DNA of 41,596 bases from IMG/VR virus record IMGVR_UViG_3300010362_000045, positions 1 through 41,596 of that record. The stretch is one strand, 5' to 3'. The notes beneath the pieces were generated by a model. That model did no database searches and was not told where the DNA came from. It saw only the letters and a program-made list of their open reading frames with translations. This stretch comes from a virus (Duplodnaviria > Caudoviricetes). Shown here piece after piece: positions 1 to 41,596 of this stretch. Numbering within the stretch: the first letter of the stretch is position 1; every line of letters starts with the position of its first letter. The position numbers were made by a program, and so were the translations under genes.

Positions 1-111
1 CCCCAGCAGTCGTTCGACCTCAGCGCAACACGGCCCCAGAACATGGTCGTTGTGGAGCCGCTCTGCGTACGACGGATCGATGCCCGCTAGGTCACTGATC
101 TTGTTAGTCAT
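1..111 (-). CDS. 5' part of a small hypothetical protein spanning the window junction (MTNKISDLAGID...AEVERLLG)
   Basis: ATG at 111, just after the stop of the 120..758 gene. There are 37 open codons ending exactly at base 1, continuing in frame at 41596. Confidence 0.65.
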   Translation of the reverse strand, partial: MTNKISDLAGIDPSYAERLHNDHVLGPCCAEVERLLG

Positions 112-119
112 AACCACAA

Positions 120-758
120 TTAGACTTTCACAGGCGGGTTCGTCCCGCGAGCTGGCAAGACGACCTCGTGCGCCGCGATCCATCGCTCAAGTGCAGAGAC
201 CAGAGGCTGGGGCAACGTCATCGTGTGTCGTCCGGCGAGTCGGCGAGCCGATGCCTCAGCCACGATTGGTCGCGCTATCCGGAGCAATTCCATATCGGAC
301 ACATGTTGCCGGCTGCGCCTGCCCTCCACGTCGTGGACCTCTTCTGAGAACATCGACCTGGGGATCCGCGGACCCACGGCATAGCGTTTGTCAGGACGCC
401 GTATAGCGGTGAGACGGTCAGGCTTGGTCATGTCGGTGACGGTGCGACGGATCAATTGCCGCGTAGCGACGGCACGTCGGCCGGGGGTATCTTCAATGAC
501 CAGATGTCGAAGCGGAGTTCGCCGTCCCGCTTCGACATCCTCTTTGGCTTTCCGCCGGCGCTGCAACCCCTGCATGTCGCGCACATACCGTCGCCAGGCG
601 TAGCCCTCCGGAACCTGAGGGCTGACCTTGGCGACGAGTTCCTCCAGTGAGAGGCCGGTTTCGCCGGCCTCTTTGAGATGGTGGTGGATGACCATTGTGA
701 CATGCATCGCGCCAGGCTGGTCTTTGCCTGAACCGCGAACGCTTTCGCGCTTGGCCAT
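120..758 (-). CDS. Hypothetical basic protein, possibly DNA-binding
   Basis: 212-aa Arg-rich ORF whose ATG directly abuts the stop of the ParB-like gene. Confidence 0.7.
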   Translation of the reverse strand: MAKRESVRGSGKDQPGAMHVTMVIHHHLKEAGETGLSLEELVAKVSPQVPEGYAWRRYVRDMQGLQRRRKAKEDVEAGRRTPLRHLVIEDTPGRRAVATRQLIRRTVTDMTKPDRLTAIRRPDKRYAVGPRIPRSMFSEEVHDVEGRRSRQHVSDMELLRIARPIVAEASARRLAGRHTMTLPQPLVSALERWIAAHEVVLPARGTNPPVKV

Positions 759-1754
759 TTATACGGTGACGAGTTCGCGTTCCGGCTCCGGTGCGGGTGC
801 CGGCACCGGCACCTGGCTCTGGTACAGATCGAGCATGGTGCGCGCGAGATCACCGAGCTGCTGCCACTGAGCGATGCGCTCTTCGCGCTTGTCCTCACGC
901 AGATCCAGGATGGCCATGGGGTTGGCGCTGAGTTTGATCAGGCCACCCAGGTGGAGCACGGTCTGCTGCACTTCTGGACTCACCGTGATACGTCGAGGCG
1001 GCGGGCCACCCGGCTTCATCTCGGAGCGAGCGTCAGCGATGACCGTGATCGCATCCTTGTCAGAGGGTGCCGAATTGACCTTCTTGAGGAGCTCCGTCAC
1101 GGTCTTGTAGGGCGGATTGAACTCACCGACCAGCTCGACCATCGCCGCGAACGGTGGATCGTGCTTGACGCTGTTCAGGCGTACACGATTGTCCTGGCTG
1201 ACCCTGTCGGCGCGGCGCTGCAGGTTCAGGCGCTCGGTACGCTCGCCGAACTCGATCTGACTGCGGATGCGGCGCACCTGCTCGACCGAGCGGCCGATCT
1301 CACGGGCGATCGCCTCGTCAGCGAAGTTCATCTCCATCATCGTCTTCGCCGCTTCAGCTGCCTCTTCGGCGGTCAGGCGTTTGCCGCCCATCTGATTCAG
1401 CGCTGCGGCCAGGCTTTTGGCCATCATGACCGTCGGCAGGCTGACGATGTAGGCCGGGATGGTCTTGCGGCGCAGGCGCTCGGTGGCCTTCAGGCGCGTG
1501 TTGCCGTCGATCAGGGTCGACGGCGCCATGAGCACCACCGGCGGGAAAGCCGCGCCATTGGCCATGTGCTGGCGGTACTCCTCGACCGCGTCCTCGGCGG
1601 CGATGTGCTCAGGCTGGCGCACCTGCGCCCACTCGGCCACGGCGATGCCGTCGACGGGGAAGGTCGGCTCGTAGTGGAACTCCAGGCTCCACTCGAGGAA
1701 CTTGGCCTCGAAACGCGCGTCGCGCGGGCTAGAAGACGTGCTAGCGTCACTCAC
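759..1754 (-). CDS. ParB/Srx-like N-terminal domain protein with HTH
   Basis: VEEYRQHM-GAAFPPVVL...LIDGNTRLKA matches the ParB-N pattern. An HTH-like segment DEAIAREIGRSVEQVRRI follows. GGAG RBS upstream of the GTG. Confidence 0.75.
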   Translation of the reverse strand: MSDASTSSSPRDARFEAKFLEWSLEFHYEPTFPVDGIAVAEWAQVRQPEHIAAEDAVEEYRQHMANGAAFPPVVLMAPSTLIDGNTRLKATERLRRKTIPAYIVSLPTVMMAKSLAAALNQMGGKRLTAEEAAEAAKTMMEMNFADEAIAREIGRSVEQVRRIRSQIEFGERTERLNLQRRADRVSQDNRVRLNSVKHDPPFAAMVELVGEFNPPYKTVTELLKKVNSAPSDKDAITVIADARSEMKPGGPPPRRITVSPEVQQTVLHLGGLIKLSANPMAILDLREDKREERIAQWQQLGDLARTMLDLYQSQVPVPAPAPEPERELVTV

Positions 1755-1969
1755 GGTCCACTGATCTCCTTGGGATCAAGCTGGGCCAGGGTGGCCGCCA
1801 GGTCGCGTCTGGCGGCCATCCACAAACCACCCGTGACGCTACCGCAGATCAATGCGCAGTGTCATCCATCCCGGCGTCACAAAACATGAGACTGTGTAGC
1901 CGACCGTGACGCGTCCGTGATGTCCGCTGCTTGACGCCTGCTGGAGTCCGAAGATAAGTGCAAGACGTC

Positions 1970-2156
1970 GTAAGGTAGCAGTAAGGTAGCAAACCACCCC
2001 GCAGAGGGCCGATTTTGAGATTGCGCGAGGCTTCTGGAGTTTGATCTGATCTTTGATGAAACCCCGTTTACGCGCTACCCGCAATCTCGTGGAAGCCCGT
2101 CTTGGCGTGCCAAAACCCGCCTTCGCGCGCCTCGTAAGGTATCAATAAGGTAGCAA
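1970..2156. other. Putative attP with arm-type repeats
   Basis: Non-coding stretch downstream of the integrase. Tandem GTAAGGTAGCA x2 (1970-1991) and TAAGGTATCAA-TAAGGTAGCAA (2135-2156) flank an AT-richer core bracketed by the inverted repeat GAGATTGCG (2017-2025)/CGCAATCTC (2080-2088). Confidence 0.6.
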
Positions 2157-2166
2157 CGGCGGGGTC

Positions 2167-2490
2167 TTATGAGGGTTCTCCGGTAATGGCCCCGTTGTGT
2201 CGGAGCATCTGCTCTCGCGCGGCCTCCCACCGGTTCGCGGTGGTCTGCCAGCCGCAGCGGCAGCGCACCACGTACTGCTCCACCAGGCCCTGGCCGTCCG
2301 GGCCGAGGTGGCGTCGCGGTTCGACGATCGCGAGGTGGACGTGGTGCGAGACAATCGGCTCCGACGCGAGTTCAACGGTGGCCTGCACGCCCATGGCGCG
2401 CAGCTCCTCGACCATAGCCATCACGCGGCCCAGCCTGCGCCGCGGCAGGCTGAGCGTGACGGTGAGGTCGACCTCTTCGTCGGCAGTCAT
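2167..2490 (-). CDS. Hypothetical protein with CxC/His motif (MTADEEVDL...)
   Basis: ATG at 2490 overlaps the integrase TGA (ATGA coupling). RCRCGW...H is a possible metal-binding motif. Confidence 0.6.
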   Translation of the reverse strand: MTADEEVDLTVTLSLPRRRLGRVMAMVEELRAMGVQATVELASEPIVSHHVHLAIVEPRRHLGPDGQGLVEQYVVRCRCGWQTTANRWEAAREQMLRHNGAITGEPS

Positions 2491-3761
2491 TCCGATGTGT
2501 CGGCTTCGGATGACGGCGGCGCAGCGCTGAACAGCCACTGGTGCAACGGGCCGAGGTAGGAGTTTGACGTGCCGGTCGGCAGGTGCGCGTAGAGGTCATT
2601 GGTGATGCTGATGCTGGAATGTCGCACGACTCGCTGGATGCTATCCATCGGCGCGCCCTGCTGGCGGGACAGGCCGACGTGATCATGTCGAAGCTTGTGC
2701 AGCGTGGCGTCCTCAAGGCCTGGGATGGTCAGGCAGATCTTCTTGAAGGCTTTGAGAAAACTATCCGGCGCGGTTGGTCCACCGAGCACACGCGGATAAC
2801 GCTTCGGTCGATTCGACGGCGTCGAACGGGGGAAGACGAATGACAGTCCCTTCGTCGGATGGACGCCTGGGCCAGTCCAATCGGCGCCGATACGGCGGTG
2901 CAGATCCACACAGCGCTGCCGTTGTTGATCCAGCAAGGCCTCGATGGGTGGCGTGATGTGCAGCCATTCGGCGGTATCGCCACGATGCATCTTCACGCCG
3001 GTTCGCGTGATGATGCCCTTGCCCGGTACACGATTGACGCGCCAGCGGACGTGCAGCTGGTGACGCGGTAGGTCGATGTCGGACCAGCGCAGGCCGAGCA
3101 CCTCTTGGCGACGCAGGCCGTAGGCAACCATGAGGCGGATCGGGATCTCCAACTCGTTGCCGCGCAGTTGCTCGAAGAGAACCTGCAACGCATCGTAGTC
3201 CGGCGGATTGACCTTCTTCCGTTCAAACTTGGGCGGATCGATCTCGGCGGCCGGACTCGTCAGGATCAGGCGACGCCTCTTGGCCCATCGAAGGACAGCC
3301 TTGAGGCGCAGGAGTGATTGATGGGCACTGACCCGCTTACCCTCACGGAGGAGTGTGTCGAGCCAGTTGATGATGTGCTGCTCAGTGAGATCACTCAAGC
3401 GAATGCAACCGAGTCCCCCAGTGTCGATGCGTTTCAGGTCGCTCCTGTAGCTCACGACCGTCGTCGTTGTCTCAAGGTTTTCGGTCAGCGCATGGTGCTC
3501 AAGCCACTGCTGACAAATCTCGTTGAGCGTGAGCTGTGACGGCTTGACCGTCGGATCGACGCGCCCGAGCACCACGTCTCTGGCGTAGTCGGTGCGTTTG
3601 GCGAGCGCCTCTTCCTGCGTCAGGGCCTCGAAGGCCTTTGAGCGACCGTTGCCGAGCGAGACGCGCGCGATCCAGCGCTGACGTCGCTTGTCGAAGAAGA
3701 CCGTGCCCAGACCTCGCGGGCCGCGAGGCTTCGGGGCAGGTGCGTTAGGATTGCCGCGCAT
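2487..3761 (-). CDS. int: Tyrosine integrase
   Basis: N-terminal arm-binding region (GLGTVFFDKRRQRWIARVSL) and catalytic motifs YGLRRQEVLGLRWSDID, HKLRH, RHSSISITNDLYAH. Strong RBS (AAAGGAG). Confidence 0.95.
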   Translation of the reverse strand: MRGNPNAPAPKPRGPRGLGTVFFDKRRQRWIARVSLGNGRSKAFEALTQEEALAKRTDYARDVVLGRVDPTVKPSQLTLNEICQQWLEHHALTENLETTTTVVSYRSDLKRIDTGGLGCIRLSDLTEQHIINWLDTLLREGKRVSAHQSLLRLKAVLRWAKRRRLILTSPAAEIDPPKFERKKVNPPDYDALQVLFEQLRGNELEIPIRLMVAYGLRRQEVLGLRWSDIDLPRHQLHVRWRVNRVPGKGIITRTGVKMHRGDTAEWLHITPPIEALLDQQRQRCVDLHRRIGADWTGPGVHPTKGLSFVFPRSTPSNRPKRYPRVLGGPTAPDSFLKAFKKICLTIPGLEDATLHKLRHDHVGLSRQQGAPMDSIQRVVRHSSISITNDLYAHLPTGTSNSYLGPLHQWLFSAAPPSSEADTSE

Positions 3762-3842
3762 TCGAAAGCTCTCTCCTTTCGGGTGCCACGGCCCCCGCTC
3801 AGTGCTTGCTGACGGGGGTCGATTCCTTTACGTAGGTGGCAC
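3762..3842 (-). promoter_or_regulatory. Structured 5' leader of integrase
   Basis: On the minus strand, GUGCCAC/GUGGCAC enclose the hairpin GACCCCCG-UCAG-loop-CUGA-G-CGGGGGCC. It is followed by CGAAAG-GAGAGAG-CUUUCG, which covers the RBS just before AUG. Confidence 0.45.
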
Positions 3843-3904
3843 GTCGGGCCGATTGTACGAGGCTTCTGGGTAGCGCACAAACCGTGAAGTAGCGCACGCG
3901 AGCG

Positions 3905-4339
3905 CTACTCGTCGTCGCGCACGGGCGCCGGCTCGAGGCGCGCGGACATCGCCTGCAGCCCGTCCAGGAGGATGTCGGCCCAGTCCATCGCTTCACCGAA
4001 GCGGGACAGGTCGACGCTCTCCATGATGCGGGCAAAGCGACGCTTGCGGGCGCGGATCTCGAGTCGGCGCGGGTGCTGCGGGCGGGATGGCTCAGCCATG
4101 GGCAGGTGTCCGGCGGCTCTCAGGAGCTCGATGGCATCCATCTCAAGGATCTCGGCCATCTGCAGCACTGTGCTCGGCAAGGGGGTCTTGCGCGTGGCCG
4201 GGTTGGTCGAGAGCCAGCGGCCCACGGTGCTCTCGCGGGTCTCGAGCAGCTGGGCGAAATAGCGACGGGTCCAGTGACGTGCGTCCAGCTCCTGACGCAA
4301 AACGAGGTGCAGATCAGCACTGCTCGGGGAGGAGCACAT
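3905..4339 (-). CDS. XRE-family HTH phage repressor
   Basis: HTH pattern LRQELDARHWTRRYFAQLLETRESTVGRWL...ELLRAAGHLP. It lies upstream of the integrase and is divergent from the excisionase operon. Confidence 0.8.
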   Translation of the reverse strand: MCSSPSSADLHLVLRQELDARHWTRRYFAQLLETRESTVGRWLSTNPATRKTPLPSTVLQMAEILEMDAIELLRAAGHLPMAEPSRPQHPRRLEIRARKRRFARIMESVDLSRFGEAMDWADILLDGLQAMSARLEPAPVRDDE

Positions 4340-4468
4340 AGCGACATGCCCAGACTAGCCGATGACACGGGCCGCCCGTCCCGGACAGTCATTTCACTGC
4401 TAAAGCGTAAACTGCGTCACCCGAGCGGCGCAAGGCGAGAATGTAGCGCAGGCAGGCGTAAGCATTTC

Positions 4469-4496
4469 TGTGTAACATTGCGCTGCCGTTTACACA
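4469..4496. promoter_or_regulatory. Candidate operator (inverted repeat TGTGTAA-N14-TTACACA)
   Basis: Inverted repeat in the AT-richer switch region between the repressor and excisionase genes. Related GCGTAA/TTACGC half-sites lie nearby. Confidence 0.35.
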
Positions 4497-4600
4497 ACGA
4501 GCGATCAACGTTAAGACGCGGCGGGTGGGGACGCCGAGCCACAGCAGGGGTAAGTCGGAAGGGGTTCCTGCCCATGCCAGCCGCAGCTTTTACGCTCGTC

Positions 4601-4624
4601 AGTATAGAACGTCTGTTCTATACT
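4601..4624. promoter_or_regulatory. LexA/SOS box (AGAAC-N4-GTTCT) overlapping the rightward early promoter
   Basis: Palindrome AGTATAGAAC-GTCT-GTTCTATACT with perfect 10-bp arms. It contains a -10-like TATACT (4619-4624), with a -35-like TCGTCA (4596-4601) 17 bp upstream. Confidence 0.75.
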
Positions 4625-4728
4625 CTGGGGGTGCCGGCGTCGTGTCACAGTTTGTGTAGCGCTGCGCCGTGGCCCGTGTCGGCACGCCACGGCATGCCGG
4701 GAATGGCCGGCGTGTGTTGGAGCGTGCC

Positions 4729-5097
4729 ATGACCCGCGACGAGGCCTTGAAGCCCGCCGGGGACGCGGGCCAGACTCGGCCTCCGACACGCCGCGACAAA
4801 CGACGTGCAGGGAGGAACAAGCCGGTGGTCGTTGCCGAGGAGATGGTCGAACAACCAGCCGAACCTGTCGTGTGGCTCACGCGGGAACAGGTGTGCAAGC
4901 GGCTCAACATCAGTCTCACCACGCTCAACTCGCTCGACAAGCAACCAGGATTTCCTGTCTTTCGCCGCGGTCGCCTGGTGCGCTACGCCGCGGCCGCCGT
5001 CGACGAGTGGGTCAAGCAGTGGCACCAGCCCGACCAGCCGATCACACCGCCGGTGCTGCAGATCGCGCCGCAGCGCGCGCGCAAGCCACGCTCGTGA
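4729..5097 (+). CDS. Excisionase-like HTH protein
   Basis: WLTREQVCKRLNISLTTL...FPVFRRGRLVRYAAAAVDEWV is an Xis/HTH_17 pattern. ATG 4729 has a GGAG RBS. Confidence 0.8.
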   Translation: MTRDEALKPAGDAGQTRPPTRRDKRRAGRNKPVVVAEEMVEQPAEPVVWLTREQVCKRLNISLTTLNSLDKQPGFPVFRRGRLVRYAAAAVDEWVKQWHQPDQPITPPVLQIAPQRARKPRS

Positions 5098-5387
5098 GCA
5101 CGATGGTCGAGTACTACTCCGAAGCGCTCATCGGCACGCTCAAGGACATCGGCCAGGTCCTCGAGCAGCTACGCGCGCGACTGGCCTCGTCGTCGGACAC
5201 GCGCTCGTCGGTCGACATCAAGTCGTCGACGCGTGGCGTGGACATCGAGGTGAAGGTCTACCTGAACGATCCGGCGCTACCGATCTCGGAAGCGGGCGAC
5301 GCGGCGCAGGCCGAGTACCGCCGCCAGTTCGAGCAGATCGAGGCCTGGCTGCTGGGTCGCAATAGCAAACCCATCGGCAAGGCCTGA
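5094..5387 (+). CDS. Hypothetical protein (SSVDIKSSTRGVDIEVKVY)
   Basis: GTGA overlap with the upstream stop and TGATG coupling downstream; plausible globular sequence. Confidence 0.7.
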   Translation: MSTMVEYYSEALIGTLKDIGQVLEQLRARLASSSDTRSSVDIKSSTRGVDIEVKVYLNDPALPISEAGDAAQAEYRRQFEQIEAWLLGRNSKPIGKA

Positions 5388-5782
5388 TGGCCGTGGTGCT
5401 CGCAGGCCTGCTGCTCGTGTCGTCGATCTCGGCTCCATCGGCGGGCAGCCTGGAGCCTGGGGAGCCGAGTTCGTCCGCCGATGATGGCTCCAGCGGGCTC
5501 CAGGCGCTACCGCCAACCGACTCGCGTACGTGGCCCATCGGCGGCGCGCTCGGCGCTCGCCTCTACTGCATCGAGTGGTACGAGTCGCGCCACTTCGGCG
5601 GCGCGCGCAATCCGTATAGCGGAGCACGGGGATGGCTCCAATGGCTACCCGCGACGGCACGAGCGTGGGGCGTGATCATCGGCGACCGAACCTCCGAATG
5701 GCAAGCCGCGGCGCGCATCGCCGCGCACGGCGAACGGTTCTTCGCATCCCAGTGGGTGCCGATCCAGGGGGGTTTGTGTTGA
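5387..5782 (+). CDS. Secreted lytic transglycosylase-like (SLT/Rpf-like) protein
   Basis: Hydrophobic signal-like N-terminus. CIEWYES...ARNPYSGARGWLQWLPATARAWG matches the lysozyme-like catalytic ES and GLxQ motifs. Confidence 0.7.
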   Translation: MAVVLAGLLLVSSISAPSAGSLEPGEPSSSADDGSSGLQALPPTDSRTWPIGGALGARLYCIEWYESRHFGGARNPYSGARGWLQWLPATARAWGVIIGDRTSEWQAAARIAAHGERFFASQWVPIQGGLC

Positions 5783-5928
5783 GAGGGGGCATCCAGCTCG
5801 ACCGCTGTCATCCGGAGCCGAGCTTCCACGCGCGTGGCTGGCTGCTCGGCGTAGCGATGGGTGTGCTCAGCTGGATCGTCATCATCAACGTCGGCATCAC
5901 GATCTGGAGGAGGATCTTCGGTGACTGA
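5779..5928 (+). CDS. Small single-pass membrane protein
   Basis: TTGA overlap with the upstream stop; hydrophobic segment GWLLGVAMGVLSWIVIINVGITIW. Confidence 0.55.
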   Translation: MRGGIQLDRCHPEPSFHARGWLLGVAMGVLSWIVIINVGITIWRRIFGD

Positions 5929-7096
5929 TCAGGCGCTCGCGATATCGACGCGCGACCCGGTCGATCTGCGGCTGCAGTTCGTGGCGCCGCTCGAGGTACT
6001 GCAGGAACAGCTCAAGGAGTTGGAGCAGTTCAAGCTCAGCATCATGATCCCAGGTCTCGACTTCGGGGTGATCCCCGGGACCGACCGTCCGACGCTATTG
6101 AAGCCGGGTGCCGAGAAGCTTGCGCTGGCGTACGGCATGACGCCGTTGTTCTCGGATTCAAAGCGGATCGAGGATTGGGAGAACGGCTTCTTCTTCTACG
6201 AGTTCGAATGCACGTTGATCAACCGCCGGACGGAGGCCAAGATGGCCAACGCGATCGGCTCGGCCAATTCCAAGGAGCCGCGTTACCGGTGGCGTGATGC
6301 GCGCCCGGCCTGTCCCGAATGCGGCGAAGACTTGCGCCGCAGCAAGCGTACCCAGGCCTCGGGCGACAACCCCGGCTGGTACTGCTGGAGGAAGATGGGG
6401 GGCTGCGGCAGGGAGTTCCCCAGGGACCAGATCAAGGTCGGACGGGTGGAGAACCCTGAGCCCTACGAATTGGTGAACACGCTGCAGAAGATGGCGCAGA
6501 AGCGGGCGCTGGTAGCCGCGGTGCTGCTGGCCACGGGGGGATCGTCCATCTGGACGCAGGACCTCGAAGACATCGAGTCGGCGCCCGATGAAGAGCGCGT
6601 GGTCGAGGTGCCCACGCGCGAGCGCGAGGTCAACGACGCGCCTCGAGCGGAGCCGAAGCGTGGGCCAGGACGTCCGCCGAAACCGGTCGGACCGGACGAG
6701 ATGATCTCGAGCGGCGACCATGACTTGTGGAAGCGCTGGCTGCAGGTGAAAGGCGAGGCCGAAAAGCTCGGAGTGAGGGTGAGCGAGCTGCGGCTACCGC
6801 TCAGCCGTCGGCAGCTGGTCGACCACGGGCTGCTGGTAGCGAAGGCAAAGACGGAGCGGCTGGCGAAGCTGGCCGACGAGGACGCGGCGCGAGCGGCCGG
6901 GGCCAACGCGCGCGCGGCGGACCAGGCTGAGCGCGGTACGGGAGCCTCAGCCTGGGACCGCAACCGCGAGCTGGTGGACGAGGCGTACGCGCTCGGATTG
7001 AAGCCGTTGATCTTACCGAGCAACGCGCCGATCGCTGAGGTGGAAGCGGCCAACCTCGACCTGATGGCGGCTATCGATGCGTTCGACGCGGAGTAG
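5921..7096 (+). CDS. Putative single-strand annealing (Rad52/Sak/ERF-like) protein with inserted Zn ribbon
   Basis: GGAGG RBS before GTG 5921. Motifs DFGVIPGTDRPTLLKPGAEKL and NTLQKMAQKRALVAAVL...WTQDLED, with a CPECG...CWRKMGGCG insert. Function inferred from motif resemblance and position. Confidence 0.55.
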   Translation: MTDQALAISTRDPVDLRLQFVAPLEVLQEQLKELEQFKLSIMIPGLDFGVIPGTDRPTLLKPGAEKLALAYGMTPLFSDSKRIEDWENGFFFYEFECTLINRRTEAKMANAIGSANSKEPRYRWRDARPACPECGEDLRRSKRTQASGDNPGWYCWRKMGGCGREFPRDQIKVGRVENPEPYELVNTLQKMAQKRALVAAVLLATGGSSIWTQDLEDIESAPDEERVVEVPTREREVNDAPRAEPKRGPGRPPKPVGPDEMISSGDHDLWKRWLQVKGEAEKLGVRVSELRLPLSRRQLVDHGLLVAKAKTERLAKLADEDAARAAGANARAADQAERGTGASAWDRNRELVDEAYALGLKPLILPSNAPIAEVEAANLDLMAAIDAFDAE

Positions 7097-7099
7097 GCC

Positions 7100-8071
7100 G
7101 TGTCAACGGAGATTGTGGCATCGGGTGAGTTCGCGTCGTCGGCCGAGGAGCGCGTCCAGGACCTGATCGTCCAGTTCGCGAATTCGTGGCGGCGCACGCT
7201 GGCGCTCGCGATCGAATTGGGCGAAGCACTGCGCGAACTCAAAGGTGAGCTGGGGCACGGCAACTGGTTGCCGTGGGTAGAGGAGAAGTTTCCGTACGGC
7301 GAACGGATGGCGCGCCGGTTTATGGACCTGGCGGCAAATCGGTCAGAAATGTCCGATTTACCGGTGGACACGCCGTTCACCTCGGCGCTGGACTGGCTGC
7401 GCGAGCAGCGACGCAATGGCAGACCGGTACCGGAGCCGGAGTCGAAGGAGCTGGAGGAGCAACTCCAGCTCCTGCGCTTCGCGCACGCGGAGCAGCCGAC
7501 CGCGACGCTGATTGCGTTGATCCTGCGCGTGTTGTTTCCGGATGCGCGCAACGCACTCGATGTGACCTATGGCTCCGGTGCGTTCTGGGATGGCTCGGCG
7601 CACGTGAAGGTAACAGCGCACGACCTGGACCCGCGGCGGGTGCCGCCGGACGGGCTGATGAATTTTCTCCGCCTGACCTATGCGAACGACAGCTTCGACG
7701 TGGTGATCTTCGACCCGCCGCATCTGGCCGACACGGGCGATGCCTCGATCATGGGCGAGCGATTCGGCACGTATCAGAATCAGCAACTCGGCGAGCACAT
7801 CGCACAAGGCACGCTCGAGGCGTGGCGCGTGGCGCGGCTGGGCATCGTCTGCAAAGTGACCGACCACGTCCACGGCCATGAGTGGCAGGAAGAGAGCAGC
7901 TGGGTACGCGGCGCGCTCGAGGGGCTCAGGCCGTACGACGTGGTGCATCAGGTGCGCGACAAGCCGCTCGTCGCGCCGATGTGGCGCGAGCAGCTCAGTG
8001 CGTACAACAACGGATCCACCTACCTGATCTTCAGGAAGGGTGACCAGAAGCACGTGCGGAGGTCGAGGTGA
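7100..8071 (+). CDS. DUF3102-like domain fused to an amino-type DNA methyltransferase
   Basis: N-terminal AIELGEALRELKGELGHGNWLPWVEEKF...ARRFMDLA; SAM-binding LDVTYGSGAFW; catalytic-type FDVVIFDPPH. Confidence 0.75.
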   Translation: MSTEIVASGEFASSAEERVQDLIVQFANSWRRTLALAIELGEALRELKGELGHGNWLPWVEEKFPYGERMARRFMDLAANRSEMSDLPVDTPFTSALDWLREQRRNGRPVPEPESKELEEQLQLLRFAHAEQPTATLIALILRVLFPDARNALDVTYGSGAFWDGSAHVKVTAHDLDPRRVPPDGLMNFLRLTYANDSFDVVIFDPPHLADTGDASIMGERFGTYQNQQLGEHIAQGTLEAWRVARLGIVCKVTDHVHGHEWQEESSWVRGALEGLRPYDVVHQVRDKPLVAPMWREQLSAYNNGSTYLIFRKGDQKHVRRSR

Positions 8072-8328
8072 GTCTGGCCGATCAGACCTACACGTTCTGG
8101 AGCATGGACACGCCGAGCGGGCCGATCCTGATCGCGCCGTGCTGTCATCCCGAGTCGGAGGCGGAGCGGCCAGACGTACCGACGGGGCTCGTGTGTCCCG
8201 ACCACGCGCGCAGCGTCTATCTGTGCGTGGACCTGAGCATGCTATGGTGCGACGGCGGGGCGGACGCGCAAGGCGAGTTCAACCACGCGCATCGGCTTGA
8301 GCTGGTCTCTGGCGACGATCTGGACTAG
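8068..8328 (+). CDS. Hypothetical Cys/His-rich protein
   Basis: GTGA coupling with the upstream gene; 86 aa. Confidence 0.55.
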   Translation: MSLADQTYTFWSMDTPSGPILIAPCCHPESEAERPDVPTGLVCPDHARSVYLCVDLSMLWCDGGADAQGEFNHAHRLELVSGDDLD

Positions 8329-8344
8329 GGAGTATCGGGTGCCG

Positions 8345-8659
8345 ATGAGTCGCGGTCGGCTGGCGCTGGTCAGGACCGTCACCGAGGACGAGTGGCGGAG
8401 CCAGGTCCTGCGGTGGGCCGAACGCGACGGATGGCTGCACTACTTCACGTGGACGTCGCTGCATTCGCCGTCTGGCTTCCCGGATCTGGTGCTGGCGCGC
8501 GAGCCGCGGGTGATCATCGCGGAGCTGAAGACTGAGGTGGGGAAACTGACGCCGCGCCAGGAGCGATGGGGTGGGGTGCTCGTGCAGTGCCCGGGGGTGG
8601 AGTACTACGTGTGGCGGCCCCACGATGAAGATGAGGTGAGGCGGGTGCTGGCGCTGTGA
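8345..8659 (+). CDS. VRR-NUC family nuclease (putative Holliday junction resolvase)
   Basis: SGFPDLVL...IIAELKTEVGKLTPRQERW is a PD-(D/E)xK pattern. Confidence 0.85.
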   Translation: MSRGRLALVRTVTEDEWRSQVLRWAERDGWLHYFTWTSLHSPSGFPDLVLAREPRVIIAELKTEVGKLTPRQERWGGVLVQCPGVEYYVWRPHDEDEVRRVLAL

Positions 8660-8883
8660 CCGAACGCGAGCGGCAGCATCGGCTGCGGATCGAGAATCGG
8701 CTGGCCGAGCTCGCGGCCAAGCACGGGCGGCTGCCGGAGCCGGAGCCGTGGGACGAGACGTACCCGTGGGCGCAGTTGATCTCGCCACTGGTGCCCGAAC
8801 CCGCGCCAAACCGTGGTAAACCACGGCAAACCGCGGCACGGCCACCCGCGAAGCGCGCGGGATCGATCTGGGAGCGGGCGTAG
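8656..8883 (+). CDS. Hypothetical protein
   Basis: Translationally coupled at both ends; 75 aa. Confidence 0.5.
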   Translation: MTERERQHRLRIENRLAELAAKHGRLPEPEPWDETYPWAQLISPLVPEPAPNRGKPRQTAARPPAKRAGSIWERA

Positions 8884-10196
8884 TGGCTGGCGCCAACGGG
8901 TACGTCCGCGGCGAGCGTGGGGAATTGAGGAAGCTGCGGCAGGCGGGGGAGATCGAGCTGTGGTTCGCGGCCTCGAACATTCGGATGGAACGGACGGGGC
9001 TGCACGCGCGCGTGGGGATCGTGGTCAACGGGGTGGAGCTGGCGTCGGACAACTTCAACGTCGAACGGAATCGTGAACGGACGGCGCTCTCGAACTCGGC
9101 GTACGCGCAACTGGTTGGTGGGCGGCGGCAGCCGGAGCGGGCGGACTATCCGCAAACGTACATGCAGGATGACGTGGACCGCTTCTGTGGCGGATTGCGG
9201 GACGCGTATCTGGACGGGCTGATGCCGCAACTGGTGAACGGGAGCGCAACTCGGCAGGCGCCGAGCTTCGTGCTGGAGCCGTTCATCCTGGTAGACGGGG
9301 GAACGATCATCTTCGCGCCGCCGGGGTTTGGCAAGAGCACGGTGCTGCAGACGATCGGCGTGTGCGTCGACGCGGGCTGCGGTCGGTTGTGGCCGGTGCG
9401 ACAGACGAAGGTGCTGCTGGTGAATCTGGAGCGGTCGGCGCGTAGTGTGGAGCAACGCCTGGGCAACATCAACGCGGCGCTGGGGTTGGCGCGGGAGCGG
9501 CCCCTGGCGGTGCTGAACGCGCGGGGGAAGACGCTCGCCGAGGTGGCGCCGGCGGTGCAGAAGCACGTGGATCGGCATCAGATCGGCTGCATCCTGGTGG
9601 ACTCGCTGTCGCGGGCGGGGTCGGGCAGCCTGAAAGAGGATGACGTTGTCAACGGATATTGCAACATTCTGAACGGTTTTGGCCCGGCGTGGTGCGCGCT
9701 TGCTCACTCACCACGAGGAGACGAGACGCACGCGTTCGGGAGCCAGATGTTCGACGCGGCGGCGGACCTGATGGTGCGGCTGATGAGCGAGGAGAAGCTG
9801 AGTGGACCGCTGGGCATAGCGCTGGACATCGTGAAGCGCAATGACGTGGGGAAGCAGCCGATGTGGGTGGGCGCGTTCGAGTTTGACAAAGCCGGGCTGC
9901 TCTCGATTCGGAAAGCGCGGGATGGGGAATTTCGTGATGTTGAAGGGAAAGAGAAGCTGAGCATGGAAGACGCGGTGGCGAGGTATCTGGAGCGGAACGG
10001 GGCTGCTTCGGCGACGGAGGTCGCGGAAGACCTGGGATACAATCGGGCGAACGTTTCGGACATGTTCAGGCGGAATGGAAGATTCATCGAAGTCCGCAAA
10101 GATGGCCGACGTGTTGCCTACGGCGTAAAGTTGGGCAACACATCCGGAGGGCAACACATCAGGCAACACATGGAGCGTGAGGAGCTGCCCTTTTGA
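8883..10196 (+). CDS. RecA-fold AAA ATPase / RepA-type replicative helicase with C-terminal winged HTH
   Basis: Walker A APPGFGKST, Walker B ILVDSL, NLERS, and a LAHS...GS motif. C-terminal SATEVAEDLGYNRANVSDMF HTH. Confidence 0.8.
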   Translation: MAGANGYVRGERGELRKLRQAGEIELWFAASNIRMERTGLHARVGIVVNGVELASDNFNVERNRERTALSNSAYAQLVGGRRQPERADYPQTYMQDDVDRFCGGLRDAYLDGLMPQLVNGSATRQAPSFVLEPFILVDGGTIIFAPPGFGKSTVLQTIGVCVDAGCGRLWPVRQTKVLLVNLERSARSVEQRLGNINAALGLARERPLAVLNARGKTLAEVAPAVQKHVDRHQIGCILVDSLSRAGSGSLKEDDVVNGYCNILNGFGPAWCALAHSPRGDETHAFGSQMFDAAADLMVRLMSEEKLSGPLGIALDIVKRNDVGKQPMWVGAFEFDKAGLLSIRKARDGEFRDVEGKEKLSMEDAVARYLERNGAASATEVAEDLGYNRANVSDMFRRNGRFIEVRKDGRRVAYGVKLGNTSGGQHIRQHMEREELPF

Positions 10197-10381
10197 ACTC
10201 GAACGGACGTGTTGCCCAAAATTCCGGACGTGTTGCCCAAAATTATTTCCTCGCGCGCGCGCGCGTGTATATATCTCTATGTAAGGCAACACATGAAAAG
10301 TGGTTGCCTTTTACAGGAGAAAACCGGGCCATCGTGTGTACGGGTGTTGCCCGCCAGAATCTGGCGGGGCGGGCAACACAT
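10111..10381. repeat. Iteron-like GGCAACAC cluster, putative replication origin
   Basis: GGCAACACAT at 10134, 10150, 10162, 10285 and 10372; reverse GTGTTGCC at 10111, 10209, 10230 and 10344. Also a 20-bp direct repeat (10204-10223/10225-10244) and a (CG)7 tract followed by an AT-rich segment. Confidence 0.7.
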
Positions 10382-10398
10382 CCTGGTCTGAGCCGGCC

Positions 10399-10662
10399 AT
10401 GACCATACGCACAACGTCCGAGTGTCCGAATCATCCGGGCCGAGCCGCCCGGGCGCGCGGTCTCTGCGCCAGCTGTTACCAGCGCCGCTGGCGTCATAGC
10501 CATCGACCTCCGAGGTATCTGCTGGCCGAACGATTGGCCCAAGACGAGCGCGAGCAACACGAGGCCGCAGTGGGCGCGATCGTGGCCGAATTACTGGAGC
10601 TGCGCGTGCGCATCGACCACCTCATTGCCCGGGTCGAACAGACCGGTGACGGGACGCTCTGA
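10399..10662 (+). CDS. Hypothetical protein with Zn-finger-like CxxH...ARGLCxxCY motif
   Basis: ATG at 10399, TGATG coupling to the next gene, coiled-coil-like C-terminus. Confidence 0.6.
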   Translation: MTIRTTSECPNHPGRAARARGLCASCYQRRWRHSHRPPRYLLAERLAQDEREQHEAAVGAIVAELLELRVRIDHLIARVEQTGDGTL

Positions 10663-10877
10663 TGCCGATCCTCGAGCACATCATCGAAGACCTGAACGAC
10701 TACGGCCGCGCCCGTCTCGAAGATGACTACGCGCAGCGCGACCGGTTCACCATTGCCCGCGGCCGACGGTGCGACCACCGCGACTTCGCGACGGGATGGC
10801 TGTCGCTGGCGGTCCGTCACAAGCTGTGGTCCTACTTCACGAAGGAAGCCCGCGCGCGCCTGGAATCGTCGGAGTGA
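10662..10877 (+). CDS. Hypothetical protein
   Basis: Coupled between its neighbours; 71 aa. Confidence 0.55.
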   Translation: MPILEHIIEDLNDYGRARLEDDYAQRDRFTIARGRRCDHRDFATGWLSLAVRHKLWSYFTKEARARLESSE

Positions 10878-12302
10878 ATGCGCGCGATCAGTCTCTTTTC
10901 CGGCGCGGGCGGCTTCGAGCTCGGCTTTCAGCGGGCCGGCATCGAGACCATCCTCCAGGCCGAGAACGATCCGGTCTGCCTGAGCGTGCTCGCGCGCCAC
11001 TGGCCCGACACGGACCGCGTGCATGACGTTCGCGAAGTGGACGCGGCCTCACTTCGAAGACGACGCGGAAACCTGGACGGAGTCGGACGAGGCACCGACA
11101 CTGAACGGGTTCGAGATGCGCACGGGCGGGGACTCGACGCCAACCCTGTTGACCTTGTCTACGGCGGATTCCCCTGCCAGGACGTCTCCGTGGCCGGCAA
11201 CCGGGCCGGTCTTTCCGGCTCACGCAGCAGTCTCTGGTTTGAGTTCGAGCGGGTCCTGTCCCAGCTGCGGCCACGCTGGGTGGTCGTTGAGAATGTTCCC
11301 GGACTGTTTTCCAGCAACGGTGGACGGGACTTTGCCCGAGTTCTCATGGGCCTGGGCGAACTCGGGTATGGGTGGGCGTACCGAGTTCTGGACGCGCGCT
11401 GGTTCGGCGTGCCCCAGCGGCGCCGTCGCATCTTCATTGTCGGCTATCTTGGAGACGCGACCCGTGCCGCGCAGGTACTGGCTGTCTGCGAGAGCTGCGG
11501 GGGGCATCCTGCGCAGAGCCCAGCTGCGGGGGAAGGAGTTGCCTACGCGCTTGCGGCAAGCGCTCGAGGCACTGGCGACGGGCACGGCAACGCGTGGAAC
11601 TCCACCTACGTGACCAGTCACCTCCAGCCAGCCGATCCGGATGGGGTGGCCCGACCGCTGGTCGCGCGCGCGACCGGCTATCGCATGGACCTGGAGTCCG
11701 AGAACTTCCTGCTCGCGAGCACGCTCAACGGTGGCGAGGTGGACGATCAGGCACCACCCCTGGTCGGTGGCGACGGGCCGCATGGTCGCTCGACCTTCAA
11801 CGGCATGGACGTGGTCGTGGCCAACAGCCTGCGCGCCGCCGACGGGCACCACGGCCACTCGTCCGGCTGCGGCGACGGTGCCGACAACCTCGTGGTAGCC
11901 GACCCCATCAGCGCGCACGAGGGCAAGACCTATACCCACGAGGGCAGCGGTAACTTCCGCACGCACAACCTCGTGCAGGCCTTCGATTGGCAGGCCTCGG
12001 CCGGCAACGATCACTCGTGGCGGGGCTCAGGCCGGCAGCACGTGGTCCGATCCGGCGACTACGCCGGGGCCACCAGCGCTACGCGCGTGGACGCGATCAA
12101 CTACTCGGCCGGGGTGCGCCGCCTGACGCCCCTCGAGTGCGAACGCTTGATGGGCTGGCCCGACGGCCACACCCGCACCGGCCACGACGGCAAACTGATC
12201 GCGGACTCACACCGCTACAAGCTCTGCGGTAACGGCGTGGTCGCGCCAGTGGCCGAATGGATCGGCCACCGGCTCGTGTTCGTCGATCAGGCGCTCTGCT
12301 GA
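10878..12302 (+). CDS. DNA (cytosine-5)-methyltransferase
   Basis: Motifs I (SLFSGAGG), IV (GGFPCQD), VI (ENVPG), VIII (PQRRRRIF), IX (RRLTPLECERLMGWPD) and X (GNGV). Confidence 0.95.
   Translation: MRAISLFSGAGGFELGFQRAGIETILQAENDPVCLSVLARHWPDTDRVHDVREVDAASLRRRRGNLDGVGRGTDTERVRDAHGRGLDANPVDLVYGGFPCQDVSVAGNRAGLSGSRSSLWFEFERVLSQLRPRWVVVENVPGLFSSNGGRDFARVLMGLGELGYGWAYRVLDARWFGVPQRRRRIFIVGYLGDATRAAQVLAVCESCGGHPAQSPAAGEGVAYALAASARGTGDGHGNAWNSTYVTSHLQPADPDGVARPLVARATGYRMDLESENFLLASTLNGGEVDDQAPPLVGGDGPHGRSTFNGMDVVVANSLRAADGHHGHSSGCGDGADNLVVADPISAHEGKTYTHEGSGNFRTHNLVQAFDWQASAGNDHSWRGSGRQHVVRSGDYAGATSATRVDAINYSAGVRRLTPLECERLMGWPDGHTRTGHDGKLIADSHRYKLCGNGVVAPVAEWIGHRLVFVDQALC
11023..11613 (+). CDS. Nested alternative-frame polypeptide, resembling the beta chain of heterodimeric C5 methyltransferases
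   Basis: 196-aa ORF in the +1 frame, entirely inside the methyltransferase gene. Its C-terminal part reads SSLSAILETRPVPRRYWLSARAAGGILRRAQLRGKELPTRLRQALEALA. Confidence 0.7.
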   Translation: MTFAKWTRPHFEDDAETWTESDEAPTLNGFEMRTGGDSTPTLLTLSTADSPARTSPWPATGPVFPAHAAVSGLSSSGSCPSCGHAGWSLRMFPDCFPATVDGTLPEFSWAWANSGMGGRTEFWTRAGSACPSGAVASSLSAILETRPVPRRYWLSARAAGGILRRAQLRGKELPTRLRQALEALATGTATRGTPPT

Positions 12303-12493
12303 GCCGTCGCGCCGGCAGCAGACCGTCGCTCCACTTCGATCCACTTCAAGGCGAGCCCAAGGTATGGCGGGATCGACGCCAGCCCCGCTTCCCACCGGAT
12401 GATCGTCCCCCGGTATACGTCCAGGATCTGCCCCAATTCTTCCTGCGTCAGATGCTGAGCCTTGCGCCACTGCCGGAGTTCGGCCGGGGTCAT
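12287..12493 (-). CDS. Small XRE/Cro-like HTH protein
   Basis: MTPAELRQWRKAQHLTQEELGQILDVYRGTIIRWEAG. Confidence 0.85.
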   Translation of the reverse strand: MTPAELRQWRKAQHLTQEELGQILDVYRGTIIRWEAGLASIPPYLGLALKWIEVERRSAAGATAQQSA

Positions 12494-12753
12494 GCCCCGG
12501 CCTGCACTTTCACCGGTCGGCCGACCGGCTCGTAGTCGCGGTATCCCTGGCCCGGCACCATGAGCCGGGCCTGCGTGTCATCGCGGATCACGTCATCGCT
12601 CAGCCATTCGTCCACGTCTGATCGCGCATACTGCGCGCGATGTGCTCGCCACGCGGCCATCACCCCGTCCCTGGCCTGAGACTCGCTCAGGCCGACGGCA
12701 GAAAACGTGGAGCGTGCTGTCTCTACCCACGCGTACCAGATAGCCTGCGCCAT
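12490..12753 (-). CDS. Hypothetical protein (MAQAIWYAWVET...)
   Basis: TGATG coupling upstream, ATGA coupling downstream, GAGGAG RBS. Confidence 0.65.
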   Translation of the reverse strand: MAQAIWYAWVETARSTFSAVGLSESQARDGVMAAWRAHRAQYARSDVDEWLSDDVIRDDTQARLMVPGQGYRDYEPVGRPVKVQAGA

Positions 12754-13124
12754 CACTCCTCGCCTTTCCATGCATCGGTCAACTCGTTCAAGAGCTTGAT
12801 CGCGTCGGTTTGCAGCGCGTCGAAGTCTTCCGGCTCGTCATCAAAGAAGTCGAACAGCGCCAGCCTCGCAACCAGCCGCAGCAACTCCGGCGCGCGCACC
12901 AGCAACTCCGCGTTGACCACGTCTTGCCGTTCGGCTTCGTCTTCGTGCCGGACCAGTGTCGCTATGGTGCGCATGTTTGGAGCCATGATCGCCAGATCAC
13001 CGCCGGACCATGGCTCCCCGTAGGACACTTCCCACGTACCCGGCGTCAACTCGCGCAGTGCCGCTTCGATATCCCGGGCGTCGTATTCGATCCCATCGAT
13101 CACGTTCGGTCGCTCGTCAGTCAT
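12753..13124 (-). CDS. Hypothetical phage protein with TPGxW...NAxLxxxAPELL motif (Ead/Ea22-like)
   Basis: ATG at 13124 with a GAGGAG RBS; LTPGTWEV...NAELLVRAPELL. Confidence 0.65.
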   Translation of the reverse strand: MTDERPNVIDGIEYDARDIEAALRELTPGTWEVSYGEPWSGGDLAIMAPNMRTIATLVRHEDEAERQDVVNAELLVRAPELLRLVARLALFDFFDDEPEDFDALQTDAIKLLNELTDAWKGEE

Positions 13125-13161
13125 GGTCTCTCTCCTCATGGTGTGAACGCTTACCACCGGC

Positions 13162-13869
13162 TCAGTGCCGGTGGTAGCTAATCGGCGTGTCACGGTCGAG
13201 CCAGCACGCGCGGCAGTCGCCGCACGCGTTGCCCTGCAACGGCGCCGGGCAGTTGAAGCCGGCATCCGTCGCCGTCGAGCCCGCGTGCAGGCCCGGCACG
13301 CGCGGCGCTGGCGCATTGAAAAACAGCGCTGACGGTCGGACCGTCACGTTCGCCAGCCCGGCAAGCTCGCACAATGCGAGCGCCCACCGGTCGCGCGATT
13401 CGGCCGGCAGCCTCATGTTCAAGAGCGGCCGCCACGACCGCGTCGGGAACCAGAATCTCACTTCCGGCAGCGCTCGACAGATCCGCACCCACGCGCGCAC
13501 GTAGTCCGGCGAGAACAGATCCCCCGAGTCATGCACGCGGAAATACTCGTTCCGCGTGCTTCGAATCGTCGCCACCATGAGCCCCACGAACGCATCCGTC
13601 CCGGCCTCAGTCTTGAGACTCTCGCGCGTCCAGTCGAACCGCGCGCGCTGTGCTCGCTTGACGGCCGGGTACTGCGTGTACGAGCCCTTGTTGGCGTAGC
13701 AGTCGCCACAGATGGCGCCCTCACCGTCCGTGACCTTCCACGGACAGGCCTCCAGCGCCGGCAGACTCCACGAATTGCAGGGCATCTTCCTAGCCTCAGT
13801 CAAAAGTAGAACGCTCGTTCCAGGAACAAATACCCGCGGCGGGTAATGTCGTACAGTCTGTGTAGCCAT
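13162..13869 (-). CDS. Gp88-like Cys-rich (Fe-S/radical-SAM-like) protein
   Basis: KMPCNSWSLPA..ACP...CGDCYA, YFRVHDSGD, FWFPTR and a C-terminal CPA...CGDCRACW. This pattern is typical of the phage GP88 family. Confidence 0.8.
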   Translation of the reverse strand: MATQTVRHYPPRVFVPGTSVLLLTEARKMPCNSWSLPALEACPWKVTDGEGAICGDCYANKGSYTQYPAVKRAQRARFDWTRESLKTEAGTDAFVGLMVATIRSTRNEYFRVHDSGDLFSPDYVRAWVRICRALPEVRFWFPTRSWRPLLNMRLPAESRDRWALALCELAGLANVTVRPSALFFNAPAPRVPGLHAGSTATDAGFNCPAPLQGNACGDCRACWLDRDTPISYHRH

Positions 13870-13934
13870 TCGAATCGCTCCTATCGGTTCGTTTGGTCAG
13901 GCCCGGCATGGTGCTCGTAACACCACGCCGGGCC
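13870..13934 (-). promoter_or_regulatory. Strong hairpin plus RBS-enclosing stem in the gp88 leader
   Basis: GGCCCGGCGUGGUG-UUACGAG-CACCAUGCCGGGCC forms a 14-bp stem, followed by CGAA...AGGAG...UUCG-A-AUG. Confidence 0.5.
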
Positions 13935-13949
13935 GCTTGCGTATGGTCG

Positions 13950-14354
13950 CTAGTCGGCGGTCAGCATGTCCCGCAGAATCGCGCGCGCATCCTCTAGCGT
14001 CAGTCGATCCTGACCTTCCGCGTCCGAGTCTTCGTCCGTGACAGTCGCGTTCCCATCGTTCCACGCTAGCCACGCGATGATCGACTCGCGATCACCAAGG
14101 TCCACGCGTGGCTCACCTCGCGGATGCCACGCGTACCGCGGCCCTTGAAACCCCATTGCCAGAATCGCCACTTCGTCATCGCTCAGATCCGGGTTAGCCT
14201 CAAGCGCTTCGACTTCCGAATTCTCAATGCTGAGCGTGTCATCCACCGCGTGCGTCGTCTCTTCAAAGTGCCGCAGCGCGTTCCGTTCAAACTCTGTCTC
14301 GAACGAGCACGCCTCGTGAAACCCGTACCCATCCCCTGAACACTTGAACCGCAT
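13950..14354 (-). CDS. Hypothetical acidic protein (RESIIAWLAWNDGNATVTDEDS)
   Basis: GAGGTG RBS 6 nt before ATG 14354; first gene of the leftward operon. Confidence 0.65.
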   Translation of the reverse strand: MRFKCSGDGYGFHEACSFETEFERNALRHFEETTHAVDDTLSIENSEVEALEANPDLSDDEVAILAMGFQGPRYAWHPRGEPRVDLGDRESIIAWLAWNDGNATVTDEDSDAEGQDRLTLEDARAILRDMLTAD

Positions 14355-14382
14355 CCACATCACCTCTCTCGTGATACCCCAG

Positions 14383-14412
14383 AATGTAGCAAGCCGCCAC
14401 AAAACAGCACAA
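14383..14412 (-). promoter_or_regulatory. Putative sigma70-type promoter for the leftward operon
   Basis: Minus strand TTGTGC-N18-TACATT with an extended -10 (TGcTACATT). Confidence 0.4.
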
Positions 14413-14474
14413 GATGCCGGCGCAACAGCTCTTTCACAGTCCTGGACCAATCCTGTAACAATCCATGCACAAGA

Positions 14475-14926
14475 TGCCCCACGCCCTCGCTCTGCCCTTG
14501 CCTCCTCACGGAAAGCTCAATCGCCGGCGCAGGAGACAGGTTCAGCACGCGTTTCTTGAGAACTTCGCGCAGTTCGGCATCATGGCGCACGCGTGCAGAG
14601 AGGTAGGTATCGGTTCACGCCAGACCGTTTACCAGTGGCTGGAGTCGGATCCCGTGTTCGCAGCTGCTTACGCTGAGGCAGAGGCCAAAGCGCTGGCCGT
14701 GTTGGAACGCGAGGCACATCGGCGCGCGGTCGAAGGCTCGCCGTACACGCGCACGTCCTACTGGCATGGGGAACCGGTCGGGACCGATTACAAGGTGGAG
14801 TACTCGGACGCGCTGCTGACCACGCTCCTGCGCGCCAGAGCGCCAGAGAAGTATCGCGAGCAGTCGGCCGTCACCGTCGCTCAGATTGTGAAGGTCGTGG
14901 GCGTGGAGCCGTCGGATGTGCTCTGA
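14475..14926 (+). CDS. terS: Terminase small subunit
   Basis: AFLENFAQFGIMAHACREVGIGSRQTVYQW...LEREAHRRAVEG...YSDALLTTLLRARAPEKYRE, upstream of TerL. The exact start is uncertain. Confidence 0.85.
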
Positions 14927-14946
14927 GGTAGCAGTCAAGGTAGCAA
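14926..14946 (+). repeat. Third tandem pair of the attP-associated AGGTAGCA repeat
   Basis: AGGTAGCAGTCAAGGTAGCAA versus AGGTAGCAGT-AAGGTAGCAA at 1973-1992, differing by one inserted base. Confidence 0.7.
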
Positions 14947-15154
14947 TGGCGAACGGCCGTGCTGGTTCTGAGAACGATTCGATCGCTCTGGCGCTTACTC
15001 GGGTAGTAACCGCCAGCCCACAAGCTCGAGGGCGCTTGGAAGGAACGCGCGCGCGAGGGGCGGGGGATGGAGGGGACAGGCCCCGCCGCGGGCGAGCTCG
15101 CGAAATAGCTAAAGCTCGGAATCGAAAAATCCGGGATTGTGCGATTTCGATTTT

Positions 15155-15232
15155 GTGAAAGGGACGCTGGTGGTAGTGGTGGGGTGGCTGGTGTGGGCGG
15201 GGTGGACGATCTGGGAGCGAGTACGGGGGTAG
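15155..15232 (+). CDS. Possible 25-aa membrane peptide (MKGTLVVVVGWLVWAGWTIWERVRG)
   Basis: Hydrophobic mini-ORF ending 4 nt before terL. It has no clear RBS and may be an artefact of G/T-rich composition. Confidence 0.25.
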   Translation: MKGTLVVVVGWLVWAGWTIWERVRG

Positions 15233-15236
15233 GGGA

Positions 15237-16559
15237 GTGCCGGCGACGCTGCGGGTAGAGCGGGGGGCTGGGGTTGGGAGTGCGGACGAGAAGCCGTACG
15301 TACCGGCTGGGGCGGCATTGGAGTTGTTTCGGTGCAAGGCTCGGGAAGTGGTGGTGGCGGGGCCGGCGGGGACGGGCAAGAGTCGTGCGTGTCTGGAGAA
15401 ATTGAACCTGGTGTGCATGCAACGAGCGATCAGGGGGTTGATCGTTCGGAAGACGCGGAAGAGTTTGACGCAGAGTGCGATGGCGACGTTTGAAGAGAAG
15501 GTCTTGCCGAGCAAAGCCGCGGTGAAGTTTCACGAAGGGGACCAGGAGTATCGGTATCCGGGTGGGGCTCGGGTGATGGTGGCGGGGCTGGACGATGCCG
15601 AGAAGATTGGGAGCACCGAGTTCGATCTGGTGTACGTGCAGGAGGCGACGGAGCTGGAGGCGGACGACTGGGGGATGCTGCTGCGGGGCTTGAGGAACAA
15701 CGTGCTGAGCTACCAGCAGCTGATGGCGGACTGCAACCCGACGTACCCGACGCACTGGCTGAAGGTGCGGTGTGACGAGGGGTTGTGCCAGTTGCTGGAG
15801 TCTCGGCACGAGGACAACCCGATGCTGTGGGACGGTGGGGAGTGGACGGAGTTCGGGCGTGGGTATCTGGGCACGCTGGATAGCTTGAAGGGGTATCTGT
15901 ACCGGCGGTTGAGGCTGGGGCAGTGGGTGGCGGCGGAGGGGATGTACTTCTCGGAGTGGGACCCGGCGGTGCATGTGGTCAAGGCGTTCGAGGTGCCTGG
16001 TGAGTGGCCAAGGTGGATCGCGGTGGACTATGGGTTTGCGGCGCCGTTTTGTTGCTTGTGGTTTGCGCGGTGTCCTGAAGATCGGCAGATCTACGTGTAT
16101 CGGGAAGCGTACGCGAGTGGGCTCAGGGACGAACAGCAGGCCGAGGTGATACGCGAGAGAAGTGCGGGGGAATACATCGGGCTGAAGGTGCTGGACCCGA
16201 GCATGTTCAACATCCGGAGTGAACAGATGCGGCCGAGCATTGCGAGCGTGTACGAGCGGTGCGGGGTGTGGCCGGTGAGTCCGGGGATGAACAGTCGGAA
16301 GCAGGGGTGGGCGATCGTCAGAAGGGCCCTGGCGCATGACGAGGGGGAGCCCAGGCTGAAGGTGTTCCGGGACCGGTGTCCGAATCTGGTGCGGACGATT
16401 CCGAGCATGGTGATGGACCCACTGGATCCGGAGGATGTGGCCGATAGCGTGCGGGGTCAGAAGACCGAGGACCACGCGGTGGACGCGCTCAGGTATGGGC
16501 TGGCGGCCGAGGCGCAGCCGGTGGCGTCGAGGGAGCCGCGCGCGGTGAGTTGGGGGTGA
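15237..16559 (+). CDS. terL: Terminase large subunit
   Basis: Walker A AGPAGTGKS, Walker B LVYVQEATE, DCNP, and RNase H-like AVDYG...EDHAVDALRY. Confidence 0.95.
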   Translation: MPATLRVERGAGVGSADEKPYVPAGAALELFRCKAREVVVAGPAGTGKSRACLEKLNLVCMQRAIRGLIVRKTRKSLTQSAMATFEEKVLPSKAAVKFHEGDQEYRYPGGARVMVAGLDDAEKIGSTEFDLVYVQEATELEADDWGMLLRGLRNNVLSYQQLMADCNPTYPTHWLKVRCDEGLCQLLESRHEDNPMLWDGGEWTEFGRGYLGTLDSLKGYLYRRLRLGQWVAAEGMYFSEWDPAVHVVKAFEVPGEWPRWIAVDYGFAAPFCCLWFARCPEDRQIYVYREAYASGLRDEQQAEVIRERSAGEYIGLKVLDPSMFNIRSEQMRPSIASVYERCGVWPVSPGMNSRKQGWAIVRRALAHDEGEPRLKVFRDRCPNLVRTIPSMVMDPLDPEDVADSVRGQKTEDHAVDALRYGLAAEAQPVASREPRAVSWG

Positions 16560-16589
16560 GACGACGGTGAGACGACGGTGAGGACGTAG

Positions 16590-18719
16590 GTGGCCACGCG
16601 TAACGGCAGCACCACGCGGTGGTATCCCGGCGCGATCGACCGGCCCAGCGACGTGCAGGCCATGGAAGGCGCCGCGTGCGACCTCGCCGAGGATCTCACC
16701 TGGCAGTTCCGTGAACGCGACGACCTCTACCGCGAGATCGAAGAGACGTTGTTTTCCGAGTACCCGATCGAGATTCCCGAGGCGTATCGCAAGACTGCCG
16801 TGGAGGTCAGGGCGCCACTGGCGCTGCACATCGCCACCACCATCACTGCGGCGCTCAGCGTCAATCCCATCGGCGTCGGGTTCAAGCCGATCGGCTTCGG
16901 GGACGTGTACCAGGCCAACTCGACCAGGCGCGAGAAATTCTTCGAGGCGAGTTGGCATCGTCAGGAGGCCGAGGCCCATCGGCAATTGTTCAGGTTGTTC
17001 ATGTGGGCGCTCGCGATCAAAGGCGAGGGCATCCTCAAGACGTGCGAACGCACCAAGTCTGCCTGGGCCGATTACTCGAAGCGCGCGAGCGACTACGAGA
17101 AGGAACTCGAGGACGGCGAGTACGACCAGGACGCGAAAGACCGGTTGTACGACCATCACACGGAAAATCTGAAAACCCAGTTTCCGTATCCCATCTACAC
17201 GACCGACGTGCCGCCCGAGACGTTCTACTACACCAAAAACGAAAACGGTCTGACCGCAGCGGTCGAGATCAAGGAGATGCCCTACCACGAGGCGCTCGAG
17301 CGCTTCGGGGCGGGGTTGGACCGCGACGGACGGGTGTTGAGTCCCGATCAGATGCGCGAGTACACGCCCGAAGCGGTCGAGCTGGCGCGCGCCGAGTGGT
17401 CGTCTCTGATGCGCAGCGCACGCGCGACCACGGTACGGTGCATCGAGGCCTGGGACTGGAAGCGGCAGTTGGTGCTGCTCTCGGGACCGGGGCAACGGGG
17501 CGGGTCGCAGTCGGGGTTCGGGAGTGCCACGCTGGTCAAGGTGACGCAGCATACCTACGGCGACCCGTATCTGAAAACGTTGCGCGGCCCGTATTTCCAC
17601 GCGCTCGGGATTACGACGAATTCACGGCTGCCCGAGCACGCGGGTCTGAGCGTGCTGTTCGGCTATCTGCCGTTGTTCCGGTTGCTCGATTCTCTGCTCA
17701 CGCAGCAGGCCAACGCGGCGTACCTGACGGGCTTTCCGACGTGGAAGGAAACCCAGCCCAGGGGCGTGGTGCCTGGACTCACCAATCCCCCGTACGGCCA
17801 GGACGGACGCGAGGGGGACGGTCGCAATATCGAACCCGGCAAGCTCTACCCGTTCGATATCGCGCCCGTGGACCAGCCCAGGGCCGGCGTCGAAACCGAG
17901 AAGCTGATCACCAATATCCGCAACATGCTGGAGCTCGCGCTGCCGAGCGTGATCCAGGGATTGGTCGCGAGCGACCAGTCGGGCTACGCGTTGAATCAGG
18001 CCGCCTATCTGGCTCGTCTGAGCTGGGATCCGATCGTGAGCAACGCGGAGGACGCGCTCGGCGAACGCACGGGCTTCGAGTCGTATCTGATCGAGCACTG
18101 CATCGGCGAGACGGTCTACGCCTGGGGCGAGCAGGAACGCACCCGCGGCCACAAGCGCGCGGGCGGCCAGCTCAAGGGCACCTGGCTCGGCATCAGCCCC
18201 GAGGACCTGAACGGCGTGCATCGCTACACGGTCACGCTCAACCCGTCGACGCCATCCAACGAGATCATCGAGACGCGCGCCATCGGTGAGAAGATGCAGT
18301 TGAAGCTGATCACCTACGAGGACGCCGTCGAACAGGCCGGCTCCAATCCCGACGAGGTCGAAAAGTCATGGCTCCTGCACGAGACCAAGCAGGCCCCCTG
18401 GGTCCAGGCCGCGTTGCAGGAGGCTATCCAGCAGAAGGTCGGCATGATCAGGACCGCGAGAATCGAAGCGACCGGCGTCACGCCCGAGGAGCTGGCCGGA
18501 GCGGTGCCTCCCTCCGCCGGACCGAGCGCCTCGGGCGTGCCGGGTACGCCGGGCACCCCGCCGCAAGGACCGGTCGGCGGCATGCCGCAAAACCCGGTAC
18601 CGTCCCCGGGCCAGGGTCTGCCGATCGTTCCCCCGCCCGGCGGGGTGCCCACCGGCACGCCGTACGCTCCCACCGGACCGCCGGCCACGTTCATCCCACT
18701 GCCAGGTGGCGGCGGCTGA
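16590..18719 (+). CDS. Putative portal protein with Pro/Gly-rich C-terminal tail
   Basis: 709 aa directly after TerL, with size and helical character typical of podovirus-type portals. Mainly a positional call. Confidence 0.7.
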   Translation: MATRNGSTTRWYPGAIDRPSDVQAMEGAACDLAEDLTWQFRERDDLYREIEETLFSEYPIEIPEAYRKTAVEVRAPLALHIATTITAALSVNPIGVGFKPIGFGDVYQANSTRREKFFEASWHRQEAEAHRQLFRLFMWALAIKGEGILKTCERTKSAWADYSKRASDYEKELEDGEYDQDAKDRLYDHHTENLKTQFPYPIYTTDVPPETFYYTKNENGLTAAVEIKEMPYHEALERFGAGLDRDGRVLSPDQMREYTPEAVELARAEWSSLMRSARATTVRCIEAWDWKRQLVLLSGPGQRGGSQSGFGSATLVKVTQHTYGDPYLKTLRGPYFHALGITTNSRLPEHAGLSVLFGYLPLFRLLDSLLTQQANAAYLTGFPTWKETQPRGVVPGLTNPPYGQDGREGDGRNIEPGKLYPFDIAPVDQPRAGVETEKLITNIRNMLELALPSVIQGLVASDQSGYALNQAAYLARLSWDPIVSNAEDALGERTGFESYLIEHCIGETVYAWGEQERTRGHKRAGGQLKGTWLGISPEDLNGVHRYTVTLNPSTPSNEIIETRAIGEKMQLKLITYEDAVEQAGSNPDEVEKSWLLHETKQAPWVQAALQEAIQQKVGMIRTARIEATGVTPEELAGAVPPSAGPSASGVPGTPGTPPQGPVGGMPQNPVPSPGQGLPIVPPPGGVPTGTPYAPTGPPATFIPLPGGGG

Positions 18720-18826
18720 TGCGAATTGTCAGCAGTAAGAGGCGGCCGTCGCTGCACTCCTCGCGCTACAGGTACTGGTTCGTGGTGCTCGCCGGGATCG
18801 CTGGCGGCTACTGCTCGGCTGACTGA
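18719..18826 (+). CDS. Small basic/hydrophobic peptide (MRIVSSKRRPS...YWFVVLAGIAGGYCSAD)
   Basis: 35 aa with TGATG overlap at both ends. Confidence 0.5.
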   Translation: MRIVSSKRRPSLHSSRYRYWFVVLAGIAGGYCSAD

Positions 18827-19128
18827 TGCCACGTACCACGCTGCTCGACGAGGTGGCCAACGACCTGGCCGCGTGGATCGACCAGACCGCAGATGCGATC
18901 GCCGTCGCGTTCACTCCCCAGGGCATCGCTCCGTTTTCGGCCCAGCTCAGCGAAAAGGACAAGCTCGAGTACTACCGCAGTCAGTTGTTCAATCCGGACG
19001 GCAGCCCGAACACGCAGGGCCGCAGCCAGCAGTTGCAGCGGCTCGGTCCTGAAGGGTTTGCCCAGGTCTACAAGGCCGTCGTCGGTGCCCATCCCGACTT
19101 GCGTCCCGCCCGAGGGGAGGCCGCCTGA
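18826..19128 (+). CDS. Hypothetical virion-region protein
   Basis: 100 aa, TGATG-coupled. Confidence 0.7.
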   Translation: MPRTTLLDEVANDLAAWIDQTADAIAVAFTPQGIAPFSAQLSEKDKLEYYRSQLFNPDGSPNTQGRSQQLQRLGPEGFAQVYKAVVGAHPDLRPARGEAA

Positions 19129-20081
19129 TGCCGCTCTTCAACGTACCGATCCTTGGACCCGGCGGGAGCGGGGCTGGGACGATCCAGGTCAACGCTTCCG
19201 ACGCGACCGCGGCGGCAATCAACGCGCAGCAGGGCGGCAATACCGTCACGGGTACGCCGGTCCTCGTTGGCGGCACCACCACCGCCCCCGCCGCCCCGGG
19301 CGCGCCCGGGGCACCGGACGAGGCCAACGTCACGGGCCAGGCCGCCCTGTTCAACGCGGCCAACCAGAAGGCGCTGATCGAGTACTACTACGCCAAGCTC
19401 AACCTCGAGACGGACGACCTCGCGTTCAGAAAGGCCACCCAGGCGTTTCAGAACGAGATCGCCCGAGCCGGCCTCACCGGCGAATATCAGAGCGACCCGA
19501 CGCTCGCCGCGCGCCAGTTCTACGCCCAGCAGTTCGGCATCTACGGCAAGCCCGTCGCCGGTCAGCAGACCCTGGCCGCCCAGCAGCAGGCCGCGCAGCT
19601 CAGCGGCTATTACCAGGGTGCCCCTACCCTGGCCAGGCAGCAGCAGGAGCAGCAGGCCGCCCAGCAGTACCTGGGCCTGCTCTCACAGCTGCGCGGCCCC
19701 GCGGACTGGATGCAGTACCAGAAGGTGCTCGGCGCCACGCCCGCCGGCCTGTCCGACCTCGTCCGCGCCGCGGCCGGGCAGTACATTCCCGGCGTCGGCT
19801 CGGGCACCACCGGCACCGTCCCCCAGCCGGTGAGCCTGGCCGGCTTCGTCAACCAGGCTACGGGCACGCCCGCCTCCGACCAGGCCGCCCTGCAGTCGCT
19901 GGTGGCGCCCAACCAGATGGCCCCGCAGACGTGGAACGCGCTCGCCCCGTCGCAGCAGCAGATGCTGCTCGGCGCCTGGGAATCCCAGGGCTACAACCGC
20001 GACGACGCGCTGAACCTGTTCCGTCAGAGCCTGCCCCGCTACGGTGCCGGTCCCAACACGGGCACCTTCCGATTGCAGTGA
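19128..20081 (+). CDS. Gln/Ala-rich putative internal virion (ejection) protein
   Basis: Repeated xPTLAxxQ motifs and low-complexity helical composition; lies before the giant protein. Confidence 0.6.
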   Translation: MPLFNVPILGPGGSGAGTIQVNASDATAAAINAQQGGNTVTGTPVLVGGTTTAPAAPGAPGAPDEANVTGQAALFNAANQKALIEYYYAKLNLETDDLAFRKATQAFQNEIARAGLTGEYQSDPTLAARQFYAQQFGIYGKPVAGQQTLAAQQQAAQLSGYYQGAPTLARQQQEQQAAQQYLGLLSQLRGPADWMQYQKVLGATPAGLSDLVRAAAGQYIPGVGSGTTGTVPQPVSLAGFVNQATGTPASDQAALQSLVAPNQMAPQTWNALAPSQQQMLLGAWESQGYNRDDALNLFRQSLPRYGAGPNTGTFRLQ

Positions 20082-20084
20082 CCG

Positions 20085-23000
20085 ATGGCGCTGGACCAGT
20101 TGCCCGACATCAACGACGAGGATTATCAGCAGTGGCTGGCCCGCCAGTTCTCGGACCGCGCCGACCGCAGGATCGCCACCTTAGGCTTTGAAGCTGCGGC
20201 TAACCAGCGCATCGCCCATCTGGACACGTATGCCTCGCCTCGAGGCCTGATCCAGCAGGGCGCGCCTCCCCCACCGACTCCGCCGCTGCCGGAGACCCCA
20301 CCGCCACCACCTCCTCCGGTAGCGGCGGCGCCACCCGCACCCACGGTGGTCACGCCCGCGCCGATCGCCGGACCGCTCGGGCAGCCACCCACGACGCCAG
20401 TGCCGCCGATGTCCGACCAGGCGCGCGACGTCACCGGGCCGGGCTATCCCGGCGCGACCACGGCGTTTCAGCCGCCCACACCGGAGGACGTGCTCACCAA
20501 TCCGCTCGGCACGCGCGGCTTTCCCACGGGCATCGGTCCGTCCGGACTTGCGCCCACCACGGCCGAGCTCAGCGGCGGCGGACCGGCGGCCGCGGGCCTG
20601 AGCGACCGCGCCCGTCGCATCATGGCCAGCGCCGCTGCAAGCGCCAGTTGGCTCGGTCCCGACGGCCAGAAGGCGCTCCAGGCGATCCTGATGACCGAGG
20701 GCGGCCTCGACAACGCCCGCGGCGACCAGGGCGCATCTGCCGGGCCGCTCCAGTTCTACGGCACGCCCACCGCGGCCGGGCAGCTCACCAGTTTCGCTCG
20801 ACAGCGCGGCCTCAGCCTCGACCAGGCGCGCGTGTACGTGGAAGCGCACCCCGAGGAAGCCGTCGCCTGGGCCATCGGCACGCCCGATGCGCCCGGCTAC
20901 CTCGGCGCGGCGCTGCAGGCTGGCCAGAACCAGGGCTTGAGCGGCGCCGCGCTCGCCACCTACGGCCAGCGCCGCGGCCAGGTGAGCGTCAGTCCCGACC
21001 GCGCCGGGTTCAACTACAACGCACTCTTCGGCGGCGGCGCCGAGCCGATCACCGCCGTGCCCACGGGGCAGCCGACGACTCCGCTGGGCGAGCTCAACAC
21101 GCGCTACGCGCCGCCGCGCGTCGACATCAGCCAGTTCGGCGATCCCCAGCTCACCAATGACGAGGCCTACGCTGCATGTGGTCCAGCTGCCGCTGTCCGA
21201 TTTGCGCAACGCTACGGTCGCAACCCGACGCTCCGAGAAGCGCTCGATCTGGCCAGGACGGTCGGCTGGACGCCGACGGCGGGGATGGCCGGGATCGCCT
21301 CCGAAAAGGCGTTGATGGACAAGCTCGGGATCCCGACGCGACTGGTGGAGGGCGCGCAGTGGGGCGCGTTCGCCAACGAGGCCAACACCGGTAACCCGGT
21401 CACGATCAGCACGAGCGGCCACTACTTCACCGCCGACGGCTACGACCCGACGACCAATCGGTTTCACGTCGGACGTTCGGGTCTCGACCTGCGCGGTGGC
21501 AAAGAGTGGATGACGCCCGACGAGATGACCTCGCTCATGGGTCCGGTCCAGGGGGCGCTCTTCGCGGACAACCCGCAGGTGGCCGCGCCGAGCACGGTCG
21601 GCGCGGTTCAAGATCCCGAGGACTGGATCAACCGGCAGCGCGACGCGTACGTGTCGTCGCTCACCGGCCAGCCCACCACACCCACCACGTCCGCGCCAAC
21701 CGTCCAGACCAACGACCCCGACGTGCAGCAGCTCGACAACGCCGTGAGCGTGACCGTGCGCACCGGCGATCAGACCCAGCGTCGTCTGGGGCAATTGAAC
21801 GAAGAGCTCGCGCCCACGCCGCAACCGAGCGAGACGACGCCACCGATCACGCAGTTCTTCAATCAGGTCGGCCAGACCACGGGTTCGGCCGCCGATCGGT
21901 TGAAGAGCGCGTTCAGCGATTTTGTCGATCAGGTCGGCACGACCGCCGGCCAGGCAGGCACGACTGTCACGGATTTTCTCAGCGGCGAGACCGCGCGACG
22001 AAATCGGGAGCAGCCGTATCCCGAGAGCATCCAGCAGACCGCGCGCGACCTCGCCGCCGCGCAGTCCGGCGCGCCGCCGCCCACTGTCGCGGACGTGGTC
22101 GGTGGTATCGGATCGGCGCTCGGCACCGGTGGCCAACCCGTCGGCGGCGGCCTCACGGTGCCGGCTTACCAGGAGCTGAACCAGCGGCGCCGCGAACAGG
22201 TCGAGGCCGCCATCCCCGAGGACGTGCGCAACTTCCCGGTCCTCGGCGGCGCCGCCACCATGACCGCCGACATCCTGACCGACCCGACCACCTATCTGCT
22301 CGCTGGCCCGGTCGGTCGCGCGGGTGAGGCGATCGGCCGGATTGCCGGTGGTGGGTATCGCGGCGCCGCAGCCAATCAAGCGGTGCAGGGCGCGCTCTTC
22401 AACGCGATTCAGGCAGCTCAGAAGCCGGGCGCCACGCCGCAGGACATCGCGCTCGCCGCTGCCGAGGGTGCGGTCGGCGGCGCGGCCATCGGTGCTGGCG
22501 GACGTGCCGTCGGCCAGGGCGCCGAGTACCTCGCCAGTCCCGCCGGGCAGGCGCTCCTTCGCACAAAGCAGAGCGGCGCGGCGGAAGCCGAATTCGCCGC
22601 AACCGGCGGTCTCGGGCGTCTCTTCCGTCCCGGTGAGGACGCGGTCGAGGACGCCGTGCGCGGGCTGAGTCCCGAGGAGGTCGCCGTCGAACGCGGCCGT
22701 CTGGTCCTGCCCGGCGAACAGCCGACCGGCCCGAGTCAGATCCTCGGTCCGCGTGGCGAGGTGCTCTCCACTGTGGCCAGGCGTGAGGAGCCGCTCTACG
22801 TGCCCGGTCGCACCGGCGCGCCCGTGCGCGTGTCCGAACCGGTGGTTGGCATCGGCCGCACGCGAGCGGGTGCCGAAGCTATTGGTGAGGCTTCGCCCGA
22901 GACGATCGCGCGCATGCCCAACGTGGCCAAGCTCGCCCCCGAGCTGCCCGAGGTGGCCGCGACGCTTCAGCGCCAGGCCGAGGAAAACGGCGCGTTGATG

Positions 23001-25775
23001 GACCTCTACCGCCAGGGACGCGTGAGCCACCAGGACCTGATCGACACGCTCGCCCCGCGTCTTGGGCTCACCTCCGAGCAGTTCCTGAAGACCCGCGTCG
23101 GACGTGCGTTCAACGCCGAGGAATTGCTCGCCTTGCGCTCGGCGGTGATCGCCAAACAGGTCGAGGTCGCGCGCATGGCCGAAGAGATCGCGGCAAAAGG
23201 TGGCGTGGGAGCGCTCACCGACGAGGAGCGCGTGGCCGCGATGACGCTGCTGACGGACGCGGCGCGCCTGCAAGCCGTCGGGCGTGGCGCCGCGGCGACC
23301 GCTGGTCGTGCGCTCAACCAGCAGAAGATCGTGCTCAGCCAGGAGATGGCCCAGGCGATCACCGGCGGCAACGAGGCCAGACTGGCCGAGCAGGCCCAGA
23401 AAACCGCGCAGGCCAAAGTCGATCGCATTGCGAGACTCACGCAGAAGAACCAGGAGCTGGCCGCTGAAAAGCGGGCCGCAGTCACCGAAGCGCAGCGGGT
23501 CGCCGCGGACAGCAAGCAGGCCGGCCTGTTCGACCAGATCGCGCAGGCCTACGACGAGCTGGCCGCGTACCAGGCGATGACGCTGCACGAAAAGGCGGAC
23601 GACTTCGCCAAACGCGCCGCCGAACGCGCGGCACTCGAGGCAAACCGGAAAGCGAAGGACGTGAGCGCTCCGGAGGCACTCCTCAAGGCACTGCAGGACG
23701 AGCTGGCGGCCGAACGCAAAGTGTTCGCGGGCAGCAAGAAGGCCTGGGAGACGATGGCGTTTTACGCCAGCAAACGCGGCGAGCGACTGAAGCTCAAGGG
23801 CGAGCTCGAGGGTCCTGCGGTCTGGCTGAAGGCGCAGGAGCAGCAGGCGCGCAGGGAGATGAACATCGCCCAGCAACGCCAGATCACCGACTTCAACCTG
23901 CGTTCGCGCGTGGCCGAGCGGCAGACCGAGCAGGCCGGGCGTTTGCTCGAGCGGCTCGGCGGCCGCGAGGTGACCGACGACGTGCTGAAGAGCTTCATCA
24001 CGCTGCAGAACACGGGTGATCCGCTCGCGATGGCGCAGTTCCTGCGCGCCTGGAGCCAGCCTGGGACAAGGTTAGGACGGGCACTCAATCGGATCGGCAT
24101 CATCCGCTACGGGTCGATGCTCTCATCGACCGCGACGCACCTCGCTAACGCGGTCGGCAACACGGCGCAGATCGGTCTCGGGGTCGGCTTGAAACCGCTC
24201 GAGGTCGGCATCGACATCGCGCGCGCCCGGGCCACCGGTGGTCCACGTACGCGCTACATGGCCGAGCTGTCACCGCAGGTGGGCGGGCTGTGGGAAGGCG
24301 CCGTGGCCGGCTGGAAGGATGCCGCCACGCTCATGCGCACGGGCATCAACCCCAGACTCGCGAGCAACCTCGAGGGCGCGCGACCCGGCTTCGGGGTCAA
24401 TCCCGTGGTCGATACGATCGCCGAGTTGCCGCTGCGCGCGCTCGAGGCGGCCGACCTGATCTTCCGTGGCGCCGCGCGCGGAGGTGCCTCGCGGTCGCTG
24501 GCCGTGCGCCGCGCGATCAGCGAGGGCTACTCCGGCGACATGGCCCACAGTCGCGCCGACGAGATCTTCAACAATCTGACCAGTTTTCCGGATCTGCTTG
24601 CCGAAGCCGAGAAGTCCGCCGCGAGATCGGTCTACCAGGAGCCAGGTGGTCGGCTCGTCACGGCCGTGGCGGGCAACCCGTGGGCAAGGATCTTCCTGCC
24701 GTTCGTCCGCACGCCCTACAACATCGCTGCCCAGGGCATCGGCATGACGCCCGCCGGGTTCGCGGGGGTGATCGCCGCCGCTCGGCGTGGCGAAACCAGC
24801 GAGGCCACCGAACGGGCCGCGCGCGCGCTCTTCGGCACCGGCGTGATGGCGCTGGCCACGGGTCTGGGTGCCGCAGGCTACCTCACCGGAGCTCGACCCG
24901 AGTCGGCCAAGGACCGCTCGATGCTTCCCCCGGACTGGCAACCGTGGAGCCTGCGCATCCCGCATCCGGATGGACAGTCGACGTACGTGTCGTTTTCCAA
25001 CCTCGGCGCGGTCGGCGTGCCGCTGGCCATGGGCGCGATCGCCGGCGATGCGACCCGTCGCGTCGGAGCAGGCAAGGACGTGGATCCGGTGGCCATGGCC
25101 ATGGGCGTCGGGCGCTACGCGCTCGACCAGACGTTCCTGCGCGGCCTGAGCGACGTGGTGCATGCGGTCGAGGATCCGAGCCGTTACGCCGAGAACATCA
25201 GCGAAGGTCTTGCGAGCCAGTTGATGCCCTACGGTGGCTTGCAGCGGCAGATCGAGCGTGCGATCGGCATGGCCCCACGCGACCCGCACGGTGCGGTCGA
25301 AGCGCTCGCGGGCACGTTCCTGCCGACTGCGGGCCTCGTCCAGCCACGCACCGACGTGCTCGGCCGCGAGGTGCAACCCGATCAGTCGGGGCTGGCCGCC
25401 TTCATCTCGCCCTTCCGCTACGAGACGACTGAGGACACGCCCGCGCTCCGTGCGCTGCGCGAGGCGGATGTGGGCATCGCGGGCGTGCCGAAGAGTCTTA
25501 CCGCGCGTGAGGGAACGGTCGCGATCACGCCCGCCGAACAGAAGCAGATCGACGCGGCGCGCGGCCGACTGATCGAACAGTGGGTTCAGGCCGAGATGGC
25601 ATCACCTGGCTGGAGTCGGCTCAATCGCGAAGGTCGCAACCGGGTCCTGCAGGACCTCGTCACTCGCGCGTCGTCGGCCGCCCGCAGCCAGTTCATCAAT
25701 GCGCTACCCGCCGCGCAGTTCAACGAGCGGCGAAAGCCGGGTGGCCCCACGCCTCCCGACGTGCCGGGGTTCTAG
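20085..25775 (+). CDS. Giant putative ejection protein with lysozyme-like and C39-peptidase-like domains
   Basis: 1896 aa. ILMTEGG...GDQGASAGPLQF (lysozyme-like); SQF...AACGPAAA...GHYFTADGYD (papain/C39-like); long coiled coil; C-terminal FLPFVRTPYNI region like large internal virion proteins. Confidence 0.7.
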   Translation: MALDQLPDINDEDYQQWLARQFSDRADRRIATLGFEAAANQRIAHLDTYASPRGLIQQGAPPPPTPPLPETPPPPPPPVAAAPPAPTVVTPAPIAGPLGQPPTTPVPPMSDQARDVTGPGYPGATTAFQPPTPEDVLTNPLGTRGFPTGIGPSGLAPTTAELSGGGPAAAGLSDRARRIMASAAASASWLGPDGQKALQAILMTEGGLDNARGDQGASAGPLQFYGTPTAAGQLTSFARQRGLSLDQARVYVEAHPEEAVAWAIGTPDAPGYLGAALQAGQNQGLSGAALATYGQRRGQVSVSPDRAGFNYNALFGGGAEPITAVPTGQPTTPLGELNTRYAPPRVDISQFGDPQLTNDEAYAACGPAAAVRFAQRYGRNPTLREALDLARTVGWTPTAGMAGIASEKALMDKLGIPTRLVEGAQWGAFANEANTGNPVTISTSGHYFTADGYDPTTNRFHVGRSGLDLRGGKEWMTPDEMTSLMGPVQGALFADNPQVAAPSTVGAVQDPEDWINRQRDAYVSSLTGQPTTPTTSAPTVQTNDPDVQQLDNAVSVTVRTGDQTQRRLGQLNEELAPTPQPSETTPPITQFFNQVGQTTGSAADRLKSAFSDFVDQVGTTAGQAGTTVTDFLSGETARRNREQPYPESIQQTARDLAAAQSGAPPPTVADVVGGIGSALGTGGQPVGGGLTVPAYQELNQRRREQVEAAIPEDVRNFPVLGGAATMTADILTDPTTYLLAGPVGRAGEAIGRIAGGGYRGAAANQAVQGALFNAIQAAQKPGATPQDIALAAAEGAVGGAAIGAGGRAVGQGAEYLASPAGQALLRTKQSGAAEAEFAATGGLGRLFRPGEDAVEDAVRGLSPEEVAVERGRLVLPGEQPTGPSQILGPRGEVLSTVARREEPLYVPGRTGAPVRVSEPVVGIGRTRAGAEAIGEASPETIARMPNVAKLAPELPEVAATLQRQAEENGALMDLYRQGRVSHQDLIDTLAPRLGLTSEQFLKTRVGRAFNAEELLALRSAVIAKQVEVARMAEEIAAKGGVGALTDEERVAAMTLLTDAARLQAVGRGAAATAGRALNQQKIVLSQEMAQAITGGNEARLAEQAQKTAQAKVDRIARLTQKNQELAAEKRAAVTEAQRVAADSKQAGLFDQIAQAYDELAAYQAMTLHEKADDFAKRAAERAALEANRKAKDVSAPEALLKALQDELAAERKVFAGSKKAWETMAFYASKRGERLKLKGELEGPAVWLKAQEQQARREMNIAQQRQITDFNLRSRVAERQTEQAGRLLERLGGREVTDDVLKSFITLQNTGDPLAMAQFLRAWSQPGTRLGRALNRIGIIRYGSMLSSTATHLANAVGNTAQIGLGVGLKPLEVGIDIARARATGGPRTRYMAELSPQVGGLWEGAVAGWKDAATLMRTGINPRLASNLEGARPGFGVNPVVDTIAELPLRALEAADLIFRGAARGGASRSLAVRRAISEGYSGDMAHSRADEIFNNLTSFPDLLAEAEKSAARSVYQEPGGRLVTAVAGNPWARIFLPFVRTPYNIAAQGIGMTPAGFAGVIAAARRGETSEATERAARALFGTGVMALATGLGAAGYLTGARPESAKDRSMLPPDWQPWSLRIPHPDGQSTYVSFSNLGAVGVPLAMGAIAGDATRRVGAGKDVDPVAMAMGVGRYALDQTFLRGLSDVVHAVEDPSRYAENISEGLASQLMPYGGLQRQIERAIGMAPRDPHGAVEALAGTFLPTAGLVQPRTDVLGREVQPDQSGLAAFISPFRYETTEDTPALRALREADVGIAGVPKSLTAREGTVAITPAEQKQIDAARGRLIEQWVQAEMASPGWSRLNREGRNRVLQDLVTRASSAARSQFINALPAAQFNERRKPGGPTPPDVPGF

Positions 25776-26008
25776 AAGTGCAGTCTCGGTGGCTCGGGCT
25801 GACCCCTGCGGATCCAACGCTCGATGTGCCGGTACGCACTCACGCCCGCGTAACCGATGCCAGCGAGCCACGCCAGGCCTGCGATGGCAAAGTCGGGCTG
25901 CCGTTTGGGCAGCCAGGCGTCGCCGCCGACGATCAGCAGCAGCAACAGGGCGAGCACGATCAGAAGCATGGCGATGCTGCCAATGACGTCGCGGGCACGG
26001 TCAGACAT
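25772..26008 (-). CDS. Two-TM small membrane protein, antisense within the late region
   Basis: Two hydrophobic segments; a -10-like TACACT 8 nt upstream of the ATG suggests leaderless expression. Confidence 0.6.
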   Translation of the reverse strand: MSDRARDVIGSIAMLLIVLALLLLLIVGGDAWLPKRQPDFAIAGLAWLAGIGYAGVSAYRHIERWIRRGQPEPPRLHF

Positions 26009-26055
26009 GGCGCACGAGTGTACACGCTAAATGAGACAACAGGGGACGACTGCTG

Positions 26056-27957
26056 ATGGAACCGGATCTCCCGACCGAGTTCGCGAATCAACTCGTCGCA
26101 GACTTCACCAGTAAGCATGGTGCGCTCGTCGGTAAGCCCGCGGCTGTCGATCCGACGATCAGATCCGTCTCTCAATCGGGTCAACAGGTCGAAGAGCCGA
26201 ATCCGAATCCGTATTACCTGTTTACGTTTACCGATGGCACCACGCTCGAGCTCAACAAGGATGGGCAGATCCGCAACCTCAAAGAGCCTGCGCCACGCGC
26301 CCAGGTGCCGCCAGGGTGGTCGAATCAGTTCTGGCTCACCAATCCTGATGGCTCCAAGACGCTCTGGGGTACAGGTCCGCAAGGTGGTGCGCCAACGCCG
26401 GTCCCAGGCGTGCCCAACGAGCCTGCTCCTCCCAAGACGGGAGCGGCAGCAGGCTGGTCGGGCCACTTCTACGTCACCAATCCTGACGGGTCCAAGACGC
26501 TCTGGGGGACGCCTCCCGAGGGGGGCGCTCCGCGGCCGATTCCCAATATCCCGAATGAACCACCACCCAAAGCCACGCCGACGGGCTGGACCAATCCCTT
26601 CGATATCACCAATCGCGATGGCACGATCACTCGCTGGGGCACGCCACCTGAAGGTGGTGCCCCGCGGCCGATTCCGAACGTTCCGACGCAGCCGGCCCCA
26701 TCTCAGGCCCATTCCGACTACACCGATTCCAACGGCATCCGCTGGACCTGGGACCCGAACCGGGCTGGCGGCGCGGGCTACGTGGTCGCCCCAGGCACGC
26801 CGACCAGGCCGACCGACTTCACTAGTCCTCGCTACGTCATCTCGGCCGATGGCAGAACTAAACAGGTCTGGGGCGTCGATCCATCCGACGGCCAACTGAA
26901 GCCGTTCCCCGGGGCACCGCTCGAGCCGAACACTCCTGATACGGCCAACCGCCCGACCACGATCAGCCAATCGACGGGTGAGATCTATAGCTTCGACCCG
27001 ACCACGGGCAAGCTAACCCAACTCAAGGGTCCGACGCCCAGGGACGTCGAGCAGGTCACTCCGTCGACCACGGTGCCCTATATCCAGCAGCGAGACCCCG
27101 TCACTGGCCAGATCGTCAACGTCCCGAACCTCAACTATGCGCCCAAGACGCTGGCCGACGTCTCGGCCATGGTCGATCGCCTCAACCAGCAGGCCCGCGC
27201 CAAACGCGACGAGCTATCCAAACTGGTCGCCGCTCAGAAGATCACCGATACCGAAGCGGGCACGCAGTTCAACGCCTGGTGGGACCAGAACATCGAGCCT
27301 CAGAAGGGCCAGCTCGCCACGATCCAGCGCCAGGCCGCAACCGAGGAACGACGCAAGGAAGAAGAGGCCACGCGCACGAACCTCACTGCAGCCCAGCTCG
27401 CGGGTAAGCAGGCGGCCGACATTGCGGCCAAACAACGTGAGACCTACGTTGGTCCCGGCTGGGGTGCTGCCGTCAATGCGATCATGCAGGGCTTCGCCAA
27501 TCCCAGGCAGCCGTTGCCGAACATTGACTACGCGGCCGCGACGACCTACCGCGCACCGTCGCTGGCGAGCGTCGCCGAGCAGGCCACAGCCGACTACCTG
27601 AAGCACATTTCACCGACCGCAGCCGCCATCGCGGGTGGCGCTGCTCCGTCGGTGCTGCAGCCCGGCTTCGACATCAACAACGTGCTCAACCGCAGCAGTT
27701 ACCAGTTCACCGGCGGTGCGCCAGGAGCCGCGCCACCAAACGCGACGGTGCCCCTGATAGGCGCGCCCGTGCCGTACGACAGCAGCAACTATGACCTGAG
27801 CAATCCCTGGCAGGCGGCTGTCGCCCAGAACCAGACCATGCCAGCCGACCAGCTCGCCCAGATGCTGGCCGCAGGCAACATCTCGAGTGTCTACAACCTG
27901 CCGCCCTATCAGCCCTACGGCAATTCCGGCCAGGTCTTCAACACGTATTCGATGTGA
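26056..27957 (+). CDS. Putative virion protein with three tandem ~44-aa repeats
   Basis: GWxxxFxxTNxDGxxTxWGTxPxGGAPxPxPxxPxxP x3, followed by beta-rich and coiled-coil regions. Confidence 0.75.
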   Translation: MEPDLPTEFANQLVADFTSKHGALVGKPAAVDPTIRSVSQSGQQVEEPNPNPYYLFTFTDGTTLELNKDGQIRNLKEPAPRAQVPPGWSNQFWLTNPDGSKTLWGTGPQGGAPTPVPGVPNEPAPPKTGAAAGWSGHFYVTNPDGSKTLWGTPPEGGAPRPIPNIPNEPPPKATPTGWTNPFDITNRDGTITRWGTPPEGGAPRPIPNVPTQPAPSQAHSDYTDSNGIRWTWDPNRAGGAGYVVAPGTPTRPTDFTSPRYVISADGRTKQVWGVDPSDGQLKPFPGAPLEPNTPDTANRPTTISQSTGEIYSFDPTTGKLTQLKGPTPRDVEQVTPSTTVPYIQQRDPVTGQIVNVPNLNYAPKTLADVSAMVDRLNQQARAKRDELSKLVAAQKITDTEAGTQFNAWWDQNIEPQKGQLATIQRQAATEERRKEEEATRTNLTAAQLAGKQAADIAAKQRETYVGPGWGAAVNAIMQGFANPRQPLPNIDYAAATTYRAPSLASVAEQATADYLKHISPTAAAIAGGAAPSVLQPGFDINNVLNRSSYQFTGGAPGAAPPNATVPLIGAPVPYDSSNYDLSNPWQAAVAQNQTMPADQLAQMLAAGNISSVYNLPPYQPYGNSGQVFNTYSM

Positions 27958-27990
27958 TGCTTGTCTAACCAGGATCGGGAGCCATACAAC

Positions 27991-28734
27991 ATGCAGCCAA
28001 CAGAACCTTCGACGGACGTTCAGCAACCCGATTCTGAGGTCTCGAGCGAGCCTTCGCCCGCGTCTGAGGAGACGGCTTCACCCCCGAGGTGGTGGCAACG
28101 ATTGTTCGGCCGCCACGACGAGGAGCCGGCCCAGACCGAAGCGGAGACCGAGGAGCAGGCCCCGGAGTCGAACACACGGACGCTGACCGAACAGGAGTTT
28201 CAACGGGCAATTCAATCGGAGGTTGATCGGCGCGAGGCCAAGCGTAGTCGCGACCAGCAGCTCGCCGACAAGCGCAAACTCCGCGACGAAGACCCCTGGG
28301 CGTACGCCGAGCAGGAGCGTCAGGCCGAACAGCAGACGCTGCAGAACGGCCAGATCGAACAGATCTTTTCGACCATCGGCGCCGAGCACGATCGGCACAC
28401 CATCGACCCGGTGCTGCAGAGCCTGCCGAAAGACGAGCAGACGCGCATCCTGGGTCTCGAGGGAGCCGGCATAGGTCTCGAGGGACGGCGGCTGGTGGTC
28501 GGTGAAGCCCTGAAGGCACTCGAAAAACACTGGAAAGCAGAGGGCGCGAAGGACGCCGAATCACGGCTCCGCAAGAACTCGGCTTTCCGCAAACAGGTTC
28601 TCGCCGAGATGCGCGGCACGACCACTGAGCCGGAATTGCTTCCGTCAGGCGGGGCAAGCCCCAACGGCAGGACCAGCAGTGAAATGGTCAACGACATGCT
28701 CCGTCGCCAGATCGGTATGCATCGCGAGAGCTGA
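27991..28734 (+). CDS. Putative capsid scaffolding protein
   Basis: Acidic disordered N-terminus, coiled coil, C-terminal MVNDMLRR helix, directly before the capsid gene. The start could also be the TTG at 27961. Confidence 0.7.
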   Translation: MQPTEPSTDVQQPDSEVSSEPSPASEETASPPRWWQRLFGRHDEEPAQTEAETEEQAPESNTRTLTEQEFQRAIQSEVDRREAKRSRDQQLADKRKLRDEDPWAYAEQERQAEQQTLQNGQIEQIFSTIGAEHDRHTIDPVLQSLPKDEQTRILGLEGAGIGLEGRRLVVGEALKALEKHWKAEGAKDAESRLRKNSAFRKQVLAEMRGTTTEPELLPSGGASPNGRTSSEMVNDMLRRQIGMHRES

Positions 28735-28777
28735 CCGGCGGCGGGCGTTCCCCCCGCTTTGAACGGAGCCTCGAGCC

Positions 28778-29800
28778 TTGGCTTACAACGACAGACTTGT
28801 GAGAGCCACACCGGGGGCATCCCCATTGATCCCTGAGGAAGTCTCACGGGAGATCATCGAGGGCGCGATCGTCGAATCTGCGGCGCTCACCTACCTGCGG
28901 CGGGTGCGCATGCGCCGTGCGCAGCAGCGCATGCCCGTGTTGTCGCAGTTTCCGAGCGCGTTCTGGCTCACGGGCGCGGACCTGAACGCGCGCGACGTCG
29001 GCATGAAGCAGACGTCCACCATGCAGTGGGACAACGTCTTCCTGAACGCTGAAGAGATCGCCGTGGTCGTCCCCGCTCCGAAGAGTCTGCTCGCGGACAT
29101 GGACTACGACTTCTGGGCTGAGGTCCGGCCGCGCATCTCGGAATCGATCGGCGTCGCGCTCGACGAGGCGATCTTCTTTGGCGTGAACAAGCCGGCCACC
29201 TGGCCGACGGCGATCGTGCCCGCGGCCGTGGCAGCTGGCAACACCCGTCAGGCGACGACGGGCGCGCCGGACTTCCTGCAGGATCTGAACCTCGCGCTGG
29301 GCATGGTCGAGGCCGACGGCTACGATCCGAACGGCATCTGGGCTCGCGTCCAGGTGCGCGCCTGGCTGCGTGGCCTGCGCGCGGGTGACGGCACCGCCTC
29401 GGCGGCCACGCCGCTTTTCTACCCGGACGCGGCACCGTCCGGCACCCAGCCGGGCGGCACGGTCTACGGCATCCGCATCATGTTCAGCTCGGCTGGACTG
29501 AGCGGTTTCGCCACGGGCGCGGCCAACTACTCGCTGGTGGTCGGCGACTTCCGACAGGCGATCCTCGGCATCCGCGAAGACATCACCATGGACGTGTTCG
29601 ACACGGGTGTGATCACCGACAACGGAAGCCCGCCCGTCATCCAGTTCAACCTCTTGCAGCAGGACATGGTGGCGCTCCGCGTGACGGCCCGCTTCGCGTT
29701 GGCCGTCCCGAACCCGCTCAACCGCCAGAACCCGACGGCTGGCACGCGCTATCCGTTCGCGGTCGTGCAGCAGGCTCCGTCCACGGGTGGCGAGGTCTAA
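28778..29800 (+). CDS. Major capsid protein (HK97-like)
   Basis: LIPEEVSREIIEG, AEEIAVVVP, ALDEAIFFG, VVGDF and FNLLQQDMVALRVTARF motifs. TTG start with a GGAG RBS. Confidence 0.92.
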   Translation: MAYNDRLVRATPGASPLIPEEVSREIIEGAIVESAALTYLRRVRMRRAQQRMPVLSQFPSAFWLTGADLNARDVGMKQTSTMQWDNVFLNAEEIAVVVPAPKSLLADMDYDFWAEVRPRISESIGVALDEAIFFGVNKPATWPTAIVPAAVAAGNTRQATTGAPDFLQDLNLALGMVEADGYDPNGIWARVQVRAWLRGLRAGDGTASAATPLFYPDAAPSGTQPGGTVYGIRIMFSSAGLSGFATGAANYSLVVGDFRQAILGIREDITMDVFDTGVITDNGSPPVIQFNLLQQDMVALRVTARFALAVPNPLNRQNPTAGTRYPFAVVQQAPSTGGEV

Positions 29801-29805
29801 CAGGG

Positions 29806-30003
29806 ATGGCTCTGAAACCGTTGCAGTCGGCGGTTTATCCGCCGGCTCAGCCCAAACTACAGCCAGGCCTGACCAGAGCTGAGGTGGACGCCGACTACCG
29901 TCGGCTCCAGCGCTTCCTCGAGACGCCTGGTCCCACGCCACCGGCGTGGCCGCGATGGGAGGAGATCCGTGGCCAAGCCAAAACTCGGCTTCAAAGCTAT
30001 TGA
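29806..30003 (+). CDS. Hypothetical protein
   Basis: 65-aa ORF filling the gap after the capsid gene; overlaps the next gene by 35 nt. Confidence 0.4.
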   Translation: MALKPLQSAVYPPAQPKLQPGLTRAEVDADYRRLQRFLETPGPTPPAWPRWEEIRGQAKTRLQSY

Positions 30004-30127
30004 ACGAGCCGCGAAGAAGAGCGGCGCGCGCGACCCGGCGGCGGTAGCGGCTGCCGCCGGGATCGCCAAGTACGGCAAACGACGGATGGCGAAGATGGCC
30101 GCGGCCGGACGACGGCGGAAGAGTTGA
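29969..30127 (+). CDS. Small basic protein (MAKPKLGFKAIERAAKKSGARDPAAVAAAAGIAKYGKRRMAKMAAAGRRRKS)
   Basis: Not in the ORF track. GGAGGAG RBS before the GTG; 52 aa, K/R/A-rich. Confidence 0.75.
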   Translation: MAKPKLGFKAIERAAKKSGARDPAAVAAAAGIAKYGKRRMAKMAAAGRRRKS

Positions 30128-30131
30128 AGGC

Positions 30132-30278
30132 ATGCCACTCAAGAAAGGCCGTTCAAGAAAGACGATCTCGAGCAACATCCGCGAAATGATGCGCAGCGGC
30201 TACCCGCAGAAGCAGGCTGTCGCGGCATCGCTGCGCTCGGCGGGCGTGGCCAGGAAGAAACGGAAGAAAGGGTACTGA
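30132..30278 (+). CDS. Small basic protein (MPLKKGRSRKTISSNIREMMRSGYPQKQAVAASLRSAG...)
   Basis: Not in the ORF track. 48 aa with a recurrent phage MPLKKG..S.KTIS.NI...KQAVA pattern; TGATG coupling downstream. Confidence 0.8.
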   Translation: MPLKKGRSRKTISSNIREMMRSGYPQKQAVAASLRSAGVARKKRKKGY

Positions 30279-30691
30279 TGTCGAGAGTCATCTTCCTGGC
30301 CGACCAGAAGGACGCCGTCACGGCCACCACGGTCTACGGCAAGGACCATCAGCTCGATCTCACCGACGAGACGCTGGTGCGGTTGTGGAACAACCAGGGC
30401 AAGGTTGCGCTCATGGGCGCCGAGCCACGCCAGGTGCGCACCACGGCCATTGCCGCCACCACGGCCACGATCGCCTGGACGGTCGATCAGACCGTGACCA
30501 GCACGCGCGTCGAGTACGGCACCACGACCGCGTACGGCACCAACGTCAACGGCTCGCCGCTCACCGGCGGCGGCCCGGTCACCGCCAACCTGACCAGCCT
30601 GACCACGGCCACGCTCTACCACTACCGCATTCAAACGGTGCAGGGTGGCTTCACCACCTACTCGCCGGACTTCACCTTCACCACTGCCTAG
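30278..30691 (+). CDS. Fibronectin type III-like domain protein, possible capsid decoration
   Basis: TATIAWT...RVEYGTTTAYG...LTSLTTATLYHYRI...SPDFTFTT is an FN3 pattern. Confidence 0.8.
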   Translation: MSRVIFLADQKDAVTATTVYGKDHQLDLTDETLVRLWNNQGKVALMGAEPRQVRTTAIAATTATIAWTVDQTVTSTRVEYGTTTAYGTNVNGSPLTGGGPVTANLTSLTTATLYHYRIQTVQGGFTTYSPDFTFTTA

Positions 30692-30700
30692 GAGGACACC

Positions 30701-31006
30701 ATGCCGCAAGTCCGTTTGCTCGCCCCGTGGACCAACGCGAAGGGCGAGCCGCAAGCCTCGGGCGCGGTCATCAGCGTGAGCGACGACGAGGCCAAAGACC
30801 TGAGTGCGCGCGGCCACGCCAGCCTGATCGAAGAGGAAAAGAAGCTCGAGGAGCAGGCGGCGACGAGTGCCGTCTACAACGAGACGCTGAAGCGCGAGAG
30901 CACCCCGGAACCAGAACCCGCGCCAGAGCCAGAACCCACTCCGGAGCCCACTCCGGAACCGGTGCCCGAAGAGCCGACGGCGACGACCACGACGAGGAGG
31001 CGCTAG
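30701..31006 (+). CDS. Small head-associated protein with Pro-Glu repeats
   Basis: AGGAGG RBS; VRLLAPW...GAVISVSDDEAKDL; PEP(E/T/A) repeats. Confidence 0.75.
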   Translation: MPQVRLLAPWTNAKGEPQASGAVISVSDDEAKDLSARGHASLIEEEKKLEEQAATSAVYNETLKRESTPEPEPAPEPEPTPEPTPEPVPEEPTATTTTRRR

Positions 31007-31009
31007 TCC

Positions 31010-31195
31010 ATGGTTCAGGTCCGACTGCTCGTGCCGATCAACGTCGGTGAGCTCATCGACATGGACGAGGCCAAGGCCTGGGCAGCCCACGCGCGTGGCG
31101 AGGTGTCATTCAAAGACGAAGAAGACGGTCTCAACGCCGCGATCCTGGCCGGCACGCCCTACCAGGCACCTGCGCCGCCGGCGGCCACGCCCTAG
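31010..31195 (+). CDS. Small protein, N-terminus paralogous to the preceding gene
   Basis: MVQVRLLVP...GELIDMDEAKA versus MPQVRLLAP...GAVISVSDDEAK; GGAGG RBS. Confidence 0.65.
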   Translation: MVQVRLLVPINVGELIDMDEAKAWAAHARGEVSFKDEEDGLNAAILAGTPYQAPAPPAATP

Positions 31196-31198
31196 CGC

Positions 31199-31744
31199 GT
31201 GACGATCATTCAGGGGCCTGGTCGCCAGACCGACGGCTACTGGTCACATACGGGCAAATTCGTCGTCAGCCCGACGCTCGTGTTGCAGTCGGGTGCCGAC
31301 GGCTCTGCCTCGCTGGTATTGCCCGACGGGGCGATCACCACCCAGATGATCGTGCCGCAGGCCTGCCAGCAAATGATCGGCAGCTACGTCCAGTTGCTGA
31401 GCTTCACCCTGGCGCAGTCCAGCGTGTGGACCGAGACGCCCGCGCAGGTGACGGTCAGCTTCGGCGGCAATCCCGTCCGCGTCGAGTTTGGGTTCGCCGT
31501 GTCCTGCACCGTGAAAGGGCAGCACGTGGGCTGGGGCATCATGGTCGATGGGGCTGTCCCACTGGTCACCCTGGGTGGCCTCGACGCGCCTGAGGCCAAC
31601 TTCGGTTCGATGGCCAACGGGTGTTTCTACGTGCAGCCGTCGGCCTCGACCCACCGTATCGCCATCGGCCTGATCGGGCCAGCCGGCTCGTCCATACCGA
31701 ACAACGTCGCGACGACGCTCTACATCACGGAGCAGAAGCGATGA
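31199..31744 (+). CDS. Virion structural protein, beta-rich fibre/spike-like
   Basis: DGAITTQMI motif and a beta-rich C-terminus ending ITEQKR, similar in architecture to 39113..39760. Confidence 0.6.
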   Translation: MTIIQGPGRQTDGYWSHTGKFVVSPTLVLQSGADGSASLVLPDGAITTQMIVPQACQQMIGSYVQLLSFTLAQSSVWTETPAQVTVSFGGNPVRVEFGFAVSCTVKGQHVGWGIMVDGAVPLVTLGGLDAPEANFGSMANGCFYVQPSASTHRIAIGLIGPAGSSIPNNVATTLYITEQKR

Positions 31745-32649
31745 CCGTCACGCTGACCGACATCGAACGCGCGACCGCGCGCAAGGTCGGTCCGTTCTAT
31801 GCTGCCGCGCTCGACCGCCAGATCCCGTCGATCTCTGGCCTGGACTTCGCGGTCGTGCCGAACCTGCGTTCGACCAGCGAGCAGGATCTGGTCACCAACC
31901 TCTGGCTGCTCCGCCGCGGGCTCGATTTCCTGGGCAATCCGGTCACGGTCGACACGCTCGATCGCCAGCGTCTGGTTGCCAGCTACGACTCGCTCAGCGG
32001 ACGCGTGGTCGTCGATCGCCCCTGGTCGGCCGTGCCCGTGCCTGGCGAGATGGTCGAGTTCCACCACCTCGATCCATCCATGGAGCTGCGGGTGTCGGTG
32101 CGCGCAGGCCTGCGGCGCTGCTTCTTCGAGGACCGCTTTTCGTTCGGCTCGAGCCTTGTCTTCGAGGCCGACCTGACCTCGGTACTGCCGTGGCTCATCG
32201 ATCCGAGTTCGATCGGACGGGTCGAGGTCAGTTTTCCCAGTGGCGGATTAGGGAGCATCCCACGCGAGATCCCCTTCAGGGTCTTCGGCCAGGGCGGGCA
32301 CGTGTGCATTCGCCTGGGTTCAGGCAGCAGCGGCGTGCTGGTCACCGTCTATCACCCGCATTTCAGCTGGGTCAACGGTGCCGACGCGCTCGACGGCCCC
32401 CTCGATGATGACGACGAGCTCGACGTCGATCTGGACTACGCCGTGTCGGCGGCGCACATCGAGGCCTGGCACAACTTCCCGGCCAAACTGATGTCCGCAG
32501 GGGCGGGTGGCCTGCAAGCCACGCAAGCGATGGCCGCGCTCGAGTTCACGCGTCAGTCGCGCATCTGGTTCCCACAACAGCCGCGCAGCGTCCAGTTCTC
32601 GGAGGCCTTCGGCACCGGCGCGTTTGACTCGGTGGTGGTCAACGCATGA
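31741..32649 (+). CDS. Putative head-tail adaptor
   Basis: ATGA coupling; [18 protein letters not shown]-terminal helix; position between head and tail genes. Confidence 0.55.
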
Positions 32650-33812
32650 CCAGGCCGGTCGTGCCCGTGGTGCCCGTCGTTCGCCCGTTGGTGCCCACCG
32701 TGCCAATCGCCTCGCCTTCGGTGCCACCTGTCGTCGGGCCACCAGGTCCGCCCGGCCCGCCCGGTCCAGAAGGACCGCCCGGCCCGCAGGGTGACCCTGG
32801 CCCAACTGGAGCAACCGGACCAACCGGTCCCACGGGTCCGGCGGGGACGGTGAGCTTCCCGCTCCTTGCACCCTTCGGCACGCCCGGCGCACCCAGCTAT
32901 TCCTTCAGTGGCGATGCCGATACGGGCATCTACCGCAATTCGACGGCGGGCCTCGGCGTGGCCATCGACGGCTTCGAGAAGCTGCTGCTCGATAGCTTCG
33001 GCCTGAACGTGACTGACGCGCTCGACGTGGCCGGCACCACGCGCCTGCGCGATGACACCCAAATCAATGGCGACCTCGCGTTTTCGCCGGACAACCTCTA
33101 TGACATCGGCACCGCCGCCGCGAATCGCCCACGCAGCCTGCACGTGAGCACAGACCTCGATGCGGGTGGCCCGGCAACGCCAGGCGCACTGCACATCCAT
33201 CGCGTGGGCACGCCCGGGGCAACGAACTTCGAGCGCTGCATCCTTAGCTGGGGGACGTCCTTCTGGTCGAGCACCTCGGCCTGCCTGCTGACCGACCAGG
33301 GCGGTACTGGCGTATCCCGCGACCTGATCGTCGGGACCAGTGGCCCTGCGGGTTTGCTCCGTCTGGTGACGGGCAACGTGGCACGCTGGGGGGTCGACAG
33401 CAACGGGCACCTCTACAGCGAAAACGACGGCACCTATGACATCGGCCTGCCCAACACCAGCCGCGTGCGCAACATCTATTTGTGGGAAGCGCTGGGGCAG
33501 TTCATGCGCTCCAGCACGCCTGCCAACCCGAGCGCGGGCAGCCTGAAGCTCTACCCGAAGACCGACGGCAACTACTACAAGCTCAACTCGGCGGGCGTCG
33601 AAACGCTCGTGGGCGGTGCTACCACCTTCACGCACACCCAGGGGCCGCTCGCCGCGGTCTGGACGATCACGCACAACTTGAATCGGTTCCCGTCGGTGAC
33701 GGTGATCGATTCCGGCAACAGCGTCATTATCCCCGACGTTCACTACGACTCCGCCAATCAGGTCACGGTGAGCTTCGGCGCAGCTACTTCCGGAAAGGCG
33801 TACCTGAACTGA
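32646..33812 (+). CDS. Tail fibre protein with collagen-like Gly-X-Y repeat
   Basis: [37 protein letters not shown]; [15 protein letters not shown]; C-terminal [15 protein letters not shown]...SGKAYLN domain. Confidence 0.85.
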
Positions 33813-35116
33813 TGCCTACACTCGGTGCGAGCCTTGACTTCGCGACCTACGAAGCCCGCAGCATGCGTATGCATCAGCTTGGGACCGCGCCAGGCTCTCC
33901 GGTCACCGGGCTGCTCTACTACAACACGGGCGACAACACGCTCTACTGGTGGGACGGCTCGGCGTGGGTATCGGCACGCGGCGGTGCCTCGTCCACGCCA
34001 CCGGCGACCACCAGCTCGCTTGGCACGATCCAGCTCGCGGGTGACCTGGCCGGGACGGCGACCAGCCCGCAGATCGCGGCTGGCGTCATCACCGACGCCG
34101 AGGTAGCCACGGCCAACAAGGACGGCGTGGCGGGCACCGCGTCGATGCGCACGTTGGGCAACGGGGCGCAGCAGGCGATGGCGGGCAGCACGACGCTGAA
34201 TTCGATCCCGTTCCCGAACGCTGCGGTCAACATGAACAGCTTTCGGATCGTGGCGCTGGCCGACCCCACCACGGCGCAGGACGCGGCCACCAAGGCCTAC
34301 GTGGACACGACCGTACAGGGACTGGATCCCAAGACGTCGGTGCGCGCCATCGCCACCAGCAACATCACACTCTCGGGCACGCAGACCGTCGACGGCGTGG
34401 CTCTGGTGGCCAACGACCGCTGCCTGGTCAACGGCCAGACGACTACCGCCAACAACGGCATCTACTCGGTGCAAGCGGGCGCGTGGACGCGCACTACCGA
34501 CGCCGACACATGGAACGAGCTGGTCAGCGCGTTCGTGTTCGTTGAGCAGGGCACCACCAACGCCGACACGGGCTGGGTGTGCACCGTCGATCCTGGGGGC
34601 ACGCTCGGTTCCACGGCGGTGACGTGGACGCAGTTCAGCGGGGCGGGCAGTATCACCGCGGGCGCAGGACTGACCAAGACGGGCAACACGCTCGATGTGG
34701 GCGGTACGACCAACCGCATCACCGTGGCGGCCGATACCGTCGACATCTCCGCGAGCTACGTCGGCCAGGCCTCGATCACCACGCTCGGCACGATCGGCAC
34801 CGGCGTCTGGAACGGCACGACGATCGCCGTCGCGAACGGTGGCACGGGCCAGACGACGGCCAAGGCCGGGCGCGAGACGGGCCTGGGCGCGGCGGGCTAT
34901 TTCTCGTCGGCCACGCACGGCGCGGGCACCACGATCAGCATTACCCAGGCCACGCACGGCCTGCGCTCGAGTCGCGGGCTGCTGGTGCAGGCCCAGGTGG
35001 AATCCACGGGCGTGGTGGTGCTGCCAGATATCAGCGTGAACGCCAGCGGCGACGTGACGGTCACTTTTGGTGCCTCTCAGTCGGCGAACACGATCCGCGT
35101 GACCATCATCGGCTGA
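33812..35116 (+). CDS. Tail fibre/virion structural protein
   Basis: TGATG start; LADPTTAQDAATKAYVD, LSGTQTVDGV, NGIY and WTQFSGAG motifs common in phage fibres. Confidence 0.85.
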   Translation: MPTLGASLDFATYEARSMRMHQLGTAPGSPVTGLLYYNTGDNTLYWWDGSAWVSARGGASSTPPATTSSLGTIQLAGDLAGTATSPQIAAGVITDAEVATANKDGVAGTASMRTLGNGAQQAMAGSTTLNSIPFPNAAVNMNSFRIVALADPTTAQDAATKAYVDTTVQGLDPKTSVRAIATSNITLSGTQTVDGVALVANDRCLVNGQTTTANNGIYSVQAGAWTRTTDADTWNELVSAFVFVEQGTTNADTGWVCTVDPGGTLGSTAVTWTQFSGAGSITAGAGLTKTGNTLDVGGTTNRITVAADTVDISASYVGQASITTLGTIGTGVWNGTTIAVANGGTGQTTAKAGRETGLGAAGYFSSATHGAGTTISITQATHGLRSSRGLLVQAQVESTGVVVLPDISVNASGDVTVTFGASQSANTIRVTIIG

Positions 35117-35119
35117 GCG

Positions 35120-36955
35120 ATGCCCGACGTTCGTAACGCGCTGATCTTCACCCCGGATAACAGCTTCGACATCGGGGCGAGCGGTGCCACGAGACCGCGC
35201 GACCTGTTTTTGGGACGCAACCTGATCTACGGCGGCACCCTCATGCTCCCGGATGGCTCGGCGCTCACGCCGTCGCTGGTGTTTACCAATTCGCAAACGA
35301 CGGGCCTGTACCGCGCGGGAGCGGACTCGATCGGCTTTGCGACCAACGGTCTGGCTCGCTGGGCGATCAGTGCCACTGGCCATCTGGTAACCCCGGCAGA
35401 CAACACCTATGACATCGGCGCGAGCGGAGCGACCCGTCCGCGGGACCTGTATCTCGGGCGCAACATCTTCGCCGGCGGCACGCTGTTCGTCGCCGACTTC
35501 AGCACCTCACCGAACACGAGCCGGATGCGTTTCAAGACGAGCACCGTCAACAACGGCAGCTTCGTGGGCGCGATCCCGGACGGCACAGGTATCGGGACCG
35601 CGTTCATCGCGTACGAGATCAATGACTCGGCCAACAGCCCCTACGTCATCATGTGGTCGGACGGGACCAACGGAATCCTGGGCACTGGCGCGAGTGGTAC
35701 CGGTAGCCCGCGCGACCTGTCGATCTGGGCCAATGGCGAGAAGTGGAAGATCCTGACCACCGGCCATTTCCATCCAGCTGTCAACAACACCTATGACATC
35801 GGCACCTCAGCACTGGCCGTCCGCAACCTGTACGTGGCCGGGCAGGTTGTAGCCAGCAACATCGGCACCAACACGGCTGCCGACGTGATCTTCATCACCA
35901 ATGGCGCCGTGCGGTGGAAGGTGCTGAACTCCGGCCACTTCGCGCCGAACGCGGACAACGTGGCCGATCTCGGCACCTCCAGCAGCAGGCTGCGCGACCT
36001 GTACGTGGCAGGCACGCTCAACGCGCCCGACGTACCGCGCCTCAATCAATTGACCAATGGCGGCTTCGAGGTCTGGCAACGCGGCAACGGGGCGTTTACT
36101 GGCACGGCTGGCGGGGTGATCACGGCTGATCGCTGGTATCTCCAGGCGCGCGGGACGAGTGCCTGCACGTGCTCCAGGGACACGACCACCGTCGATGGCG
36201 GGGTGGGCGCCTCGATGTCGGTGGTGGTGACCGCGACCTCGACGACCAACACCGACACCACCAACAGCGCCACCGTGATGACCATGAATATGAACGAGTC
36301 TGGCGGCGGGGCGCAGCTGCTGGGCCGCCCAAGCACGTTTTCGATTCGTGTGTTCACGACCACCGCGAGCGCGGTAGTCACGCCCTACTTCTACGACAAC
36401 ACCGGCGCCGTCTTCACCAACGGCACGCCGGTCACGCTCAGCGCAAGCACGTGGACGACGATCTCGATGACCTCCACCCAGAGCACCGCTTCGGGGTCCT
36501 GGTTCATCGGCTTGTTCTTCCACACGGTCGCCACGTACAAGCTCGACAACGCCATGCTCGTCGCGGGTTCGGCTGCGGCGACCTTTGTGCCGCAGCACCC
36601 GGCGGAGGAGCTGGCCCGCTGCCAGCGCTACTGCGAGTTTCTGGGCACGGACCAGAACTTCTCGAGCTTCGGCATCGGACAGGTCACCACGACCACGCGT
36701 TCGATCACCACCATCACGTACAAGGCCACCAAGCCCGTCACGCCCACCATCACCTATACCGCGGCCTCCACGTTCCAGGTGACCAATACCTCTGGCAACG
36801 GCGTCACCGGCAGTGCGGTGAGCAACAGCATCGTCGGGCTCAATACCGTGTCCGTGATCTGCGACGTGGCCTCAGGCCTGGTGGCTGGCAGCGCGACGCA
36901 GCTCATGGCGGCCAACACCACCACGGCCAAGATTCTGATCGAGGCTAACCCGTGA
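35120..36955 (+). CDS. Tail fibre/receptor-binding protein
   Basis: Repeated DNxYDIGxSxxxxRxLY modules; NQLTNGGFEVWQRG...ADRW and EELARCQRY motifs bracket a carbohydrate-binding-like domain. Confidence 0.85.
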   Translation: MPDVRNALIFTPDNSFDIGASGATRPRDLFLGRNLIYGGTLMLPDGSALTPSLVFTNSQTTGLYRAGADSIGFATNGLARWAISATGHLVTPADNTYDIGASGATRPRDLYLGRNIFAGGTLFVADFSTSPNTSRMRFKTSTVNNGSFVGAIPDGTGIGTAFIAYEINDSANSPYVIMWSDGTNGILGTGASGTGSPRDLSIWANGEKWKILTTGHFHPAVNNTYDIGTSALAVRNLYVAGQVVASNIGTNTAADVIFITNGAVRWKVLNSGHFAPNADNVADLGTSSSRLRDLYVAGTLNAPDVPRLNQLTNGGFEVWQRGNGAFTGTAGGVITADRWYLQARGTSACTCSRDTTTVDGGVGASMSVVVTATSTTNTDTTNSATVMTMNMNESGGGAQLLGRPSTFSIRVFTTTASAVVTPYFYDNTGAVFTNGTPVTLSASTWTTISMTSTQSTASGSWFIGLFFHTVATYKLDNAMLVAGSAAATFVPQHPAEELARCQRYCEFLGTDQNFSSFGIGQVTTTTRSITTITYKATKPVTPTITYTAASTFQVTNTSGNGVTGSAVSNSIVGLNTVSVICDVASGLVAGSATQLMAANTTTAKILIEANP

Positions 36956-39111
36956 GCCCGATGCTCAGCAGCCGCCGCGTGCCCTGGCCGTACGACCTTC
37001 GGCTGGCACTACGTCCGCCGACGCGCGACCCCGACCGTCAGATCGGTGAGTTCCACGGCCAGACGATTGGCTCTCAACGGCCGAACCTGATCGGCGAGTA
37101 CCGCGGCGGGACGCCCGGGTTCAACATGGTCACCGGTTTCATGATGGTGCCGACCCCGAACGGGCTGCTGGTCAGCAAGAAGCAGACCAACCTGATCCCC
37201 ACGTTTCCACCGGTGGCCGAGTATGGCTCGGCGCCCATCTATCGCGAACGAACCTTCATGTTCCGCCCGACCGGCGGCTACGGCGAGTCGGTCCAATCGA
37301 GCGCCAACGACCGTCGCTACCACTACGCGATCGACGCCTGGGTGGTCGGTGGGTATTTCGGCAAGGGGCCGAGAGTGCATCCCCTGGTGCCCGCGTCCAC
37401 CGATGGACGGGTCACGCGGTTCGCCGAGGGTCCGTATCCGGCGGGTGGGCCAGAGACGCTCTACGTCCTGGTCGGCTCGCGCGTGATCGTCTCGACCAAC
37501 GACACCAATCCCGGCCAGACGACGGTCATCCAGCGCTCCGGCCACCAGGCGACCGATGCGGCACGCTTTACGGGCGCGTATTCGGGCGCGGTCGATGCGC
37601 TCTACATCGCCTGGTCGGACGGCGTGATCCAGGAGTGGACGGGTTCGGTGGCGACCACGTGTGTGTTGCCAGCGAGCTTCTCGCCATCGCTGCTCGAGGT
37701 GGTCGGCGACGAACTGTGGGCGGCCGACCGCGATCGGAGCGTGATCCGCAAATGCACCGCTGATCCCAAGGTGGCGGGCAGCTGGTCGGGACCGATCCTG
37801 ATCGGTACGCCGTCGACGAAGATCAACGCCATCCGTCAGACGACTAATCGCCTGGCCATCTTCAAAGATGACGGCAACGTGTTCACGATCAACGGTGACG
37901 GTTCCGACAACGACCTGTTCCCAGGCCTGGGCACGACGCGTGATGCAGACAACGGCCGCACGGCCTGGCAGTGGCTGGGCGCGCTCTGGTTTCGCGCGGG
38001 AACGGCCTTCTACAAGCTCGACCTGCAGGCTGGCGCGGTCCTCAGTCCAGCCGGACCCGAGCGCATCCTGTCGAACAATTCGGAGGTCGCCGGCCCGGTG
38101 CAAGCCTTCTGTGGGTGGAACGAGCAGATGGCGTTCGCGGTCATCTACAACTCGCTCAACAACACCAGCTACCTGTTGTCGTACGGCAACTGGCTGCCGC
38201 AAACAGAGGATCGGGGCACCGAATTCAGATTCGTGGATCAGTACGACGGGGCGATCGCGCACTGGCCAGGTCGCCGCGCGACGGCGCTGTGGGTGCATTC
38301 GATGCTACCCGCGGACCGGCTCTACATCGGCTTCGACGACGGCAACTATGACTGGTTCCGCATTGTGCCGTTCCCGTTTGCGCCGGATTCGCTCGCCGAG
38401 TTCAAGGACGGACCGGCGAGCATCGTCATGCCGCTGCACACCGCGATGTTTCAGGCGGACAAAAAGCACACGGTCGGGTTCTCCGCGTTCGGCCCGTTCT
38501 TCCATCCGGAGTCAGGCTGCCGGGTCAACATCAGCTATCGTCTGGCGGGCAGTGCCGGTGCCATGCCTGAAACGCCACCACCGATGCAGGACTTCGTGCC
38601 GCTGCCCGACCCGATCACCACCAATGGGCAGCGCGTCGACGTCTTCGTGCCGCCCCTGGTGGCCAACGCGATCGAGTTGAAGTTCGACATCGACGCGACG
38701 GTCACCAACCACACGCCCATCCTCGAGGGCATCGGCGTCCACGAGCGCCTGGTGCCCGCCTTCCGACGCGACTTCACCTTCACGCTGAACGCCAACGACG
38801 CGGTCGCTCGGCGTGACGGGGCCGTGGTCCGCCAGAACGGCGCCCAGCAGCGCGCCCTGCTCCAGCAGGCGGCAGAGGTGCCCGGCCTGATCACCGTCGA
38901 GCTGCCCGACGAGAAGCTCTACAACGTCGCACTCTTCGACTTTTCCGAGCGGTTCACGCCGCACGAGCAGCGGGGTGGCCTGGGTGCCATGGTCGACATC
39001 CAGCTGACCGAGTTTCGCATCACCGGGATCTACGGGATCATTCGCCGCTTCAGGGGCACCACCATCGGCTCGTGGCGCGGGTTTTCAATTGGCGCGATGA
39101 GGTTTATGTGA
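36952..39111 (+). CDS. Putative tail nozzle/hub protein (beta-propeller-like)
   Basis: 719 aa, beta-rich and Trp/Gly-rich; size and position like podovirus nozzle proteins. Confidence 0.55.
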   Translation: MSPMLSSRRVPWPYDLRLALRPPTRDPDRQIGEFHGQTIGSQRPNLIGEYRGGTPGFNMVTGFMMVPTPNGLLVSKKQTNLIPTFPPVAEYGSAPIYRERTFMFRPTGGYGESVQSSANDRRYHYAIDAWVVGGYFGKGPRVHPLVPASTDGRVTRFAEGPYPAGGPETLYVLVGSRVIVSTNDTNPGQTTVIQRSGHQATDAARFTGAYSGAVDALYIAWSDGVIQEWTGSVATTCVLPASFSPSLLEVVGDELWAADRDRSVIRKCTADPKVAGSWSGPILIGTPSTKINAIRQTTNRLAIFKDDGNVFTINGDGSDNDLFPGLGTTRDADNGRTAWQWLGALWFRAGTAFYKLDLQAGAVLSPAGPERILSNNSEVAGPVQAFCGWNEQMAFAVIYNSLNNTSYLLSYGNWLPQTEDRGTEFRFVDQYDGAIAHWPGRRATALWVHSMLPADRLYIGFDDGNYDWFRIVPFPFAPDSLAEFKDGPASIVMPLHTAMFQADKKHTVGFSAFGPFFHPESGCRVNISYRLAGSAGAMPETPPPMQDFVPLPDPITTNGQRVDVFVPPLVANAIELKFDIDATVTNHTPILEGIGVHERLVPAFRRDFTFTLNANDAVARRDGAVVRQNGAQQRALLQQAAEVPGLITVELPDEKLYNVALFDFSERFTPHEQRGGLGAMVDIQLTEFRITGIYGIIRRFRGTTIGSWRGFSIGAMRFM

Positions 39112-39112
39112 G

Positions 39113-39760
39113 ATGTCTGGAACGACCGTAGAGCTGGCCCTCAAAACGGCGGTAGACGCCGACGATCTGGCCGATTATCTGACGATCAGCGCGGCCCAGA
39201 ACTTTCAGACGCTGGACGCGCTGTTCAACAACACGACCGGCCACAACCACTCGGGCGCGCACCAGGGTGGGGTGATCGGCGCCTCGGGCATCGGGCCTGG
39301 CTCGATCACCTCAGGGATGATCGCTGACGGCACGATCGCCACGGCCGACCTGGCCAACGGCTCGGTCACCACCGACAAGATCGCGGCCGGCGCTGTTTCA
39401 AACGTGCAGTTCGTTCAGGTCGCAACGGCCACTACGAGCTCGACGATCTACACGGCGCTCAGCGGCACCATCAGCATCGACATGGGCACGACGGGCGGCA
39501 CGATCGCCGTCGTGCTGTCGGGAACGACCAAGTACTCGTCCACGCCAGGTCGCGCGCAACTGGGCATCAGGGTCGATTCGGGTGCCGTTCAGGACTGTTC
39601 GCGGCCTGACGCCACGTCCATTCTCGTTGCCAGCGGTGGCGTCGCCAGTGCAGCGGTCAGCAGTGGCACGCACACGGTGACCGCGATGGTCCGTTCGGTC
39701 GACAACGTCTCGATCGTCGTGGATGGCGGGTTCATGCTGGCGATTGGACTCAAGCGATGA
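39113..39760 (+). CDS. Tail fibre/needle-like protein
   Basis: GHNHSG and short GSITSGMIADGTIATADLANGSVTTDKIA repeats. Confidence 0.75.
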   Translation: MSGTTVELALKTAVDADDLADYLTISAAQNFQTLDALFNNTTGHNHSGAHQGGVIGASGIGPGSITSGMIADGTIATADLANGSVTTDKIAAGAVSNVQFVQVATATTSSTIYTALSGTISIDMGTTGGTIAVVLSGTTKYSSTPGRAQLGIRVDSGAVQDCSRPDATSILVASGGVASAAVSSGTHTVTAMVRSVDNVSIVVDGGFMLAIGLKR

Positions 39761-40056
39761 ACGTGACCAAGCCGATCAATCTCGATCAACTGGCGACCGA
39801 GTTTCGCGCGGCGGCACTGGCGGGCGACCTGTTCCTCGAAGCCTCGGACCTGACCGCGGTAGAGGCCGACGGCACGCGGCGCGAGCTGACTACCCAGGAG
39901 CAGGGCCTGGTGAACGCGCACGTGGCGATGCGCGACGTGACCGACGCGGAATACGCGCTCGAGTTTCAGAACCCGGCTACGACCGCGGTGCGCAAGCAGG
40001 AGATCAGGGACATCACCGCCGGGCTGCTGCCGCGCGAGCAGGTGCCGATGACATGA
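39757..40056 (+). CDS. Hypothetical tail-associated protein, possible fibre chaperone
   Basis: ATGA coupling; 99 aa. Confidence 0.7.
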   Translation: MNVTKPINLDQLATEFRAAALAGDLFLEASDLTAVEADGTRRELTTQEQGLVNAHVAMRDVTDAEYALEFQNPATTAVRKQEIRDITAGLLPREQVPMT

Positions 40057-40412
40057 GCGTCAGGCCGGTGGCGTTCGGTGCCGATGGTTCGATCGACGTG
40101 GTCTATGACGAAGAAGGCCACAGCGGGACGATCCCCGCGGCTGAGGTCAGGTGGGCCACCAACGCGGACGGCACCGAGACCCACAGCTTCATCGTGCTCG
40201 CCTGCCCTGACGGGTGCGGCGTGACGTCGGTTCACCCGGTCGGCGGCGGCGCGGCCGCTGCCGAGGTACAGCAGATGTTCGTCAACAAAACCGAACGCGA
40301 GGGCTGCACGTGCGGGGTGTGCGCGGCAGGCGATACCACCGCGTTGCCCGAGTCGCACGTCCGCCTGAACTGCAATCGCATGGACGGACCTGGCCGCTGG
40401 GCGTTGCCCTAG
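40053..40412 (+). CDS. Cys-rich hypothetical protein
   Basis: ATG at 40053 overlaps the upstream stop; contains CPDGC, CTCGVC and HVRLNC. Confidence 0.7.
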   Translation: MSVRPVAFGADGSIDVVYDEEGHSGTIPAAEVRWATNADGTETHSFIVLACPDGCGVTSVHPVGGGAAAAEVQQMFVNKTEREGCTCGVCAAGDTTALPESHVRLNCNRMDGPGRWALP

Positions 40413-40421
40413 GAGATCGAT

Positions 40422-40616
40422 ATGCCGGATATGTTCCACGTCGTCTACCACGAGACAAGCAGGCGCATCGACGGGCTCGAGCCGAAGGGCGGGGTTGGTC
40501 CCGACCACAAGGTAGCCGTCATCCACGACATGGCCGAGTACGAGAACCTGCGGCGCTATGACCCCGCGTACCTGAGCCTCGACGGCGAGCACATCGTTGG
40601 AGCTCCACCGGCATGA
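40422..40616 (+). CDS. Hypothetical protein
   Basis: AGGAG RBS; 64 aa. Confidence 0.65.
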   Translation: MPDMFHVVYHETSRRIDGLEPKGGVGPDHKVAVIHDMAEYENLRRYDPAYLSLDGEHIVGAPPA

Positions 40617-40798
40617 CCGATTTCGTGGTCGGCCCTGGCGTGGCGCAGGCAATCGCCGACGCGGGCGATGAGGCGCGCTCGAGCGAGCTGTACATCGTCA
40701 ACGAAGAAGGCCGCAAGATCAGCCAGACCTATGGCCGCGACGCCGTCTACGTGTGGATCCAGGAGGACAACCAGACCAGGCGCCTCCCTTTCGAATAG
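40613..40798 (+). CDS. 61-aa protein; probable N-terminal domain of a frameshifted endolysin
   Basis: GGAG RBS and ATGA coupling; ends CTC CCT TTC GAA TAG. Confidence 0.75.
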   Translation: MTDFVVGPGVAQAIADAGDEARSSELYIVNEEGRKISQTYGRDAVYVWIQEDNQTRRLPFE

Positions 40799-41334
40799 CG
40801 GCCCCCGAGCCGCCGCCGCCGCAAGTTGTCTGGTACGGCAGCCCGAACTTCTGGCACGGGCGTCCCTCAGGCCCGCCGATCGCGCTGGTGATCCATACGA
40901 TGGGCGGCACGCTGGCCGGCTGCGATTCGTGGTTCAACAATCCTGGTAGTCAGGTATCTGCCCACTTCGGCGTCGGGCTCGAGGGGCAGATCCATCAGTA
41001 CGTGAACGTCGGGGACCGGGCCTGGGCCAACGGGGTGCTCGAGATTGGCAACTTGTGGCCTGGGCCTGACGGCGTCAATCCCAACGATCTGAGCGTGAGC
41101 GTCGAGACTGAGGATCTCGGGAACCCGAATCAGCCGGTCACCGACGACCAGTACGAGTCGACCCTCTACGCGTGCCAGCTCGCGATGTCCGCGTACCCCG
41201 AGTCCATCGAGTGGCTGCTGAGCCATTCTGACATCAGCCCGAGCTCGCGGCCCAATTGTTGCGGAGATAGATGGAAAGACTCAGGGCGGTTCATCAACCT
41301 GGCGCTCGCTCTGGGATTGGGGACTGTCTCGTGA
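40753..41334 (+). CDS. N-acetylmuramoyl-L-alanine amidase (Amidase_2-type endolysin) catalytic domain
   Basis: SPNF, LVIHT, SAHFGV, RAWAN, SVSVE and LSHSDI...NCCG match the Zn-amidase pattern. It has no convincing start of its own. Confidence 0.88.
   Translation: MDPGGQPDQAPPFRIAAPEPPPPQVVWYGSPNFWHGRPSGPPIALVIHTMGGTLAGCDSWFNNPGSQVSAHFGVGLEGQIHQYVNVGDRAWANGVLEIGNLWPGPDGVNPNDLSVSVETEDLGNPNQPVTDDQYESTLYACQLAMSAYPESIEWLLSHSDISPSSRPNCCGDRWKDSGRFINLALALGLGTVS
40786..40813 (+). promoter_or_regulatory. Candidate -1 programmed ribosomal frameshift signal
   Basis: X XXY YYZ heptamer C CCT TTC (40786-40792) in the correct frame, a 5-nt spacer, then the hairpin GCGGC-CCCCGA-GCCGC. Confidence 0.65.
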
Positions 41335-41477
41335 ACCTTGCCTTAGCGCCTGTCACCGTGGGCTGGATCGTGGCCTTGCTGGTGCTGATCCTGACGATCG
41401 TGTTCGTGGCCATCGGCCGACTGGACATCGTGCCGGGCGGGCTCATCGCGGGGGTCGCGCTCGCGCGGCTGCTCTAA
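41331..41477 (+). CDS. Putative holin (two TM segments, 48 aa)
   Basis: GTGA overlap with the amidase stop; the sequence is almost entirely hydrophobic. Confidence 0.6.
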   Translation: MNLALAPVTVGWIVALLVLILTIVFVAIGRLDIVPGGLIAGVALARLL

Positions 41478-41596
41478 CACGATTTAGGTCTATCAAGGGC
41501 CTGACTCAGGCGGTAGATAGCATCGGGGTCAATCTCGTTTTCGTCATTGATGCTGTCGATCACAGCCTGAGCCGCCGCCCGCAGCCGCTCGATCTC
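41474..41596 (-). CDS. 3' part of the junction-spanning small protein (EIERLRAAAQAVIDS...KSC*)
   Basis: Open from base 41596 to a TAG at 41474-41476, in frame with 1..111. Confidence 0.65.
   Translation of the reverse strand, partial: EIERLRAAAQAVIDSINDENEIDPDAIYRLSQALDRPKSC

What the first reader, a model, noticed from the sequence alone, without database searches (positions are those of the whole stretch)
40613..41334. Endolysin apparently made by -1 programmed frameshifting, giving a short and a long product
Seen: a well-initiated 61-aa ORF ends ...CTC CCT TTC GAA TAG. C CCT TTC is a canonical X XXY YYZ slippery heptamer in the right phase, followed 5 nt later by a GC stem-loop. The -1 frame reads PF-RIAAPEPPPPQVVWYGSPNF..., a Pro-rich linker leading into the amidase. 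The amidase has no credible start of its own: GTG 40753 lacks an SD, and the first Met lies after the first Zn-ligand His. The fusion would be about 240 aa. Known: -1 frameshifts are typical of tail-assembly chaperones and some capsid or tail genes, and endolysins such as CTP1L and Lys170 make excess binding subunit from internal starts. Inference: this is a reversed design, with abundant free N-terminal subunit plus a minor N-domain-amidase fusion, setting the stoichiometry of a hetero-oligomeric lysin or limiting lysin dose. I do not know a described example in lysis genes.
Basis: partly seen in the sequence, partly recalled or inferred. Interest (0 to 1): 0.82.

Follow-up and report, generated by a model that had tools for sequence, protein, structure and literature searches.

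The report
Two-way frameshift builds two-part phage lysin
In this soil phage and over a hundred relatives, a 60-residue gene ends at a conserved slippery sequence just before a start-less cell-wall enzyme in another reading frame, so ribosome slippage (backward here, forward in most relatives) likely makes a plentiful small, probably wall-binding protein and a rarer full-length lysin from one gene, a route I did not find described for phage lysis enzymes.

Summary
The 61-aa ORF ends C CCT TTC GAA TAG, and an Amidase_2 domain with no usable start lies in the -1 frame (fusion 240 aa). Of 135 non-identical relatives with an enzyme behind the module, 103 need +1, 23 need -1 and 9 are in frame with a -1 stop right behind. 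All 135 keep TTTY in the phase that fits their direction, with a stop within 0-3 codons. The 3' hairpin is no better than shuffles and is not conserved. The module folds like a cell-wall-binding LGFP repeat (weak match) and also sits on other wall hydrolases, where it often follows a likely internal start. A second, unrelated module reaches the same free-module-plus-fusion pair by -1 slip at C CCA AAA (20 of 35) or by gene duplication (14 of 35). Best reading: programmed ribosomal frameshifting makes excess binding subunit for a likely multimeric endolysin, the mirror image of CTP1L/Lys170. No protein or oligomer data. The scan earlier noted an unrelated frameshift lysin in cyanophages.

The parts
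40422..40616 (+). 64-aa upstream ORF whose TGA overlaps the ATG of the module gene (ATGA, likely translational coupling); context only
   Evidence: ATGA/GTGA overlap in 81 of 98 representatives
40599..40602 (+). GGAG, SD-like, 10 nt before the ATG
40613..40798 (+). Module-1 gene, 61 aa (6.9 kDa, acidic): helix plus four-stranded sheet, LGFP-like, likely cell-wall-binding; the short product
40786..40792 (+). Shift site C CCT TTC; reads Pro-Phe in both the 0 and -1 frames
40796..40798 (+). TAG stop one codon after the Phe; a stop within 0-3 codons is conserved in all classes
40798..40813 (+).
40792..41334 (+). -1 frame extension, 180 aa: Pro-rich linker then zinc amidase (Amidase_2 match about 40873-41262; first His at 40894)
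41331..41477 (+). 48-aa hydrophobic ORF overlapping the amidase stop (GTGA); holin-like by position and hydrophobicity only
   Evidence: a similar small hydrophobic ORF follows in 63 of 84 representatives, no control run

Best explanation
The locus is likely one endolysin gene read in two ways: most ribosomes would stop at TAG and release the 61-aa, probably cell-wall-binding module, while a minority would slip back one base on C CCT TTC and make a 240-aa module-linker-amidase that likely assembles with the free modules into a multivalent lysin. Shown: the sequence anatomy, its conservation, the three frame classes, the convergent second module and the module's presence on other wall hydrolases. 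Inferred: the slip itself, which product is the major one, wall binding and assembly. Likely mechanics: tRNA-Pro and tRNA-Phe can pair in both registers of CCCUUUY. In the +1 class, tRNA-Phe on UUU would slide to UUY while a stop or a CGG/CGA codon waits in the A site. In the -1 class, both tRNAs would slip in tandem when a sense codon follows, or tRNA-Phe alone when a stop follows directly.
For: (1) 41 of 43 protein homologs are 60-63 aa; 1 hit among 132 longer candidates. (2) In 135 loci the enzyme is in +1 (103), -1 (23) or 0 (9); TTTY is in the matching phase in 135 of 135, and a stop lies 0-3 codons on in all. (3) Codon lock at 90%-dereplicated level: TTT 78 of 78 in +1 vs 18% background, CCC 72 of 75 vs 28%; CCT 8 of 8 in -1 and 4 of 4 in-frame vs 12%. 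Other Phe codons in the same module are TTT in 32 of 144. (4) In the -1 class, all 10 loci with a sense codon before the stop have the full C CCT TTY, and all 9 that lack the CCC have a stop directly after Phe. (5) No SD-led start before the catalytic residue in 71 of 78 (+1) and 9 of 9 (-1); no start at all in 9 of 87. (6) The -1 and in-frame classes are each rejected as one clade on the peptidase tree (AU p about 1e-61), which points to repeated switching on a kept motif. (7) Model pLDDT 92.6; top two of 48,161 chains are the LGFP-repeat domain of C. glutamicum MytA (Z 6.4, rmsd 2.4, 56 aligned). Remote homologs are terminal domains of Amidase_2, Amidase_3, GH25, NlpC/P60, SLT and glucosaminidase proteins. 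(8) Where the module is C-terminal, 15 of 33 proteins have a Met just before it (14% expected), with SD in both DNA-readable cases. (9) Module 2: 20 of 35 with C CCA AAA and -1, 14 of 35 as a free gene plus a fusion gene.
Against: No protein, ribosome-profiling or RNA data. No conserved 3' structure and no SD at stimulatory distance, so efficiency could be low. In the 9 in-frame loci (4 lineages) the fusion would be the default product, which argues against one fixed stoichiometry; their -1 stop could be a relic of a +1 ancestor, and one of them (L039) has an extra stand-alone module gene. The LGFP match is below the Z of 8 that the tool calls clear, and there is no sequence match to LGFP. On the short module tree non-monophyly is weaker (-1 class p 0.02; in-frame p 0.14), and module swapping could mimic switching. 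The 9 loci without CCC may be one clade. 63 of 94 peptidases have a Met nine residues before the catalytic Cys. 50 of 120 amidase homologs fell in my 'short' class (no module recognised by my profiles), several with their own start, so a covalently attached module is not always needed. The p-values ignore relatedness.
Confidence: 0.6

Rival explanations
1. The ribosomal shift is real, but the free module does not join the enzyme. The shift throttles lysin dose, and the short product is a by-product or competes for wall sites to time or contain lysis.
For: The lysin would be the minor product in 126 of 135 loci, and no strong stimulator is seen. Pinto 2022 has a section headed that the two polypeptides do not always interact (heading seen).
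Against: A throttle alone does not need a separate free-module gene (14 of 35 module-2 loci, and L039), an internal start or a kept -1 stop in in-frame fusions.
Confidence: 0.2
2. The module is a virion component (decoration or tail part) and the shift adds a few hydrolase-bearing copies to the particle, as with frameshift-extended capsid and tail proteins.
For: It lies next to tail-fibre genes. Known phage frameshifts that switch between +1, -1 and in-frame are in structural proteins (PMC5009743 passage).
Against: The module travels with wall hydrolases at either end of ordinary lysin-type proteins, and a small hydrophobic gene follows in 63 of 84.
Confidence: 0.08
3. Two separate genes with no recoding: the enzyme starts on its own (GTG 40753 or 40888 here; the Met before the catalytic Cys in peptidases).
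For: GTG 40753 is in frame, and 63 of 94 peptidases have that Met. Relatives such as L165 do have a separately started amidase.
Against: The GTG at -13 is present in 2 of 4 amidase representatives. A start at 40888 would drop the conserved WxGSPN segment. Only 1 of 63 such Mets has an SD-like run, 31 of 94 lack the Met, and an aromatic-D/N motif upstream of it is kept in 85 of 94. This reading does not explain the codon lock.
Confidence: 0.06
4. RNA polymerase slippage on the C3T3-4 run, not the ribosome, changes the frame; this would explain both directions.
For: Families needing both +1 and -1 are a recalled sign of transcriptional slippage (own knowledge).
Against: The runs are far shorter than the 8-9 nt that usually slip (recalled). 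Phase tracks direction in 135 of 135, a stop is always adjacent, and loss of CCC goes with an A-site stop; these are ribosome-level features.
Confidence: 0.04
5. Assembly error or a decaying gene.
For: In-frame forms exist (9 of 135; P0046).
Against: 126 of 135 loci are out of frame with intact enzymes; a second assembly and a close relative agree.
Confidence: 0.02

Closest known systems
Two-polypeptide endolysins Lys170, LysIME-EF1, CTP1L, CD27L, CS74L, LysP7951 (PMC9430671: abstract and introduction read)
   Same: One gene gives a full-length lysin plus a free wall-binding domain that can multimerise (1:3, 2:2, 1:5). C-terminal copies of this very module appear to use that route.
   Different: There the binding domain is C-terminal and made from an in-frame internal start with a shared stop. 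Here it is N-terminal, shares the start, and the long form needs a frameshift. That paper has 0 occurrences of 'frameshift'. Multimerisation is unshown here.
Frameshift extensions of phage capsid and tail proteins (T3/T7, Lactobacillus A2, Listeria A118/A500/PSA) and lambda gpG/gpGT (PMC5009743 passages)
   Same: Short major product plus a C-terminally extended minor product; the review notes indifference to +1, -1 or in-frame.
   Different: Those are structural or assembly proteins, and the review puts the mixed direction down to chance insertions at different sites. Here one heptamer is reused in both directions within one family, in a lysis-type gene.
UUU_Ynn +1 sites, influenza A PA-X UCC_UUU_CGU type and shifty-stop +1 sites (PMC5009743 passages)
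   Same: The majority class is CCC UUU followed by UGA or CGN.
   Different: Bacterial phage gene; the same site is also used at -1.
E. coli copA/CopA(Z) -1 shift (PMC5009743 passage)
   Same: The in-frame class has the same logic: a -1 slip to a nearby stop would release a small N-terminal domain.
   Different: Different gene, and no 3' structure detected here.
LGFP repeat (PF08310; MytA C-terminal domain, PDB 6swz; described in PMC11299179 passages)
   Same: About 55-60 residues, N-terminal helix plus a 3-4-stranded antiparallel sheet; best structural hit.
   Different: No Pfam or sequence match, no LGFP motif, Z only 6.4; a single free copy rather than tandem repeats.
Cyanophage peptidase-lysozyme -1 frameshift lysin
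   Same: A frameshift-made two-product lysin.
   Different: By those notes a different family in which the short product is a catalytic peptidase and only -1 is used; not tested here.

Membership tests
Canonical -1 programmed ribosomal frameshift | In-phase X XXY YYZ heptamer | tested here: met
   C CCT TTC at 40786; 14 of 23 -1 loci have it, the other 9 have N GCT TTY plus a stop
Canonical -1 programmed ribosomal frameshift | Conserved 3' stimulatory structure 5-9 nt downstream | tested here: not met
   (simple hairpins only; pseudoknots not modelled)
Canonical -1 programmed ribosomal frameshift | Internal SD 10-14 nt upstream (bacterial stimulator, recalled) | tested here: not met
   AG-rich runs lie 18-24 nt upstream, in Glu-Glu-Asp codons
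Canonical -1 programmed ribosomal frameshift | Trans-frame protein observed | not testable with these tools
   no protein data
+1 P-site slippage at UUU_Y (majority class of relatives) | UUU followed by a pyrimidine, then a stop or slow codon | tested here: met
   TTTY 103 of 103; next codon TGA 40, CGG 20, CGA 11 of 78; slowness of CGG/CGA in the host not known
Two-polypeptide endolysins of the CTP1L/Lys170 kind | In-frame internal start, shared stop, C-terminal binding domain | tested here: not met
   module is N-terminal and out of frame; the feature appears only in C-terminal relatives
Two-polypeptide endolysins of the CTP1L/Lys170 kind | Short product is a wall-binding domain | tested here: inconclusive
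   fold and domain context point that way; binding not assayed
Two-polypeptide endolysins of the CTP1L/Lys170 kind | Hetero-oligomer of short and long forms | not tested
LGFP repeat PF08310 | Profile match or LGFP motif | tested here: not met
   0 of 44 members match at E up to 5; no PDB sequence match to LGFP chains
LGFP repeat PF08310 | Helix plus 3-4-stranded antiparallel sheet | tested here: met
   (Z 6.4, rmsd 2.4, 56 aligned; modest)
Amidase_2 (PF01510) | Score above Pfam cut-off | tested here: met
   62.5 bits vs 26
Papain-like C39-type peptidase (enzyme of most relatives) | Fold with Cys-His-Asn | tested here: met
   invariant C31, H121, N137; Foldseek E 1.7e-5 to PCAT peptidase, 3.8e-5 to pseudomurein endoisopeptidase PeiR; no Pfam C39 hit

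The most novel reading that the evidence does not exclude
A single Pro-Phe heptamer (CCCUUUY) works as a reversible ribosomal switch that one phage gene family has flipped repeatedly between +1, -1 and shift-to-stop. It is one of several convergent routes in these soil-phage lysins (+1 or -1 shift at this site, -1 at CCCAAAA, internal start, gene duplication) to an excess of free binding subunit for an obligately multimeric lysin.
Probability: 0.5. Interest if true: 0.87.

Novelty: new variant of a known kind. Interest (0 to 1): 0.79.

Why it matters
It adds a new route (frameshifting on an N-terminal module) to the internal-start route for making two-subunit lysins. It suggests that the ratio of binding to catalytic subunits is under selection, because several unrelated genetic solutions coexist. 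For recoding biology, it offers a natural series in which one short site, with no detected RNA structure, is used forward, backward and to truncate, so direction and efficiency can be compared directly. In practice, gene callers cut these lysins: the window's amidase is called without its first zinc-ligand His, and 21 of 120 homologs look the same (some may be contig-end cuts). Lysins mined from such phages would be cloned incomplete.

Tried and rejected
3' hairpin as stimulator: rejected. SD stimulator: not at a known distance. Pfam and PHROG gave no family for the module, the ESM Atlas gave no usable hit, and Foldseek gave nothing at E 0.001 or better in PDB or BFVD. No module-1 hit in 50,697 GenBank phages, so no cultured member was found. 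No confirmed module-1 locus in the first genome-contig scan. The distant-homolog alignment A2 was too diverse for locus searches, so junctions of distant members were not read. No RNA holder was listed, which is no evidence on expression. Raw reads were not available, only contigs. The careful tree did not finish; quick trees were used. No earlier scan note on this family by sequence, place or words. Literature: ten full-text searches listed no paper on a frameshift-made endolysin. The library lacks most subscription papers, only the first 300,000 characters of PMC5009743 are held, and supplements of large frameshift surveys were not seen.

Full report
Setting. The window is a 41.6-kb virus record. 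It carries an integrase, terminase subunits, a major head protein, an internal virion protein and tail fibres, so it is a temperate tailed phage; the one run that holds it is labelled soil metagenome. The finding lies after the tail-fibre genes and before a 48-aa hydrophobic ORF.

Observation. ORF 40613-40798 encodes 61 aa and ends CTC CCT TTC GAA TAG. The -1 frame reads Pro-Phe-Arg through the same bases and runs to 41334, with an Amidase_2 match above cut-off. Before the first His the only common starts are GTG 40753 and GTG 40888, neither with an SD-like run; the fusion would be 240 aa, 26.0 kDa. Such in-phase heptamers are rare in this genome (2 of 7939 positions). A second assembly agrees letter for letter but may come from the same sample; L085, 95% identical in the module, has the same junction. 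The stem-loop is there but folds no better than shuffles.

The family. 41 of 43 close protein homologs are 60-63 aa, and one longer hit is an in-frame fusion. I fetched loci with the module (3; best 80 of 95 viral; best 80 of 194 metagenomic), with the amidase (3) and with the peptidase found behind most relatives (best 80 of 157 viral; 3 in genomes). The samples are therefore partial and biased towards close hits. After removing identical copies there were 140 modules. Five had no enzyme in view (4 contig ends, 1 extra copy in L039). Of the other 135, which include the window's own contig L084, the enzyme is in the +1 frame in 103 (102 peptidase, 1 amidase), in -1 in 23 (19 peptidase, 4 amidase) and in frame in 9. 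At 90% identity that is 82, 12 and 4. The peptidase has invariant Cys, His and Asn and a papain-like C39-type fold, with hits that include the pseudomurein endopeptidase PeiR.

The junction. The +1 class reads CCC TTT Y, and the -1 and in-frame classes read C CCT TTY. TTTY is in the matching phase in 135 of 135. The frame that does not give the long product closes within 0-3 codons in all of them; for the in-frame class that is the -1 frame, 0-1 codons. Pro-Phe itself is a trait of the domain, also seen at the end of C-terminal copies, so the evidence is the codon choice. In the 91 representatives, TTT is 78 of 78 in the +1 class against 18% background, CCC is 72 of 75 against 28%, and CCT is 8 of 8 and 4 of 4 against 12%. 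Neighbouring codons vary freely. In five in-frame relatives, 24 of 50 same-residue codons differ synonymously while the last nine bases stay fixed. Within the -1 class, a sense codon before the stop goes with the full heptamer (10 of 10) and loss of CCC goes with an immediate stop (9 of 9, possibly one clade). No 3' structure is conserved and no SD sits at a stimulatory distance. Sister pairs differ in class (L007/L022, L044/L046, L064/L069, support 99-100). One clade is rejected for both minority classes on the peptidase tree (37 rows: 28 of the 70 full-length +1 rows, chosen by me, plus all 5 -1 and 4 in-frame rows). The module-DNA tree is weaker (p 0.02 and 0.14).

Own start for the enzyme? 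In 71 of 78 +1 and 9 of 9 -1 representatives there is no SD-led start before the catalytic residue. Nine have no start at all, and in 14 the product frame is closed five codons upstream (the last counted by eye). The main counter-point is a Met nine residues before the catalytic Cys in 63 of 94 peptidases. Only 1 has an SD-like run, 31 lack the Met, it also occurs in in-frame fusions, and a conserved aromatic motif lies upstream of it in 85 of 94. It does not apply to the window's amidase.

What the module is. The model is confident: one helix, four strands. The two best of 48,161 chains are the C-terminal repeat domain of C. glutamicum mycoloyltransferase A (Z 6.4 and 5.5, modest), described as LGFP repeats that bind wall components (PMC11299179 passages; the primary paper was not read). 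There is no sequence match to LGFP. A profile search gave 67 relatives. Of 43 longer proteins scanned (42 from that search plus P0046), 13 carry a wall-hydrolase family at E 0.01 or better: Amidase_2 (8), Amidase_3, GH25, NlpC/P60, SLT and glucosaminidase; most of the rest have no family. Among 33 proteins with an internal or C-terminal copy, 15 have a Met in the 12 residues before it (14% expected). In both cases with DNA (L285, L286) a strong SD precedes that ATG. This fits an internal start of the CTP1L kind, though it could also be a relic of gene fusion.

Convergence. Searching from the peptidase side showed a second, unrelated N-terminal module. Of 35 non-identical loci, 20 end in C CCA AAA G, one codon and a stop, with the enzyme in -1 (19 scored, 1 cut by a contig end). 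Fourteen have a stand-alone module gene followed by a module-enzyme fusion gene (1 cut by a contig start), and 1 is unclear (counted by eye). Among 120 amidase homologs, 32 are fused to module 2 and 4 to module 1. Free module plus fusion is thus reached by +1, -1, shift-to-stop, duplication and probably internal start.

Host. Not settled. Module-2 cassettes lie in two genomes titled Chloroflexota/Chloroflexia (one on a 1.12-Mb contig), and C-terminal module-1 lysins are in 2 of 66 genomes of their class. The only module-1 frameshift locus in a genome is a 39.7-kb phage-sized contig in a Gemmatimonadales bin. Chloroflexota is my best guess.

Mechanism and verdict. I put about 0.9 on a programmed ribosomal shift and 0.6 on the full reading, that the free module is an extra binding subunit of a multimeric lysin. 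Known two-polypeptide endolysins use in-frame internal starts (PMC9430671, abstract and introduction). The known phage frameshifts in the passages I read are in capsid, tail and chaperone genes (PMC5009743). In one training set of 2476 annotated shifts, 2397 were tail chaperones and 79 hypotheticals (PMC10885494 passages). Ten searches listed no frameshift-made endolysin, within the library's limits. Earlier unchecked notes of this scan describe a different one in cyanophages. Both ingredients are known; the combination and the two-way site are new to me: a new variant of a known kind, interest 0.79.

Noticed in passing
L236:2798-3447, L237, L244, L249, L253, L258-L261, L265-L273, L275, L278: A second, helical ~60-aa module joined to the same peptidase by a -1 site C CCA AAA G (20 loci). 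An Atlas look-alike cluster carries Phage_tail_T in 21% of members, a lead only.
   Followed up: partly
L168:5601-6453, L169:5600-6447: Module-2 two-gene cassettes (free module, then module-peptidase) that appear to sit among host-type genes in Chloroflexota genomes, on at least one side; prophage remnant or domesticated.
   Followed up: partly
L165:2057-4504: One phage with two lysin cassettes: module 2 free plus module-2-amidase fusion, and an LGFP-like stand-alone gene followed by a separately started amidase.
   Followed up: partly
L039:3229-3414 and 4001-4663: An in-frame fusion that also has a separate stand-alone module-1 gene about 600 nt upstream.
   Followed up: partly
L285, L286 (G013, G048): Lysin-like genes with C-terminal module 1 preceded by SD plus ATG; L285 has two such SD-ATG sites nine codons apart.
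   Followed up: partly
window 40761-40766 and +1 class: The Glu codon nine before the Phe is GAG in 49 of 49, inside an AGGAGG-like run about 19-23 nt upstream of the site; too far for known SD stimulation, unexplained.
   Followed up: partly
window 33350-33356: The only other in-phase X XXY YYZ heptamer among 22 plus-strand ORFs (G GGT TTG) lies in the collagen-like fibre gene 32646-33812.
   Followed up: no
window 41274-41323 region and P0050: P0050 (121 aa) is a module followed by 60 residues that look out of frame, so possibly a shift site with a distant stop; separately, the window amidase ends in a hydrophobic tail shared by its homologs.
   Followed up: no
window 7100-8071 and 10878-12302: Two DNA methyltransferase genes, the first with a ParB-like N-terminal match, plus a ParB-like gene beside the integrase.
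   Followed up: no
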